A DNA stretch of 64,000 bases, taken from positions 678,917 through 742,916 of the forward strand of contig CBDBHE010000007.1 of NCBI GenBank assembly GCA_965205605.1, read 5' to 3'. Below, one piece after another: positions 1 to 64,000 of the stretch (within the stretch, counting starts at the first letter, position 1; the number at the start of each line of letters is the position of its first letter). The stretch comes from Spirochaetota bacterium (GTDB lineage: Bacteria > Spirochaetota > UBA12135 > COTS27 > CBDBHE01). The position numbers and the translations under genes are program-made. Below the pieces are notes generated by a model, which did not search any database, was not told where the DNA came from, and saw nothing but the letters and a program-made list of their open reading frames with translations.

Positions 1-487
1 AAAGACCTACATTCTTTGGAATAAATCCCCCTTCAGTTAAAAAACCAATGCTATAAGGAATTATTTTAAAAAAACTAATATAAAAACCAAAAAAAATTAA
101 AAAACTACTGGCAATTAACGAATACAAAATAATTTTCTTTTCATAAGAATGTAAGCCTGGAAAAATAAAACGAATCAATTGAAGTAAATGAAAAGGCGAA
201 GTGATTAAAAGGCTACTTAATAAAGAAATTTTGATTTTTGTTGTGAATCCTTCAAAAATAGAATAAATATAAAGTTGGTTATTTTGGTTTGAAATCTTAC
301 TGATGCTTTCAAAAGGCTTTGAAAGAAAATCAATAATCCAAGTATAAAAAATAAAACAAAAACAGCTTCCTATGATTAAAGCGATTAAAGACATCATAAA
401 ACGATAACGCAATTCTTTCACATGATCTAAAAACTCCATTGTTTTTAAAGGCTCTGCTTTATGGGTAGATAGCTTTTTTTTTAGCAT
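1..487 (-). CDS. tatC: Twin-arginine translocase subunit TatC (partial, runs off window start)
   Basis: Manual translation from ATG at 487: MLKKKLSTHKAEPLKTMEFLDHVKELRYRF...FEGFTTKIKISL...PFHLLQLIRFIFPGLHSYEKK matches TatC HLxELRxR and FIxPGLxxxE motifs. Confidence 0.9.
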   Translation of the reverse strand, partial: MLKKKLSTHKAEPLKTMEFLDHVKELRYRFMMSLIALIIGSCFCFIFYTWIIDFLSKPFESISKISNQNNQLYIYSIFEGFTTKIKISLLSSLLITSPFHLLQLIRFIFPGLHSYEKKIILYSLIASSFLIFFGFYISFFKIIPYSIGFLTEGGFIPKNVGL

Positions 488-494
488 TTAAAAA

Positions 495-1676
495 TTAGGA
501 TTGATAAATACCAAGCAAGTATAAAATAGAAGCAATCGAATTATGATTAACGGTTTGTTTGGCTTTTTTTTGAACAATTTCTCTAGCATTAAAAGCAATC
601 CCAAGACCTGCTTTAGAAAGCATCAATAGATCATTAGCTCCGTCTCCTATGGCAACGGTTTGTTTAAGAGAGATCCCCTCTTTTTTGGCTAATTGTTCTA
701 AAATTTCACCTTTTTGTTTTGAATCAATAATGTTTCCTAAAACATTTCCGGTGAGTTGGTTGTTTTTGATTTCTAATTCGTTACCAAAAGCGTAATCAAT
801 TTTTAGTTTTTTTTTTAAAAATTGAGTGAAAAAAGAAAAACCTCCTGAAATAATAGCCGTTTTATACCCCAGATCTTTACAAGCATTCAACAGCTTTTCA
901 ATGGAAGGCGTTAAAGGTAGTTTTTTACTAATGGCTGTCATTTTAGTAGTTTTGAACCCTCTTAGTAAAGCTACTCTTTGAATCAATGATTTTTTAAAAT
1001 TCATTTTTCCCTCCATTGCTTTTTTAGTAATAGCAATAATTTCTTTTTCGACTCCCATTACTTTTGCCATTTCATCGATGACTTCAGTTGTGATAAGAGT
1101 TGAATCCATATCAAAAACGATGAGTCTTTTGTTAATTCGGTAAAGATTTTCTTCAATAAGAGCGATATCTACTTTATGTTGATGACTGACTTCAAAAAGG
1201 TTGTTTTTAATTTTGATGATTTTTTTTGTAGAAGGAATGTCTGCTGTAATTTCTAAAGAATTAAAAATACCTTTAGAGTTATTATTAATTTTATAAATAT
1301 TAACAAAATATTGCTTGAGTACTTTTGAAAGGTTACTTAAAAAAATAGCCGAAAGGTTTTTTTTTGAAATGCAATGAATCACAACTTTAGTTTTATGAAT
1401 TTTTTCTTTGATGCTTTTTAAATTAACAATTTTAAAATTAAGTAATAACTGGTTGTTTTTGGCTTCAAATAAAAGGTTTTTTAAAACGAGTTCGTTTTTA
1501 TTTTTGTTTAGATGAGTTTGAAGAATGATACTAAGAGATAAAAGCCCTTGAGAGGTTGATTGACTGAGGTCTAAGACTTCAAAATTGGCATCGGCAATAA
1601 TTTTCATCAGTCCATGAGTAATCCCAGGATGATCAATCCCACTGACAGTAATTAAGATACATTCTTTTTCTTTCAT
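495..1676 (-). CDS. serB: Phosphoserine phosphatase SerB with N-terminal ACT domains
   Basis: SGIDHPGIT ACT start; HAD motifs FDMDSTL, ISGGF, GDGANDL; ATG at 1676 preferred over the ORF-track start 1715, which overlaps uppP. Confidence 0.93.
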   Translation of the reverse strand: MKEKECILITVSGIDHPGITHGLMKIIADANFEVLDLSQSTSQGLLSLSIILQTHLNKNKNELVLKNLLFEAKNNQLLLNFKIVNLKSIKEKIHKTKVVIHCISKKNLSAIFLSNLSKVLKQYFVNIYKINNNSKGIFNSLEITADIPSTKKIIKIKNNLFEVSHQHKVDIALIEENLYRINKRLIVFDMDSTLITTEVIDEMAKVMGVEKEIIAITKKAMEGKMNFKKSLIQRVALLRGFKTTKMTAISKKLPLTPSIEKLLNACKDLGYKTAIISGGFSFFTQFLKKKLKIDYAFGNELEIKNNQLTGNVLGNIIDSKQKGEILEQLAKKEGISLKQTVAIGDGANDLLMLSKAGLGIAFNAREIVQKKAKQTVNHNSIASILYLLGIYQS

Positions 1677-1690
1677 TTTTTTTTTCAAAT

Positions 1691-2503
1691 TTAAAAAAAA
1701 CTTAAGTAAAAACAAAGAAGGGATAATAAAAATGTATAAAAACTAAACAGATAAATTTTCCCCCGTTCTACTATTTTTAAAAGAAGGATCAAAGCAATCA
1801 ATCCAAAACAAAAAGCACTAATACCACCTACAAGATAATGCCCCAAGGTTACCAAACCCCACTCACTTATATCTAAAGAAAAGCATTTAAGTAAGAAGGC
1901 TCCAAAAATAATAGGAACAGAGATCATCAATGAAAACTCAGCAGCTAATTTTTTATGAGATCCTAGGATTAAAGCCGTCGCAATGGTCATCCCTGACCTT
2001 GAAACTCCCGGTAAAACAGCAATTGCTTGTGATAATCCAACGATGATAGGAAATAAATATGGAAGTTGACTCAGATTTTTTTTTCCATTGGAATAAAAAT
2101 AAGCCATTGCTAGAAAAAAAGTCGTTATAAGATAAGAGGTACCAACTAAAGTCAGTGATTGAAAGTATGGTTCTAATTTTTTTTCAAATAAAACACCAGT
2201 TAGTCCTACTGGGATCATTGACACCATCATGAAAATTAAATATTTAAAAAGTTGTTTTTTTTCTTTGGGTTCAATGGTTTTTATTTTAAAGAGTTTGAAG
2301 AAACGAAAAAAATGTTTATAAAAAAGACAAAGAGTTGCAAGCATCGTTGCTGTGTGTAAAAAGATGTCATAAGTTAAATTAAGCTTTTGAGTATTTAAAT
2401 GTAATAAGTGTTTGGCTATTTGTAAATGACCAGAACTCGAAATAGGTAAAAACTCACTGATCCCTTGAATAAGACCTAATAAAAAATCGTAAATAAAAAG
2501 CAA
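1691..2503 (-). CDS. uppP: Undecaprenyl-diphosphate phosphatase (BacA)
   Basis: GLIQGISEFLPISSSGH and PGVSRSGMT motifs; multi-TM. Confidence 0.95.
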   Translation of the reverse strand: MLFIYDFLLGLIQGISEFLPISSSGHLQIAKHLLHLNTQKLNLTYDIFLHTATMLATLCLFYKHFFRFFKLFKIKTIEPKEKKQLFKYLIFMMVSMIPVGLTGVLFEKKLEPYFQSLTLVGTSYLITTFFLAMAYFYSNGKKNLSQLPYLFPIIVGLSQAIAVLPGVSRSGMTIATALILGSHKKLAAEFSLMISVPIIFGAFLLKCFSLDISEWGLVTLGHYLVGGISAFCFGLIALILLLKIVERGKIYLFSFYTFLLSLLCFYLSFF

Positions 2504-2506
2504 TGG

Positions 2507-2533
2507 TTAATTTAATTTAATTTAATTTAATTT
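2507..2533. repeat. (TTAAT)5 pentanucleotide tandem repeat immediately upstream of uppP start
   Basis: ttaatttaatttaatttaatttaattt read directly. Confidence 0.7.
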
Positions 2534-2550
2534 CTATAAACATTATTATA

Positions 2551-3120
2551 CTATTTTCTTACTCTTTGGATGAAATTTGTAAACTGATAATTGAGAATTA
2601 TTTGATTTTTTTTTTTAAAAGTAATATTAAAGGTATGGTAAGTTTTAGGAACGACTGGGAAAATAAGATAAAAATTAGTTGAGGTTTTAGAAGGGAGGAT
2701 AATTTCTTTTTGGTGATTGAAGAAGGCTTCTTTTTTGAAGCTAAAGAAAAGCGTTTTTGGGAATTTTTTTTTGTAAGTTTGATGGTTATAGGCTTTGATT
2801 TTATTGTTTGAATAGTTTAAAAAAATAGTATTGGGATTAAATTTAAAAGGAGTGGTTTGTAAGTTTTTGAGTTTTAATTTAAATAATAAAGCATAGGGAA
2901 AAGAGCTTAAAAAATTGGTTTGGGTGACCTTTTTTTTTGGAGGATTAATCATTTTATGAAAGTAATCTTTCATAGGAATGTACTTAATGGAAGATTCGAG
3001 GTGAGAGTTATTTTTTTTGTAAGTTAATTGAGATTGAGTGGGTTTTATTTTTTTTTCTAAGTAAAAAGTAGTGCTACAGTGAAACAAACCAAACAAAATA
3101 ATTAATAATAAAAGCTTCAT
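2551..3120 (-). CDS. Hypothetical putative lipoprotein
   Basis: MKLLLLIILFGLFHC signal/lipobox-like N-terminus; no recognised domain. Confidence 0.55.
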   Translation of the reverse strand: MKLLLLIILFGLFHCSTTFYLEKKIKPTQSQLTYKKNNSHLESSIKYIPMKDYFHKMINPPKKKVTQTNFLSSFPYALLFKLKLKNLQTTPFKFNPNTIFLNYSNNKIKAYNHQTYKKKFPKTLFFSFKKEAFFNHQKEIILPSKTSTNFYLIFPVVPKTYHTFNITFKKKNQIILNYQFTNFIQRVRK

Positions 3121-3212
3121 GAGTAAGATTGAGGGATTTAATAATTAATAGTAAGATAAAACATCTATTTTTTTAATAACAAGGCTTTTTTTTAAAAAAA
3201 TAAATCGTTATT

Positions 3213-4208
3213 ATGTCAGATGTCGTTTTAACAGGAATCAAGCCCACCGGTCAGGTTCATATAGGAAATTATATTGGGGCGATACGACCTGCTTTAAAAT
3301 TAAAAGAAACATATCAAGCTTTTTATTTTATTGCCGATTATCATGCCCTTAATTCGATTAAAGAAGCGAGTGTTTTAGAAGAGCAAACCTATCAAATAGC
3401 GGCGACGTGGCTTGCTTGTGGTCTTAAAGCAGAAGAAGTTGTTTTTTATCGGCAGTCTGATATTCCTGAGATTGCCCAACTAGCTTTTATTTTAACAAAT
3501 TTTACTGCCAAAGGTCTTATGAATCGAGCGCACGCTTATAAAGCCATCGTTGATGACAATATTAAAAAAGGCAATGACTCTGATAAAAAAGTTAATATGG
3601 GTCTTTTTATGTATCCTATTTTAATGGCAGCGGATATTCTTCTTTTTGATACCGATATGGTTCCTATTGGAAGGGATCAAGAACAACATATTGAAATTAC
3701 TCGTGATATTGCTTTATTTTATAATCAAAATTATAACCATGCTCTTTTTAAACTTCCAAAAAGTTTTGTTGAACGTTCCCAAGGAGAAATCCCAGGAACT
3801 GATGGAAGAAAAATGAGTAAAAGTTATCAAAATACCATTCCTTTATTTGCTTCAGAAAAAGAATTAAAAAAAATAATTATGAAAATTCCCACTAATTCGC
3901 AATCTATCGAGGCTCCTAAAGATCCTAAGAATTGTCTCTTGTATACTTTTTTTTGTTTGTTTGCTTCTTTAGAAGAACAAAAAACACTTTCAAAACAATA
4001 TTTAGCTGGAGGCATTGGATGGGGGGACATTAAAATACGATTATTTGATGTGATCAATCAAGCCTTAAAGCCTATTAGACAAGATTATGAAGAATGGATT
4101 TTTGATAAAGAAAAAATTAAGATTATTCTTGAATTGGGTCGAGAAAAAGCAAGAAAACTAGCAAAAGCTAAAATGAAAGAAATCCGAAAAGTAATCGGAT
4201 TTAATTAA
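3213..4208 (+). CDS. trpS: Tryptophan--tRNA ligase
   Basis: TGIKPTG, HIGN, YPILMAADIL, KMSKS. Confidence 0.97.
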   Translation: MSDVVLTGIKPTGQVHIGNYIGAIRPALKLKETYQAFYFIADYHALNSIKEASVLEEQTYQIAATWLACGLKAEEVVFYRQSDIPEIAQLAFILTNFTAKGLMNRAHAYKAIVDDNIKKGNDSDKKVNMGLFMYPILMAADILLFDTDMVPIGRDQEQHIEITRDIALFYNQNYNHALFKLPKSFVERSQGEIPGTDGRKMSKSYQNTIPLFASEKELKKIIMKIPTNSQSIEAPKDPKNCLLYTFFCLFASLEEQKTLSKQYLAGGIGWGDIKIRLFDVINQALKPIRQDYEEWIFDKEKIKIILELGREKARKLAKAKMKEIRKVIGFN

Positions 4209-4213
4209 AAAAA

Positions 4214-5473
4214 ATGTTAAACCCAAAGTTTATTAGGGACCATTTAAACATCGTATCAGCTTCTTTTAAAAAAAGAGGTTTGAATGAAAACTTAAATACC
4301 TTTTACCTTTTAGAAGAGCAAAGACGAAAATTCATTAAACAAATAGAAGATAAAAAAGCCATTAGAAATAAAGTTTCTAAAGAAATTGGACTACAAAAAG
4401 ATCAACGAGGGCTTAAAAAAACTCTTTTAGACCAGATGAAACGATTGGCTTTAGAAATTAAAAAAGACGAACAAATTCTCACTCAAGTGGAACAAAAAGT
4501 TTTTGATTGTTGTTTGCATTTTCCAAATCTTCTTGCAGATGAAGTCCCAGAAGGACAAGGAGCAAAAGATAATCAAGAGATCAGGCAATGGGGGAAACCT
4601 AAAGAATTTTCTTTTCAAGTCAAAGATCATGTTTTTTTAGCAGAAGAGCTTGATCTTATTGATTTTAAAAGAGGGGCTAAGACAAGTGGTCGTAATTTTG
4701 TTTTTATGAAAGTACTCGGTGCCAAGCTGGAAAGAGCTTTGATTGCTTTTTTTTTGGATGAAAATATCAAAAAAGGCTATCAAGAATATGCTTGTCCTTT
4801 TATTGTCAATGAAGAAAGTTTAATCGCAACAGGGCAGCTACCTAAATTTAAAAAAGATTTATTTCAACTTAAAACAAAATCCCCTTTTTATCTAATTCCC
4901 ACTACAGAGGTTCCTTTAACTAATTTATTTAGAAATGAAATTATACAAGCAACATCGCTTCCGATTAAACTAACAGGAGTTTCTGCTTGCTTTAGAGAAG
5001 AAGCTGGAGCTAGTGGAATCGAAACTAAGGGAATCATTAGGCAACATCAATTTAATAAAGTAGAGCTTGTGAAAATAACCAAACCAGAACATTCTAAGCA
5101 AGAACACGAATCCCTTTTAGACGATGTTGAAGATTTACTTAAAAAACTTAAACTTCCGTATCGAGTCATGCTTTTATGCTCAAAAGAGACAGGGTTTGGA
5201 GCTTATAAGTGTTATGATGTAGAAGTTTGGTTGCCTTCTAAAAAAGGTTATGTTGAGATTTCTTCTTGTTCTAATTTTTTAGATTTTCAAGCCAATCGAG
5301 CTTTGATTCGTTATAAAGCAGAGAAGGAGAATATTCCTGTGCATACTTTAAATGCTTCTGCTTTGGCAGTGGGGAGGACGATTGTGGCGATTTTGGAAAA
5401 TTATCAAAATGAACAAGGTCGTATCGAAGTCCCAGAAGTTTTAAGTCCTTATTTAGGAAAAAAAATTATTTAA
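4214..5473 (+). CDS. serS: Serine--tRNA ligase
   Basis: N-terminal coiled coil; LIPTTEVP, FREEAG, RQHQFNKVE, EISSCSN, HTLNAS. Confidence 0.97.
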   Translation: MLNPKFIRDHLNIVSASFKKRGLNENLNTFYLLEEQRRKFIKQIEDKKAIRNKVSKEIGLQKDQRGLKKTLLDQMKRLALEIKKDEQILTQVEQKVFDCCLHFPNLLADEVPEGQGAKDNQEIRQWGKPKEFSFQVKDHVFLAEELDLIDFKRGAKTSGRNFVFMKVLGAKLERALIAFFLDENIKKGYQEYACPFIVNEESLIATGQLPKFKKDLFQLKTKSPFYLIPTTEVPLTNLFRNEIIQATSLPIKLTGVSACFREEAGASGIETKGIIRQHQFNKVELVKITKPEHSKQEHESLLDDVEDLLKKLKLPYRVMLLCSKETGFGAYKCYDVEVWLPSKKGYVEISSCSNFLDFQANRALIRYKAEKENIPVHTLNASALAVGRTIVAILENYQNEQGRIEVPEVLSPYLGKKII

Positions 5474-5829
5474 AAAGGGAATAAACGAGGTTTATCAATT
5501 TTTTTTTTTAGTAACACTTCTTCAATTTGCCTCATTCGGTTGTCTTCGTATGATTCATCTAAAAGGCTTTCGTATTTTTTAAAAATTTCTTCTGGGATTA
5601 TTTTTGCTAATTCTTTAATAAGGTCCAGGGTTTTAGTATAAAGTATAAGAGAGCCTCTTTTTGAATGAGAGTTTTTAATTAAAATGTTTAAACTACTAAA
5701 AAGACAAACAAAGGCATTGATTTTTTTTTTTCTTTCTTGGGCAGAAACTAGGTTTTGGTAATACTCTTCAATATAAGCATTCAAAGGGTGAGAATAAACA
5801 TGTTTTTTAATAGATTCAATGGTATTCAT
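5470..5829 (-). CDS. Hypothetical protein
   Basis: 119-aa ORF with AAGGA upstream of ATG; no recognised motif. Confidence 0.55.
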   Translation of the reverse strand: MNTIESIKKHVYSHPLNAYIEEYYQNLVSAQERKKKINAFVCLFSSLNILIKNSHSKRGSLILYTKTLDLIKELAKIIPEEIFKKYESLLDESYEDNRMRQIEEVLLKKKIDKPRLFPF

Positions 5830-5881
5830 ATGAATTTATCCTTTATCAGTATCGGATTTGAAAACAGTAAAATAAAAGATA

Positions 5882-6988
5882 ATGCTTAAGAGCGTTAAAC
5901 AAGCCGTTCTTTATGATATTATTCTTCCTTTTATGAGTCGAGAGCAAACGCTGAGTCGTTTAAAAGAAACAGAAAATCTTTTGGAGACTTACGGGGGGGT
6001 TGTTTTAGTAAAAATCATCCAAAGAAGACATCATGCAGGAAGTACTAGTTTTATTGGTCGCAGTAAGTTTCAGGAAATTATTGAGATTTCTAAAGAGATT
6101 AAAGCGAATTTACTGATTATTAACGCATCCCTTAAACCATCTCAAATCTATTATTTAAGTGCTCACTTAGAAAATATTCGTTTAAAATTAGAAGTTTGGG
6201 ATCGAATTGATCTGATTTTAAATATTTTTAGAAAACATGCTAAAACAGCTGAAGCTAAATTACAAATCGAAATGGCAAATATCAAACACTATGGCCCCAG
6301 AATCTATGGCATGGGTGAAGAACTCAGTAATCAAGCCGGTGGGATTGGTACAAAAGGAATTGGAGAAACCAACACAGAAATCATGAAGCGCTATTTATCA
6401 AATCGAAAAAAAATAATTTCTCAAAAAATGAATCAACTTAAAAAAAGTAGACAACTTAATCGAAAACGAAGAGCTAAAAATGGCTTTAAAACCATTTCTC
6501 TTATTGGTTACACCAATGCAGGAAAGTCTTCTTTGTTTAATGCTTTAACCAAAAGAAAAGTAGGGGTCAAAAATGTTCTTTTTTCTACTTTGGATACCAC
6601 GACTTCAAAACTCTTTTTACCTAAGACTAAAAAAATGGCTCTTGTTTCAGATACCATCGGTTTTATTCAAAACCTACCTCCAAAATTAATTGATGCTTTT
6701 AAGTCTACTTTAGAAGAAACACTGTATGCCGATTTAATTTTAAATGTCGTTGATATTAATGATCCTTGTTTTGAAGAAAAAATTGAACATTCAAAAATGT
6801 TTTTAGTTGATTTGCAGTGTCAGGGTAAAAAAATGATTTATGTTTTTAATAAATGTGATTTAATCCAAAAAAAGCCTGAGTTTAATCGACATGATTTTAA
6901 GTATTTGCCTTATGTGATGGTTTCAGCTAAAAAATTGCTTTATTTAAAAAATCTCATTTTATTCATTGAAAAAATTTTGTATAAATAA
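5882..6988 (+). CDS. hflX: GTPase HflX
   Basis: DRIDLILNIF, EAKLQIE, GIGTKGIGET, GYTNAGKSS, DTIGFI, NKCD. Confidence 0.96.
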   Translation: MLKSVKQAVLYDIILPFMSREQTLSRLKETENLLETYGGVVLVKIIQRRHHAGSTSFIGRSKFQEIIEISKEIKANLLIINASLKPSQIYYLSAHLENIRLKLEVWDRIDLILNIFRKHAKTAEAKLQIEMANIKHYGPRIYGMGEELSNQAGGIGTKGIGETNTEIMKRYLSNRKKIISQKMNQLKKSRQLNRKRRAKNGFKTISLIGYTNAGKSSLFNALTKRKVGVKNVLFSTLDTTTSKLFLPKTKKMALVSDTIGFIQNLPPKLIDAFKSTLEETLYADLILNVVDINDPCFEEKIEHSKMFLVDLQCQGKKMIYVFNKCDLIQKKPEFNRHDFKYLPYVMVSAKKLLYLKNLILFIEKILYK

Positions 6989-7011
6989 ATTGTAGATAAT
7001 AGAATGAAAAA

Positions 7012-8086
7012 ATGTTAAATCGTATTTTGTATTTAAGTAGTCTTGTTAGTTTTTTAGCGGGTTTAGTTTTTTTGCAGGTCCATTAGGACTTGGAGTTAGG
7101 GAAGAGTTTATTTTTTTTCGTTTGTTTAGTGTTGTTCAGCGATATGTTTTTAATTTAGGGGTGATGCTATTTTGTTTTTCTGTTTTTTTTCCCATTTTCC
7201 AGATGGGTTTAGATTTCTTTTTTAAATTTAAAGAAAATGCTTTGGTCAATTCTATTAAAAACCCTGATATTAGCACAAATGTTTTAGGAAGTTTGGTGGG
7301 TCTTAGTTGGGTTTATTTTTATTTTTTTAAAGATTTTTCTTTTTTAAAAAAAGGAAAAGTTTTATTTGAAAAAAAGCTTTCTTTTTTTATGGGGGCTGTA
7401 TTGTTGTTAGGTATTGGTTTTGCTGTAGGAACAGGATCACATCTAATAACGAACGGCTTCTTTTTCACCCCTATTTTTAGGGTTGAATCTTTTACTTATT
7501 TATTTTATTTTATGTGCATACTGAGGGTTTTAAAAAAGGAAGGGTCGTTGTTAGTTTTGTTTTTTTTAATTTTAATAGCAAGTTTAATCTTGGTAGGAGA
7601 GATCATTTTACTAAAGACAAGAGGCTTGCTTATTCAAAGTATAGCCCTTATCTTAAAGGGGTCAAGATAGAAAAACAATTTGCAAATACAGTGGATTAAC
7701 TTTGGTTGACTTTAAAAGAAATTGGGTATGATTTTAAAAAAGATCGAGTGAATGTGTATCATTCTATACCTGTGATGGCTTCAATTTTGGGTCTTCAGAT
7801 TTATGGGTGGCCTTTTCAAGGGTTTGTTCAGTACCCGATTTTTCAAAAAAGAAGTCTTTTTTGGATCAAGTGTCATGATTATTTTTCGCCAGATGAAAAG
7901 ATTAGGAACCTTTATTTGATTAAGGTAAAAGAAGGGGATTTTTTTGAAGGATTTGAAGCAGCTTTTTTATCTAAAGCAAAACCAAGTTTGAATTTTAAAG
8001 TATATCCTCTAGGGCGAGTCCATAGGAAAATTTTTAGAGGCGAGGTTTTTTTGCAACTCATGGGACCACATACTTACTTAAAGTAG
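7012..8086 (+). pseudogene. Fragmented membrane protein gene (covers ORF-track pieces 7122-7670, 7514-7699, 7706-8086)
   Basis: ATG at 7012 shifts frame near the T-run at ~7067-7073 into the 7122 ORF; second shift near 7620-7660; in-frame TAA at 7697-7699 separates 7514-7699 from the same-frame 7706-8086. Confidence 0.55.
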
Positions 8087-8167
8087 TCTTTTTAATATCT
8101 TTTTTAAGATTGATTGGTTTTTTTTAAGAAAAAATTATAAGATTTAATGATTTCAAAGAAAAATTAA

Positions 8168-8241
8168 GCGGGAATAGCTCAGTTGGCTAGAGCGGCTGCT
8201 TGCCAAGTAGCAGGTCGCGGGTTCAAATCCCGTTTCCCGCT
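8168..8241 (+). tRNA. tRNA-Gly(GCC)
   Basis: GCGGGAA/TTCCCGC acceptor stem, gctgc-ttGCCaa-gtagc anticodon arm, GGTTCAAATCC T-arm; CCA not encoded. Confidence 0.96.
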
Positions 8242-8269
8242 CTTTTTTTTAAAAAAAAGATGAAAATTT

Positions 8270-8668
8270 TTGATGAATTTAAGCCAAGATTCTAATAATT
8301 TCCATGAAAAAAAACAAAAAAAACCTTTTTTTACTTCTAAAGAAAGAATTGCCTTAATTCATAAAGGCAATTATCTTTTTAATCAAAAAAAATATCTTAT
8401 AGCTGAAAAAATTTTCAGATCGGTTTTATATCAAGATGGGCTTATTCGACTCGCTCAACATTATTTTCATTTAAAAAATTATTTTAGAGCCGTTGATCTT
8501 TTTCGTTTGGCCAAGTATGTAAAAGGAGAATATGCTTGTTATCAAAAACTAGGTTTTTTAGATAAAACCCTTACTTTTGAAAGAAAAGAAGATTATGAAA
8601 AAGCAGATAAACAAATTAGTAAAAAATTAGCGTTTGTGATTTCAAAAGTGATGAAAGAAGATTTATAA
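8270..8668 (+). CDS. Hypothetical TPR-like helical protein
   Basis: RIALIHKGNYLFN...AEKIF...YQDGLIRLAQHY pattern, resembling a small conserved spirochaete protein (from memory). Confidence 0.6.
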   Translation: MMNLSQDSNNFHEKKQKKPFFTSKERIALIHKGNYLFNQKKYLIAEKIFRSVLYQDGLIRLAQHYFHLKNYFRAVDLFRLAKYVKGEYACYQKLGFLDKTLTFERKEDYEKADKQISKKLAFVISKVMKEDL

Positions 8669-9628
8669 AATTCCTTCTGTTTCTTTAAATCCGAGCATTA
8701 AGTTTATATTTTGTATGGCTGATAAAGCAGCTCCTTTGCCTAAGTTGTCTAAAAAAACATACACCATGAAATAATCTTTTTGATCACAGGCGAGAGCAAT
8801 ATTGATAAAATTGCTTTTGTTGTTAATAGAAGGGTTTAGGAAGATTTCTTTTTCTAAAGGAAGGTCATTAATTTGATTGATTTTAATAAAAGGTTTTTGT
8901 TTGTAAAAGGCATGATAAGTTTTTAGAAGAGAGTTGAGAGAGGTGTTTTTTTTAAACATGGTTTTTTGGTTTAAAGGAATGGAAAGTAATAGTCCTCGAT
9001 AAAAATTACCGACCATTGGTTGAAAAAAAGGTTTTTGTAAAAGACCAGTATGAAGTTTCATTTCTGCTAAATGTTTGTGGGAGAAATTTAGAGTATAAGG
9101 GAGGGGAGAGAAATGGTTTATTTTTTTGAGCCATTTTTTTTGACGAAAATAAGAAATTAATTTTTTACCTCCACCAGAGTAACCTGAGATTCCTGTAAAA
9201 GAAACGACAGTATTTTGTAAAAGAATATTTTTTTTTACAAGAGGGGCGATGGCAGCGATAAAAGCGATGGCATAGCAGCCTGGGTTAGTAATGTAGGTTG
9301 ATGTTTGGATTTTTTTTTTAATATTATTATTCAGCTCAGGAAATCCATAAGTCCATTGTTTGTGAGTTCTATAGGCGGTACTGGTGTCTAAGATTTTGGT
9401 TTTGATATTTTCTTTTTGAAGAAAGTTAATGACTTGTTTAGAAGCGTCATCGGGCAAACAAAGAATGATGGCATCGGCATGTTGATAAAAGTTTTTTTTA
9501 ATTTTTAAGTTTTTTTGATCTTTTTGTTTTGCTTTGATGATTTCAATAAAAGGGTGTTTTTTAAGTTTTAAAGCCAGCTCGAGACCGGTTGTGCCGTAAT
9601 GACCGTCAATAAAAATTTTTTTTTTCAT
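8663..9628 (-). CDS. argC: N-acetyl-gamma-glutamyl-phosphate reductase (type 2)
   Basis: IFIDGHYGTTGL, STAYRT, YGFPEL, NPGCY, SGYSGGGK, DNLGKGA. Confidence 0.95.
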   Translation of the reverse strand: MKKKIFIDGHYGTTGLELALKLKKHPFIEIIKAKQKDQKNLKIKKNFYQHADAIILCLPDDASKQVINFLQKENIKTKILDTSTAYRTHKQWTYGFPELNNNIKKKIQTSTYITNPGCYAIAFIAAIAPLVKKNILLQNTVVSFTGISGYSGGGKKLISYFRQKKWLKKINHFSPLPYTLNFSHKHLAEMKLHTGLLQKPFFQPMVGNFYRGLLLSIPLNQKTMFKKNTSLNSLLKTYHAFYKQKPFIKINQINDLPLEKEIFLNPSINNKSNFINIALACDQKDYFMVYVFLDNLGKGAALSAIQNINLMLGFKETEGIL

Positions 9629-9659
9629 TAACTTTTTTAGAGAAAAAATATCTTAATGG

Positions 9660-10538
9660 TTATTTAGAAAGGACTTCTTTGACTACCTTCCCAATGGTTG
9701 CAGGAGAAAAGCTAATGTGAATGCCGCAATGTTGCATAATTTTTATTTTAGCATCCGCTGATTCATCTGCTCCGGATACGATGGCCCCAGCATGCCCCAT
9801 TCTTCTGCCTGGAGGGGCTGTTTTTCCAGCAATAAAGCCAATCACTGGTTTGCTAATTTTTTCTTTTACATGATAAGAAGCTTCAATTTCCATTGAGCCT
9901 CCAATTTCTCCAATCAGTACGATGGCTTTTGTTTGAGAGTCTTCTTCAAACATTTGTAGCAAATCTTTCATGTTAGTCCCAATGAGTGGATCACCCCCAA
10001 TACCAATACAAGTTGATTGTCCAAGACCGACTTCACAAAGTTGGTGGACGGCTTCATAAGTGAGAGTTCCTGATTTTGAAATGACTCCGATATCACCTGG
10101 TTTGGCGATAAAGCCAGGCATGATGCCTGCTTTGGCTTGATTTGGAGTAAGAATACCAGGGCAATTAGGTCCAATTAAGACGGAGTTGGTTGCTCTTAAA
10201 AATGAAATGACTTCTAACATATCTTTCACAGGGATCCCTTCTGTGATACAAACGATTAAAGGGATTTTTGCCATAGCCGCTTCAATAATGGCATCAGCTG
10301 CAAAAAAAGGTGGCACAAAAATAAGGGAAACATTGGCTTTTGTTTTTTTTACGGCTTGCTTACAAGTATCAAAAACAGGGATTTGATTGTCTAAAACCTT
10401 TTGTCCCCCTTTGCCAGGAGTGACACCTGCTACAACATTGTTTCCATAATCTTGACATTGTTTGGCATGAAAGCTTCCTTCAGTGCCAGTGATCCCTTGA
10501 ACTAAAATCTTTGAGTTTTTATCGAGTAAAATCGCCAT
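9660..10538 (-). CDS. sucD: Succinyl-CoA synthetase alpha subunit
   Basis: [29 protein letters not shown]. Confidence 0.97.
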
Positions 10539-10570
10539 GATGCTTTATAATACCTCTTTATGAAATCTTT

Positions 10571-11743
10571 TTATGAAACTAAAGAAACCACTTTACTAGC
10601 TGCTTCATCTAAACTGGTTGTGGCTGTGATAGGGACGCTTGATTTGGCAAATAATTCTTTTGCTAAATCAGCATTGGTCCCTTCTAAACGCACAACAATA
10701 GGAACGGTTAATTTTAAATTTTTAGCCGCACTAATAATACCACTGGCAACTCGATCACAACGGACAATCCCTCCAAAAATATTAATTAAAACAGCTTTAA
10801 CAGAGCTATCAGATAAAATAATTTTAAAAGCATTCTCAACAGTTTCAGCACTTGCTCCTCCTCCAATGTCTAAGAAGTTCGCCGGCTGGCCGCCTTTGAG
10901 CTTGATAATATCCATCGTTGCCATCGCTAGTCCGGCTCCATTAACCATACAACTAACATTTCCATCTAGTTTAATAAAATTGAGATGGTATTTATTAGCT
11001 TCTATCTCTGTAGGATCTTCTTCATCAAGGTCTCTTAAGCTGGCAATTTCTTTTTGGCGACTGAGAGCATTTTCATCAAAATTAAACTTAGCGTCTAAAG
11101 CAATCAGACCCCCTTGTTTGGTTAACACAAAAGGATTGATTTCTAAAAGACTGGTGTCATTGACTTTATAACACTGATAGATTTTGGAAAGAATCTTTAT
11201 AAAAGATTTTAACAATTTTTCTTCAAACCCCAGTTCAATGCCAAGGCGTCTTGATTGAAAACTTCGAAGCCCTATTTTTGGATCAACCCATTCTTTGATA
11301 ATTTTTTTAGGTGTGTTTTTTGCCACTTCTTCTATTTCCACTCCGCCTTCAGTAGAAACCATAATGACATTTTTTTCTTGCTCTCTGTCAAGAGTAATGG
11401 CTAAATAATATTCTTTATCAATATCAATCGCTTCTCCAATCATGATTTTTTTAACTAATTTTCCTTCTTTTCCTGTTTGAGGAGTCATGAGGTGCATCCC
11501 TAAAATTTCGTTTGCCTTTTCAAGAGCTATTTTTTCATTTTTACAAAACTTAACTCCCCCTCCTTTTCCTCTGCCACCGGCATGGATTTGAGCTTTGATC
11601 ACAAGGGAAGAAGTTTTAAATGCTTTACAAGCTTTTTTAATTAAACTTGCAATGTCTTCTTTTTTTTCAGTTGTGTATCCATCTTGAATGGGGACTTGAT
11701 ATTTTTTTAAAATATTTTTAGCTTGGTACTCGTGTATTTTCAA
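10571..11743 (-). CDS. sucC: Succinyl-CoA synthetase beta subunit
   Basis: (M)KIHEYQAK start at TTG 11743 with GAGG SD; KAQIHAGGRGKGGG, NGAGLAMATMD, NIFGGI. Confidence 0.97.
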   Translation of the reverse strand: MKIHEYQAKNILKKYQVPIQDGYTTEKKEDIASLIKKACKAFKTSSLVIKAQIHAGGRGKGGGVKFCKNEKIALEKANEILGMHLMTPQTGKEGKLVKKIMIGEAIDIDKEYYLAITLDREQEKNVIMVSTEGGVEIEEVAKNTPKKIIKEWVDPKIGLRSFQSRRLGIELGFEEKLLKSFIKILSKIYQCYKVNDTSLLEINPFVLTKQGGLIALDAKFNFDENALSRQKEIASLRDLDEEDPTEIEANKYHLNFIKLDGNVSCMVNGAGLAMATMDIIKLKGGQPANFLDIGGGASAETVENAFKIILSDSSVKAVLINIFGGIVRCDRVASGIISAAKNLKLTVPIVVRLEGTNADLAKELFAKSSVPITATTSLDEAASKVVSLVS

Positions 11744-12025
11744 ATTAATACCTCTTTTTTTAAGAATAAATTGATTCATTCCATTTTAAAATCATTTTAC
11801 TTAAAAAGAAATTATTTTTTGACAATAATTTACAAGTTTATATTTAAAAAAAAAATTAATGATTTTAATGAACTTATAGAAAGTGAAAAGTGTTATAGCT
11901 ATTTAAAACATGTTGAAGAACAAGCGTCATTTCTTCTTCATTTTTACATGTTTCTTTTTATTTTTATATACAATCCGTAGGGACCTCAGTTCCTATGATT
12001 TCCTCTTGCTCATAACCCCATAAGC

Positions 12026-13135
12026 TCATAAAGTAATAATATTAACAACATTGCCTTCATCATCGAGCTTTATAAGAACACTTGTTGGATACGTAGTTCC
12101 TTTTATGGTTTCACCTGAAATCAAAGTTCCGTGACTGACTTCGCCGTTTTCGTGAAATTTAACTTTAGTCAATTTAGCTGTAGTGCTTCCTTTAAAAGTT
12201 ACCATTTCCGCATTTGCACCGCTCCCTACTTGTAGGGTTTGATCTCCTGAGGCTAAATATCCTTGACGGACTTCGTCGTTTTCGTGAAAGTTAATAGTAG
12301 TGCCTCCTTTAAAAGTTATCATTTTTGCATTTGCACCGCTCCCTACTTGTAGGGTTTGATCTCCTGAAGCTAACGCTCCGTAATTGAAGGCACCGTTTTC
12401 GTAAAAATTAACGGTAGTGCCTCCTTTAAAAGTTATCATTTTTGCATTTGCACCGCTCCCTACTTGTAGGGTTTGATCTCCTGAAGCTAACGTTCCGTAA
12501 TTGAAGGCACCGTTTTCGTAAAAATTAACGGTAGTGCCTCCTTTAAAAGTTATCATTTTTGCATTTGCACCGCTCCCTACTTGTAGGGTTTGATCTCCTG
12601 AAGCTAACGTTCCGTAATTGAAGGCACCGTTTTCGTAAAAATTAACGGTAGTACCTCCTTTAAAAGTTACCATTTTTGCATCGCTCCCTATTTGTAGGGT
12701 TTGATCTGAGACTAACGTTCCGTAACTGACTTCGCCGTTTTTGTGAAATTTAACTCTAGTGCTTTCTTTAAAAGTTACCATTTTTGCACCGCTCCCTATT
12801 TGTAGGGTTTGATCTCCTGAGGCTAACGTTCCGTAATTGAAGGCACCGCTTTCGTGAAAGCTAACGGTAGTGCCTCCTTTAAAAAGGAGAGCATGCTTTA
12901 GCCCTATTATTTCTTGATCTCCGTCTAATGCTGCTCTCTTTATGCTTCCATCCGGGTGCCTAGTTGCACTAGAACTAGAAGAATAGGTAAGGTCTTCAGA
13001 TGGGGTTACTTCTTCTTTTATTACTTTCAGCAATTCTGTTATTCTCGGCTCCTCTGGCAATTGCAATTCCAATTCTCCACAAGAGATCAAAGTAATTAAA
13101 AAGGCGATACTAAAAAAAAAAGTTATTTTTTTCAT
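12026..13135 (-). CDS. Lipoprotein with ~7 tandem 39-aa (117-bp) repeats, MORN/YwqK-like FxENG turn
   Basis: Lipobox LISC at residue 19; repeat ASGDQTLQVGSGANAKMITFKGGTTVNFYENGAFNYGTL. Confidence 0.85.
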   Translation of the reverse strand: MKKITFFFSIAFLITLISCGELELQLPEEPRITELLKVIKEEVTPSEDLTYSSSSSATRHPDGSIKRAALDGDQEIIGLKHALLFKGGTTVSFHESGAFNYGTLASGDQTLQIGSGAKMVTFKESTRVKFHKNGEVSYGTLVSDQTLQIGSDAKMVTFKGGTTVNFYENGAFNYGTLASGDQTLQVGSGANAKMITFKGGTTVNFYENGAFNYGTLASGDQTLQVGSGANAKMITFKGGTTVNFYENGAFNYGALASGDQTLQVGSGANAKMITFKGGTTINFHENDEVRQGYLASGDQTLQVGSGANAEMVTFKGSTTAKLTKVKFHENGEVSHGTLISGETIKGTTYPTSVLIKLDDEGNVVNIITL

Positions 13136-13198
13136 GGTTTTTCTCTTTCACTATTTTATGAAATAATAAAAGCGTTTTAATAATTAATTATAGTATAA

Positions 13199-13236
13199 AA
13201 ATATTATAAATACTAAGAAATATTATAAATGCTAAG
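13199..13236. repeat. 19-bp direct tandem repeat in the upstream region of lipoprotein copy A only
   Basis: aaatattataaatactaag / aaatattataaatgctaag; copy B has a single unit. Confidence 0.75.
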
Positions 13237-13485
13237 TGTAAGGCTTGGTATTTAAATTTAATCTCTGTTGGAGCGTGATTATTTTTTAAATTTAAAAAAA
13301 AGGAAAATTTTTATCGATGACCACGCTGAGCATAATGTGCTCAGATTGATTGATTCCATTTTAAAAGCATTTTACTTAAAAAGAAATTATTTTTTGACAA
13401 CAATTTACAAGTTTCTTTTTATTTATTTATATACAATCCGTAGGATCCCCAGTTCCTATGATTTTCTCTTGCTCATAACATAAGC

Positions 13486-14326
13486 TCATAAAGTAATAAC
13501 ATTAACAACATTACCTTCATCATCAAGATTTATAAGAACACTTGTTGGATACGTAACTCCTTTTATGGTTTCATCTGGAACTAACGTTCCGTGACTGATT
13601 TCGCCGTTTTCGTGAAAAAAAACTCTAGTGTTTCCTTTAAAAGTTATCATTTCCGCATTTGCATCGCTCCCTACTTGTAGGGTTTGATCTCCTGAGGCTA
13701 ACGTTCCGTGACTGACTTCGCCGTTTTCGTGAAAATTAACTGCAGTGCTTTCTTCAAAAGTTACCATTTTTGCATTTGCACCGCTCCCTACTTGTAGGGT
13801 TTGATCTCCTGAGGCTAACGTTCCGTAACTGACTTCGCCGTTTTCGTGAAAAAAAACTATAGAGCTTCCTTTAAAGGTTATCATTTTTGCATTTGCACCG
13901 CTCCCTACTTGTAGCTAAGGTTTGATCTCCTGAGGCTAACGTTCCGTGACCGACTTCGCCGTTTTCGTGAAAGTTAACTATAGAGCTTCCTTTAAAGGTT
14001 ATCATTTTCGCATTTGCATCGCTCCCTATTTGTAGGGTTTGATCTCCTGAAGCTAACGTTCCGTGACTGACTTCGCCGTTTTCGTGAAAGTCAACTGTAG
14101 TGCCTCCTTTAAAAAGCAAAGCATGTTTTAGTCCTATTATTTCTTGATCTCCATCTAATTTTGTTCTCTTTATACTTCCATCCGGGTACCTAGTTGTACT
14201 AAAATAGCTAAGGTCTTCTGATGATGGGGTTACTTCTTTCATTAATTCCGGCTCCTCTGGCAATTTTCTACAAGAGATCAACGTAATTAAAAAGGTGATA
14301 CTAAAAAAAAAAGTTATTTTTTTCAT
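13486..14326 (-). pseudogene. Paralogous repeat lipoprotein (~5 repeats, ~278 aa if repaired), frameshifted
   Basis: ORFs 13871-14326 and 13486-13884 join if the 4-bp insertion ctaa at 13915-13918 (cttgtag-ctaa-ggtttgatc vs cttgtagggtttgatc in sister repeats) is removed. Confidence 0.85.
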
Positions 14327-14704
14327 GGTTTTTTTGTTTTACTATTTTATGAAACAATGAAAACGCTTTAATAATTAATTATATTATGAAAATACTATAA
14401 ATACTAAGTATAAAGCTTGGTATTTATATATTTAATCTCTGTTGGAGTGTGGTTATTTTTTAAATTAAAAAAAAGGAAAATTTTTATCAATGACCCGATT
14501 CATAGCCTCTTAGTGCTTTCTGGCAAGTGACTAAATAGCGTTATTAAAGAAGATGGCTTTAATTAGCATCAAGATAAATGTCAAAGTATTGACTTCTTAA
14601 ATTTTAATTTTTATCTTTTTTATGGCTTTAAACTTGTTAGTCATTGCCTATTTTTAGTAATCCTTTTATTTTACCTATTTTTTTGATAGTATAATTTTTT
14701 CATT

Positions 14705-14777
14705 GGGGATGTAGCTCAGTTGGGAGAGCGTCACAATGGCATTGTGAAGGTCGTCGGTTCGATCCCGATCATCTCCA
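14705..14777 (+). tRNA. tRNA-Ala(GGC)
   Basis: GGGGATG/CATCTCC stem with G3:U70; tcaca-atGGCat-tgtga with A32/U38; CCA not encoded. Confidence 0.96.
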
Positions 14778-14791
14778 TTGTTTTGTTTTTC

Positions 14792-16093
14792 CTAGAGTGC
14801 TTTAAGCATTCTTTCAAAAACAAGCTTAAACTTTCGTTTTATTGTTTTCAACCTAATCATAATCATCGGAAAAGAAATAAAAAAACTTTCATATTGAGAA
14901 GGGGGTAAATAAATCCCTGTTTGTAAACATGCTTTAAAAAATTTTTCATAAAGCTTGAGGTTTGATTTTAGGACTTCTTCGTAAAAAGTAGGTTTTTTAG
15001 AGGTAAAAAAAATGGTCATCATAGAGCCTATTCTTTGAATACTAGCGGGTATTTGGTATTGAGTGATGAGGCTTGTTAGGGTTTCTTCAAATTTAAAAGA
15101 CCAAGTATTGAGTCGAGCATAAAAGTCTTTTCTCCTTTCAATTTCTTCTAAACTAGCCAGTCCTGCTGCCATTGCAATAGGGTTTCCAGATAAAGTCCCT
15201 GCTTGGTAAATCCCTCCCTCAGGAGCAAGATCTTTGAAAAAACTAGCTTTGCCTCCATACGCTCCTACAGGAAAACCTCCCCCAATAATTTTTCCAAAAA
15301 CACTAAGATCGGCATTCACCTTATATAGTCCTCCCGCTCCTTTAGTACCCATTCTAAATCCAGTCATGACTTCGTCAAAAATTAGTAATGATTTATTTTG
15401 CTTACTGATTTTTCTCAGTCCTTCAAGAAATCCTTCCTTAGGTAAAACTACTCCCATGTTTCCAGCAATAGGTTCGACAATGATGGCTGCGATCGTTTGC
15501 TTATTTTTTTCAAAAAGAGCCTCAACACTTTTTAAATCATTAAAACGAGCGATTAGTGTATCTTTTGCATTGCCTTCTGTTACACCCAAGCTACTTGGTT
15601 TCCCAAGAGATAATGCCCCAGATCCTGCTTTAATCAGAAAAAAATCGGCATGCCCATGATAACAGCCTTCAAATTTAATGATTTTTTCTCTTTTTGTTAC
15701 ACCTCTTGCCAAACGAATGGCTGACATGGTGGCTTCAGTGCCTGAATTAACCATTCTTATTTTTTCAATAGAAGGCACCCACTGTTTGATTTTTTGAGCT
15801 AAAGCAATTTCTAGAGGACAGGTAGCTCCAAAAGTAGTGCCTTTTTTTAAAGCATTTTGGACTTCCTTGATGACTTTTTTATTTTGGTGCCCTAAAATAA
15901 GAGGGCCATACGATCCTACAAAATCAAGGTATCGATTACCATCGACGTCATAAATATAGGCTCCCTTTCCTTTTTTAATGATTAATGGACTGGCATTAAC
16001 ACTTTTAAAAGCTCTTACAGGAGAATTCACTCCCCCAGGAAGGACTTTTTTGGCTTCTTTAAAGAATTCTAAACTTTTTTTATGTTTCTTCAT
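14792..16093 (-). CDS. hemL: Glutamate-1-semialdehyde 2,1-aminomutase
   Basis: PGGVNSPVRAF, NSGTEATM, FEGCYHGH, FDEVMTGFR, GKIIGGG, GTLSGNP. Confidence 0.97.
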   Translation of the reverse strand: MKKHKKSLEFFKEAKKVLPGGVNSPVRAFKSVNASPLIIKKGKGAYIYDVDGNRYLDFVGSYGPLILGHQNKKVIKEVQNALKKGTTFGATCPLEIALAQKIKQWVPSIEKIRMVNSGTEATMSAIRLARGVTKREKIIKFEGCYHGHADFFLIKAGSGALSLGKPSSLGVTEGNAKDTLIARFNDLKSVEALFEKNKQTIAAIIVEPIAGNMGVVLPKEGFLEGLRKISKQNKSLLIFDEVMTGFRMGTKGAGGLYKVNADLSVFGKIIGGGFPVGAYGGKASFFKDLAPEGGIYQAGTLSGNPIAMAAGLASLEEIERRKDFYARLNTWSFKFEETLTSLITQYQIPASIQRIGSMMTIFFTSKKPTFYEEVLKSNLKLYEKFFKACLQTGIYLPPSQYESFFISFPMIMIRLKTIKRKFKLVFERMLKAL

Positions 16094-16126
16094 TTGTTTT
16101 TATCCTTTTTCAAGAAATGTTTTTTT

Positions 16127-17029
16127 TTATTTTAATTTTTTTTTAATCACCTCTACCATCAAAGGAACCTTTTCTCTAGCTTCTTCTATCTTAAAATCTG
16201 TATATAAAGGAATAATATTTTTTCTTTGTTCATCGCTTACCAAAGTTTTAAAATAAAGACGGTTTTTTTTGATATAAGCATACGCACTTAAAGGAGACTG
16301 GCAAGAGGCATTTAAAGCATTCATAAACATTCTTTCTGCTTTGGCACAAATTTCAGTTTTTTTGTCATTAATTTGTTTGAGATGTTGAAGCAATGTTTTG
16401 TTTTCTATAGGACATTCGATGGCAATGATCCCTTGCCCGGGGGCGGGAATAAAGTCGCTGGTTGAAAAAAAATGAATGTTGGCATAATGAAGTCCTAGTC
16501 TTTTAATCGCTGCATTTGCCATAACGATAGCGTGATAAGGTCCTCTTGGGTCTTTTAATTTTTTGATTCGAGTTTCGATGTTTCCTCGTATCGCCTTGAA
16601 AATAAACTTTTTTTTTAAATACTCTAAATTCATCATTCTTCTAGGGCTACTAGTGCCAATAATAGAGTGCTTAGAAAGCTCCTTAAAGGTTGTTTTTTCT
16701 TCTTTAATTAAAAGAATATCCCTTGGGTCTTCTCGTTTTAAATAAGCGGCAATGATGAGTCCTTTGGGTTGATCTTTTGGCATATCTTTTAAACTATGCA
16801 CCGCCAAATCACTTTCTTTTTTGATTAAAGAGGCTTCTAATTCTTTTACAAAAACACCTTCCCCTCTAAAATGCCAAAGAGGCTCTTTTGCTTCATCTCC
16901 TTTAGTTTTGATAGGAAGGATTTTTGTTTTGAGTTTAGAATCAAGAGTTTGTAAGAGTTTTTGTACTTGTTTAGCTTGCACTAAGGCTAAAGTGCTCTTT
17001 CTAGTGACGATGGTTATACAAGATTTCAT
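16127..17029 (-). CDS. hemC: Hydroxymethylbilane synthase
   Basis: TRKSTLALVQ, VHSLKD, REDPRD, GTSSPRR, RGNIETR, PAPGQG. Confidence 0.96.
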   Translation of the reverse strand: MKSCITIVTRKSTLALVQAKQVQKLLQTLDSKLKTKILPIKTKGDEAKEPLWHFRGEGVFVKELEASLIKKESDLAVHSLKDMPKDQPKGLIIAAYLKREDPRDILLIKEEKTTFKELSKHSIIGTSSPRRMMNLEYLKKKFIFKAIRGNIETRIKKLKDPRGPYHAIVMANAAIKRLGLHYANIHFFSTSDFIPAPGQGIIAIECPIENKTLLQHLKQINDKKTEICAKAERMFMNALNASCQSPLSAYAYIKKNRLYFKTLVSDEQRKNIIPLYTDFKIEEAREKVPLMVEVIKKKLK

Positions 17030-17062
17030 GAGTTAATTTTTTAGAAGAAACAAAAAAAAGAA

Positions 17063-18268
17063 TTAGGGTTTGTTTTTTTTAGGTAATGATTTTTGATTTA
17101 AGTTTTTAATAAATTGGTTTAAGATATCTTCAATAAGTTTTTGATTTTCTTGTGCAAGAAAATGCATTTTTTTTGAGAAAAAAGAAAGAGTTTTTTGTTT
17201 GATCAGCTGTAAATCTTGTGGATTGTTTTCTAAGTTTCGAAGACTTTTTTGTTTCCAATACCACTTAGAGTAGTCATTAAGATGTTCTAAAATAATTTCA
17301 CTTGCTTGAGCAAAATGATGGTGTCGATTTTTTTTATGACTATCAATAATAATTTTCAAATCATCGATAGAATATAAAATAAAATGATCAAAATCATTGA
17401 TGGTTGGATCAACATTTCTAGGGACCGATAAATCAATAATTAAGGTTGTTTTCACCCCGTAAGTTTTAATAAGAGGGTTTAAAACATCTTTTTTAATAAT
17501 AGGTGATTTGGAAGAAGTAGAAACAATGGTGACATCTGATTTGATAAGATATTGATGTTTTTCCTCGTAAGGGATCCAACTTCCGCTCACTTTTTTTGCT
17601 AAATCTTTTGCTTTTTTTTTAGAACGATTGGTAATCATGAGGTGTGCTTTTGTTCTTTTTTTTAAATGAGAAATCACATTTTTACCCACTTTACCAGCTC
17701 CAATAATTAAAATATTGTTTTTAGTATTAAGAGAATGAATTTTTTTTACAAGTTCTACGCAAATAGAGCCAATAGAAACATTTCCTTTATTAATACCAGT
17801 TTGAGCCCTGACTTGTTTTCCTACTTGGATGGCTGTTTGAAAAACTTTATTGAGAATGCTTTCTGTTGTTTTTTTTTCAAGGGCTTTAAAATAAGCTTTT
17901 TTAACTTGTCCTAAAATTTCGTTTTCTCCTAAAATCATCGAATCCATCCCACAAGCAACTTTATAAAGATGTTCGATGGCATTAAGACTACTTTTTTGAT
18001 AAATTTTTTCTTTTAAAGGGTGGATTTTTAATTTATGATGTTGTGTTAATACTTCGAGCATCTCTTTTAGTCCTTCTTTAGGTTGTTTTGAAACCCCATA
18101 ATATTCCACTCGATTACACGTGCATAAAATAACGATGCCTTTAAGTGATTTGGCATGAGTTTTAATTTGAGGTAAAACTTGGTTTAATTTCCCTTCTGAA
18201 AGAAAAAATTTTTCTCTTAATTCTAAAGGAGTGGTTTTATGATTAAGCCCAATAAGGAGAAGATCCAT
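17063..18268 (-). CDS. hemA: Glutamyl-tRNA reductase
   Basis: GLNHKTTP, TCNRVE, GMDSMILGENEILGQVK, GAGKVG, DLSVPRNV. Confidence 0.96.
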   Translation of the reverse strand: MDLLLIGLNHKTTPLELREKFFLSEGKLNQVLPQIKTHAKSLKGIVILCTCNRVEYYGVSKQPKEGLKEMLEVLTQHHKLKIHPLKEKIYQKSSLNAIEHLYKVACGMDSMILGENEILGQVKKAYFKALEKKTTESILNKVFQTAIQVGKQVRAQTGINKGNVSIGSICVELVKKIHSLNTKNNILIIGAGKVGKNVISHLKKRTKAHLMITNRSKKKAKDLAKKVSGSWIPYEEKHQYLIKSDVTIVSTSSKSPIIKKDVLNPLIKTYGVKTTLIIDLSVPRNVDPTINDFDHFILYSIDDLKIIIDSHKKNRHHHFAQASEIILEHLNDYSKWYWKQKSLRNLENNPQDLQLIKQKTLSFFSKKMHFLAQENQKLIEDILNQFIKNLNQKSLPKKNKP

Positions 18269-18269
18269 T

Positions 18270-19067
18270 TTAATTTTTAATTAAAGATAATGTAATAAGA
18301 ATGCTTAAAAATCCAAATGCGTATAGTTTTAGATAGGTTGTTTTTGAAGCCTTGTTGATTTTCTTTAAAAAAAGAAATGTGAAAAAAATCAAAATGGTAA
18401 TACTAGAAGTAATTAATTTGATAATAATAGGTTTTGAAAAGTTTTGCGTCATCGAAGAAAATTGATACCCTAGTAAAAATCCAACAGTTAATAATAGACA
18501 ACTAATAAAAATAAAAGTATTAATTTGTTTTTCTAGTAATTCTAAAGAAGGTAAGCGCTGAAATAAAAAAGAATCTTTTTTTTCTTTGATGTTTTTAAAT
18601 CGTTGGTTAAAAATAATCGTTAAAAGAAAACTATAGCAGATAAGGCCGTAAGCTAAAAGAGAAACTGAGATATGACCAATAATAATGAGTTGATGAGTAT
18701 GATAGGGGGTGTGAAGATTGGCAAAAGGAGGGTAGAGCTGTGCTTGAAGAAAAATAAAAGTAATGACGGGAAAAACAAAAATTCCCATAAAAAAATGTTG
18801 ACTAAAATAATTCATTAAAACAAAAATGGCATTTAAAGCCCACGATAAAAAAACAAGGGATTCATATAAATTTAAAAATGGGAGTCGTTGTCGATTGAGA
18901 CTAAAGACAACAAGATAAAAAGTAGATAATAGCATTGTGACAATGGCAAAAAAAGAAACAGTAAGACGAAGCTTTGTATTAGAATGAATGAAGTAAATAA
19001 TATTTAAAATACACACAAACATTAGCAAAGAAGCATAAATTGTTTTAAGGATACTTTCTAAAATCAT
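18270..19067 (-). CDS. HemX/CcsA-family cytochrome c assembly membrane protein
   Basis: PFLNLYESL, HISVSLLAY, RLPSLELLE; directly upstream of hemA as in hemX-hemA clusters. Confidence 0.8.
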   Translation of the reverse strand: MILESILKTIYASLLMFVCILNIIYFIHSNTKLRLTVSFFAIVTMLLSTFYLVVFSLNRQRLPFLNLYESLVFLSWALNAIFVLMNYFSQHFFMGIFVFPVITFIFLQAQLYPPFANLHTPYHTHQLIIIGHISVSLLAYGLICYSFLLTIIFNQRFKNIKEKKDSFLFQRLPSLELLEKQINTFIFISCLLLTVGFLLGYQFSSMTQNFSKPIIIKLITSSITILIFFTFLFLKKINKASKTTYLKLYAFGFLSILITLSLIKN

Positions 19068-19083
19068 TATTTTATAGAATCAA

Positions 19084-21393
19084 TTACTTGATAGCAAAAA
19101 AATTAAGTTGACTTTTTGTATCTGTAATTTCTTCAATTAAATCTTGGTAAGAAGTGGAAGAGAGGGTGGATTCTAAAATTGGTTTAATTTGTTTTTCTAG
19201 ATAATATTTATAATCAATAGAATTAGATTGGTTTGCAATAGGTTCGGGGCCTTCTTTAGTCATAAAATACTGAATATAAAAAGGCTTTTCTCCTTTTATT
19301 TTTTGAGCGGCTTGAAGGTGAAGAGGGAGAGATTTTTCATAAGTTTTTGTTGATTTTTTAAATCTTTTTTTGAAAATCAGCAAAGAATCTTCTTGTCCAG
19401 CAAGCAGCGATTTTTTAAGCTCTCTGATGATTTCACTTGGGTCTTGATTTTCAAAAAGGGCATTAATAATTTTTTTTTGTAGTTTTATAGCAATAGAAAC
19501 AAAATCTTTTTTTATGGATTCGATTCCTTTTTCAACCCATTCTTTAGCAACTTCCTTTACAGCGATGTATTGAGGTTTTAGTTTATCAAAACTAATTGAT
19601 TTTTGTTCAAATAAAAATATTTTTTCATAAATATTTTTTATTTCAACTTTCAAATAAGAGTGAGCTTTGTACTTTTTTTTTAAAGTTTTTTCCCAGTAAT
19701 GATTGAGTCGTTTACAAAGTTGTTGTATTTTTGATAAGAACTCTGTTTTATTAGAAGCAGAGATGATCATGCCTTCTGTATCGGCATAAAGAATTTCCCA
19801 CCCCCAGGATTCTATTTTTTTCACGCTTTCTAAAGTAAAATAGGTGGCATTTTTGTTAATGGAGTCAAAAAGACCACTAAGGGCAAAACGGCTGCGAGGA
19901 TTATTTAAAGTTGAAATCAGAGAAAAGAGGATTGAAGTGCTTGCTTTTTTCATTAAATCATTTTGTTCTTTATTACTTGATTTTGCTTTATTTAGATAGT
20001 CTTCGATAAGGGAAGGGAGAATATGTTTGGTGGTATGAAATTTAATTCCTCGAGGACTTGAAATGCTTTGAGTAGGATCTTGAATGGCTTGCATTTTTCC
20101 AAGAGGATCAATTTTAAAGGTTTGTACAATAGAAGGAAAAAAATCCTTAAAATGAATCACACACACTTTGCCAAATGCACCATGCTTAGATTCGATAATA
20201 TCTTCTGAAAAATCAGTATTGACAGGAGACGTCTTTTTTTCATTAGGTGCCACAAAGCGCTTTTGATGCAGTTTAGGCAAATAGAGATTATCAAAAACAT
20301 AATTTGTGTTTAAAGCTCTTTCAATATACACTCCGCTTAGCAAGTAATGAGTTAATTTATACAAAAGAATTTTTTCTTTTTCAAAAATTTGACAGACTAG
20401 TTTTGAATCTTTTAAATTGTACTCAGCTAAGACTTCTTTTTGATTTAAGAAAAGAGATTCAATTTGTTTGATTTTTTTTTTGCCGGTTGCTTCAATTAAT
20501 TTTTTCTCACCTAACAACACACTAGCTGCTGAGTCGAGTCGATAATCAGGCAATTTAATGTTTAGCCATTTTAACATTTGTATCCCATCTAAAATGAATC
20601 TTCCAGGGATTCTAATAATTAAACCTTTTTTATTTTTAGGTCGAAATGATTCGATGTTTCTTCTTTCAACTCCAATACAAAAATCAAGATGATATTGTTG
20701 GTATTTTTTAATTAAAAAATCAAAATCAAAATTAACAACATTCCAACCGATAAAAACTTGAGGATTAATGATGTGGATTTCTTCAATAAAGGCTTTTAAA
20801 AGTTCTTTTTCATTAGGGTAATATTGAATGTAACCTTTTTTTTTAGAGGCTTTACCCCATATGATTAAAACTTTTTCTACGTTTTTACTATACAAACTAA
20901 TGCAATAAAGATCTTTGTTGTTATTTCCTGTTTCGATATCAATTGAAAGAAGATTTAGTTCAATAGAGTTTTTGCAGTGATTGATTTTAGGATTTTTAAA
21001 AATAAAATCATTTTCTTTTTTTTCGGTGGGTAAGCTTTCAAAATTAATACTTCCTTTAATATTTTTTTCCATTAAATAACGCATTGAAGGTTCGATATCG
21101 GCTTCATATTGCTTATCTTTATCGATAACCTCACAAGCGTTTTTTAAATCTTTTTCTGTATTGAAATAGAGCAAATCAAGTGGTTTATTGTCTAAGGTTT
21201 TAAATTTTTTATTAATGATTTTTTTTGTTGTGTTTCTAATGGCTTGTTTTTTTTCTGCTGTAAAAAGAAGAAGATAAGGTTTTTCTTGTTCCCAGATGAA
21301 ATTTTTTCCGTTTTCTAAAACCCCAAAATAAAGTAATTTAGAATCCGTATTTCCGATGTTTTCACAAGTGCCATTGATAATAAGTCCTTGCAT
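19084..21393 (-). CDS. polB: DNA polymerase II (family B) homologue, polymerase site degenerate, 3'-5' exonuclease motifs intact
   Basis: YEADIEPSMRYLME, SIDIET, GWNVVNFD, YNLKDS, GPEP...IDYKYYLEKQIKP, C-terminal QLNFF; motifs A/B/C altered. Confidence 0.88.
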   Translation of the reverse strand: MQGLIINGTCENIGNTDSKLLYFGVLENGKNFIWEQEKPYLLLFTAEKKQAIRNTTKKIINKKFKTLDNKPLDLLYFNTEKDLKNACEVIDKDKQYEADIEPSMRYLMEKNIKGSINFESLPTEKKENDFIFKNPKINHCKNSIELNLLSIDIETGNNNKDLYCISLYSKNVEKVLIIWGKASKKKGYIQYYPNEKELLKAFIEEIHIINPQVFIGWNVVNFDFDFLIKKYQQYHLDFCIGVERRNIESFRPKNKKGLIIRIPGRFILDGIQMLKWLNIKLPDYRLDSAASVLLGEKKLIEATGKKKIKQIESLFLNQKEVLAEYNLKDSKLVCQIFEKEKILLYKLTHYLLSGVYIERALNTNYVFDNLYLPKLHQKRFVAPNEKKTSPVNTDFSEDIIESKHGAFGKVCVIHFKDFFPSIVQTFKIDPLGKMQAIQDPTQSISSPRGIKFHTTKHILPSLIEDYLNKAKSSNKEQNDLMKKASTSILFSLISTLNNPRSRFALSGLFDSINKNATYFTLESVKKIESWGWEILYADTEGMIISASNKTEFLSKIQQLCKRLNHYWEKTLKKKYKAHSYLKVEIKNIYEKIFLFEQKSISFDKLKPQYIAVKEVAKEWVEKGIESIKKDFVSIAIKLQKKIINALFENQDPSEIIRELKKSLLAGQEDSLLIFKKRFKKSTKTYEKSLPLHLQAAQKIKGEKPFYIQYFMTKEGPEPIANQSNSIDYKYYLEKQIKPILESTLSSTSYQDLIEEITDTKSQLNFFAIK

Positions 21394-21397
21394 TTTT

Positions 21398-22912
21398 TTA
21401 GAAAGCGTTTTGATGTTTTAAAGAGATGATAAAAAAATAAGTAAAAGCTAAAAAATAAAGAAAAGATAAAGAGACTAAACCCCATTCATTTTTAGAAAAA
21501 AATAACAAGAAAGCTAAAATCGTATAAACACTTAAAGACAATTCAACTAAGATAATCAAGCTATTTTTTGAAGATTTATATAACAGTTTTTTCTTAGTCT
21601 TCTTAGTGGTTTTTACAGAGGAGCCTGTTTTTGGAGTCCTAACAAAATGATTTTTTTTAGGGTTTGCTAAAAGAGCGCTAATAACAGCGATTGAATTATT
21701 AGCAGCACTGCCTAGTCCCAACAAGACTAAAGCAGGAATCAAACGAATCTCTCTTAGGCAATTTTTTCTAAATAAAGCTATTTGAGAGCATGTATACATG
21801 AGCATAGGAGAAAGAAAACTACATACGAAAATGAAAATTATTAAAGGAATAAACTCTTCTTTAATAAGATAATTTTTGCTTTTATAAAAAATAATTCCAA
21901 GAGGGACAAAAATTAAAACGGAAGTAAGGATAATAAGACTAATCCCATAATGAAGTAGATGAAACGAAGATTCTATTTTTTGTTTGATTTTAATAGGGCT
22001 TTTCCAAATAGGTAGCAGTAATTTTTTAGCCGTTTGAATGGAGCCTTTTGCCCACCTGTATTGCTGTGTTTTATAAGAGCTGATATTTTCAGGGATTTCT
22101 GAAGGACAAACAATGTAAGGTAAATAAACCATTTTCCATCCTTTTAGCTGGGACCTGTACGAAAGGTCTAAATCTTCAGTGAGGGTATCTGCTTGCCATC
22201 CCCCGGCTTCTAAAATGGCTTGTTTTTTCCAAATGCCAGCGGTGCCATTGAATCCAAAAAAAAGTTTGTTCCAATACCTGGCGGATTGTTCTATAATAAA
22301 ATGGCCATCAATTCCAATCGATTGAGTGGAAGTAATTTGATTGGTTTTTCGATTGGTATAGCCCCATCTTGTTTGCACCGCTCCTACTTTTTTGTTTTTA
22401 ACAAAATGAGGGATAGTGTGTTTTAAAAAATTTTTAGGAGGGAGGAAATCGGCATCAAAAATAGCAATAAAATCTGCTTTTGATAATAATAACCCATTTT
22501 GAAGGGCTCCTGCTTTAAAGTCAATTCTTTTTTCTCGGTGAATGTGAGTGATCAAAAATCCTATTTTTTGATATTTAGCAACAATTTTTTCGATGATTTC
22601 TTTGGTTTCGTCAGTCGAGTCATCTAAAATTTGAATTTCATGTTTTTCTTTAGGGTAGTTTATTTGAGTGATTTTATCAATGATTCTTTTGACAACAAAT
22701 TTTTCGTTAAAAACAGGGATTTGGGTTAGGACTTTAGGGAGGTCATCGAGGGAATGAGATCGATAAAATTGTCTAATAAATTGTTTGTCATTTCCAATTT
22801 TTTTTTTGTGCTTTAAAAATAAATAAGTAATGTAAATATAGTGAATCCCAAAGATAGAAAAAATTAAGGCACAAAGAAGATAAATGATTTCAAAAAAGAA
22901 AAGAAGATTCAT
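21398..22912 (-). CDS. Processive GT2 glycosyltransferase (cellulose synthase-like, CslA/C type)
   Basis: QIPVFNE, LDDSTD, FKAGAL, FDADF, TEDLDLSYR, QQYRWAKG, RTPK; C-terminal TM helices. Confidence 0.92.
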   Translation of the reverse strand: MNLLFFFEIIYLLCALIFSIFGIHYIYITYLFLKHKKKIGNDKQFIRQFYRSHSLDDLPKVLTQIPVFNEKFVVKRIIDKITQINYPKEKHEIQILDDSTDETKEIIEKIVAKYQKIGFLITHIHREKRIDFKAGALQNGLLLSKADFIAIFDADFLPPKNFLKHTIPHFVKNKKVGAVQTRWGYTNRKTNQITSTQSIGIDGHFIIEQSARYWNKLFFGFNGTAGIWKKQAILEAGGWQADTLTEDLDLSYRSQLKGWKMVYLPYIVCPSEIPENISSYKTQQYRWAKGSIQTAKKLLLPIWKSPIKIKQKIESSFHLLHYGISLIILTSVLIFVPLGIIFYKSKNYLIKEEFIPLIIFIFVCSFLSPMLMYTCSQIALFRKNCLREIRLIPALVLLGLGSAANNSIAVISALLANPKKNHFVRTPKTGSSVKTTKKTKKKLLYKSSKNSLIILVELSLSVYTILAFLLFFSKNEWGLVSLSFLYFLAFTYFFIISLKHQNAF

Positions 22913-22942
22913 TAAACAATTTTTTTTTAAAAAAAAAATAAT

Positions 22943-23563
22943 TTAAATTATAGCATAAAGTTGCTCTAAATCTTCTTTATTATCAATATCAAAAAGCTTT
23001 GGCAAAAGAGAGAAATTAATTTTATTTTTTTTACTTTGTGTTATTGTTTGTGATAAAACTTGTTCATTACTCCATGAAATGCCTTTAAATAAAGAAAAGA
23101 GTTGTTTGTTACTTTTTCTAAGCCCTATTAAATAATAACCCCCATCTTGAGTCGGCCCTAAAACAAGGTCTTTTGTTTCAAGTAACCTAAAGGCTTTGTT
23201 TAAAATGGCATGAGAAATAAAAGGAATATCACTGCCAATAATCACTACCTTATCAGAAGGTTTAATGAGGTGATTTTTAAAAGCCAAGGCCATTTTTTCT
23301 CCTAAATTATTTCCTGTTTGTTTAAAGCATTTTTTTTTAAAATCAGTCATTTGTTTAGAAATTTTTTTTAAAAAATGCCCTTTTATTTGATCAATATAAA
23401 AATAAATTTGATATGTTTTTGGTAATCGATAAAGAGATTCTAAACGAAAGGATAATAGTTGTTGGTAAATTAAGCAAGCTTTTTTAAATCCAATTTCTTT
23501 TCCGAGTCTTGTTTTAACTTTCCCAACTTTGGGGTATTTAAAAAATAAGATAATGGTTTTCAA
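22943..23563 (-). CDS. TIGR04282/DUF2064-family (CofC-like) transferase
   Basis: KYPKVGKVKTRL, QTGNNLGEKM, IGSDIP, LGPTQDGGYYLIG, WSNEQV, DID. Confidence 0.9.
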   Translation of the reverse strand: MKTIILFFKYPKVGKVKTRLGKEIGFKKACLIYQQLLSFRLESLYRLPKTYQIYFYIDQIKGHFLKKISKQMTDFKKKCFKQTGNNLGEKMALAFKNHLIKPSDKVVIIGSDIPFISHAILNKAFRLLETKDLVLGPTQDGGYYLIGLRKSNKQLFSLFKGISWSNEQVLSQTITQSKKNKINFSLLPKLFDIDNKEDLEQLYAII

Positions 23564-23577
23564 AAAAATAAATCCGG

Positions 23578-25560
23578 TTATTTGTAATAAAGTTTGTATA
23601 AAATTTCTCCCCCTTTCTTAGGTGAAAAAAAACGAAAAATAAAATAAGACAAAAATAAACTAATCACTTTAACCACATTAAACCATTTTGGGCCTTGTTT
23701 CCACTTTCTCATTGAAATAACGCCTCCATTTTTAAGTGAAGTAATCCTTCCACTGGCTTTTATTTGAAGACAAACTTCCACATCTTCAAATAATTTTATT
23801 TTTGGAAAACCGCCAGTAGCTTCCAAAGCTTCTTTTTTAAAGCACTGGATTTGATCCCCAAAACTAATTTGAGTCAAAAACACTCTTAGATTGTTAAGTT
23901 TGCTAATCCGCTTCATTTGTTTTTCTTCACGATATTGCATTGAAAACGAAAGCATTAAAATATTTGGGTTTTGTAAAAAAGTTTTTTTCATTCGCCCAAG
24001 GGTATCTTTATAAATCATAACATCACTGTGTAGTACGCAAATAAGGTTTCCTTTTGCTTGTAAATATCCTGCCTCAATTTGATAGCCTCTTCCTTTTTGA
24101 CTTGTAATGACCCTGGCACCATGTTGTTTGCCTAAGGCGATGGTTTTATCTTCTGAACCCCCATCAGAGATGATGATTTCAAAGGGGATTTTAGAGTTGT
24201 TTTGTTTGATCGCTTTAATACAGTTTGAAATGGTTTTTTCTTCATTGAGGGTGGGAATAATAATGGTGATTAAAGGATCTTTGATTTTTTTTCTAGAAAA
24301 GCCAAAGAGTTTATTTTGATACCACTCTACAAATAAACAACCTAAAAAAGGAAGGTAAATGAAATATTTTGCCAAAGGATATTCTTGCCAAAGTCCACTT
24401 GTGTAAAATCGATGGTAAAGAGGGAATGAGAAAATAAAACAAAAAGTCCATAAAAAAATACTACGAGTTTTAAAAAAAGCATTTAAAATTAACAGCATCC
24501 CTAAATACCAAGGGTGAATTATTGGAGAAAACAGTAAAAACAATAAATAAAAGAGAAAACAAGTCCGAATTAAATTGGCAGAAAATAATAAAAAATACCC
24601 ATAAATGATTATAAAGACACTTCTCATCATAAGAGGGGTGTTAAATAGCTTGATGCCCAAGGTATGAAAAAATGAATTATAAGACATCTCCGTTCCAAAA
24701 GTAATCAGTGAATTAAGAAGAGTGGGTTCACCTCTCTGGTAATAAGGAGCGTATAACAATAAAGATAAGAGCGTTAAGAACATTAATTTTAGAGGGTGTT
24801 TTTTTAGAAAGAGTGGGAAAAAAAGAATTGAGGTGATTTTAATCTGTAAAGAAGCTAAGTAAAAAATAAGCATCATCATGGGTGATTTTTTGTCTTTATA
24901 TAAAAAAGCAAGCAATAGAAAAAATATTTGTACAACATCAATATGACCTTCTCCAATCACAAAAAAAAGCCAAAGAGGATTGAGAGCAATTAAAAAAGTA
25001 ACATTAGGGTCTTTTTTGTTTTTTTTAAGCAGTAAAAATAAAATTCTTAAAATCCCAAGAGACAAAAGGCAAATAAAAACTTTATAAACAATCAAGTAAG
25101 ATTTTTCTCCACTCAAAAAATAAATCACACGCATGATTAGCAAGTACACAGCCCCATAAATCGTTGTTTTATCCTTATGGTTGATCGTTGAATAATAGGG
25201 GAATTCACTTATAGAGTTTGCAACAAAGGTTATGGGGGCTTTGAGATAAGGATTGTAGCCTTTGCTGGCAATCATTCCTTCCCAAAGGTAGCGAGAGACA
25301 TCATCACTGGGCATGTAAAAGATCAAGCTACCATACACTAAAATGATTAAACCTGTTACAGAGTAAATGTAAAATGAAGATGAGTGGGGCTTGATTTTTT
25401 TATAAATAACCATACTAAGTAAAAAAAGAAGGGTATAGTTAAAGTAAGAAATCAAAAGTTGTTTACCAAGAGGATGTAAAACAATTAATAACGAAATAAA
25501 GTAAAAACTAATTAAAATAAATAGAAAAAAAGAAGATTGGAAAGATTTTTTTTTAAACAA
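23578..25560 (-). CDS. Fusion of a GT-C (GT87/DUF2029-like) membrane glycosyltransferase and a TIGR04283-like GT2 domain
   Basis: N-half SDDVSRYLWEG, GYNPY, NPL...GEGHID, HPWY; C-half IIIPTLNEE, DGGSED, LHSD, FGDQ, GGFP...EDVE. Confidence 0.8.
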   Translation of the reverse strand: MFKKKSFQSSFFLFILISFYFISLLIVLHPLGKQLLISYFNYTLLFLLSMVIYKKIKPHSSSFYIYSVTGLIILVYGSLIFYMPSDDVSRYLWEGMIASKGYNPYLKAPITFVANSISEFPYYSTINHKDKTTIYGAVYLLIMRVIYFLSGEKSYLIVYKVFICLLSLGILRILFLLLKKNKKDPNVTFLIALNPLWLFFVIGEGHIDVVQIFFLLLAFLYKDKKSPMMMLIFYLASLQIKITSILFFPLFLKKHPLKLMFLTLLSLLLYAPYYQRGEPTLLNSLITFGTEMSYNSFFHTLGIKLFNTPLMMRSVFIIIYGYFLLFSANLIRTCFLFYLLFLLFSPIIHPWYLGMLLILNAFFKTRSIFLWTFCFIFSFPLYHRFYTSGLWQEYPLAKYFIYLPFLGCLFVEWYQNKLFGFSRKKIKDPLITIIIPTLNEEKTISNCIKAIKQNNSKIPFEIIISDGGSEDKTIALGKQHGARVITSQKGRGYQIEAGYLQAKGNLICVLHSDVMIYKDTLGRMKKTFLQNPNILMLSFSMQYREEKQMKRISKLNNLRVFLTQISFGDQIQCFKKEALEATGGFPKIKLFEDVEVCLQIKASGRITSLKNGGVISMRKWKQGPKWFNVVKVISLFLSYFIFRFFSPKKGGEILYKLYYK

Positions 25561-25840
25561 GGATTTTAAAAGAAGATAACTTTAGAGAAGTTTGGATGGG
25601 TGTAATGATCACCTTTTCAACAGATGCTTGAGGAGGCCCTTGTTTGCAGTAAGTGATGAGGTTGTCAATATTTTCTTTAGGGCCACTTGCGACACAGATG
25701 ACAGACCCATCTGAAAGATTTTTAACATAGCCTGTGAGCAAAAGTTTATTGGCTTGTTTTTGGGTACTTTGTCTAAAAAAAACGCCTTGTACGTGACCTT
25801 TTATTTTGAGTTCGACGGTGATGAATTTTTTTTTTGTCAT
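25553..25840 (-). CDS. acyP: Acylphosphatase
   Basis: GHVQGVFFR, GYVKNLSDGSV, GPPQA. Confidence 0.93.
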   Translation of the reverse strand: MTKKKFITVELKIKGHVQGVFFRQSTQKQANKLLLTGYVKNLSDGSVICVASGPKENIDNLITYCKQGPPQASVEKVIITPIQTSLKLSSFKILV

Positions 25841-25881
25841 GAATTTCGAGTTTTTAATGGTTTTTATTTAAAAAAAAATTT

Positions 25882-27537
25882 TTAAATAAAAAAACGAAGA
25901 ATTTTTTTTGTTGAGTTATCATGATCACTAATTTTTTTTTCATTTAGGTTTTTTAAAATGTTTTGGGTGAGGTCTTTTCCAAGTTCGACACCAAATTGAT
26001 CAAAGCTATTGATCCTCCAAATAACACCTTGAGTAAAAACTTTGTGTTCATATAAGGCAAGGAGCTTTCCAAGAGAGTTTGGATTTAAGGTTTCTAGTAA
26101 AATAAGGTTGTTTGGTTTGTTGCCTTCAAAGACGCGATAGGGAAGGGAGCGGTTGATGGTTGCGATATCAACTTTTGAGTCTTTTAGTTTTTTTAAAGCT
26201 TCTTGTTTACTGAGCCCAAAAGCAAGTGCTTGGCTTTGAGCGATGAAATTAGCTAAAAATTTTTGGTCGTGAGCTTGATTGGGATGAGGCATTTTTTTAA
26301 AACTAATCAAATCAATTGGAATCAACTTGGTCCCTTGGTGAAGAAGCTGGTAAAACGAATGCTGCCCATTGGTGCCAATTTCTCCCCATAAAATAGAACT
26401 TGTTTGATAAGAAATTGGTTTACCTTCTAGATCAATATTTTTGCTATTAGATTCCATATCAAGTTGTTGGAGGTATTTAGGTAGGAGCTCTAAATACTGG
26501 CTATAAGGAAGTACGGCATAGGTTGATGTTTCAAAAAAATTGTTATACCAAATACCGAGTAAAGCTAGTAACACGGGGATATTTTTTTCTAAAGGAGTGT
26601 TTAAAAAATGTTGATCCATTTCATAAGCTCCTTGTAAAAAATTTTCAAACTCATCATACCCAATCGCACAAGCAATCGACAATCCAACTGAAGACCAAAC
26701 AGAGTATCTTCCTCCAACAAAATCCCAAAATTCAAAAATATTTTCTTCATGAATTCCAAACTCTTTTGTTTTTTTTAAATGGGTTGAAATCGCACAAAAA
26801 TGAAATTGGATGGCTTCTTTTCCTAGTTTTTCCATTAGCCATTTTTTAGCACTAAGAGCATTTTGAATTGTTTCTTGAGTTGTGAATGTTTTTGAGGCAA
26901 TGAGAAACAAAGTGGTTTCGGGATTAAGTTGTTTAAGGGTTTCGTATAAATCGGCATAATCTAGATTGGATACATAATAAATTTTAGGGCCACTGGCATA
27001 ATATTTGAGGGCTTGATACACCATCTTAGGTCCTAAATCAGAGCCCCCAATACCGATATTGACAATAGCTTCAATTTTCTTATCAGTGGCTCCTTTCCAA
27101 GTGCCATTTCTGACTCGATTGGAAAAATCACGCATTTTTTTTCGAGTTTTGAAAACTTTGTTTAAAATTTCTTTTTGATGAACAAATAAAGGCTCTTGAT
27201 CGAGAGGGTATCTAAGTGCGGTATGTAAAACAGCACGCTGTTCTGTCCAATTAATTTTTTCTCCGCTAAAGAAAGCTTGCTTGTAGTCTTGTAGACCGGA
27301 GGCTTTGGCTAAAGTGATTAAAAGATTAAGAGTTTGTTGATTAATTCTATTTTTTGAATAATCAAAAAAAATATCTATAGCATTGATGGAAAAAAAATCA
27401 CTTCGCTTGGGGTCTTGCTTGAATAAATCTTTTAAATGAAGATTTTTGATGGCTTCAAAGTGTTTTTTTAAATCCAACCATTCTTTGGAAGTAGTTAGGT
27501 TTTTTAAAGTAGGGATACCAAATTGATTTTGGGTCAT
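25882..27537 (-). CDS. pgi: Glucose-6-phosphate isomerase
   Basis: RAVLHTALR, GIGGSDLGP, SKTFTTQET, VGGRYS, QQLDMESN, NSFDQFGVELGK. Confidence 0.97.
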   Translation of the reverse strand: MTQNQFGIPTLKNLTTSKEWLDLKKHFEAIKNLHLKDLFKQDPKRSDFFSINAIDIFFDYSKNRINQQTLNLLITLAKASGLQDYKQAFFSGEKINWTEQRAVLHTALRYPLDQEPLFVHQKEILNKVFKTRKKMRDFSNRVRNGTWKGATDKKIEAIVNIGIGGSDLGPKMVYQALKYYASGPKIYYVSNLDYADLYETLKQLNPETTLFLIASKTFTTQETIQNALSAKKWLMEKLGKEAIQFHFCAISTHLKKTKEFGIHEENIFEFWDFVGGRYSVWSSVGLSIACAIGYDEFENFLQGAYEMDQHFLNTPLEKNIPVLLALLGIWYNNFFETSTYAVLPYSQYLELLPKYLQQLDMESNSKNIDLEGKPISYQTSSILWGEIGTNGQHSFYQLLHQGTKLIPIDLISFKKMPHPNQAHDQKFLANFIAQSQALAFGLSKQEALKKLKDSKVDIATINRSLPYRVFEGNKPNNLILLETLNPNSLGKLLALYEHKVFTQGVIWRINSFDQFGVELGKDLTQNILKNLNEKKISDHDNSTKKILRFFI

Positions 27538-27542
27538 TTTAT

Positions 27543-27941
27543 TTATTTAAAGAAAAAATTAATTTCTTCTTTGGCAGATTTAGAGCTATCAGAACCGTGA
27601 ATAGCATTTTCGGATTTACTTTCACCATACAGATTTCTAATGGTGCCAACACTTGCTGCTTTTGGATCTGTATTTCCGATTAATTTTCTATAGTCTTCAA
27701 TGGCATTGTGGCCTTCAAGTTTAAAAATAACAATCGGTCCCGAACTAATATAGTCAGTAAGATCATCAAAAAAAGGTTTACTTTGGTGAATTTTATAAAA
27801 TTGTTTGGCTTCTTTTTTTGTCAGTGTTAGCATTTTTATATTAAGTAGTTTTAAATTGGATTGTTCGATTTTATCTAATATTTTACCGATACATTTTTTT
27901 TTGGTAGCATCTGGTTTTATGATTCCTAAGGTTTGCTGCAT
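27543..27941 (-). CDS. ndk: Nucleoside diphosphate kinase
   Basis: IIKPDA, GTIR, NAIHGSDS. Confidence 0.96.
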   Translation of the reverse strand: MQQTLGIIKPDATKKKCIGKILDKIEQSNLKLLNIKMLTLTKKEAKQFYKIHQSKPFFDDLTDYISSGPIVIFKLEGHNAIEDYRKLIGNTDPKAASVGTIRNLYGESKSENAIHGSDSSKSAKEEINFFFK

Positions 27942-27965
27942 GTTTTAGATCAAAATTATTAATAA

Positions 27966-28039
27966 TAGCGATGCAGGGATTCGAACCCCGGACACGTGGA
28001 TTATGATCCCACTGCTCTAACCAACTGAGCTACATCGCC
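27966..28039 (-). tRNA. tRNA-Met(CAT), probably elongator (Ile2 not fully excluded)
   Basis: Reverse complement GGCGATGTAGCTCAGTTGGTTAGAGCAGTGGGATCATAATCCACGTGTCCGGGGTTCGAATCCCTGCATCGCTA. Confidence 0.92.
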
Positions 28040-28056
28040 GTTATACTTAAAAAAAT

Positions 28057-28130
28057 TAGCGGGGTCAGGATTTGAACCTGAGACCTTTGGGTTATGAGCC
28101 CAATGAGATACCGAACTTCTCCACCCCGCA
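28057..28130 (-). tRNA. Initiator tRNA-fMet(CAT)
   Basis: TGCGGGG...TTGGG-CTCATAA-CCCAA...CCCCGCTA; three G-C pairs in the anticodon stem, 1:72 mismatch (U:U). Confidence 0.94.
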
Positions 28131-28140
28131 ATAAGCTTAT

Positions 28141-28169
28141 ATTTAATCATATCCCACTTGTTTTGTCAA
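28141..28169 (-). promoter_or_regulatory. Candidate sigma70 promoter of the tRNA pair
   Basis: TTGACA-17 nt-TTAAAT about 10 nt upstream of tRNA-fMet; -10 is imperfect. Confidence 0.35.
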
Positions 28170-28286
28170 AATATCTCTTTTTACCAAAGTACTTTTTAAA
28201 AAATGATTATCTACTAATGAAAGTTGATTTTTTTTCGATAACTTAAATTAGAAATTTAATACTTGAATTACATAAAGGACAATTAA

Positions 28287-29048
28287 ATGAAACAAAAAGA
28301 TACAACGCCTCTATTTATGGTTGCTCAACTTCCTTTTAATCAAAAAGAAACGGTTGCACTTAACAAACCCATGATCCCCATTATGAATGATAAGCAAAAT
28401 GTCAATGTAGCAACAATTAATTTAAAAGAAATGGGTATTTGGAAAAAACTTTTGAAAAAAGAAACTTCTTTTTTAGAAATTGGTTGCGGAAGTGGTTACT
28501 TAGTAGAGCATCTTTATAAAAATGGAAAAGGAGCTTATTTTGGATTTGAACCTATTCCAAGTGAATATGAAAAAGCAAAAAAACGATTGATTCCATTTTT
28601 TGATAAAAGTGTCAAAAAATTAGAAAAAAAACTTTTTAAAGGAATCTTAGAAGAGGCAAAAACAATTAGTAAAATTAAACCGTCTAGTTTAGATTTTATT
28701 TATTCGTATCATGTTTTTGAGCATCTTGAAAATCCTCTTTCGATGCTGGAGATTGGATCAAAGTGGCTTAAAAAAGAAGGAAAGATGCTCATTACATGCC
28801 CTAATGTAGAAGGTTATTTTCCAAAAAAAAATATTAAAACTTGGCGATGTTCACTGACTTCGCATCGGTGGTTACCGGGAAAAAAAACCATTGTTAGAGC
28901 GCTTGAAAGAAAAAATTATAAAGTCTTAAAGTATTTTACTTATGGGGGTTATGCAGCTCCTAGGGGTATTTTTAAAGGAATAGGTAATCAGGCTTTAAAA
29001 TGCTTTGGTTTAGGAGATGTGATTTGTGTGTTAGCAGAAAAAAAATAA
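28287..29048 (+). CDS. Class I SAM-dependent methyltransferase
   Basis: LEIGCGSG, HVFEHLENP, LKKEGKMLITCPN. Confidence 0.88.
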   Translation: MKQKDTTPLFMVAQLPFNQKETVALNKPMIPIMNDKQNVNVATINLKEMGIWKKLLKKETSFLEIGCGSGYLVEHLYKNGKGAYFGFEPIPSEYEKAKKRLIPFFDKSVKKLEKKLFKGILEEAKTISKIKPSSLDFIYSYHVFEHLENPLSMLEIGSKWLKKEGKMLITCPNVEGYFPKKNIKTWRCSLTSHRWLPGKKTIVRALERKNYKVLKYFTYGGYAAPRGIFKGIGNQALKCFGLGDVICVLAEKK

Positions 29049-29075
29049 AAAAAACTAGTTTTTTTTATTTTTATT

Positions 29076-29333
29076 TTGAGTATTAATAAAATGGTTAAAT
29101 TAAGTCGGTTCAATAAGGAAGTGTTTTATCTCAACCCAATGATGATCGAACAAATTGAAAAAGCACCTGATTTAACTATTACTTTAGTGAATGGAAAAAA
29201 ATTAATTGTTGCTGATAACTTGGAAACAATTATTGAAGAAATGATGATTTATTGGCAATCTGTTTTTCATTTAGATAAGAAAAGTGAGTATTTAAAATTA
29301 CTTGCAATAGAAGAAACTACAAAAAAAATATAG
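29076..29333 (+). CDS. flbD: Flagellar FlbD family protein (start may be ATG 29091)
   Basis: MVKLSRFN...FYLNPMMIEQIEKAPDLTITLVNGKK; upstream of motA. Confidence 0.88.
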   Translation: MSINKMVKLSRFNKEVFYLNPMMIEQIEKAPDLTITLVNGKKLIVADNLETIIEEMMIYWQSVFHLDKKSEYLKLLAIEETTKKI

Positions 29334-29345
29334 AGGAGGTTTTTC

Positions 29346-30128
29346 TTGGATTTAGCAACAGTTATAGGGATTAGTGTCAGCTTTGTTTTTTTAGTTTTTG
29401 GTCTTTTATCGGGGGGAGGGTTACTTTCAAGCTATATTGATGTGGCTTCTATTTTTATTGTATTAGGAGGGGCTTTTGGGTCGGTGATTGCTTCGCATTC
29501 GGGGGCTGACATCAGGAAGTTTGTAGCTATTTTATTGATTGCCTTTAAAAAAAAAGTTCAAGACCCTAGTCGGATTATTTTAACTCTTCTTAGTTTTTCT
29601 GAAAAAGCAAGAAGAGAAGGCCTTCTTGCTTTGGAAGATGATCTTGAGGAGACGTCTGATCTTTTTCTTAAATCAGGGATTCAACTTGTTGTTGATGGAA
29701 CAGAGCCAGAAGTCGTAAAAAATATTATGGATGGAGAACTCGAAGCTCTTTCGTCTCGCCATGAAGGTTTTATTGAAATATTTTATAATCTTGGAGCGAT
29801 GTGTCCTGCGTTTGGAATGATTGGAACGTTGATTGGGTTGATTGTGATGATGAGCAACTTGGGAGGAGATGCAAGTGCTATTGGAAGAGGAATGGCTGCT
29901 GCCTTATTAACAACGCTGTATGGTTCTATTATGGCAAATGTATTTTTTATTCCTATTTCAAAAAAACTAGAAAAAGTTAATAATGATGAAATCGTCCTTA
30001 AAACGATTATGATCGAAGGGACTTTATCTATTCAATCAGGAGATAATCCAAGAATCTTACAACAAAAATTAGTTTCTTATTTTCCTTCTTCAGTAAGAGA
30101 AGATATTAAAAACCAAATAGGGGACTAG
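29346..30128 (+). CDS. motA: Flagellar stator MotA
   Basis: ARREGLLALE, PAFGMIGTLIGL, ALLTTLYG, SIQSGDNPR; GAGGAGG SD. Confidence 0.96.
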   Translation: MDLATVIGISVSFVFLVFGLLSGGGLLSSYIDVASIFIVLGGAFGSVIASHSGADIRKFVAILLIAFKKKVQDPSRIILTLLSFSEKARREGLLALEDDLEETSDLFLKSGIQLVVDGTEPEVVKNIMDGELEALSSRHEGFIEIFYNLGAMCPAFGMIGTLIGLIVMMSNLGGDASAIGRGMAAALLTTLYGSIMANVFFIPISKKLEKVNNDEIVLKTIMIEGTLSIQSGDNPRILQQKLVSYFPSSVREDIKNQIGD

Positions 30129-30131
30129 GTT

Positions 30132-30860
30132 TTGAAAAAAAAGTGCAAAAAATGTAAAGAAGGTGCCCCTGCTTGGATGGTTACTTTTTCTGATATGACC
30201 ACTCTTTTGATGGTTTTTTTTGTACTTTTGATTGCCTCAGGCGAAGTGAAGATCATAAAAACAAAAATTATTTTATCGGCTTTTTCTGGAAAACTGGGTC
30301 TTTTAAAAGGAGGTAAGTCTCTTTCACCCGGAGAGTTTGAAAATATGGGCCAAAGTATTGAATCGCTTCCTTCTACTAAAAAAGCTCGTTTTCTTTCAAA
30401 ATCTTATAAGAAAGCGATTTCTGTTTTTAAACCTGAAATTAAATCTAAAAAAGTACGTGTGATTGAAACTGAGCGAGGGATCATTATTTCTTTAATGAGT
30501 GACTTATTATTTGAAGGTGGTACGGCGGCCATCAACTTTAATGATGTTCGTGATATTTTAGGAAATGTAAGGCTACTAATGGATGATCCTGATTTTGATA
30601 ATCATCTTCAAATAGAAGGTCATACGGATAGTGTTGATTATCGAGGAACTGATTTTAGAGATAATTGGCATTTATCAACAGAGCGAGCTTGGTCAGTTTT
30701 AAATGCTTTAAAGTTGATCCCTTCGCTTAGTGATTTTGATGAAAATCAAATCTCTATTCATGGCTATGGGGGCACGAGACCGGTTGAAAGTAATGATACT
30801 CCAGAAGGAAGAGCTTATAATAGAAGAGTCGATATTGTTTTTATTAATGAGGAATTGTAA
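30132..30860 (+). CDS. motB: Flagellar stator MotB
   Basis: WMVTFSDMTTLL; OmpA-like domain IEGHTD, NWHLSTERA, NRRVDI. Confidence 0.96.
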   Translation: MKKKCKKCKEGAPAWMVTFSDMTTLLMVFFVLLIASGEVKIIKTKIILSAFSGKLGLLKGGKSLSPGEFENMGQSIESLPSTKKARFLSKSYKKAISVFKPEIKSKKVRVIETERGIIISLMSDLLFEGGTAAINFNDVRDILGNVRLLMDDPDFDNHLQIEGHTDSVDYRGTDFRDNWHLSTERAWSVLNALKLIPSLSDFDENQISIHGYGGTRPVESNDTPEGRAYNRRVDIVFINEEL

Positions 30861-30901
30861 TTTTAATTACTTGTAATATAATTTAAAAAGGAATAAGCAT
30901 T

Positions 30902-31492
30902 ATGGCAGATGAAAAAGAAAAAGAAAATAATGACTCAATAGAAGGAGAGGATGTAGGAAAAAATTCGAATGATTCTTTATTACCTGGTTTTGATTTTCAG
31001 AAAATTCTTTTAACAAGTCTTCAATATATTGTTGTTGCTGTTTTAACGTTTATTATTTCTTACTGTGTTTCTTCTCGAAATAAAGAAAGTGTGTATTCTC
31101 CCCAGCAGTTTAATGCTAAGATGTCTGAAGAAGAACTTAGAAATACAGATATTAATACAGATGATTTTTATACTCCTATCCCATCAGGTTTTGATTGGAC
31201 GATGGAGGAAATGATTATTAATACCGCCGATGAAGATGCCAATCATTTTGTTAAAGCAAAAATTGTTGTCTCTTATGATAAAGAAAAACCTGCTATTTTA
31301 ACAGAGCTTACAGCAAGGAGTTCGCAATTACATGCGGAAGTTAGAAAAATCATTGGTTCAAAACGATATTCAGATATTCGTGGCATTCATAATCAAGAAA
31401 TTTTAACAAAAGAAATTAAAACAAAAGTACAACTTATTGTTAGAAAGCCAGGTGTAATTGATGTGTTTTTAAGAGATTTTACCCTTCATTAA
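30902..31492 (+). CDS. fliL: Flagellar basal body protein FliL
   Basis: Single TM plus INTAD...HFVKAKI FliL-like domain; lies between motB and fliM. Confidence 0.82.
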   Translation: MADEKEKENNDSIEGEDVGKNSNDSLLPGFDFQKILLTSLQYIVVAVLTFIISYCVSSRNKESVYSPQQFNAKMSEEELRNTDINTDDFYTPIPSGFDWTMEEMIINTADEDANHFVKAKIVVSYDKEKPAILTELTARSSQLHAEVRKIIGSKRYSDIRGIHNQEILTKEIKTKVQLIVRKPGVIDVFLRDFTLH

Positions 31493-31524
31493 AATTGATT
31501 AAAGGATATTTAAGAGAAAACTAA

Positions 31525-32583
31525 ATGACAGAAATATTATCTCAAGATGAAATTGATAAGCTTTTATCAGCTGTTGATGTTGATGATTTTTCAGCAACAG
31601 ACAGTAGTTCCGATGGCGGAGATGGGGGGATGTATGGGGACTTGGATGATGATTTTAAAAAAGCAACGTCTGTTAAAATCTATGATTTTAAGCGTCCGGA
31701 TAAATTTTCTAAAGATCAAATCCGAACTCTTCAAATGATTCATGAAACTTATGCTCGTTTAACCACAACTTCTCTTTCGGCTCAATTAAGAAGTTTTGTT
31801 AATGTTCACGTCGCTTCGGTTGATCAGCTGACTTATGAAGAGTTTTCAAGGAGTATTCCCAATCCAGCAACATTGGCTATCATTAACATGGATCCTTTAA
31901 AAGGGTCGGCTATTATGGAAATCGATCCTACGATTACCTTTGCCATTATTGATCGTCTCTTTGGAGGAGAAGGAGAATCAATTAAAGACAATCGAGAACT
32001 TACAGATATCGAGCTTTCTGTTATGGAAGGAATTGTCATTCGTACCTTAGGAAATCTTAGAGAAGCTTGGTCAAATGTGATTGATTTAAGACCTAAGCTA
32101 GGTAATATTGAAACTAATATTCAGTTTTCTCAAATTGTTCCTCCTAATGATATGGTTGTTTTAATTACTTTGGAAACAAGAATTGGGGATGTAGAAGGAA
32201 TGATTAATTTTTGTATTCCTTATATTGCTATTGAAACGGTTAACACAAAACTTTCTGCTCAATATATGTATTCGAGTGTGCATCGGGGAGAAAATATTGA
32301 AAATTTTGAATTAATTAAAGGGCATATTTATGACACTACTTTAAGTATTGTGCCTAGACTTGGAGAAGTCACTTTAAATATTAATGAGCTTTTAGCACTA
32401 AAAAAAAAAGATGTGGTTCGCCTTAATTCTAAAGTTAAAAATGATTTGCAACTTACCATTGGTAATAAAACGAAATATTTTTGTCGACCGGGGCTTTTAG
32501 ATAAACGTCTTTGTGTTCAAATTACCGATATTATTGAAGAAAAAAGTGAAGAAGAAGCGAGAATCTCTAGTTTGAACAAGTAG
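31525..32583 (+). CDS. fliM: Flagellar motor switch FliM
   Basis: [32 protein letters not shown]. Confidence 0.97.
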
Positions 32584-32590
32584 AGTCTCT

Positions 32591-33121
32591 TTGATGGAAG
32601 ATTTAAATTTATCAAGTGATGAAATGAATGACCTTCTTTCTAATGTAGGTGGAGATTCTTCAAAAAACACTAAAGATACAGCAGCAAAAATAGAGCAAAC
32701 AAAGGAGGTAAATAAGATAATGGATAATGTAGATAAACCTTTAGACGAAAATGACACCAGTGGGCTAGAATCTTTGTTGGCGGGAGGAGCTAAAGAAACC
32801 AACATTCAAGAAGCTCAATTTTCTCCTCTTCAAAATGTCAAGCCAAGTGACCAAGGAGATGGGGGTAATATTAGTCTTCTTTTGGATGTTCCTATGGAAG
32901 TAACCGTCGAACTTGGGCGTTCTGTTAAATCAATTAAGGAAATCCTCTCGTTAGGAGAAGGATCTATTATTGAGCTAGACAAACTTGCTGGTGAACCAGT
33001 AGATTTACTTGTCAATGGCAAGCCAATTGCTAAAGGAGAAGTGGTTGTTATTGATGAAAATTTTGGGGTAAGGGTAACTGAAATCATTGATCCTAAAGCA
33101 AGACTAGCAACGGTAGAATAA
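32591..33121 (+). CDS. fliN: Flagellar motor switch FliN
   Basis: [38 protein letters not shown]. Confidence 0.93.
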
Positions 33122-33128
33122 TTTTTTT

Positions 33129-33587
33129 ATGTGTTTGATGACGCATGCTGTTTTAGAAGATTCTAAAGAGATTGCTAGTTTAATTCATTATTATTACAAA
33201 AAAAAATTGATGTTGGATGTCGATGATAAAACAGTTCAAAATCAGATTAATAATTTTTTTATTGCTAAAAAAAAATTCAAGTTTGTTGGGTGTTGTTCGC
33301 TTTATTATTATTCACCAAAATTAGTTGAAATTAGATCTTTGGGGATTTTCCCACATTATCATTCTTTAGGTATTGGAGGTCAGTTACTTGATTATGTTTT
33401 ACAGCAAGCTAAAAAAAAAAAAGCTTTAGAAGTTTTTGTTCTCACTAAAGAAGTCCATTTTTTTAAAAAACATCAATTTTTAGAAATAAAAAAAGAAGCT
33501 CTTCCTGAAAAAATTTGGAAAGACTGTTTAGGGTGTGCTTCTTACCCTCATTGTGAAGAAACAGCGATGTTAAAAAAATTAATTTAA
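33129..33587 (+). CDS. GNAT acetyltransferase, short ArgA-like (N-acetylglutamate synthase)
   Basis: EIRSLG, GIGGQL, LPEKIWKDCLGC..YPHCEETAM. Confidence 0.8.
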   Translation: MCLMTHAVLEDSKEIASLIHYYYKKKLMLDVDDKTVQNQINNFFIAKKKFKFVGCCSLYYYSPKLVEIRSLGIFPHYHSLGIGGQLLDYVLQQAKKKKALEVFVLTKEVHFFKKHQFLEIKKEALPEKIWKDCLGCASYPHCEETAMLKKLI

Positions 33588-34942
33588 CTTTTTTTTTTTG
33601 GATTTTTAAGAAAATTTTTCTTTAATAAAAGATCTTTTTTATTATTTTTTCTTTTTCTTACACGGGCGACTTTGATAATATGTGCTTTAAAAGCAGGATG
33701 TTTTTTTAAAAGTTGTTCAATGTCTTTTTTATTGAGAAAATATAAGGTACAAAAATTTTTTGTTTTAATCGTATAAGGAGTTTTTTGATTTTCTAAAAAA
33801 GAGATTTCTCCAAAAAATTGTCCTTCTTTTAAGTGGCTTATAATTTTATTTTTTTTTTCATCTAAAACAATAAGAGTTCCTTTATTAATAAAAAAAAGAC
33901 CTTTTGATTTTTCGTTTCTTTTAACAATGGTATCGTTTGGCAAATGAGTAACAAGATCCATTAATTTAATAATATCTTTAATAAAGATTTCTTTAGCTTC
34001 TCTAAAAAAAGGGACTTTTTTGATAATGTCTCGATTTAAAAACATCATAACTTTATTTCGAAGATTTTCAGGAAAATTAGATAAAAGGTCCAATTGTTTA
34101 TTGGATATATTATTTTCCCAAGTATAGCGATAAAAAATTTGCATTTCTTTTTGCAAGTTTTTTGGAATATTTTGTTTTTTAGAAAAATTATTAATTTCTT
34201 GCATTTTGTAAGTAAAGTGAGAATAAGCAATATTAAAATTAGCAATAATATTAGCAATATTACCAATAATATACCCATAAATACCAACACCAAAAATCAT
34301 CACAAACATCGCATAAATTTTTTCTCCATTACCTTTAGGGGTAATGTCCCCATATCCAACTGTTGTTAGAGTGGTCACACACCAATAGAAAGCATTAATA
34401 TAAATACTGAGAGAGTTATTTAAGTTGTTTTCTTCTCTTACCCAAATCCAACCACAAGTAATCCAATGAGTGGCAATGAGGGTCCCAATAGAAAAAAAAA
34501 TCGATTGGACTAAAATAGGATTGTGAAACTGTTTTAGTTGAAATTTTTTCCAATAGTCTCTAATTCTAAAGAGTTTTGGAAAACGAAGTAGTCTAAAAAG
34601 GTTTAAAAAATTGGTATAGGGAGAAGCTTGGTTTGTTTGACTATGATGAACGAGAAAAACGTTTAAAATAATCTCAAAAGGGACAGCAGCAAGAAAATCA
34701 GCTGTAAACCAAGCTTTTAAATAATTTTTGATACTCTTGTTTTTGAAGTGCATGGCTACTTTGATCATAAAATCAGTCGCAAAAACAACAATGATTAATT
34801 TTTCGATATTACTAAAAAAAAAATGAGTGTCGAATTTAAACACAATTTTTAATGGGAGAAAGATCAATTCAAGTAGAAGTAATAAAATGATTAAAAATTC
34901 CCAAAGGCTATCAATAAAATGGGAATAAAATATTTTTTTCAT
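33584..34942 (-). CDS. Cyclic nucleotide-gated potassium channel (6TM + CNBD)
   Basis: S4 RLLRFPKLFR, selectivity filter TTVGYGD, C-linker, GQFFGEI CNBD. Confidence 0.93.
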   Translation of the reverse strand: MKKIFYSHFIDSLWEFLIILLLLLELIFLPLKIVFKFDTHFFFSNIEKLIIVVFATDFMIKVAMHFKNKSIKNYLKAWFTADFLAAVPFEIILNVFLVHHSQTNQASPYTNFLNLFRLLRFPKLFRIRDYWKKFQLKQFHNPILVQSIFFSIGTLIATHWITCGWIWVREENNLNNSLSIYINAFYWCVTTLTTVGYGDITPKGNGEKIYAMFVMIFGVGIYGYIIGNIANIIANFNIAYSHFTYKMQEINNFSKKQNIPKNLQKEMQIFYRYTWENNISNKQLDLLSNFPENLRNKVMMFLNRDIIKKVPFFREAKEIFIKDIIKLMDLVTHLPNDTIVKRNEKSKGLFFINKGTLIVLDEKKNKIISHLKEGQFFGEISFLENQKTPYTIKTKNFCTLYFLNKKDIEQLLKKHPAFKAHIIKVARVRKRKNNKKDLLLKKNFLKNPKKKS

Positions 34943-35057
34943 CTTTAAAAAGATTAAAAGAGTGCTTTTTTAAACAAAATTCTCTTAATGCTTAAATTTT
35001 CGGTGTTGAGTCACGAAAATGTAACTGAAGATTAAAATTTTTTACATAATATTACTT

Positions 35058-37121
35058 ATGAAATCTCTGTTTTTTTTTAGCAATCAAAAATTTAAAAGAG
35101 AAGAATTCTTACTTCATTTATTTTATCTTGTGAATTTTAAAGAAGATTTTTCTAAACTTCTACCACGTTTACTAAGGTTAGTTAAAAAATCAGAAAAAAA
35201 TATAGCCAGAAAAAAAGAAACTGTCGAACTTTTATTCTTACTTTCTAAAATTTTTTTAGAACTAGGTGAATTTAAAAAAAGTTCTGAAGGTTTGCAAAAA
35301 GCGTTTAAGATCCTTTATTCTTCTGAAGGATTAAAGATTGAAAAAATAAAAGCGAATCATTTTTATAGTTTATTTTTAATTTTCAATGGCTTTTTTGATC
35401 AAGCTTTAATTATTCTCAATCAATCTATAACTCATTTAAAGTCTTTTTCAAAAAAACCAGAAGCAAAAAAACTTGAAATACAAGCTTTTTATTTAAAAGG
35501 AAAATGTTGTTTTTTAAAAGACCAGTACACCCTTGCAGAAAATTGTTTAAAAAAAGTGTTGTTTTTATGCGATTCTCATTTAGACGAATCGTTTTTTTTT
35601 GCAGGGATTAGTTCGCATTATTTGGGAAAAATATATTTAATTAAAGAAAATTTTGATTTAGCTTTATTTTTTTTATCAAAAACTTCGATGTATTTTCGTT
35701 TTTTACCTAAAGATAATTCTAATCGATTAGAAAATAATTTGGCTTTGGGAGATTATTACCTTAATTTAAAGCAACCTAAAAGAGCTAAAGAGTTTTATTG
35801 TAAACAATTAAAACAATATAAAGTTAAACATGGGAGGTGTTTCCATCGCTTAGTAGATGTTTTTTTCAAGATAGGTTTAAGTTACAAAGAACTTTATCAA
35901 TATAAAAAAACTGTTTTTTTTCTTAAAAAAGCAATCCAATTAGAGAAAAAAATTAATCGGTGGAATTCATATAAATTATTTTTTTTATATCGTCATTTAG
36001 GAGATATTTATTATTTTTTTGGTCAAAATTTTAAAGCAGAAGAAGCTTATTTACAAGCTCACACGATTAAGCAAAAAAATGGATCAATTTCTTCTTTAGA
36101 TTACGCTTTTTTTTTAAAGGGGTTGTCTGCTTTATATATTTCTTCTCCTAAGCAATTTTTTGTTTTTGTAAAACCAGGAGATTTTTTTACGATGGTAGAG
36201 AAGTTTCTTCATTTTGTTTCACGTATTTTTATTGAAAAATTAGGAGACACCCATCCAAAAGTTGCGGAGATATTTTTTATTTTAGGTCATTTATTTTATG
36301 GATATCATAAAATAAAAGAATCTCTCTTATTTTATCAGAAAGCAGTGCGTATTTATAATTGTTATCATCAGAGTTCTCATCAAAAAGAAATTGCTTTAGG
36401 ATATCTTTTTTTAGCAAGGTCATGGATTAAGATGGATGCTTTTAATGAGTTTGTTGATCAGATGCGTTGCGCCAACGAGTGGAATAAAAAGAAATTTTTT
36501 AAAGGGAGTGCGGATCAAGCTTATTTTTTGTTTTTAAGATCAAAGCTATTGGTTGAAAACAAAGATTACCTAAAAGCTAAAAATGATTTAGAAAAAGCAG
36601 TTAAAATCTATATTCAGTTTTTTGGAAAGCACTCTCTTTTTCTTAAAGAAGTTTACTTTTTATTAATTGAAACTTATTTAGAAATGCATCAATATAAAAA
36701 AGCCTTGTTTTTTTCTAAGAAAGTTTTAAGATTAACTAGTTTTTTGGGTAAAGAAAAAATGAAAGAAAGAACCAAGTGCTTATTATTGATTGGTAAAGTC
36801 TATTTAGCTGAAAAAAAATACCCAAAAGCAAAAGCATTTCTCACTAAAGCGGTTAAGGAAAATATTTTAATGTTTGGTGAAGATAATTGTGAAACGATAG
36901 TGTGTCAAAGCTATTTAGCTAGTTTGTATAAACAAATTAAAGATTACCAAAGAGCAGAAATCATTTATCAACGTATTTTATCTCATGTTTATGAAATAAA
37001 AGAATTTTCGATCAAGGAAACGATTCCTTTTTTAAAAGAATATTATGAATTGCTTGTTTTAAAAGGCAATGAGGAAGATTCAAAAATTATTTTAGAAAAA
37101 ATAAAATCGATTACGGTTTAA
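35058..37121 (+). CDS. Tetratricopeptide repeat protein
   Basis: Repeated LG..Y...A...Y.KA helical units; LGDTHPKVA kinesin-light-chain-like TPR motif. Confidence 0.8.
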   Translation: MKSLFFFSNQKFKREEFLLHLFYLVNFKEDFSKLLPRLLRLVKKSEKNIARKKETVELLFLLSKIFLELGEFKKSSEGLQKAFKILYSSEGLKIEKIKANHFYSLFLIFNGFFDQALIILNQSITHLKSFSKKPEAKKLEIQAFYLKGKCCFLKDQYTLAENCLKKVLFLCDSHLDESFFFAGISSHYLGKIYLIKENFDLALFFLSKTSMYFRFLPKDNSNRLENNLALGDYYLNLKQPKRAKEFYCKQLKQYKVKHGRCFHRLVDVFFKIGLSYKELYQYKKTVFFLKKAIQLEKKINRWNSYKLFFLYRHLGDIYYFFGQNFKAEEAYLQAHTIKQKNGSISSLDYAFFLKGLSALYISSPKQFFVFVKPGDFFTMVEKFLHFVSRIFIEKLGDTHPKVAEIFFILGHLFYGYHKIKESLLFYQKAVRIYNCYHQSSHQKEIALGYLFLARSWIKMDAFNEFVDQMRCANEWNKKKFFKGSADQAYFLFLRSKLLVENKDYLKAKNDLEKAVKIYIQFFGKHSLFLKEVYFLLIETYLEMHQYKKALFFSKKVLRLTSFLGKEKMKERTKCLLLIGKVYLAEKKYPKAKAFLTKAVKENILMFGEDNCETIVCQSYLASLYKQIKDYQRAEIIYQRILSHVYEIKEFSIKETIPFLKEYYELLVLKGNEEDSKIILEKIKSITV

Positions 37122-37256
37122 AAAAGAGCGTTTTTTTTTAAGTTTCTTTTTTTTGAAAATCAACAAAAAAAGTGAATTAAAATGAATAGTTGCTTTATTT
37201 TTTATATAAATAATGCTAGGATGAATCCTCGTTTTTAATTATTTTTTATTTTATCA

Positions 37257-38267
37257 ATGAAGGTTTCATTGGATCCGTTTATTCAAAGTCAATTAGAGTA
37301 TTTTATAGAAGGGCTTGATTCTATTTTATCTAGTGGTAATGTAGGTCGATTGGGGGCTTTTCAAAATAAAAATTTTAATGACAAAGGATTTCTTTTTGAG
37401 AAGGAAGACTTTATTAATCTTTTAAAACAAAAATCAATTTCGATAAGTGATGTAACTTTACCCCAAAAGTTTTTAGTAAAGATTAAATTTAGCCCTATTT
37501 CACTTTTTAAGAAGTGGATTTTTTATATTTCTAATGATTCTTTATTAAAAATATCTGAAAGGAAAGATAGGTTTGAGAAAGATTTTTTTCTTTATGAGAA
37601 AGGAGGAATTTATTCTTTTTTTATGTTAACGACTAATATTGCTCAAGAGAGATTTTTATATCATCTTTATGAAAAAGAAGATTTAAAAGATTATCAAATT
37701 CATTTTAATCTTGCTTTTGATGAAAATCGAAAGCTTATTTTGTATAAAGACTATCTTAATAAAAAGGAATATGGTATTTTTTTAGATGAATCAATACCGA
37801 TAAGAAAGTTACAAAAAATTGAGATGATTATTGATAAAGATAGTCAAGGGATTAGTTACACGCTTTGTACAGGTTGTTTGAAACGGAGTTATTATTTTTT
37901 TGATTTGAAAGAAGATGAGAAGAAGCTTAAAAAGCTTGATGAACTAAAACCAGTAAAGAAAAAAAGTATGAAATTATCAAATCAAGTTTTACCTGAAAAG
38001 AATTATGTTGAAATAGATGCCTTTCTTAAATCTTTTGATGGGATTAACAAGTCGACGAATCAATTTGCTAATATTTCTTTGGGGCGGATCAATCGTATTC
38101 CGGTACTGATTAATCTTTCTAATTCTTATAAAAATACTTTGATTGTGATTAAGTATCATGAAGAAAATAGAGTTTTAAATATCTTAGATCAAAAAGGGTC
38201 GGTGATTAAATCTTTTTTAGTTTCTAAAAACCCTAAGAGTAATTGGTTAAAAAGAGCAAAAAAATAA
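37257..38267 (+). CDS. Hypothetical protein
   Basis: 336-aa ORF co-oriented 18 bp upstream of gyrB; no recognised motif. Confidence 0.65.
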   Translation: MKVSLDPFIQSQLEYFIEGLDSILSSGNVGRLGAFQNKNFNDKGFLFEKEDFINLLKQKSISISDVTLPQKFLVKIKFSPISLFKKWIFYISNDSLLKISERKDRFEKDFFLYEKGGIYSFFMLTTNIAQERFLYHLYEKEDLKDYQIHFNLAFDENRKLILYKDYLNKKEYGIFLDESIPIRKLQKIEMIIDKDSQGISYTLCTGCLKRSYYFFDLKEDEKKLKKLDELKPVKKKSMKLSNQVLPEKNYVEIDAFLKSFDGINKSTNQFANISLGRINRIPVLINLSNSYKNTLIVIKYHEENRVLNILDQKGSVIKSFLVSKNPKSNWLKRAKK

Positions 38268-38285
38268 TTTTTTTATTAAAAAATC

Positions 38286-40193
38286 ATGGCTAATCAAAAA
38301 TATACTTCAAGTGATATTCAAGTTTTAGAAGGGCTTAGTGCGGTTCGAAAAAGACCTGGGATGTATATTGGGTCTACGGATGTTCATGGGTTGCATCATT
38401 GTTTGTATGAAGTTTTGGACAATTCGGTTGATGAGGCGCTTGGGGGGTTTTGTGATTTAATCAAAGTTACTTTTAAAGAAGGCGATATTTTTAGAGTTGA
38501 GGATAATGGGAGAGGGATTCCAATTGATCCACATCCCAAGTATCAAGTTTCTGCTTTAGAAGTGGTTTTAACGAAGCTTCATGCGGGAGGGAAATTTCAG
38601 AAAAATGTTTATAAAGTTTCTGGAGGCTTGCATGGAGTGGGGATTTCTTGTGTCAATGCTTTATCAGAATGGATGCATGTAATTGTTGAAAGAGATGGGG
38701 GGAAGTATGAAATTAAACTTAAACAAGGCAAAGTGGTTGAAGCGGTTAAAAAAATAGGGACGAGCAAGAGACGAGGAACGATTATTGAGTTTAAAGCAGA
38801 TGAAGAGATTTTTGAAACAACCCAAATGGAATACAACTTTATTGCTAAGAGGCTCCTTGAGCTATCTTTTCTTAATCGAGGACTTAAAATTGAGTTTAAA
38901 GATGAGAGAGAAAATAAAAATAAGTTAAACACTTATTATTTTGAAGGGGGGATTGTTTCTTTTATTGAGCATTTAAATAGAAATAAAAAAACCCTTACAA
39001 AAAGCCCAATTTATTTTTCTTGTGAAAAAGATGATATTGCTGTTGAAGTGGTGATGTCGTATACAGAAAATTATAATGAAGTCCTGCATTCATATGTTAA
39101 TAATGTTGAAACGACAGAAGGGGGGACTCATGTTAGTGGGTTTAAAATGGCGTTATTTCGAATTTTTTCTAAGTTTTTAAATTATTATAAGTTGGATAAA
39201 AAAAATCAGATTTCGTTTGTTTCCGATGATACTCGCGAAGGGCTTGTTGCCATTATTTCAGCGAAAGTCCCTGAACCTCAATTTGATGGTCAAACAAAAA
39301 ATCGATTAGGAAACTCTTATGTTCAGCCTTTAATGAAAGAAATTGTTGAACAAGAGTTGCAAAAATATTTTGAAACCAACATTGCTGATGGGAAAATCAT
39401 TATTAGTAAGGCCGTCCAAGCTTCACAAGCTAGAGAAGCGGCTAGAAAAGCAAGAGAAATTGCAAGAAGAAAAACAGCTTTAATGAATGATAGTCTTCCG
39501 GGAAAATTGGCGGATTGTTCTAGTAAAATTGTTGAAGAAACAGAGATTTATTTAGTGGAAGGAGATTCTGCTGGTGGGACAGCGAAACAAGGACGGGATC
39601 GTAATTTTCAGGCTATTTTATCGCTTTGGGGAAAGATGCTTAATGTTGAAAAAACACGTTTTGATAAAGTCATTTCTAATGAAAAGTTACAACCAATTAT
39701 TGCTGCTTTGGGAGCTGGGATAGGGGATGACTTTGATGTGTTGAGGCTTCGCTATGGGAAGATTATTATTATGGCTGATGCTGATGTGGATGGGTCGCAT
39801 ATTAGGACGCTTCTTTTAACTTTTTTCTTTCGTTATATGAAGCCTTTAGTTGAATGTGAAAAAATCTATATTGCCATGCCTCCTCTGTATAAAATTTGGC
39901 ATCAAAAAAAAATCTTTTATGTCTATACTGATCAAGAAAGAGATCAGGTTTTAAAAACCCACTTCAAAGATATTAATCCTTCCTTTCAGCGTTATAAAGG
40001 GCTTGGGGAAATGAATTCCTCTCAACTTTGGGAAACCACCATGAACCCTGAAACAAGAAATATTGTTAAAATTAAAATTGAAGACTTAGAAGAAACCGAC
40101 AAGCTTTTTTCTACTTTAATGGGAGATGAAGTGGTACCAAGAAAAGAGTTTATTTATCAATACTCTAAAGAAGTTGTTAATCTAGATATATGA
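38286..40193 (+). CDS. gyrB: DNA gyrase subunit B
   Basis: VRKRPGMYIG, DNSVDE, SGGLHGVG, EGDSAGG, LWGKMLNVEK, DADVDG, RYKGLGEM. Confidence 0.93.
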   Translation: MANQKYTSSDIQVLEGLSAVRKRPGMYIGSTDVHGLHHCLYEVLDNSVDEALGGFCDLIKVTFKEGDIFRVEDNGRGIPIDPHPKYQVSALEVVLTKLHAGGKFQKNVYKVSGGLHGVGISCVNALSEWMHVIVERDGGKYEIKLKQGKVVEAVKKIGTSKRRGTIIEFKADEEIFETTQMEYNFIAKRLLELSFLNRGLKIEFKDERENKNKLNTYYFEGGIVSFIEHLNRNKKTLTKSPIYFSCEKDDIAVEVVMSYTENYNEVLHSYVNNVETTEGGTHVSGFKMALFRIFSKFLNYYKLDKKNQISFVSDDTREGLVAIISAKVPEPQFDGQTKNRLGNSYVQPLMKEIVEQELQKYFETNIADGKIIISKAVQASQAREAARKAREIARRKTALMNDSLPGKLADCSSKIVEETEIYLVEGDSAGGTAKQGRDRNFQAILSLWGKMLNVEKTRFDKVISNEKLQPIIAALGAGIGDDFDVLRLRYGKIIIMADADVDGSHIRTLLLTFFFRYMKPLVECEKIYIAMPPLYKIWHQKKIFYVYTDQERDQVLKTHFKDINPSFQRYKGLGEMNSSQLWETTMNPETRNIVKIKIEDLEETDKLFSTLMGDEVVPRKEFIYQYSKEVVNLDI

Positions 40194-40750
40194 TTCGAAT
40201 CTCTTCAGGTGTTCTTAAAGGGAGAGTTTTAAAAAATAAAGGGTTTGGTTCTATTAGACCGACGACGTCTTTAGTGAGAGAGAGCCTTTTTAATATTTTA
40301 GGCACTAAGGTTAAAAATAGTTGTTTTTTAGATGTCTTTGCAGGGAGTGGAGCCGTTGGCTTTGAAGCCTTTTCTAGAGGGGCCAAGCAAGTATTTTTTA
40401 TTGAAAAAAATTTTAAACTTTGCAACTTAATCAAACAACACGCTAATTTTTGGAATGTCTTCACGACTATTTTATGTGGTCATTATCGAAAAAATTTATC
40501 TTTTCTTCATAAAATGAAACAACGTTTTGATATTATTTTTTTAGATCCTCCTTATTTTTTTAATCATTATTTACATTTAATGAATTGTCTTTTAAAAAAT
40601 TCTCTTTTTAAAAAAAATAGTTTAGTGGTTATTGAAACCCATAAAAAAACAGAAGATTTCTTTTTAGAAAGCAATGAAAATTGTTTTGAAAAAATAAAAG
40701 ATGTTTCTCATGGGTTAAGTCACTTAGTTTTTTATCAATTTCAAAATTAA
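40190..40750 (+). CDS. rsmD: 16S rRNA m2G966 methyltransferase
   Basis: IRPTTSLVRESLFN, DVFAGSG, FLDPPY. Confidence 0.92.
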   Translation: MIRISSGVLKGRVLKNKGFGSIRPTTSLVRESLFNILGTKVKNSCFLDVFAGSGAVGFEAFSRGAKQVFFIEKNFKLCNLIKQHANFWNVFTTILCGHYRKNLSFLHKMKQRFDIIFLDPPYFFNHYLHLMNCLLKNSLFKKNSLVVIETHKKTEDFFLESNENCFEKIKDVSHGLSHLVFYQFQN

Positions 40751-40778
40751 CGTATTTGTATTCAATTTAACTATTTTC

Positions 40779-41498
40779 GTGATTATTAAAACAGAAGGTA
40801 TTCTTTTAAAAAAAAAATCTTATCGAGAAAAAAATGAAATTATTATTTTTTTTACTGAAAAATTGGGTAAAATTAGTTGTTTTTCTTATGGTTCTAAATC
40901 AATTAAGTCTTTAAGAAGAGTGATTCTTTCTCGTTTTAATTGGGTAGAAATTGAATTAGAACATAAAAGAAATGCTTATATTTTAAAAGGCTTAACAGAA
41001 AAAAAAATTAATTTGTTAACAAAAAAAGTATCTGATTTTTTATTTTTATCACATATTTTAAAAATCATTGATTGTAAAGTTCCTTATGAAAGTAAAGAAA
41101 ACGATTTTTATCAATTTCTTCAAGTTATCAATCATCAAAAAATTGTTAAAAAATCTTTATTGTTTAAGGAGTTTATTTTTTTGTTTTCTTTTCTTTATTT
41201 TTTAGGAGTTTTTCCTGTTTTTAATGGAAATGAAGAGGCTTTTAGTAAAGAAAAAGATCGTTTTATTTATAATATAGAAAATCAAGAGTATGTATTTTTT
41301 TCTTTGAAACAAGATCAATCGTTACCAGTGTTTAAATTTAAATCGTTGGAATTTCTTAATTTTTTTTGTAAGCATTTTTCAAATCAACTTTCTTTTTATT
41401 TATCGATATATAATTTTCTATATAAAAATGAGCTTTATAAAGAAATAGAAATTAAAAAAATGGTTTTAATGGGCAAACGTTTAATTGATAATCGTTAA
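40779..41498 (+). CDS. recO: DNA repair protein RecO (divergent)
   Basis: KTEGILLKKKSYRE...FTEKLGKI...YGSKS N-terminal OB fold. Confidence 0.78.
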   Translation: MIIKTEGILLKKKSYREKNEIIIFFTEKLGKISCFSYGSKSIKSLRRVILSRFNWVEIELEHKRNAYILKGLTEKKINLLTKKVSDFLFLSHILKIIDCKVPYESKENDFYQFLQVINHQKIVKKSLLFKEFIFLFSFLYFLGVFPVFNGNEEAFSKEKDRFIYNIENQEYVFFSLKQDQSLPVFKFKSLEFLNFFCKHFSNQLSFYLSIYNFLYKNELYKEIEIKKMVLMGKRLIDNR

Positions 41499-41541
41499 TT
41501 TTTTAATGAGATTTTTTAAGGAAAAAATGATTTATTTTTAA

Positions 41542-42846
41542 TTGTCAAATATGGATCTTATTTCAAATTCACCGCTTTCTTTTTTAATTATTTCTTTTGT
41601 TTTTTTTGCTCTTTTTTCTGCTTTTTTTTCAGGAGTAGAAGCAGCATATCTTTCTTTAAATCGTATTATTGCCAATCGTCTTGAGAGAAAGGGGTTTATT
41701 TTTGCTTTTTTAGTGGGCCAGTATTTTAAAAATATTGATTTTTTTATTATTTCTGTTTTATTTTTTAATCTTTTTAATAATATTCTTGCAGCTCTTTTTG
41801 CCAAAATTATTTTTGAAAGGACAGCTCCACATCTTTTTGAAAACATTTATTTAAATCAAACTTTTCTTTGGGTTTTGTTTATTATAGTTTTTACTTTTTT
41901 CTTTATTGTTTTTTGTGAAGTGATACCAAAGCGAATTTCTATTTATTATGCAGAAAAAGTAGTTATTTTAGGAGCTTTACCGATGTTTCCGATTTATATT
42001 TTAACGTATCCATTGGCTTATTTATTAAGTCGTTTTGCTCAAAAATTTATTCATACTTTGATGGGTTCTAAAGATGAAGAAGAACAAAAATTTTTTGCTA
42101 GAGATCAATTTCTCGGTTATATCAAGTTGGGCTCAGATACAGGATTTTTAAAGAAACTAGAAACGAATATGCTTGAAAGCTTGGTTATGAATAAAAACAT
42201 TTCTGTTAAATCGCTTTTAATCCCAAGGCAAGAAATGAAGGCTTTTAATTTAAAAGAACTTTCTGAAAATTTACTCAAACAAATCAAGTCTTTTGAATAT
42301 AACACGATTCCCGTTTATGAAGGAGTGAAAGATAATATTATTGGCATTCTTTCCAAAAGAAAATTGGCTTTAAAAAATGATCTTGAAAACATTTCGCATA
42401 AGACTTTTAAAAAATATTTAGAAATTCCTAAATTAGTGCCTGAATCAACAATGATCATTGATGTGCTTTCACGAATGAATGAAGACAATAGTGAGCTTGC
42501 TATTATTACCGATGAGCATGGAGGAGTGGAAGGGATTGTAACTTATGTTGATATTATTAATAAGCTTTTTGGGAAAAACAAAAATGGTGATGAAGAGCTT
42601 AGTATTAGGAAATTGGGGCTCAGTCATTATTTGATCAATCCTCAAGTTTCACTCAATACTATTAATGAATATTTTAAAGTTCGTGTTAAATGTGATCGAG
42701 CAGAAACGATTGGGGGGTATGTGCTTGAATTAGTAGGGGAGATCCCAAAAGTAGGAACAGTGGTTAAAGATAAGCGTTTTGAGATTATTGTAAGAGAAGC
42801 TTCTAAAAAAAGAATCAAAAAATTATTACTTCGAAAAATTTATTAA
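41542..42846 (+). CDS. Hemolysin/CNNM family (DUF21-CBS-CorC) Mg transporter-like protein
   Basis: FFSGVEAA, EVIPK, IPVYE, DEHGGVEGIVT, TIGGYV. Confidence 0.88.
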   Translation: MSNMDLISNSPLSFLIISFVFFALFSAFFSGVEAAYLSLNRIIANRLERKGFIFAFLVGQYFKNIDFFIISVLFFNLFNNILAALFAKIIFERTAPHLFENIYLNQTFLWVLFIIVFTFFFIVFCEVIPKRISIYYAEKVVILGALPMFPIYILTYPLAYLLSRFAQKFIHTLMGSKDEEEQKFFARDQFLGYIKLGSDTGFLKKLETNMLESLVMNKNISVKSLLIPRQEMKAFNLKELSENLLKQIKSFEYNTIPVYEGVKDNIIGILSKRKLALKNDLENISHKTFKKYLEIPKLVPESTMIIDVLSRMNEDNSELAIITDEHGGVEGIVTYVDIINKLFGKNKNGDEELSIRKLGLSHYLINPQVSLNTINEYFKVRVKCDRAETIGGYVLELVGEIPKVGTVVKDKRFEIIVREASKKRIKKLLLRKIY

Positions 42847-42848
42847 TC

Positions 42849-44093
42849 ATGACTTTAATTTTAGTTTTAATTTTTATTTATTTTTTTATTCTGCTTTTAT
42901 CTTTTTATTTTTCAGGGAATGAAGCTGGCTTTATTTCACTGAATCAAGAAAAATATCAATTAGATATTAAAAATCATCATAAAAAAGCTTCTTTGATTAA
43001 GCCTTTTGTGGATAATTTGGATATTGTTTTAGGGGTGACGTTACTAGGAAATAATTTAGCGAATATTTGTGCGACTTATATAGGTGAGCGTCTTTGGTTT
43101 GAACTGACAAAAGGAAGTTCTATTTTAATTTTTACAGTTTTATCAGCAACTTTATTTTTAGTGATTGCTGAAGTGCTTCCTAAGATTCTTTTTAAAAAAT
43201 ATGCCAACCAAATTTTATACCAATTAGGAAGTATTCTATTTTTTTTTGCAATTTTTTTTAGACCTTTTGTGTTTTTAATTACTAGTTTGAGCTCTTTTTT
43301 AATTAAGCCTCTGATTTCTTTTAAAAAAGAAAAAAAACTTTCAAAAGAAGACTTTAATGACCTTTTAGATGATATTGTTGAAGAGGGTCTGATAGAAAAA
43401 AAAGAAAAACATTTTTTAAATACGCTTTCTTCTTTGTCAAAAACAAAGGTTTCTGAAATCATGACACCTTTAGTGGATCTTTATTTTATTAATAAATCCC
43501 AAGATATTTCACAAGTCGTTGATGAAATCTTTAAAGAAAACAGAGACCTTATCCCCGTTTACGAAGAGCGAATTGATAATATTGTGGGACTTGTGAGTGC
43601 GATTGATATTTTTAATGCTTCAAAGAGGAGAAAAATTGGAAAAGACTTTATGAAAGAAGCTGTTTATTTTCCTGAAATTAATACTTTAGATAAACTGTAT
43701 ACTCTTTTTTTTAAAAACTTTATTAAATCAGTTGTTGTTGTTGATGAATATGGTGGTTGTACAGGCTTGGTGACGGAGAAGGATGTGATTGATTATATTT
43801 TTGGGTTCCGTAATAAAAATAAAGATCAAAAGTTTTATAGAGAAAGACTGATAAAAGAAATAGCTCCTTTGGTTTATGAAATTAGTACGGTGTGTGATAT
43901 TGAATATTTTAATCAATTTTTTGGTTTGCATATCCCTAAAAAAGATTATAAAACTGTGGGAGGTTATGTTAATGATGTGTTTGGGTATTTGCCAAAAGAA
44001 GGCGAAAATAAAAAAACAAAATTTTTTATGATTCATATTTTGAAATCTGAAAAAACGAGTGTTAAAAAAATTAAGATTCAATTTTTGAAATAA
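42849..44093 (+). CDS. Hemolysin/CNNM family (DUF21-CBS-CorC) protein, tandem paralogue
   Basis: FSGNEAG, LLGNNLAN, EVLPK, IPVYE, DEYGGCTG, TVGGYV. Confidence 0.88.
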   Translation: MTLILVLIFIYFFILLLSFYFSGNEAGFISLNQEKYQLDIKNHHKKASLIKPFVDNLDIVLGVTLLGNNLANICATYIGERLWFELTKGSSILIFTVLSATLFLVIAEVLPKILFKKYANQILYQLGSILFFFAIFFRPFVFLITSLSSFLIKPLISFKKEKKLSKEDFNDLLDDIVEEGLIEKKEKHFLNTLSSLSKTKVSEIMTPLVDLYFINKSQDISQVVDEIFKENRDLIPVYEERIDNIVGLVSAIDIFNASKRRKIGKDFMKEAVYFPEINTLDKLYTLFFKNFIKSVVVVDEYGGCTGLVTEKDVIDYIFGFRNKNKDQKFYRERLIKEIAPLVYEISTVCDIEYFNQFFGLHIPKKDYKTVGGYVNDVFGYLPKEGENKKTKFFMIHILKSEKTSVKKIKIQFLK

Positions 44094-44127
44094 AAATTAA
44101 GTTTTAAATAATAGCTAAAATTAAACC

Positions 44128-45774
44128 ATGATAAAAAAAAAATGGGGCAAAAGAAAAACTAAAAAGGCTTCAAATCGATTTTTTTTAACGCCTTCAAAAA
44201 GTAAAAAAAAAACCTTTAATTCTCTTTATCTTCAAGATCAATTTGTGTATGAAAAAGACGAAAAAAAAGATTTTGAAATCTTACTAAGTCGTTTTGCTTA
44301 CCCTAAAGACATGGCTTTGAAAGTCAAAAAAGAAGCAGAAACTCTTTTTAAAAATGCTAAAACAGATCTTATTAAAGATCATCTTGCTCATCGAAGAGAT
44401 TTCACAAAAGATTTTGTTATTACAATTGATGGGGAAGATGCCAAAGATTTTGATGATGCTGTTTTTATAAAAAAAACAAAAAATGGATTTGATTTACATG
44501 TGCACATTGCAGATGTTTCTTTTTATGTAAAAGAAGAAACTCTCCTTGATAAGGAAGCTCAAAAACGAGCGACTTCTGTTTATTTGATGACACAAGTTTT
44601 ACCGATGCTTCCTTTTATTCTTTCTAATCATTTATGCTCACTTGTTGAAGGAGAAAAAAGACTTACTTTTTCGTGTTTAATGAAAATTGATTGGGAAGGA
44701 AATATCAAACATAATGAGTTTGTTTCTTCGGTGATTGAAAATAAAAGACGGTGTACGTATCAAGAAGTCGATCAAGTTTTAGAAAACAAACTTGATTTAG
44801 GAAAAAGCTTAAATCAGCAAATTCATTTAATGAAAGAACTACAAATCATTTTAACTCAAAAAAGAATTGAAGAAGGTTCGGTTTTCTTTCAAAAAAAAGA
44901 AATGGGTTTTTTGATGCAACAAGAAAAAATAAAATCTCTTTTTTTAAAACCAGACTTGACCTCTGAAAGAATGATTGAAGAGTTTATGTTGTTAGCTAAT
45001 CAATGTGCTGCTAACTTTATTGAAAAAAATAAACATGGTCTTTATCGAGTGCATGAAGAGCCTGACCAGGAAAAAATAGCCGCTTTTAAAACGTTGGTTT
45101 GTTTGAAAAAATATTCTTTTCCAAAAAAAGGAGTGATTAATCCTTTGATTAAGAAAGGTAAAAATAAATATCAAATGTTTTTAGAATCCGTTCAAAATCA
45201 TTTTCATAAAAATCTTTTTTCTTATTTATTATTGATTTCCATGAAGCAAGCTCGTTATGAAACTAAAAATAAAGGACATTATGGATTAGGATTTAAAGCG
45301 TATTGTCATTTTACTTCCCCGATTAGACGTTACCCTGATTTAGTGGTTCACCGGCTGATTAAAGCTTCTTTAAATCAAAAGAAAAAACCTTATTCTTCTT
45401 TGGAGCTTGAAAAAATAGCTAATTTTTCTTCTTTTCAAGAAAGAAAAGCCGAACAAGCAGAAAGAGAGTATAAGAAATTAAAATGCCTTCGTTATTTAGA
45501 AAATTGTGAAGAAGGGATTATTTTTAAATGTGGCATTGTAAGAATTTTTGAAAAAGGCTTGATTGTTGAAGACCTTCAAACAGGGATTCAAGGAATGGTT
45601 AGTCATTCTCTTTTTAATAGAGAACTTTTTTTTGATCCTTCGTTACTTGTGCTTAAAAACAGAAAAGGAAAAATAATTTTTGAAATTGGAAATGAGGTAA
45701 AAGTTGTTTTAAAATCACTTAATTTCAAACGGATGTTTGTTGATTTTAAATTTTTAGACGGTTTGGATGAATAA
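44128..45774 (+). CDS. rnr: RNase R/II family exoribonuclease (RNB + S1, short N-terminus)
   Basis: TIDGEDAKDFDDA, HIADVS, IEEFMLLAN, HFTSPIRRYPDL. Confidence 0.9.
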   Translation: MIKKKWGKRKTKKASNRFFLTPSKSKKKTFNSLYLQDQFVYEKDEKKDFEILLSRFAYPKDMALKVKKEAETLFKNAKTDLIKDHLAHRRDFTKDFVITIDGEDAKDFDDAVFIKKTKNGFDLHVHIADVSFYVKEETLLDKEAQKRATSVYLMTQVLPMLPFILSNHLCSLVEGEKRLTFSCLMKIDWEGNIKHNEFVSSVIENKRRCTYQEVDQVLENKLDLGKSLNQQIHLMKELQIILTQKRIEEGSVFFQKKEMGFLMQQEKIKSLFLKPDLTSERMIEEFMLLANQCAANFIEKNKHGLYRVHEEPDQEKIAAFKTLVCLKKYSFPKKGVINPLIKKGKNKYQMFLESVQNHFHKNLFSYLLLISMKQARYETKNKGHYGLGFKAYCHFTSPIRRYPDLVVHRLIKASLNQKKKPYSSLELEKIANFSSFQERKAEQAEREYKKLKCLRYLENCEEGIIFKCGIVRIFEKGLIVEDLQTGIQGMVSHSLFNRELFFDPSLLVLKNRKGKIIFEIGNEVKVVLKSLNFKRMFVDFKFLDGLDE

Positions 45775-46888
45775 AACGTTGTGGATTAATGTATTTATTT
45801 TTATTTTTAATTTCAAAATGAAGATGAGGAGCAGTTGCGATTCCTGTTTCACCCACTTCACCAATAGCCTCTCCTTGTTTAACCATTTGACCTTTTTTTA
45901 CATATAGCTTACTTAGGTGAGAGTAAACGGTGGTGTAATTAAAATCGTGTTTAATTTCTATGTAATTTCCATACCCCCCTTTAGTGCCACTATAAACAAC
46001 TTTTCCAGCAGAAGCTGCTTTGACTTTAGCCCCTTGTTGACTTGCGATATCGATGCCGGTATGAAAAAGGAATATTTTTTTAATAGGATGTTTTCGCATA
46101 CCATACCGGGAGCTAATAATTCCCGCAAGAGGTTTAATAAAAAGCCCTCCAAAGAGTTGGTTTCTTTTTGTTTGACTAAATTTGGCCTTGTTTAAAAATA
46201 GAAGGGAGTTTTTTTGAAGTTTTTTTCCTTTTATTTGATTGAATTTTTTTATTTCTGCAATTTTAATTTTATATTTTTTAGAAATGCGGACTAAAGTATC
46301 GTCTTTTTTTATTTTATAAAAAAGACCTTCATAAAAAGGGATTTTTAAGATTTGATTTATTTTTAACATGTAAATAGACTGAATATTATTTGCACTAATA
46401 ATCGAATCAATACTGATTTTTTTCTTTTTGGCAATTAACCAAAGAGAATCTCCTTTTTTGACTTTGTAGGTTGAGAAGTTTCTAACTTTTTGATGAAGGG
46501 GAATCATTTTTTTTTTATAAGGTATCTTTTTTTGGGTTTCAATTTTTTTAATACCAATCGTTTGCTCTTCTTCAGTAATAAACTCAGCGATATCATCTAA
46601 AAGAATGTATTTGTGTTCTACTTCTAGGTTTTTAATTTTTGTAGGAATGTTTTTGTTTGAATAGATGATTGAATTGTTTAGTTGGGTGTTATTGGAGTTG
46701 GTGGTAGTTGTCAAAGAAGTGTTGAATTCATCTTTGTTTGGAGTTTTAGGAGTGGTTGTAAAGACGGGATTAAAATAAAAAAAAGAAGAAAATAAAAATA
46801 AGGTAATGGGAAGTAGGTAAATTTTTTTTTTTTTTTCTGAAGAAGAGGAAGTATGTCTTGATAAGAAATAATTTCGATAAGATTGCAA
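45746..46888 (-). CDS. LysM-M23 family peptidoglycan endopeptidase
   Basis: Two LysM domains (YKVKKGDSL, YKIKKDDTL); HTGID and PHLHFE. Confidence 0.92.
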   Translation of the reverse strand: MQSYRNYFLSRHTSSSSEKKKKIYLLPITLFLFSSFFYFNPVFTTTPKTPNKDEFNTSLTTTTNSNNTQLNNSIIYSNKNIPTKIKNLEVEHKYILLDDIAEFITEEEQTIGIKKIETQKKIPYKKKMIPLHQKVRNFSTYKVKKGDSLWLIAKKKKISIDSIISANNIQSIYMLKINQILKIPFYEGLFYKIKKDDTLVRISKKYKIKIAEIKKFNQIKGKKLQKNSLLFLNKAKFSQTKRNQLFGGLFIKPLAGIISSRYGMRKHPIKKIFLFHTGIDIASQQGAKVKAASAGKVVYSGTKGGYGNYIEIKHDFNYTTVYSHLSKLYVKKGQMVKQGEAIGEVGETGIATAPHLHFEIKNKNKYINPQRFIHPNRLKI

Positions 46889-46970
46889 AAGAAAATACCG
46901 ATGGTCTTTTTTATTTAAAGAATCGGTCTAATTTTTTAAAAGAAAAGATTTATTTAAAAATAAAAAAACT

Positions 46971-47372
46971 TTAAGGTTTTTTTTCAGAAGTTTTTTTTGA
47001 TTTTTGAATCAATTTTTTTTTAGGAGTTTTGGGTTTTGTTTTTTCAATATTTTTTTTAAGAATTTTTTCTTCTGAATCGATTTTATTTTTTAAAAATTCG
47101 ATATCTTTGAATACTTTTTGAATATTTTTTGAATATTCATTTATTTTTTGAGGGTTAAGTTCTTGGAAAATTGATTCACCAAAGAGTTTGTATTGATGGT
47201 TAAGCTTATTGATAAGGATTTGAATATCTACTTTTTGAATGCTAATTTTGCCGTATTGATTGGCTTTATTTTGAATAATTTTTGCATATTTTGGAGTATT
47301 TTTTTTAATTGTTTTAGAAACACTTTTAATAAATTTACTGGTTTCTTCATAAAATTTCTCTAAAGCCATCAA
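46971..47372 (-). CDS. Hypothetical basic coiled-coil protein
   Basis: 133-aa ORF with AAGGA upstream; Lys-rich tail. Confidence 0.55.
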   Translation of the reverse strand: MMALEKFYEETSKFIKSVSKTIKKNTPKYAKIIQNKANQYGKISIQKVDIQILINKLNHQYKLFGESIFQELNPQKINEYSKNIQKVFKDIEFLKNKIDSEEKILKKNIEKTKPKTPKKKLIQKSKKTSEKKP

Positions 47373-47490
47373 TCAATTCCTTAAAAAAAATGCATATTTA
47401 GATTATCCTATAAAACAGATTATAAAACAAATTATAAAAATAAATTAAATTTTATTGAACAATTTTTTATTATAAAGGTATAATTAGTCT

Positions 47491-49854
47491 ATGAGTAGGT
47501 ATTTATTATCATTTATTTTGCTATTTTTATTAGCTTTTTTTGAAGGGCCGATTTTTGCTAAGGTAGTGGTAAGTAAAATCGATGTTATCCCCGTCCCTAA
47601 GAGTGTTAAGATGCTCAAAAATGGGGGTTATAAAATAACAGCTTCAACTAAAATTATTGTTTCTGAAAAAACATATAATGTCGGGAAATACTTGGCTCAA
47701 CTGCTTAGACCAGCGACAGGTTTTAAGCTCAAAATTGTCAAGGAAAGCAAAAAGTATTTTAAGAAGGGTGGCTATGAGAATGAGAATGCAATCGTTTTGA
47801 TAACGGAAGCAAAATCCAAAAAGTATACCAAAGAAGGTTATTTTTTTAGGAGTGATGAGCGAGGTGTTGTGATTCGTGCTCGTACCACTCGAGGTGTTTT
47901 TTACGGTTGTCAAACACTTCGTCACTTACTGCCTGGGGCAATTGAAAGTAAAATTAAGGTCGATGGGGTCAGATGGGACGTTCCTGCAACGGAGATTAAC
48001 GATAAGCCTCGTTTTAGTTATCGAGGGATGCACCTTGATGTGGGTCGCCACTTTATGAAGACTGAAGAAATCAAAAAATACATTGATCATCTCGCAATGT
48101 ACAAGATAAATTATTTTCACTGGCACTTGACAGAAGATCAAGGGTGGCGTATCGAAATTAAAAAATACCCAAAGCTCACTGAGATTTCAGCTTGGCGGGA
48201 TCAAACGATCATTGATGGCAAAACGAAGCGTGATGGTAAAGGCAAAACGAAGTATGATGGTAAACGATACGGTGGTTTTTATACTCAAAAAGAAATTCGT
48301 GATATTGTCGCTTATGCGGGAGAAAGATTTATTACGGTTGTTCCCGAAATCGAATTACCAGGTCATACATCTGCTGTTTTAGCGGCTTATCCAGAGCTTG
48401 GCTGTACGGGTGGCCCTTATGAGGTTCGTCAGAGGTGGGGGATTTCTAGAGATGTTTTTTGTGCTGGCAATGAGAAGGTTTATGATTTTCTTGAAGGCGT
48501 GTTTGAAGAAGTTTTGGAATTGTTTCCAAGTGAATATATTCATCTAGGTGGGGATGAATGCCCTAAAGACAGATGGAAAAAATGCCCTAAATGTCAAAAA
48601 CGTATTAAAGAAAAAAAACTAGGAGATGAAAACCATCTTCAAAGTTATTTTGTTAATCGTATGGGAAGATTCTTAGAGAAAAAAGGGCGTAAGTTTATTG
48701 GTTGGGATGAAATCTTGGAGGGGAAGCTTTCTCCTAGTGCAATAGTTATGAGTTGGCGAGGTGAAAAGGGAGGTATTGAAGCTGCCAGAAGAGGTCATAA
48801 GGTCATCATGACCCCTAGAAACTACTGCTATTTTGATTATTATCAAAGCCTGGATCCCCAAGAGCCTTTGGCACATGGTGGATTTCTTCCTTTTGAAAGG
48901 GTCTACAGCTATAATCCTATTCCAGCAGTGCTTAGTGGTAAAGAAGGCAAGCGTGTTCTTGGTGCTCAGGGAAATGTGTGGACAGAGCATATAAGAGACT
49001 TTAAACATGTTGAGTATATGATCTTTCCTCGTCTTTGCGCGTTAGCCGAAGTCGTTTGGAGCCAACCATCAAATAAAAATTTTTCAGATTTTAACAGACG
49101 CTTGTCAAGTCATATCACTCATTTGAATTATTTGAATGTTAATTATCGTCTTCCCAGTCCTGCTGGATTGAAAAAAAAGTATTTCTTTAGAGACAGTGTC
49201 AAGATTAATATTATTCCCTTCCCAGTTGATGGGGCTGTTCATTATACGATTGATGGGAGTCAGCCTACGAAGGCTTCACCAATTTTTAAAGGCCCCATGA
49301 CCATTAAAAAAAGCATGATTCTTAAAGCTCGTAATGTGACCAAAACGGGTAGAATGAGTATTGCGACTACTAGTAAGTTTAAAAAGTTGGTTATGAAAAA
49401 AGCCTCTAAACTTAAAGATGCTAAACGAGGTTTGAAATTTTCTTATTATGATCAAATTCAAAAAGGGATTCGAGAAGTGCCCAATTTCAGCAAGCTAAAA
49501 GTCAAGCGAGTTGGTGTGCAAGAGGTTTTTAGGTTGCTACCAGAAATAAGATCTAATTTTTTTGCCATCAATTTTGAGGGTTATATCAAAGTCCCGTCTG
49601 ATGGTATTTATACTTTTTATACCAGGAGTGATGATGGTAGTTTGCTTTACATTGGGGATGAGAAAATCGTTGATAACAATGGTTTACATGGGGCTGGTGA
49701 GCTGGTCCCCGGTCAAGTGTTGTTAGAAAAAGGGTTCCATAAAATTAGAGTTGGCTATTTTCAAGCTTCGGGGGGGAAATCCATTAAAGTTGTTTATGAA
49801 GGACCAGAGATCAAGAGACAAACTATTCCCAGCAGCGTTCTTTTTCATAAGTAG
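47491..49854 (+). CDS. Secreted GH20 beta-N-acetylhexosaminidase with Fn3-associated and PA14 domains
   Basis: PRFSYRGMHLDVGRHF, HWHLTEDQGWR, PEIELPGH, HLGGDE, NVWTE, YTIDGSQP, SDDGS. Confidence 0.95.
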   Translation: MSRYLLSFILLFLLAFFEGPIFAKVVVSKIDVIPVPKSVKMLKNGGYKITASTKIIVSEKTYNVGKYLAQLLRPATGFKLKIVKESKKYFKKGGYENENAIVLITEAKSKKYTKEGYFFRSDERGVVIRARTTRGVFYGCQTLRHLLPGAIESKIKVDGVRWDVPATEINDKPRFSYRGMHLDVGRHFMKTEEIKKYIDHLAMYKINYFHWHLTEDQGWRIEIKKYPKLTEISAWRDQTIIDGKTKRDGKGKTKYDGKRYGGFYTQKEIRDIVAYAGERFITVVPEIELPGHTSAVLAAYPELGCTGGPYEVRQRWGISRDVFCAGNEKVYDFLEGVFEEVLELFPSEYIHLGGDECPKDRWKKCPKCQKRIKEKKLGDENHLQSYFVNRMGRFLEKKGRKFIGWDEILEGKLSPSAIVMSWRGEKGGIEAARRGHKVIMTPRNYCYFDYYQSLDPQEPLAHGGFLPFERVYSYNPIPAVLSGKEGKRVLGAQGNVWTEHIRDFKHVEYMIFPRLCALAEVVWSQPSNKNFSDFNRRLSSHITHLNYLNVNYRLPSPAGLKKKYFFRDSVKINIIPFPVDGAVHYTIDGSQPTKASPIFKGPMTIKKSMILKARNVTKTGRMSIATTSKFKKLVMKKASKLKDAKRGLKFSYYDQIQKGIREVPNFSKLKVKRVGVQEVFRLLPEIRSNFFAINFEGYIKVPSDGIYTFYTRSDDGSLLYIGDEKIVDNNGLHGAGELVPGQVLLEKGFHKIRVGYFQASGGKSIKVVYEGPEIKRQTIPSSVLFHK

Positions 49855-49996
49855 AAAAAGAAGCTCAAAAAAATATATAAGAGCGTAAAACTTTTACTGC
49901 CGTTTCTTATCCTTGAATGGTGAATGGTGGCTTTTTTTGATCGTTTAATGAGTTTATAAAATAAATTTGAGTCTAATCAGTGTGTGTATTGTGTTT

Positions 49997-50164
49997 GTTT
50001 TGACTTCCCCTTTTTTTCGGATATGTTATAATATGTGTGGCCGACCGGTCCGTTCCTTCTTTGTTTTGACTTCCCCTTTTTTTCGGATATGTTATAATAT
50101 TTTCCAATCACGTTACCTCCCCCTTTTCGTTTTGACTTCCCCTTTTTTTCGGATATGTTATAAT
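49997..50164 (+). CRISPR. Type II CRISPR array: 3 identical 36-bp repeats (49997-50032, 50063-50098, 50129-50164), two 30-bp spacers; a possible third spacer at 49967-49996
   Basis: Repeat GTTTTGACTTCCCCTTTTTTTCGGATATGTTATAAT; spacers ATGTGTGGCCGACCGGTCCGTTCCTTCTTT and ATTTTCCAATCACGTTACCTCCCCCTTTTC; adjacent to cas2. Confidence 0.96.
50156..50164 (+). promoter_or_regulatory. Extended -10 box TGnTATAAT at the 3' end of each repeat (also 50024-50032, 50090-50098)
   Basis: TGTTATAAT; repeat-internal promoters are established for Neisseria and Campylobacter type II-C arrays. Confidence 0.75.
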
Positions 50165-50184
50165 ACATAAAATTAGTTATACTT

Positions 50185-50267
50185 GGGGAAGTCTTAACTA
50201 AACTTAGAAGATGCTCTCACGCTCTATTTCTGTAAGGGAATACCTTGGGGTCTTCTTCTTTCTTTTT
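50185..50267 (+). ncRNA. Putative tracrRNA
   Basis: GGGGAAGTCTTAAC pairs 12/14 with repeat 5' end GTTTTGACTTCCCC; downstream AGAAGA...TCTTCT stem enclosing a TATTTC/GGAATA hairpin, then a U-rich tract; ends approximate. Confidence 0.75.
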
Positions 50268-50270
50268 AAG

Positions 50271-50633
50271 TTACCAAAAATCAAACAACAAAGGTTGCTC
50301 TACACTTTTAAGTTTTTTCTTTTTTTTATAGTCTTTTCCTATGACACCAAGGCTTTTTTCCCACTGTTTATCGGTGATAAAAATCACACGAACATTCCCT
50401 GCGTAAGGGGTGATTTTTTCTAAAAAAATGGCATGTTTTTTCATATGGTCATAATTATCACAGTAACGCATATAGATAGAATATTGCATCATCTGATAGC
50501 CATCATTCAAAAGATCATTTCGAAAACGGCTTGCGGACTTTCGTTCTGTATCTGTCATCACTGGTAGGTCAAACATCACTAAAATCCAGCCCATTTTATA
50601 AGGCCCTTTGGAGATTTTCTTCTGCATAGTCAA
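50271..50633 (-). CDS. cas2: CRISPR-associated Cas2 (type II, Nmeni-like); true start may be slightly downstream
   Basis: MGWILVMFDLPV, FRNDLLNDGYQMMQYSIY, ITDKQW. Confidence 0.95.
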   Translation of the reverse strand: MTMQKKISKGPYKMGWILVMFDLPVMTDTERKSASRFRNDLLNDGYQMMQYSIYMRYCDNYDHMKKHAIFLEKITPYAGNVRVIFITDKQWEKSLGVIGKDYKKKKKLKSVEQPLLFDFW

Positions 50634-51525
50634 TTTCAGGAATCCATAAATTTTCTTTTTTTTGATTTGAAAAAGCCAAACACAAAGACTTTATATAAAT
50701 ATCAATCGCTTCTAGCAAGGTAGTGTTACCTGTTTTATAAGGTATTTTTTTTTGATAAAGCTCTTGTGCACAAAGCTTACACCAAGTATTAAAAGAGTTA
50801 ATGTCTTCTTCAAAAGATGGATCCGTATAAAAAAAGACCAAGCAAGCGTCAATAAAAGGCCTGAGGCATTCCATCAAATCATACACTAAAGGGTGTGAAC
50901 GATAACGAGACCTATGTTGCAAACCAAATTGAGGAAGCAATCCATGAGCGACAATACTACGGTGGCATAGAGCTGATAAAACGGCATACCCATAATTGAG
51001 CTTCTGATTAATTGGGTGATCGTGGTCTTTTCTACGTCTTACTCTTTCATCTGACAAGTATCCAAACAAGTGACTGAAATAGATCCTCGCACAGATAGAT
51101 TCATTTAGTTTTGATTCTTTAATTTTTTCTGATAAGAGATCTGTGTCACATCCAATCAGATTGAGCAAGTTAATCTGGTTTTGAATCTTGTGGTGTAAAA
51201 TATTATTCCAAATTTCTTTTTGAAATTCATCTTTCTGATACACTTGCCCAAAAGTGGTTTCTTTATTAATGATATTACTAATGCCCATCGTAAAGCCGAT
51301 GGGGCAAAAAGAAGCATCGCAATGGAGAATCACCGCTTTGTTTTCCAGTAAACTCTCAACGACTGGTACAGAAAGCACTCCAGATCGACATGCCATGACA
51401 AGAGCTTTGATATCTTTTAAAGGAGTACTCTTTTCGCTTTTATCTTTTCTTTGACAAACGAGAAATCCTCTTTTCTTATACAGATAAGACCCTTCTTTAA
51501 GGATATGAATAATGTGGCGGCTCAT
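50596..51525 (-). CDS. cas1: CRISPR-associated Cas1 (type II)
   Basis: HKIQNQ, ESICARIYF, NQKLNYGYAVL, GLQH, LVYDLMECLRP. Confidence 0.94.
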   Translation of the reverse strand: MSRHIIHILKEGSYLYKKRGFLVCQRKDKSEKSTPLKDIKALVMACRSGVLSVPVVESLLENKAVILHCDASFCPIGFTMGISNIINKETTFGQVYQKDEFQKEIWNNILHHKIQNQINLLNLIGCDTDLLSEKIKESKLNESICARIYFSHLFGYLSDERVRRRKDHDHPINQKLNYGYAVLSALCHRSIVAHGLLPQFGLQHRSRYRSHPLVYDLMECLRPFIDACLVFFYTDPSFEEDINSFNTWCKLCAQELYQKKIPYKTGNTTLLEAIDIYIKSLCLAFSNQKKENLWIPEIDYAEENLQRAL

Positions 51526-51561
51526 CCTTTTTTATCGGAGTCGGCTTGATTAATTTTGACT

Positions 51562-54500
51562 TTAAACGATTTCTAAATGTGTTTCATGATAAAGGTCATT
51601 TATTTGAAAATTTTTATGTACAACCCCTCTATTGCTTTCGATAGCAATCACACCCTCTGTCTTAAGTGATTTTAATGTATACAGCCCTTTGGGAATATCC
51701 CATTTACTATATTTAAAATCCTTTTGTAATTTAAGAATCGTTTCTCCTGCTTTTAATAATTTTCCTTCAAACAAAAGCTCAAGATCTGCATTGGACCTAA
51801 TTTTTTTTTCTTTGATTTTTCTGGGTGAATCAAAGGCATGCACAGGAAAAACCTCGACTTTTTGATTGACGGTATTGATCGCTAAAAATTGACCATGGTT
51901 AAAGGTTCCTTGACTTGAACTGCTGCCATCTTTTACATACTGACCTTTTTTGCCTTTAGGAGCAATGTCTTTATAAGAATCAGGGTTACCAACCTTACGC
52001 ATTACTTTTTTGACAATTCTTTTCCCATTTTTTCCAGAAAAAAATTCTTCTTTAAAAGCTTTGATAAGGTCTTCTTTTTTCTCTCTGTTAGAAATGATGT
52101 CTAAATAATCCTTTTCAAATTCCTCAAGTCGCTTGACAACCTCGCCGTCGAGAATGTTTTTTCTTTGTTCATTGGTTAATCCAAAAAATTCGTTTTTGTC
52201 GTTTAAAAGACTTTTTCTTTCAACAATTTTTTTTTCTTCTTTTCCACCCACAACAATTTTTCTTAATCCATAATAAGTTTTCCCCAAAGCAGGTTTAGCA
52301 CCGACCACCGTTTTGGGCATCAATTTTTCCAGTTGCTTAACAATACTTGCTCTTGCTTCTGAGTCGATACTTTTGTATAGCAAAATATCTTTATTCTTAC
52401 GGTCACTTTCTTCATGGTCATTTTCCTCTCGGTGACGTTCTCGGTCTCTCATCCATTCTCCAGCATAAGTCAGTACCATTGCATCGAGAGCATGGTGCCT
52501 CTTGTCACTTCTATTTTTTTTTTTTTTTATTTTCAATTTTTTCTTTCTTTTCGTCATAGGAAAGTTTTTTCCAATCTTCGCTGTCTCGCTTGATGGGCTC
52601 TCCTAGCTTATGATTTAATCGATGTGCTCTTCTCAAAGCGGCGGTTGTGTCCCCGTCGATTACCCGCACTAGTTTTTTTTCTCCTTTTTCTCCCATTATT
52701 TTCCCATAATGAGCGTAAATGACTTCATGAGTCAAACGAGCAATCCATGCAGTTTCTGCAAGAGCCGTGTATTTGTCAATAAGTGCAACAGCATTTTCTG
52801 AAAGAAGCAATTCTTGTTTCTTACTCCTCTTGGTTTTATCTTTTTTATTTTTAATCCCCGTTGTATTTAAAACTCTTTCTTTATAAGCACCCCATTTTCC
52901 ACTGTTAACTAGCCATTCATAAGGGATTTGATTTTTCTTCTCTTTTTGGTTAGTATCCCTTTTTGTGAGCACTAAATTATAGTCTGCATCATTACCACCC
53001 CTTGATCGAGGGACAATGTGATCGACGTCGTATTCATCCATTTTGTTAGCACTTAAACTTTCACCTGTATACATACAGACATGATTTTGTTGTTTCCAGA
53101 GCTTGTATTTTTTAAAAGTGTTCACACTTATCTCCTCTGAAGCAGTGTGTTTTTGAGCTTCTTCCCTTATTTTTGTATTTTCTTTTTGGTTTTTGTTTTG
53201 AGATTTAATTAGTTTTTCTTTTGCTTTTTTACCTAAAAAATCCTCTCTTATAAATTCAAGATGCACTTCATCGGGATCGCCATATTCTTTAAGCAGTTTT
53301 TTAAATTCTTTGTAAAAAAAATCCAAACGATGACGCACCACTCCATTTCGACAAGAGGCTATAATCTTTTCAACATTTTTTTCTTTTTCAGATGAAACTT
53401 CTTTCAGAGGTGAGATATTGGGAACATGAATTTCCTCCCAAGAATCACCCATTTTTTTTAGCACTTCAAAATGATTAATTTCTAATGAACTTTTCTTTTT
53501 CTCTTCAGGAGTTAAATTTTCAAAAGCTTTGGTCTTTTCTTGATAAAAATCCATAGGTGATTTTCCCGACAAGATTAATTCTTTAATAAGACGTAGAGCG
53601 GGTTTACTATAACGAGACCTCCCTTCAGTTTTTGGAGCACCAATTTCTCTTGTGGTCAAGAAAGAAGCCCCTTGTTTTTCTAAAATTTTTTTAAGATCGG
53701 CTTCAGAAAATTTAAAAGCCGTTATCGCTTTTTTAAAATTTTTCTTATTTTCTTTTAGAATTTTAAGAGCTTTTTGATATTTTTCTTGGTATAAAGAAAT
53801 AATATCTTTTGTTGTAAAGCTTTCTTCTTTGTTTTCCTTGTCATGAAATCTAAAATTTTTAAGTTGTAAAAGAAATGTTACCGAGCCTGAAAGTAGATGA
53901 TGGCGTGTTACTTGATATTCTGGAAAAAGACAACAATGGTTGACACATCGATTATCAAAACGAGGTTTTTTTTGATTTAAAATCCCTTCTATTTTTTTAG
54001 CTGACTGATAAGGTTTTTCATTTTTTCCATAAAGAATCAAATCACTTTGACCACGAAGTTTTGGAATTTGTTTTTTCGCTTGTTTTAAAAGGCAGAAAAT
54101 TTCTTTTTCAACTAACTCTCTACTTGCAGTATAACCTCTTGCTTTTTTAGCGTGGTGATTGATTCGTATTGTTTTTATTTTTTTTGATTTTTCATCCCAC
54201 AGACCCATTTGCCAAGCATCATAGTAACAAGGAAAATGATAATTTTCATCGTCTATTATTTCATTGAGAATGGCTTTGAATTCATTGACTTTTTTTGTAT
54301 TTTCATCTTTGTCCTTTTTTTTTGAATGTTTCCAAGGAACGTCTGTATCGTAGCCTCTTCTTTGAATAGCAGATCGAATTGCTTTATAAATCTGCCAGTC
54401 TTCTAAAGAATATTTTTCTAGCAGTTGGATCCGAAGAAGAGCAGAATTGTAAACGGTTTCGTCTCCTTTCTTGGGGAATTCTCTTTTCATTTTTTCTTTT

Positions 54501-54736
54501 GATGGAATTTCTTTTCCCAAGCCTTTCCATGTTTCTTGTAAATTAGATTCTCTTTCTTTATGAGCTTTCCTAGTTCGAAAAAAACTTCTTTTTTCTCGAC
54601 TTTTGGATGACCTTCCGTGATCAGGATTAATTAAATAAGAGGCTGCTGTTTCAATACAATTTCTTTTTTTAACAGCAAACCCTAATGAGCCCGTACCAAT
54701 ATCAAATCCAAAAATTAAATTGTTTTGATTCTTCAT
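51562..54736 (-). CDS. cas9: Cas9 (type II-C-like), split by a frameshift in an A15 tract (52514-52528); ~1057 aa if one A is removed
   Basis: RuvC-I FDIGTGSLG, Arg-rich bridge helix, RuvC-II HLEFIRE, HNH DVDHIVPRS...NLVL...N in the 741-aa ORF; RuvC-III RHHALDA in the 331-aa ORF. Confidence 0.92.
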
Positions 54737-54761
54737 TCTTTATTACTCGTTTAAAACTTTC

Positions 54762-54783
54762 AAGTATAAAGTATCTTATACTT
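54762..54783. promoter_or_regulatory. 8-bp inverted repeat overlapping the probable cas9 -10 box
   Basis: AAGTATAA-agtatc-TTATACTT; minus-strand TATACT lies 26 bp upstream of the cas9 ATG. Confidence 0.4.
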
Positions 54784-55139
54784 AAGAAAATAAAGCGATT
54801 CATTAATATTGGCAAAAACTATAATCAAGATAAATTTAGGAGGAAATCGCAAAGATTTCACTTGGATAAAAATACAAGGAAATGGTTTTATTAAGCTTAA
54901 TAATTAATGAGTTTGAGTTTCATCTAAAAAGGGGTCAGATAAAAGCAACGATTGTTTTTTCCTACCTATTAATAAGTGTTTTGTAAGCGAGCCTTTTAAC
55001 AGAGAAATACCCTTTTCGATTAAAGGTGGGGGATTGGCTCTTTAGTGAAAATCAACTTGATGATCGGGTAATTGCTTATCAACTAATAAAGTAATTTTTA
55101 TCTTTAAAAAAGCTTAGCATTGTTGAGGCGCTTAAAAAA

Positions 55140-55560
55140 TTAGCAAAACGAAACAAGTCCTTTTTTATACATCTTTCTTATTTTGTCATTCACGATTCTT
55201 TTCATGCTCCTAAACAGTTTGGCTAACAAGTATAAACAAAACCCAAGCATTAAAAACGCTACTTTTGTTACCATGATATTATCTTTAGATAAAAGTGTTG
55301 GAAGTGTTTTAAAGGTATTAGAAGATTTACAAGAAGATAAAAATAAAATTGTTTTTTTATATTCTGATAATGGTGGAGGTACTTTACGAGCTTATGATTT
55401 ATCGAGGAAAAAAATTTTAGGAAAAGAAAAAATCAACTCAGGTACTCTTCTTATCGAGGCTCTAAAAGAGATTTGTATGAAGGAAACTTTTTGTGCTTGG
55501 AGAAAATCAGTTGAAGCTTTTAAAATTTTAAAAAAACCCTTGGTTTTAAACTGTAATTGA
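55140..55560 (+). pseudogene. Sulfatase remnant
   Basis: KRNKSFFIHLSYFVIHDSFHAP, then frameshift into TMILSLDKSVGSVLKVLEDL...IVFLYSDNGG; typical arylsulfatase core motifs, N-terminal catalytic region not visible. Confidence 0.7.
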
Positions 55561-55581
55561 TTTAAAAAAAAACATAAATAA

Positions 55582-58401
55582 ATGACTTCTCCTATTGAAT
55601 CTAGTTATGACTTTAAAAAAAAAGAAGCCGTTATTTATTCTCTTTGGCAAAACGCAAACTATTTTCAAGCTGCTTTTAATAAAGATGGTATCGTAAGAAA
55701 TTTAAAGCGTTCTAAATCAAAGCCTTTTGTTATTATCATGCCGCCTCCTAATGTTACAGGGAGACTCCATATGGGACATGCGCTTAATAATACGATTCAG
55801 GATATTCTCATTCGTTATAAACGGATGGAAGGCTTTGATGCTCTTTGGGTACCGGGGACTGATCATGCGGGAATTTCCACTCAAAGTGTCGTTAAAAAAA
55901 ATCTAGATGCTCAAGGGATTGATTATCGTAATCTTTCAAGAGAAGATTTCCAAAAAAAAGTTTGGAAATGGAAAGAAAAATACGGGGATTTTATTTTAAA
56001 TCAATTAAAAAGATTGGGATGTAGTTGTGATTGGAGTCGAAGTGTTTTTACAATGGATGACACTCCTTCTAAAGCTGTTTCGTATGCCTTTTGTGACTTG
56101 TATAAGAAAGGGCTTATTTATAAAGGAAAACGAATTGTTAATTGGTGTCCTTTAGATCAAACAGCGCTTTCTGATGATGAAGTTGAAGTTGAAGTTGAAG
56201 AAGGTTCTCTTTGGTATATTCGTTATTTTTTTTCTAATCGGAAGGATTCTGTTGTGATTGCAACAACGCGTCCAGAAACTCTTTTTGGAGATGTTGCCGT
56301 TGCTGTTCACCCAGATGACAAACGTTATCGTCGTTTAAAAAATCAAAAAATCATTGTTCCTATTGTTGAAAAAGAAGTTTCTGTTGTTTTTGATTCGTTT
56401 GTAGAGATGAACTTTGGCAGTGGTTGTGTTAAAATCACTCCCGCTCATGATGCTAATGACTTTGAGGTGGGTAAACGACATCAATTAGATTGTATTAATG
56501 TCATGGATCAAGAGGCTTGTATGAATGAGCGAGTCCCAAAAGATTTTAGAGGATTAAGTCGTGAAGTATGTCGTCAAAAAGTCTTACAAATCCTTTCTGA
56601 AAAAGGTCTTTTAGTTAAAGAAGAAAAGAAAAAAATTGCCATAGGTCGTTCTTATCGATCTAAAGCGATTATTGAATATAGACTTTCAGATCAGTGGTTT
56701 GTAAAAATGAAAGAGCTAGCTCAAGAAGTTTTAAATCATGATGAAGCGTTTCATGTTTTTCCGATTCATTGGAAAAAAGTTTACCATCACTGGCTTAATC
56801 ATATACAAGACTGGTGTATTTCAAGGCAAATTTGGTGGGGACATCGGATCCCTGCTTGGATTCATAAGCAAACAAAGCAAATAATTGTAGGGCAAAATAT
56901 TCCCAAGCAAGTGCTTGAAAACTCTAACGAATGGGAGCAAGAAAATGATGTTTTAGATACTTGGTTTTCTTCTTCGCTTTGGCCGATGTCTTCTCTTGGG
57001 TGGCCTGAAAATACGTTTGATTTTAAACGATATTTCCCAACAACAATTTTATCAACCGCAAAAGACATTTTGTTTTTTTGGGTTGCTCGCATGAATATGA
57101 TGACTTTTCATTTTCAAAAAAAAATACCCTATCAAGATGTTTATTTTCATTCAACCGTTATGGATAAAAATGGTAAAACCATGTCTAAATCAAAAGGCAA
57201 TGGTATTGATCCCATTCATATTATTGAAGGGGCAACAAAAGAAGAACTTAAAGACCCTATTTATGATGCCAAACCTTCTAATATGAAATCAATGTTAAAA
57301 GCAATTGAACAAAATTATCCAGAGGGATTTTTTGGGGTGGGTTGTGATGCTTTGCGTTATACCTTGATTTATCTTTGTTCTTCAGGGCAAGAGCTGCATT
57401 TATCGATCGATCGTTTTGTGGATATTGGTCGTCGATTTATTACTAAATTTTGGAATGCAGCTAGGTTTGTCCTGACGCATTTAAATGATTTAGAAGATGC
57501 TACCTATGTAAAAAAAAAATTCATCCCTCGAGAAGAAGATTTATGGATTTTAATGCGTTTTTCTCAAACCTTAACAGAGGTGAAAAAAGCTTTGGACCTT
57601 TATGAATTTTCTAAATTAGGATCTCTTTATTATAAATTTGTTTGGAATGATTTTTGTGATTGGTATCTTGAACTGACAAAACTTTTTTTTAAAACCTCAG
57701 ATAATCTTGTAAAAAAAAGAGAAAAAATCTTTTTTCTTACTTTAGTTTTAAAAAAAACACTAAAAATTTTACATCCTCTCTTGCCTTTTGTTACTGAAGA
57801 ACTATGGTCTTCTCTTAGGAGCCTTTCAATTAAAAAAGGATTTTGGGCCCAAGAAGACGAACAACAACACCTTATCGTAGCTACTTTCCCAAAAGAAAAA
57901 AAAAACACTTTTTTAAAAGAAAATCAGCAAAGAAGCCATTCTTTTCAATTTCTTCAGAGTATTGTTACTTCAATAAGAAGCCTTAGAAAACGGTTTCATA
58001 TTAAAGAAAGTGAAATCATTAACTGTTTTTATAAAATCATTGATCCAAAAGAAAAAAATATTTTCATCTATCATAAAGCTTCTATTTGTAACTTTGCAAA
58101 ATTATCTATTAAAGAAGTCAACCATACAAATCATTTGGATTTATTAACAAAAATAGTATTTCCTGCTTTAGAAATTTTTCTTGATTTAAGGCATTTGGTT
58201 GATTTTGATAAAGAAAAACAACGTCTAAAGACAGTGATTGAAAAAACAGAAAAAGAATTTTCACAATGTCAAAAAAAACTTAATAATGAAAATTTTTTAA
58301 AAAAAGCTAAAAAAAAAATTGTTGATAAAGAACAAAAAAAAAAAAAAACCCTTGAAGCCACTCTTAAAAGAATTAAAGTAGAGTTGCAATCTTTTAGTTG
58401 A
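55582..58401 (+). CDS. valS: Valine--tRNA ligase
   Basis: PPPNVTGRLHMGH, DHAGISTQ, DWCISRQIWWGH, TMSKSKGN, C-terminal coiled coil. Confidence 0.97.
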   Translation: MTSPIESSYDFKKKEAVIYSLWQNANYFQAAFNKDGIVRNLKRSKSKPFVIIMPPPNVTGRLHMGHALNNTIQDILIRYKRMEGFDALWVPGTDHAGISTQSVVKKNLDAQGIDYRNLSREDFQKKVWKWKEKYGDFILNQLKRLGCSCDWSRSVFTMDDTPSKAVSYAFCDLYKKGLIYKGKRIVNWCPLDQTALSDDEVEVEVEEGSLWYIRYFFSNRKDSVVIATTRPETLFGDVAVAVHPDDKRYRRLKNQKIIVPIVEKEVSVVFDSFVEMNFGSGCVKITPAHDANDFEVGKRHQLDCINVMDQEACMNERVPKDFRGLSREVCRQKVLQILSEKGLLVKEEKKKIAIGRSYRSKAIIEYRLSDQWFVKMKELAQEVLNHDEAFHVFPIHWKKVYHHWLNHIQDWCISRQIWWGHRIPAWIHKQTKQIIVGQNIPKQVLENSNEWEQENDVLDTWFSSSLWPMSSLGWPENTFDFKRYFPTTILSTAKDILFFWVARMNMMTFHFQKKIPYQDVYFHSTVMDKNGKTMSKSKGNGIDPIHIIEGATKEELKDPIYDAKPSNMKSMLKAIEQNYPEGFFGVGCDALRYTLIYLCSSGQELHLSIDRFVDIGRRFITKFWNAARFVLTHLNDLEDATYVKKKFIPREEDLWILMRFSQTLTEVKKALDLYEFSKLGSLYYKFVWNDFCDWYLELTKLFFKTSDNLVKKREKIFFLTLVLKKTLKILHPLLPFVTEELWSSLRSLSIKKGFWAQEDEQQHLIVATFPKEKKNTFLKENQQRSHSFQFLQSIVTSIRSLRKRFHIKESEIINCFYKIIDPKEKNIFIYHKASICNFAKLSIKEVNHTNHLDLLTKIVFPALEIFLDLRHLVDFDKEKQRLKTVIEKTEKEFSQCQKKLNNENFLKKAKKKIVDKEQKKKKTLEATLKRIKVELQSFS

Positions 58402-58459
58402 TCGTTGTTTTTGTATATTAATATTATAAGGTATATGAAATGATTAAGTTTGTGTTGTA

Positions 58460-58843
58460 TTGATGATGACTTATTTTTATTTATTAGCGATGATTTCTTT
58501 TTCTATTATGGCGCAGCTTCTTATGAAGTGGCGAGTTGGGAAATATAGTGATCAAATCCCGATTGATTTTTTTAAAAAATTTTTTTTTATGGGAAGATTA
58601 TTTTTAGACCCATACATGTTTTTAGCTTATTTTTTAGGATTTTTATCTTCTCTTTTATGGCTTTTGGTCATTAGTCGACTTGCATTAGGGTATGCGTATT
58701 CTTTTACGAGCCTTACGTTTATAGGGATTCTTTTTTTCTCAGCTTATTTTTTTCATGAGAAGCTCACCGTCTATAATATAATAGGGACCCTTTTAATTGT
58801 TGTTGGTCTTTGCATTGTTGTTCAAGGTGTAGTGCGTAATTGA
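58460..58843 (+). CDS. Small DMT/EamA (ArnE/ArnF-like) membrane transporter
   Basis: 4 TM; AQLLMK, LWLLVISRLALGYAY, FHEKLT...GTLLIVVG. Confidence 0.8.
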   Translation: MMMTYFYLLAMISFSIMAQLLMKWRVGKYSDQIPIDFFKKFFFMGRLFLDPYMFLAYFLGFLSSLLWLLVISRLALGYAYSFTSLTFIGILFFSAYFFHEKLTVYNIIGTLLIVVGLCIVVQGVVRN

Positions 58844-59208
58844 GATTGATTGTCAAATATAACTTTAATACCATTGTTTTTTCTCACTTTGCGTAGATAT
58901 TCTACTTAAAAAATTAGGTAAAGCAAATCAAGGTTGGCAAAATACTTTGATTCAATGTGATTAAAACAAAATCATATTGTGCTTGAAATATCTAAAGTTG
59001 AAAGGATCAATACGGCATGAAATCCGGTAACGAATGATTTAAAAACCTCTATTCAAAGAGACAATTGCCACTTTATCTGTACTACTTGAACCTTTATTCA
59101 AAGTATATTAACATTCACACAAGGGTAGACTTATCAAAATTAAATTAAGCTGTTTTTTTTATTGGTTTTGTGATTTAAAAAGTAGGGCTTACAAGGACTT
59201 TGTAGAAA

Positions 59209-59580
59209 ATGAAAAAAATAATTTTTAGCTTTTTTTTTTATTTTAGTTTTGTTTTCAGCGAGGACAAAAAACCAATAATGGAAAAAGAAATGGTTAAAAT
59301 TAGAAATTTTTCTTGGGAAGATTTTTTAAGCGGATTTATTCATTACTTTCAAACTTGGAATGAAATTAAATTTATTATTTGGGTTATTTCTTTTTTTTTT
59401 ATTATAGAAGCAGTTGTGGTGGTTAAAAATTGGAGGCCTAAAGCAGATTTTAAAATTAAAGAAAGAAAAAGAAAAATTGAAGAGGCTATCAAAGAAAAAA
59501 AACTCAAAAGGCAAGTTGAGATCAAAAAAAAAGAAGAAGGAGAAGAAGAAGAAAAAAAAAAAGAAAAAAAGACTTTTTAA
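59209..59580 (+). CDS. Hypothetical membrane protein with K/E-rich tail
   Basis: Signal-like N-terminus, one TM, charged tail; AAGGA upstream. Confidence 0.55.
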   Translation: MKKIIFSFFFYFSFVFSEDKKPIMEKEMVKIRNFSWEDFLSGFIHYFQTWNEIKFIIWVISFFFIIEAVVVVKNWRPKADFKIKERKRKIEEAIKEKKLKRQVEIKKKEEGEEEEKKKEKKTF

Positions 59581-59590
59581 ACAATGTGTT

Positions 59591-61027
59591 TTAGTTTGAA
59601 TTTGTTTTGTTTAAAAACTGTAGAATTTCTTTTTGATTTCTAGGGTTGACATAAATACTTTTTAGATTAATTTCTTTATCTTCAAAAAAATTAAAGAAAG
59701 GGGAAAGATTTTTTAAAGAAATAATTTCATAAGTTTTTTTTAGGGGAGATTTTTTTAAGATAGTAATTTTTTTATTTTGCTTCTTTTTTGATTTAATAAA
59801 AGGTTTTTTTTTAAAATCTTTTTCATTTTCATAAAAAAAACATTCTTTTCTATAAGGACTTTTCAAGAGTTTTTTTTTAATAAGGAGGTATTCTTTTTCT
59901 TTTTTTTGATTCATAAAAGAGTTAGAAAAAATAATTTTCCATGGTTCTCTTTTATAAAAAAGTTGTTTTAGGAGTTTTTTTCCCCACTGTTGATGAGGCT
60001 CAAAGAGATGGTTTTCAATGATTTTGGCAAAAGAAGTATCATGAAAAGATAAGAAATCTTTGATAGTAAGGGGGTACTCTAAAGAAATTGTTTGTAGCAA
60101 TTGAATCATCATTGATTCAAAAGCGAGATTAGTTTTATGGGTATAGATTTGTAAGTACATATGATAACGACAAAGAAGGTAGTGTTCTAAGGCGTAAACG
60201 CCATTTTCTTTAAAAGCAATTGTTGGGTAAGGTTGAGAATCTTCTTTTATGATGCAAATACTTTCTAAGATCCTTTTTAAATCAAAAGAGCCATAACGTA
60301 CCCCTGTAAAATAAGCATCCCTTAACAAATAATCCATCCGATCACAATCTGCTTGACTAGAGATAAAGCTATTTAAAATCAATTGCGCTTCTTTGTTTAA
60401 AAAAGATTTTTTTGGCAGAGAAAAATCACAATCAAGCAGACATAAAATTTCTTGTAAAAAGTCTTCTTTGATAGGTAATTCTTTTGAAAAGAGTTCATAA
60501 ATAAGTAAATATCCAATCATTTCGTGAGTTATTTTTACTTTATTTTGATTTTTTTTTTCAAAAAAGTGAATCAACCAGGGAATTTTTTGAGGAATTTTTT
60601 TTATCATTTGTTTAAAATTGATTTGATCGCATAAGACTTCAGAAGCATGAGAGAAGGGCCCATGACCGATGTCATGAAGAAGGGCTGCGATTCTAAGAAG
60701 AAGTATTGTTTTTTCTTTTTGTAAAATAGGGATGAGAGTTTTTTTTATTAAAGAAAATTCTTTTAAAACAATTTTTTTTTGACTCATGATTTGAGACTGG
60801 TTTCTAAGAAGATGGTTTAAAAACTCACTTGCTAAGTGCATGGTGCCTATTGAATGTTCAAACCGGCTGTGGTTAGCACTTGGAAAAATATACTTTAAAA
60901 ATCCAAGTTGTTTTACTTCTCTTAACCTTTGAAAAAGAGGGTGATCAATAATTTTTTTTTCAAAATCAGTAAAATAAATATCTCCATAAATAGGATCTCG
61001 TATTTTACCAGTGAATTTTAATTGCAT
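59591..61027 (-). CDS. HD-domain dNTP triphosphohydrolase-like (SAMHD1/YwfO type)
   Basis: RDPIYG, FQRLREVKQLG, HSRFEHSIG, LLHDIGHGPFSH, DCDRMDYLLRD. Confidence 0.9.
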   Translation of the reverse strand: MQLKFTGKIRDPIYGDIYFTDFEKKIIDHPLFQRLREVKQLGFLKYIFPSANHSRFEHSIGTMHLASEFLNHLLRNQSQIMSQKKIVLKEFSLIKKTLIPILQKEKTILLLRIAALLHDIGHGPFSHASEVLCDQINFKQMIKKIPQKIPWLIHFFEKKNQNKVKITHEMIGYLLIYELFSKELPIKEDFLQEILCLLDCDFSLPKKSFLNKEAQLILNSFISSQADCDRMDYLLRDAYFTGVRYGSFDLKRILESICIIKEDSQPYPTIAFKENGVYALEHYLLCRYHMYLQIYTHKTNLAFESMMIQLLQTISLEYPLTIKDFLSFHDTSFAKIIENHLFEPHQQWGKKLLKQLFYKREPWKIIFSNSFMNQKKEKEYLLIKKKLLKSPYRKECFFYENEKDFKKKPFIKSKKKQNKKITILKKSPLKKTYEIISLKNLSPFFNFFEDKEINLKSIYVNPRNQKEILQFLNKTNSN

Positions 61028-61053
61028 TTAAACAATATAAAAAAAAATGAAAT

Positions 61054-62500
61054 TTAGTTATGAATTTTCTTAGCAGAATAAGTAAAAATACTATTTGAGA
61101 AACCCTTGTATTGAATCGCTTCTAATGATTTAAAAATAAAATTTTCCCTAAGATTTTGATTATTTAAAACTTCATTTCTTATTTTTTCAGTAACAATGAC
61201 TTCTTTTGCAGATGCCCCAGAACATAATCGAGAAGCTAGGTTCACATAGCTTCCTATGGCTGTATAATCTTTCAAATCATTGCCACCAATACTTCCCATA
61301 AAAACATTTCCTTTTGCAATCCCGACACCAACTTGTAATCTTTCTTTTGATTCATTTTTTTTTTGGTTGATTTTTTTTAACCACAGCTTGCATTTTCAGT
61401 AGCAGCTTGGATGGCTCTTTTCACTATTATTACTTCCTTCAAAAAGAGCAATAATCTCATCCCCTACATACTTATCGATACGTCCACCATATTTTTTTAA
61501 TGACACTTGATTGTGCTCCTAAATACAAGTTTAACATTGTAATCACTTCCTCTGGTTCTCTTAATTCGCTAAACTTAGTAAACCCTCTAATATCCGAAAA
61601 TAAAATAGCCAATTCTTTTTCTTCCCCTCTTTCATCGACTTCATGAGAAATCATTTTTTTAATCATATCCACCGTATCTTTAGAGATATACTTTTGTAAA
61701 TGAAACCTCTCTTTAAGAGACGTGTTCATTTTTTCAAAATCTTTTGCAAGATCTCCAATTTCATCTTTGTTTTTAATATGCAATTTTGTACTACTATAAT
61801 TTCCCTTAGTAATTTTTCGAGCTTCTTTTTGGATGATCTTGATAGGGTTTGTAAATTTATTCGCCATAAAAATGACAATAATAATACTGATAATAATAAG
61901 GACAAGGCTACCAAGAACAATGCTTACAGTGGTTTCTGTAACTTTTTTAGTGAATTTTTTCTACTTTATAATCGACTTCTAAAATACCGGTTACTTCTCC
62001 GGCTTGATTTTTAATAGGAGCCAAAACCAGAAATCCAATCCCCATGAGCATCTCGATAAACTTTAGTGTGAGTAGACTTGCCGTCTATAATGACTTTGTC
62101 AAAAATAGGTTGATTTTCTTTGGGGGGACTGTAATTATGGTTGATAAAAGAAGGCTCAATTAGCATCACTCCAAAAGTAAGTTTATGAGTTTTTGGGTGG
62201 ACTTGAAACGTATAGATGGTGTCCATTTTTAAATCATTGGCTTTTTGGATTTGGCTTAAATATTTTTTTATTTTTTTAAATTCTTTTTTTTGATCATCAT
62301 TGTTTTTTTTAATAACACGGTGTTCTTTTTCATCAATTTTTAATACCGCAGTACTGGCAATGTGCTTTAAAGTAGATCCTAAGTTTCGATTCGATTTGTA
62401 CATAAGCCATTCGCCCAAATCGAAAGGTTGTCAAAATAAGAATAAATAAAAGCAAGAAAGTGAATAAAAAAACTAATTTTAAAGTTATAGAAAGGCGCAT
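61054..62500 (-). pseudogene. Membrane adenylate/guanylate cyclase (sensor-HAMP-class III cyclase), broken by several frameshifts
   Basis: Start MRLSITLKLVFLF at 62500; fragments with HAMP (DEIGDLAKDF), LFSDIRGFT, DKYVGDEI, YTAIGSYVNLASRL; genuine pseudogene or sequencing indels. Confidence 0.75.
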
Positions 62501-62722
62501 AATAGGATGTTTTTTTAAAAAATTATAAAGTGATCATAAACATAATTTAATTATCTTTTAATATAACAATATTTGCTTAATATAACAATATGTTATTAAT
62601 TAATTTTTTTATTTAAAAATTAGATTTTTTTTAAAAAATAAAAAAGCTAAATTGCTTGATTTAAAAAAAAAAATGAAAATTAAAAAAATTCATTTTTTTT
62701 TGATATTTCCGTTTTTGAGGGT

Positions 62723-64000
62723 ATGGAAAAAGAATATGTTTATGAAAAAGAATATGTTGAACAAAAGCTTTTAGCTTATATTGGTAATAAAAGAAGATTA
62801 TTAAACCTCATACTCCAAGCGATTAAAGAAATTGAAAAACGAGAAAAAAGCGTTCATTCTCGTCAAAATAGAATTTTTATTGATTATTTTGCAGGGACAG
62901 GAGTCGTCTCTAGATTGGCAAAATCTTTGGGGTATCAAGTCATTTCTAATGATTGGGAAAGGTATTCGTATATTATTAATAAATCTTTTTTAGAAAATAG
63001 TGATGAAATTTTTTCTCTTTATCAAAAAAGAGGTGGATTTGAAAAAATTATAAAAGACTTAATCAGTTAAAGGATTTTTAAAAAAAAATCTGCTTATTTC
63101 TCTGTTTATTATTGTCCAAAGGATGATGAGCATGTTGATCTTGCAGCAGAGCGTCTTTTTTACACTAGGGCAAATGGTATTTTAATTGATAATATTAGAC
63201 AAACAATAGAAAATGATTTCCCTTTAGAAAAAAGTAAGGAAGTTGTTAAAAAAAAACTATTTTCTTTTTAAGTCTTCTCCTTTTAGAAGCTTCTAAAAGA
63301 TCAAATACTTCAGGTGTTTTTAAAGGATTTCATCAAGGATTTGGAGGGAAAAAAAAAGATGCTTTAAGTCGTATTTTAAGTGATATTTTTCTTTCGATAC
63401 CAAAAATGTCTGCTCAAAAAAATCGTTGTAAAGTGTTTCAAGCTAATGCCCTTAATTTAGCTAAAAAATTATCTTTTTTTGAAGCCGAAATTGTTTATTT
63501 AGATCCTCCTTATAATCAGCATCAATATGGTTCTAATTACCATTTACTTAATACAATCGCTTTAAATGACAAGCCTTTTGTGAATAAAAGCTTTTTTATT
63601 AATGGCAAGAAAAAAGATAAAAGTGCTATTAGAAAAGATTGGATTAAGACAAAATCAGGTTTTTTGCTATAAGAAAAGTGCTCGGGAAGAATTTGAGATT
63701 TTGGTGAAACGAATCTGTTCAAAATATATTTTAGTGAGTTATTCTACAGAAGGGATTATTCTTTTTGATGAGATGTTAGAGGTTCTAGCAAATAAAGGGA
63801 AAATAGGAATTGTTACCTCAAGTTATACGCGTTACCGAGGAGGACGTCAGTCCAATACAACAAAAGTTAGAAATATTGAATTTGTTTTAATTGTTGATAC
63901 TAAAGAAGTTTGTACTCAAGAAGACTTGGCTAATATAAAAGGAGTTATCATTAAAAAATTCGTTTTTGGAATATTGCTCAAGAAACTTTTCCTATTTACA
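62723..64000 (+). pseudogene. N6-adenine DNA methyltransferase (D12/Dam-like), multiply frameshifted, runs off window end
   Basis: YIGNKRRLL, DYFAGTGVVS, ERLFYT, NTSGVFKGFH, YLDPPYNQHQYGSNYH spread over different frames. Confidence 0.78.

Follow-up and report, generated by a model that had tools for sequence, protein, structure and literature searches.

Single-guide RNAs are looked upon as fusions made by engineering. In the locus analysed here, a CRISPR array is followed so closely by a tracrRNA on the same strand that the question arises whether transcription running out of the array could deliver such a molecule naturally. A sequence-only reading of the window (the whole stretch of 64,000 nucleotides, from a Spirochaetota bacterium) had proposed this, the product being one RNA in which a spacer is joined to a repeat, a loop, the anti-repeat and the scaffold. 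Tentatively, and with slightly less than even confidence, we favour a reading in which the locus holds the tracrRNA gene of a type II system, in compacted form, and in which the predicted read-through RNA of spacer 2 would be usable as a natural single guide.

The array (49997-50164, forward strand) consists of three identical 36-nt repeats and two 30-nt spacers (Table 1). The anti-repeat and the scaffold show which strand it is read from, and its repeat was found in one array only of the host genome (1.69 Mb in 8 contigs, ~30% GC, 91% complete). All three repeats end in TGTTATAAT, a perfect extended -10 box, which agrees with the II-C-type promoter that had been proposed for each repeat. The array therefore looks type II-C-like, with promoter-like boxes inside the repeats, these promoter calls being consensus matches only. 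Neither spacer has a self-target in the whole genome with up to seven mismatches allowed. Furthermore, no phage record covers at least 80% of spacer 1 or spacer 2, and an exact match to the 3' 20 nt of either spacer is absent from IMG/VR.

Table 1. Positions of the array, the tracrRNA element and the cas genes in the window.
Feature	Position	Strand	Description
CRISPR repeat 1	49997-50032	+	36 nt; distal 'extra' repeat; TGTTATAAT at 3' end
Spacer 1	50033-50062	+	30 nt; 57% GC against ~30% for the genome
CRISPR repeat 2	50063-50098	+	extended -10 box at 50090-50098
Spacer 2	50099-50128	+	30 nt; guide of the putative contiguous RNA
CRISPR repeat 3	50129-50164	+	terminal and cas-proximal; nt 1-14 pair with the anti-repeat; extended -10 box at 50156-50164
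Gap	50165-50184	+	20 nt; 5' leader of the tracrRNA if transcription starts at ~50171
Anti-repeat GGGGAAGTCTTAAC	50185-50198	+	lower stem only; 12 bp over 14 positions, 2x2 U/U loop
tracrRNA scaffold	50199-50267	+	7-nt linker (50199-50205), long hairpin (50206-50259), U-rich tail (50260-50267)
cas2	50271-50633	-	120 aa; TIGR01573, E 1.8e-18
cas1, type II	50596-51525	-	309 aa; TIGR03639, 168 bits
cas9, C-terminal open frame	51562-52557	-	331 aa; Cas9d profile 699-980; RHHALD RuvC-III motif
cas9, N-terminal open frame	52511-54736	-	741 aa; Cas9d profile 2-699, 620 bits

The anti-repeat has the sequence and the position, just past the last repeat, that the sequence-only reading had given it. This sequence occurs once in the 1.69-Mb genome; as a pattern, it has four occurrences in the window (three being the repeats themselves) against 0.08 expected. 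RNAduplex reproduces the claimed pairing of 12 of the 14 positions with repeat nucleotides 1-14 around a 2x2 U/U loop (12 pairs, -21.0 kcal/mol). It finds no pairing past nucleotide 15 of the repeat, in line with the claim that the anti-repeat covers only 14 of the 36 repeat nucleotides. The hairpin and the U-tract said to follow were also found, and the U-rich tail stops 3 nt short of the cas2 stop codon. Nothing terminator-like was found between the terminal repeat and the anti-repeat, as had been claimed.

A covariance model built on 21 relatives, with the window left out, gave one match in the window (50185-50280, 36.7 bits, E 8.6e-7; runner-up 14.8 bits). Against the whole genome, the tracrRNA site was the sole match of this model below E 0.9. 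No known Rfam family matches the site, the only Rfam matches in 47000-56000 having E values of at least 0.9 and being located elsewhere. The element combines an anti-repeat complementary to the repeat with a scaffold and a terminator 3' of it, as a tracrRNA does. On the grounds of this homology and of the covariation described below, which both bear out the same-strand tracrRNA of the sequence-only reading, we regard the element at 50185-50267 as a true tracrRNA, encoded on the same strand as the crRNAs.

The sequence-only reading had named a longer anti-repeat at another place in the genome as evidence against itself; none was found in the 91% complete assembly, where other reverse-strand matches reach at best E 0.12-1.9. 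Two of the three best lie inside long open frames and one in a short segment between open frames, and none is followed by a tracr-like structure. Phage look-alikes of the tracrRNA or of a single guide were rejected as well. The 14-mer occurs in at least 113 viral stretches, and the scores of 23.7-28 bits that the covariance model gave to 12 of 80 loci are largely explained by this 14-mer. Two of these look-alikes were inspected: one (L128) reads as coding, with by eye a methyltransferase-like motif, and the other (L160) has no convincing fold.

The locus was compared with those of related Cas9s. A protein search yielded 188 homologues at E <=1e-20, the 120 listed being mostly of 1000-1250 aa, and an alignment of 65 homologues led to 80 metagenome loci. 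Eighty-two stretches were examined (the window, L036 and L038-L117), and an array with a period of ~66 nt lies downstream of cas2 in 35 of them. Six short hits whose periods differ were left aside. One repeat type, read against cas9, is shared by 26 of the 35 arrays, that of the window included. It begins GTTTTG(A/C)CTTC... and mostly ends in a -10-like TA(G/A/T)AAT. The start motif is literal in 20 of the 26; the repeats of L038, L058, L051, L050 and L056 are one base off, those of L082 and L083 begin GTTTTGATTT, and the consensus of L089 is shortened. Besides these metagenome loci, G003, a genome of the same order, encodes an intact homologue (1126 aa, 38-48% identical, 664 bits with NF049971) in the same layout, and the distant locus L011 was the single find of a single-protein contig scan.

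All 25 relatives with the shared repeat type (22 detected by automatic scan and three, L041, L082 and L083, by eye) carry a same-strand anti-repeat just past the cas-proximal repeat. The other nine arrays belong to more distant Cas9s (23-28% identity), have other repeats and show matches at the anti-repeat position at chance level. By sequence comparison, the norm in this Cas9 clade is thus a tracrRNA that immediately follows the terminal repeat and shares its strand, so that there is nothing special in such a layout. The repeat covaries with the anti-repeat: 23 pairs were compared in 22 sequences and 92.3% of the cells are paired, against 40-60% when the partner is slid; both sides have changed in 16 of the 23 pairs, and none of 500 shuffles scored as high. 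The 2x2 U/U loop is conserved throughout the family. The family scaffold is made of a linker, one long hairpin with an apical CACTG...CACG motif and a T-run, with compensatory changes in 13 of the 14 pairs of the hairpin. Since weak terminator-like sites precede the anti-repeat in only four of 22 relatives, read-through from array to tracrRNA is a possibility across the whole family.

The relatives also bear on the polarity of the array. II-C arrays gain new spacers at the last transcribed repeat according to the available text of PMC12080349, so that this point of the sequence-only reading is in print. The tracr-proximal repeat is the consensus in 22 of 22 loci, and the distal repeat is mutated in two of the 11 arrays that end inside the locus. 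This pattern of repeat decay weakly supports the same polarity here, with spacers gained at the tracr-proximal repeat.

What is unusual in the window is not the adjacency but the short gap together with the short anti-repeat. From the terminal repeat to the lower stem, the window has 20 nt whereas relatives have 37-79 nt, mostly 56-58. Its repeat:anti-repeat duplex has 12 bp, against 20-32 bp, near full length, in relatives. The question whether the spacing is conserved near homologous cas9 genes thus receives a divided answer: same-strand adjacency is kept in every relative with the shared repeat type, but the 20-nt gap is not. Moreover, a TTGnnn hexamer at +5 is accompanied, in 13 of 22 relatives, by a -10-like hexamer whose end lies at +32 to +34. 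From the latter hexamer to the lower stem there are 17-27 nt in 12 of the 13, seven of them having 22-23 nt, and 4 nt in the remaining locus (L039), which has lost the distal anti-repeat. These gap sites, which are consensus matches only, fit a dedicated tracrRNA promoter. The gap of the window is devoid of the AGGCTTG / TTGnnn-N16-18 -10-like promoter site of relatives. The comparison suggests that the window lost ~37 nt relative to G003; this loss would have taken the distal anti-repeat and the promoter-like site of the gap, leaving the 14-nt lower stem.

A lower-stem-only anti-repeat is not in itself a sign of decay, since L039, with a gap of 37 nt, has only the contiguous lower stem and the same 14-position anti-repeat, and its locus is intact, with a cas9 of 1015 aa, cas1, cas2 and 17 repeats. 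Single guides of other Cas9d lineages still cut when their repeat:anti-repeat stem is up to 10 bp shorter, as the available portions of PMC12339737 and PMC11903963 report.

The sole promoter-like element upstream of the anti-repeat is the extended -10 box of the terminal repeat. Since the gap has no promoter-like site, this promoter most likely drives the tracrRNA, and by the usual spacing it would yield an RNA of ~97 nt from ~50171. For the upstream boxes, Campylobacter jejuni offers an analogy: in the available parts of PMC3656092 and PMC3737331, crRNA 5' ends are transcription starts within spacers. By this analogy (PMC3656092), the -10 box of repeat 2 would start a spacer 2 transcript at ~50105. 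Each repeat would then act as its own promoter and every transcript would run to the tracrRNA terminator beside the cas2 stop codon, giving three co-terminal RNAs. The ~97-nt product of the repeat 3 promoter would be a stand-alone tracrRNA, able to pair in trans. The repeat 2 promoter would give ~163 nt, in which ~24 nt of spacer 2 lead into repeat 3, followed by a loop of 42 nt, the anti-repeat and the scaffold, and this RNA would fold in cis like a single guide. The repeat 1 promoter would give ~229 nt.

When the predicted 163-nt RNA is folded with ViennaRNA, the helix of repeat 3 and the anti-repeat has a probability of 0.98-1.0, which is the outcome that the sequence-only reading expected of such a transcript. 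Its single-guide proposal is partly supported, by the predicted cis fold and by the lack of a terminator-like site. For the RNA of 229 nt, the anti-repeat is predicted at equilibrium to pair more often with repeat 2 (0.8) than with repeat 3 (0.19). With a duplex of no more than 12 bp and no RNase III gene detected, the cis form should remain uncut, and Cas9 could load this uncut RNA directly, while spacer 1 would rely on free tracrRNA in trans. The single-guide idea is plausible on these models. That the contiguous spacer 2-tracrRNA is made and guides Cas9 we place between unlikely and not quite even. That the guide of the newest spacer is made as one uncut RNA, a single guide for immunity renewed with each spacer gained at the tracr-proximal repeat, in a lineage with no RNase III detected, is the more doubtful end of this proposal.

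The RNase III argument has its own evidence. TIGR02191, PF14622 and PF00636 have no match in the host genome, which is 91% complete. For tblastn, frames were taken from the loci of five relatives; those of one (G004) are not shown to be RNase III, and the RNase III frames of the other four (G007 and three genomes of the same phylum) gave a best E value of 0.2 against the host genome. Genes neighbouring three RNase III loci (L239-L241) do match the host genome, with E values down to 1e-107. RNase III is present in all 52 sampled genomes of the phylum outside the order. Within the order, seven of nine genomes, including the host, have no RNase III match, and three of these seven are single-contig. 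Without RNase III, the cis hairpin of repeat and anti-repeat would not be cut in the usual way, which makes a lasting contiguous RNA more likely.

Shortening of the anti-repeat is not, for all that, a necessary adaptation to the loss of RNase III, since long duplexes persist at a second type II locus of the host and in G003, which retains a long anti-repeat. The second locus has an unbroken cas9 (1161 aa, TIGR01865 672 bits), an array of two repeats and, upstream of its cas9, an anti-repeat with a predicted duplex of ~29 bp (-31.1 kcal/mol). Self-folding of the palindromic repeat was also considered for this second locus, but is a poorer explanation than the conventional anti-repeat that precedes its cas9.

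The nuclease gene of the window is accompanied by cas1, cas2 and the array, and its product has the RuvC and HNH domains of a Cas9, as expected of a type II system. Its N-terminal part alone scores 620.3 bits with NF049971 ("Cas9d", NCBIfam; curated cut-off 375). The match to TIGR01865 reaches 202 bits. By its profile match the nuclease belongs to the NCBIfam Cas9d family, "Cas9d" being used here as the NCBIfam label only. The features given in print for type II-D (a small REC, ~750-950 aa and a long pseudoknotted scaffold) are not those of the window, whose Cas9 has ~1070 aa and whose scaffold has ~70 nt with one covarying hairpin. MG34-1 and NsCas9d carry the same NCBIfam label, and MG34-1 also has its array and tracrRNA read in one direction, like the window. 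These two proteins differ in having ~750 aa and scaffolds of ~115-135 nt with a pseudoknot, instead of a single hairpin (available portions of PMC9755519, PMC11903963 and PMC12339737).

A sequence search of the Protein Data Bank gave 44 matches, none of which extends past the HNH region. The top chains are Cas9s of 1055-1154 aa, matched in the HNH region only, which from their entry codes we take to be II-C Cas9s. As these matches are confined to the HNH region, the Cas9 clade of the window seems to have no close solved relative.

The two cas9 open frames meet at a run of 15 A (52514-52528), where the frame changes (+1/-2) and just past which the N-terminal frame stops. A run of 14 or 17 A at this place would join both frames. 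The frameshift may stem from an error of assembly, from a real slip that can revert, or from decay of the gene; a cas9 frameshifted in this way may leave the system switched off. The split cas9 had been overlooked by the sequence-only reading, as had the family-wide adjacency, the expected stand-alone tracrRNA of ~97 nt and the match to Cas9d rather than to classical II-C.

Two other readings of the locus were weighed. In one, this is an ordinary dual-RNA system whose separate tracrRNA acts only in trans, the closeness of the array having no functional meaning; read-through RNAs would be rare, would be cleaved by other RNases within the AU-rich loop of 42 nt, or would not be loaded. The perfect extended -10 box 20 nt upstream of the anti-repeat speaks for it, as this distance from box to lower stem is near the 22-23 nt of the promoter-like site in the gap of relatives, a site which suggests, by its presence in 13 of 22 of them, that the family normally makes a separate tracrRNA. 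Pairing in trans is also favourable, the cofold of the spacer 1 crRNA with the 97-nt tracrRNA reaching -39.4 kcal/mol against -28.0 kcal/mol for the two monomers (~11 kcal/mol gained). A 97-nt tracrRNA from the repeat 3 promoter should indeed make ordinary trans pairing equally available. However, the sequence holds no stop to read-through, the cis helix is predicted with a probability of ~1, and no RNase III was found that would separate the two halves. We consider a purely trans-acting tracrRNA rather unlikely, if still a serious contender.

Alternatively, the deletion, the cas9 frameshift and the two-spacer array could be signs of a system that is being lost and has no functional guide RNA. 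This fits the cas9 split at the A15 run and the three repeats, whereas most relatives whose arrays are not cut by a contig end have 11-57. It also fits the tracr hairpin, which has a 28-nt apical insert against 13 nt in the model and lacks the conserved CACTG...CACG loop motif, and the existence in the genome of the second type II locus with its unbroken cas9, though the array there has two repeats. Against decay, no repeat differs from the other two, cas1 and cas2 are complete, and the tracrRNA still scores 36.7 bits. One slip in a homopolymer can revert, and it may also be an artefact of assembly or be made good by slippage. Among the 153 A/T runs of at least 12 in the genome, those in long open frames are mostly in frame, with a handful frame-changing. 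Moreover, L039 combines a 14-position anti-repeat with an intact, spacer-rich locus. A locus in decay seems to us improbable.

A third possibility, which we judge very remote, is an autoregulatory, tracr-L-like single guide: the fused RNA would steer Cas9 to its own promoter and repress the cas operon instead of acting in immunity. Natural single guides exist in II-A and are reported for II-C (available parts of bioRxiv 10.1101/2020.05.21.102756 and 10.64898/2026.06.01.729453). Nevertheless, the guide expected of a tracr-L, partly matching the cas9 promoter, was not found: the spacer 3' ends have no match of at least 9 nt in 54601-55400, upstream of cas9, where only 8-mers occur, and the genome holds no match with up to seven mismatches. 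The guide position is occupied by an ordinary 30-nt spacer between perfect repeats. The tentative reading of a compacted tracrRNA gene with a usable read-through RNA is the one discussed in what follows.

The layout is in kind already known; what is new is the extreme compaction and the lack of a detectable RNase III. In the available descriptions of tracr-L and phage vsgRNAs, a single transcript carries the guide, a repeat-like arm, the anti-repeat and the scaffold in cis, like the predicted 163-nt RNA. These known natural single guides have fixed regulatory or decoy guides (a short guide to the cas9 promoter, or an anti-CRISPR role), whereas the guide in the window would be a replaceable 30-nt spacer. 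Our literature search, of partial coverage, found no report of a fused crRNA-tracrRNA arising from array read-through. If the proposal is true, guides would here be made by a novel route, in which the array supplies its acquired spacer in a transcript that already includes the tracrRNA. This would also show type II function in a genome where no RNase III was detected, and would bear on the origin of dual RNAs from single-RNA ancestors. Furthermore, the run of arrays into tracrRNAs across the family could serve to load the newest spacer first, or be the relic of a single-RNA ancestor resembling an omega-RNA. According to the available text of PMC12339737, the omega-RNA of IscB has guide and scaffold on one RNA and a P1-like adaptor hairpin, as in our proposal, but no CRISPR array and a much larger scaffold; an evolutionary link between the two is speculation.

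The results have other uses. The family scaffold of ~83 nt (lower stem and one hairpin), which covariation supports, for Cas9s of ~1000-1150 aa could be of practical use. Even if the fused RNA is inert, the placement of the tracrRNA after the terminal repeat in this clade is a useful annotation, as are the seven of nine genomes of the order that have no RNase III match, one of them, the host, with two type II loci.

The closest known parallels come from II-C systems. As proposed for the window, the II-C system of Neisseria meningitidis has promoters in its repeats, can dispense with RNase III and adds spacers at the last transcribed repeat. Unlike that of the window, its tracrRNA is encoded at another place of the locus, with a long anti-repeat, and we know of no fused RNA described in Neisseria II-C. 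In C. jejuni, according to the sequence-only reading, the tracrRNA lies downstream of the array on the same strand. The available parts of PMC3656092 and PMC3737331 show that the minimal II-C locus of strain NCTC11168 resembles that of the window in its gene order cas9-cas1-cas2, in an array read in the direction opposite to the cas genes, in a -10 box that closes each repeat on the 3' side and in a short tracrRNA (~75 nt). It differs by a long perfect pairing of repeat and tracrRNA and by processing by RNase III; the window has 12 bp, and its host genome yielded no RNase III gene. GGTAAAAT is the 3' end of the C. jejuni repeat and also of the repeats of two relatives of the window locus, L048 and L072.

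Whole-genome search found no RNase III gene in the genome from which the window derives (G000), despite the presence of two type II CRISPR loci. Neither was this gene found in six of the eight other genomes of the same order (G001-G008), three of them single-contig. It is present in all 52 genomes sampled from the same phylum outside this order.

The second type II locus of this genome (carried by stretch L037 of contig C7) encodes a Cas9 of 1161 aa (TIGR01865, 672 bits). Its repeat contains an internal palindrome of about 11 bp. An anti-repeat is located near position 10657 of L037, on the + strand and upstream of cas9, with a predicted duplex energy of -31.1 kcal/mol.

Coordinates of the features of the two type II loci
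Feature	Position	Strand	Description
Hairpin, then U7 run	window 49898-49939	+	between the upstream + strand gene and repeat 1
cas9 break	window 52514-52528	minus	A15 run separating frames of 741 aa and 331 aa
Second type II locus	G000:C7 ~205,700-210,700 (L037 5700-10700)		cas9, cas1, cas2 and short array
Repeats of second locus	L037 5700-5735, 5768-5803		two repeats of 36 nt, 3' end TGATATAAT, with one 32-nt spacer between them

In the cas9 gene of the window, a single frame would be regained if the A15 run were A14 or A17. The genome harbors 153 A/T runs of at least 12 nt, and the majority of those located within long open frames are in frame. A few others besides the cas9 run change the frame (C6:49874, C7:628144, C1:27077 and C1:57825). 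Poly(A) slippage has been described for reduced genomes, and the pattern of runs observed here is reminiscent of such slippage.

In the related genome with an intact homologous cas9 locus (G003, stretch L036 of contig C317), the anti-repeat is interrupted by a 24-nt insert, which sets its distal half apart from its proximal half (L036 219-250). This insert pairs with the distal half, forming a perfect AU-rich hairpin of 13 bp. In most relatives (L038-L077), the cas-proximal repeat is directly adjoined by a conserved motif, AGGCTTG, the first 7 nt past this terminal repeat. This motif may serve to anchor the leader during spacer integration, may act as the -35 element of a tracrRNA promoter, or may do both. 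This motif is absent at that position in the window (ACATAAA) and in G003 (ACGTAAG).

Two adjacent spacers of G003 (L036 72-101 and 138-167) differ from each other at just 2-3 positions. Spacer 1 of the window (50033-50062), whose GC content is 57% versus 30% for the genome, is similar to both of them (common GTGGCC.AC...CGTTCC, with a 3-nt indel), even though its genome and G003 are from different families. The likeness could be fortuitous, or it could stem from related mobile elements that carry a common target.

Upstream of the window array, a 787-aa ORF on the + strand ends at 49854. Shielding from outside transcription has been proposed for II-C arrays (PMC12080349). The putative hairpin followed by U7 could provide such a shield for this array; its fold is not superior to that of shuffled sequence (z -0.38).
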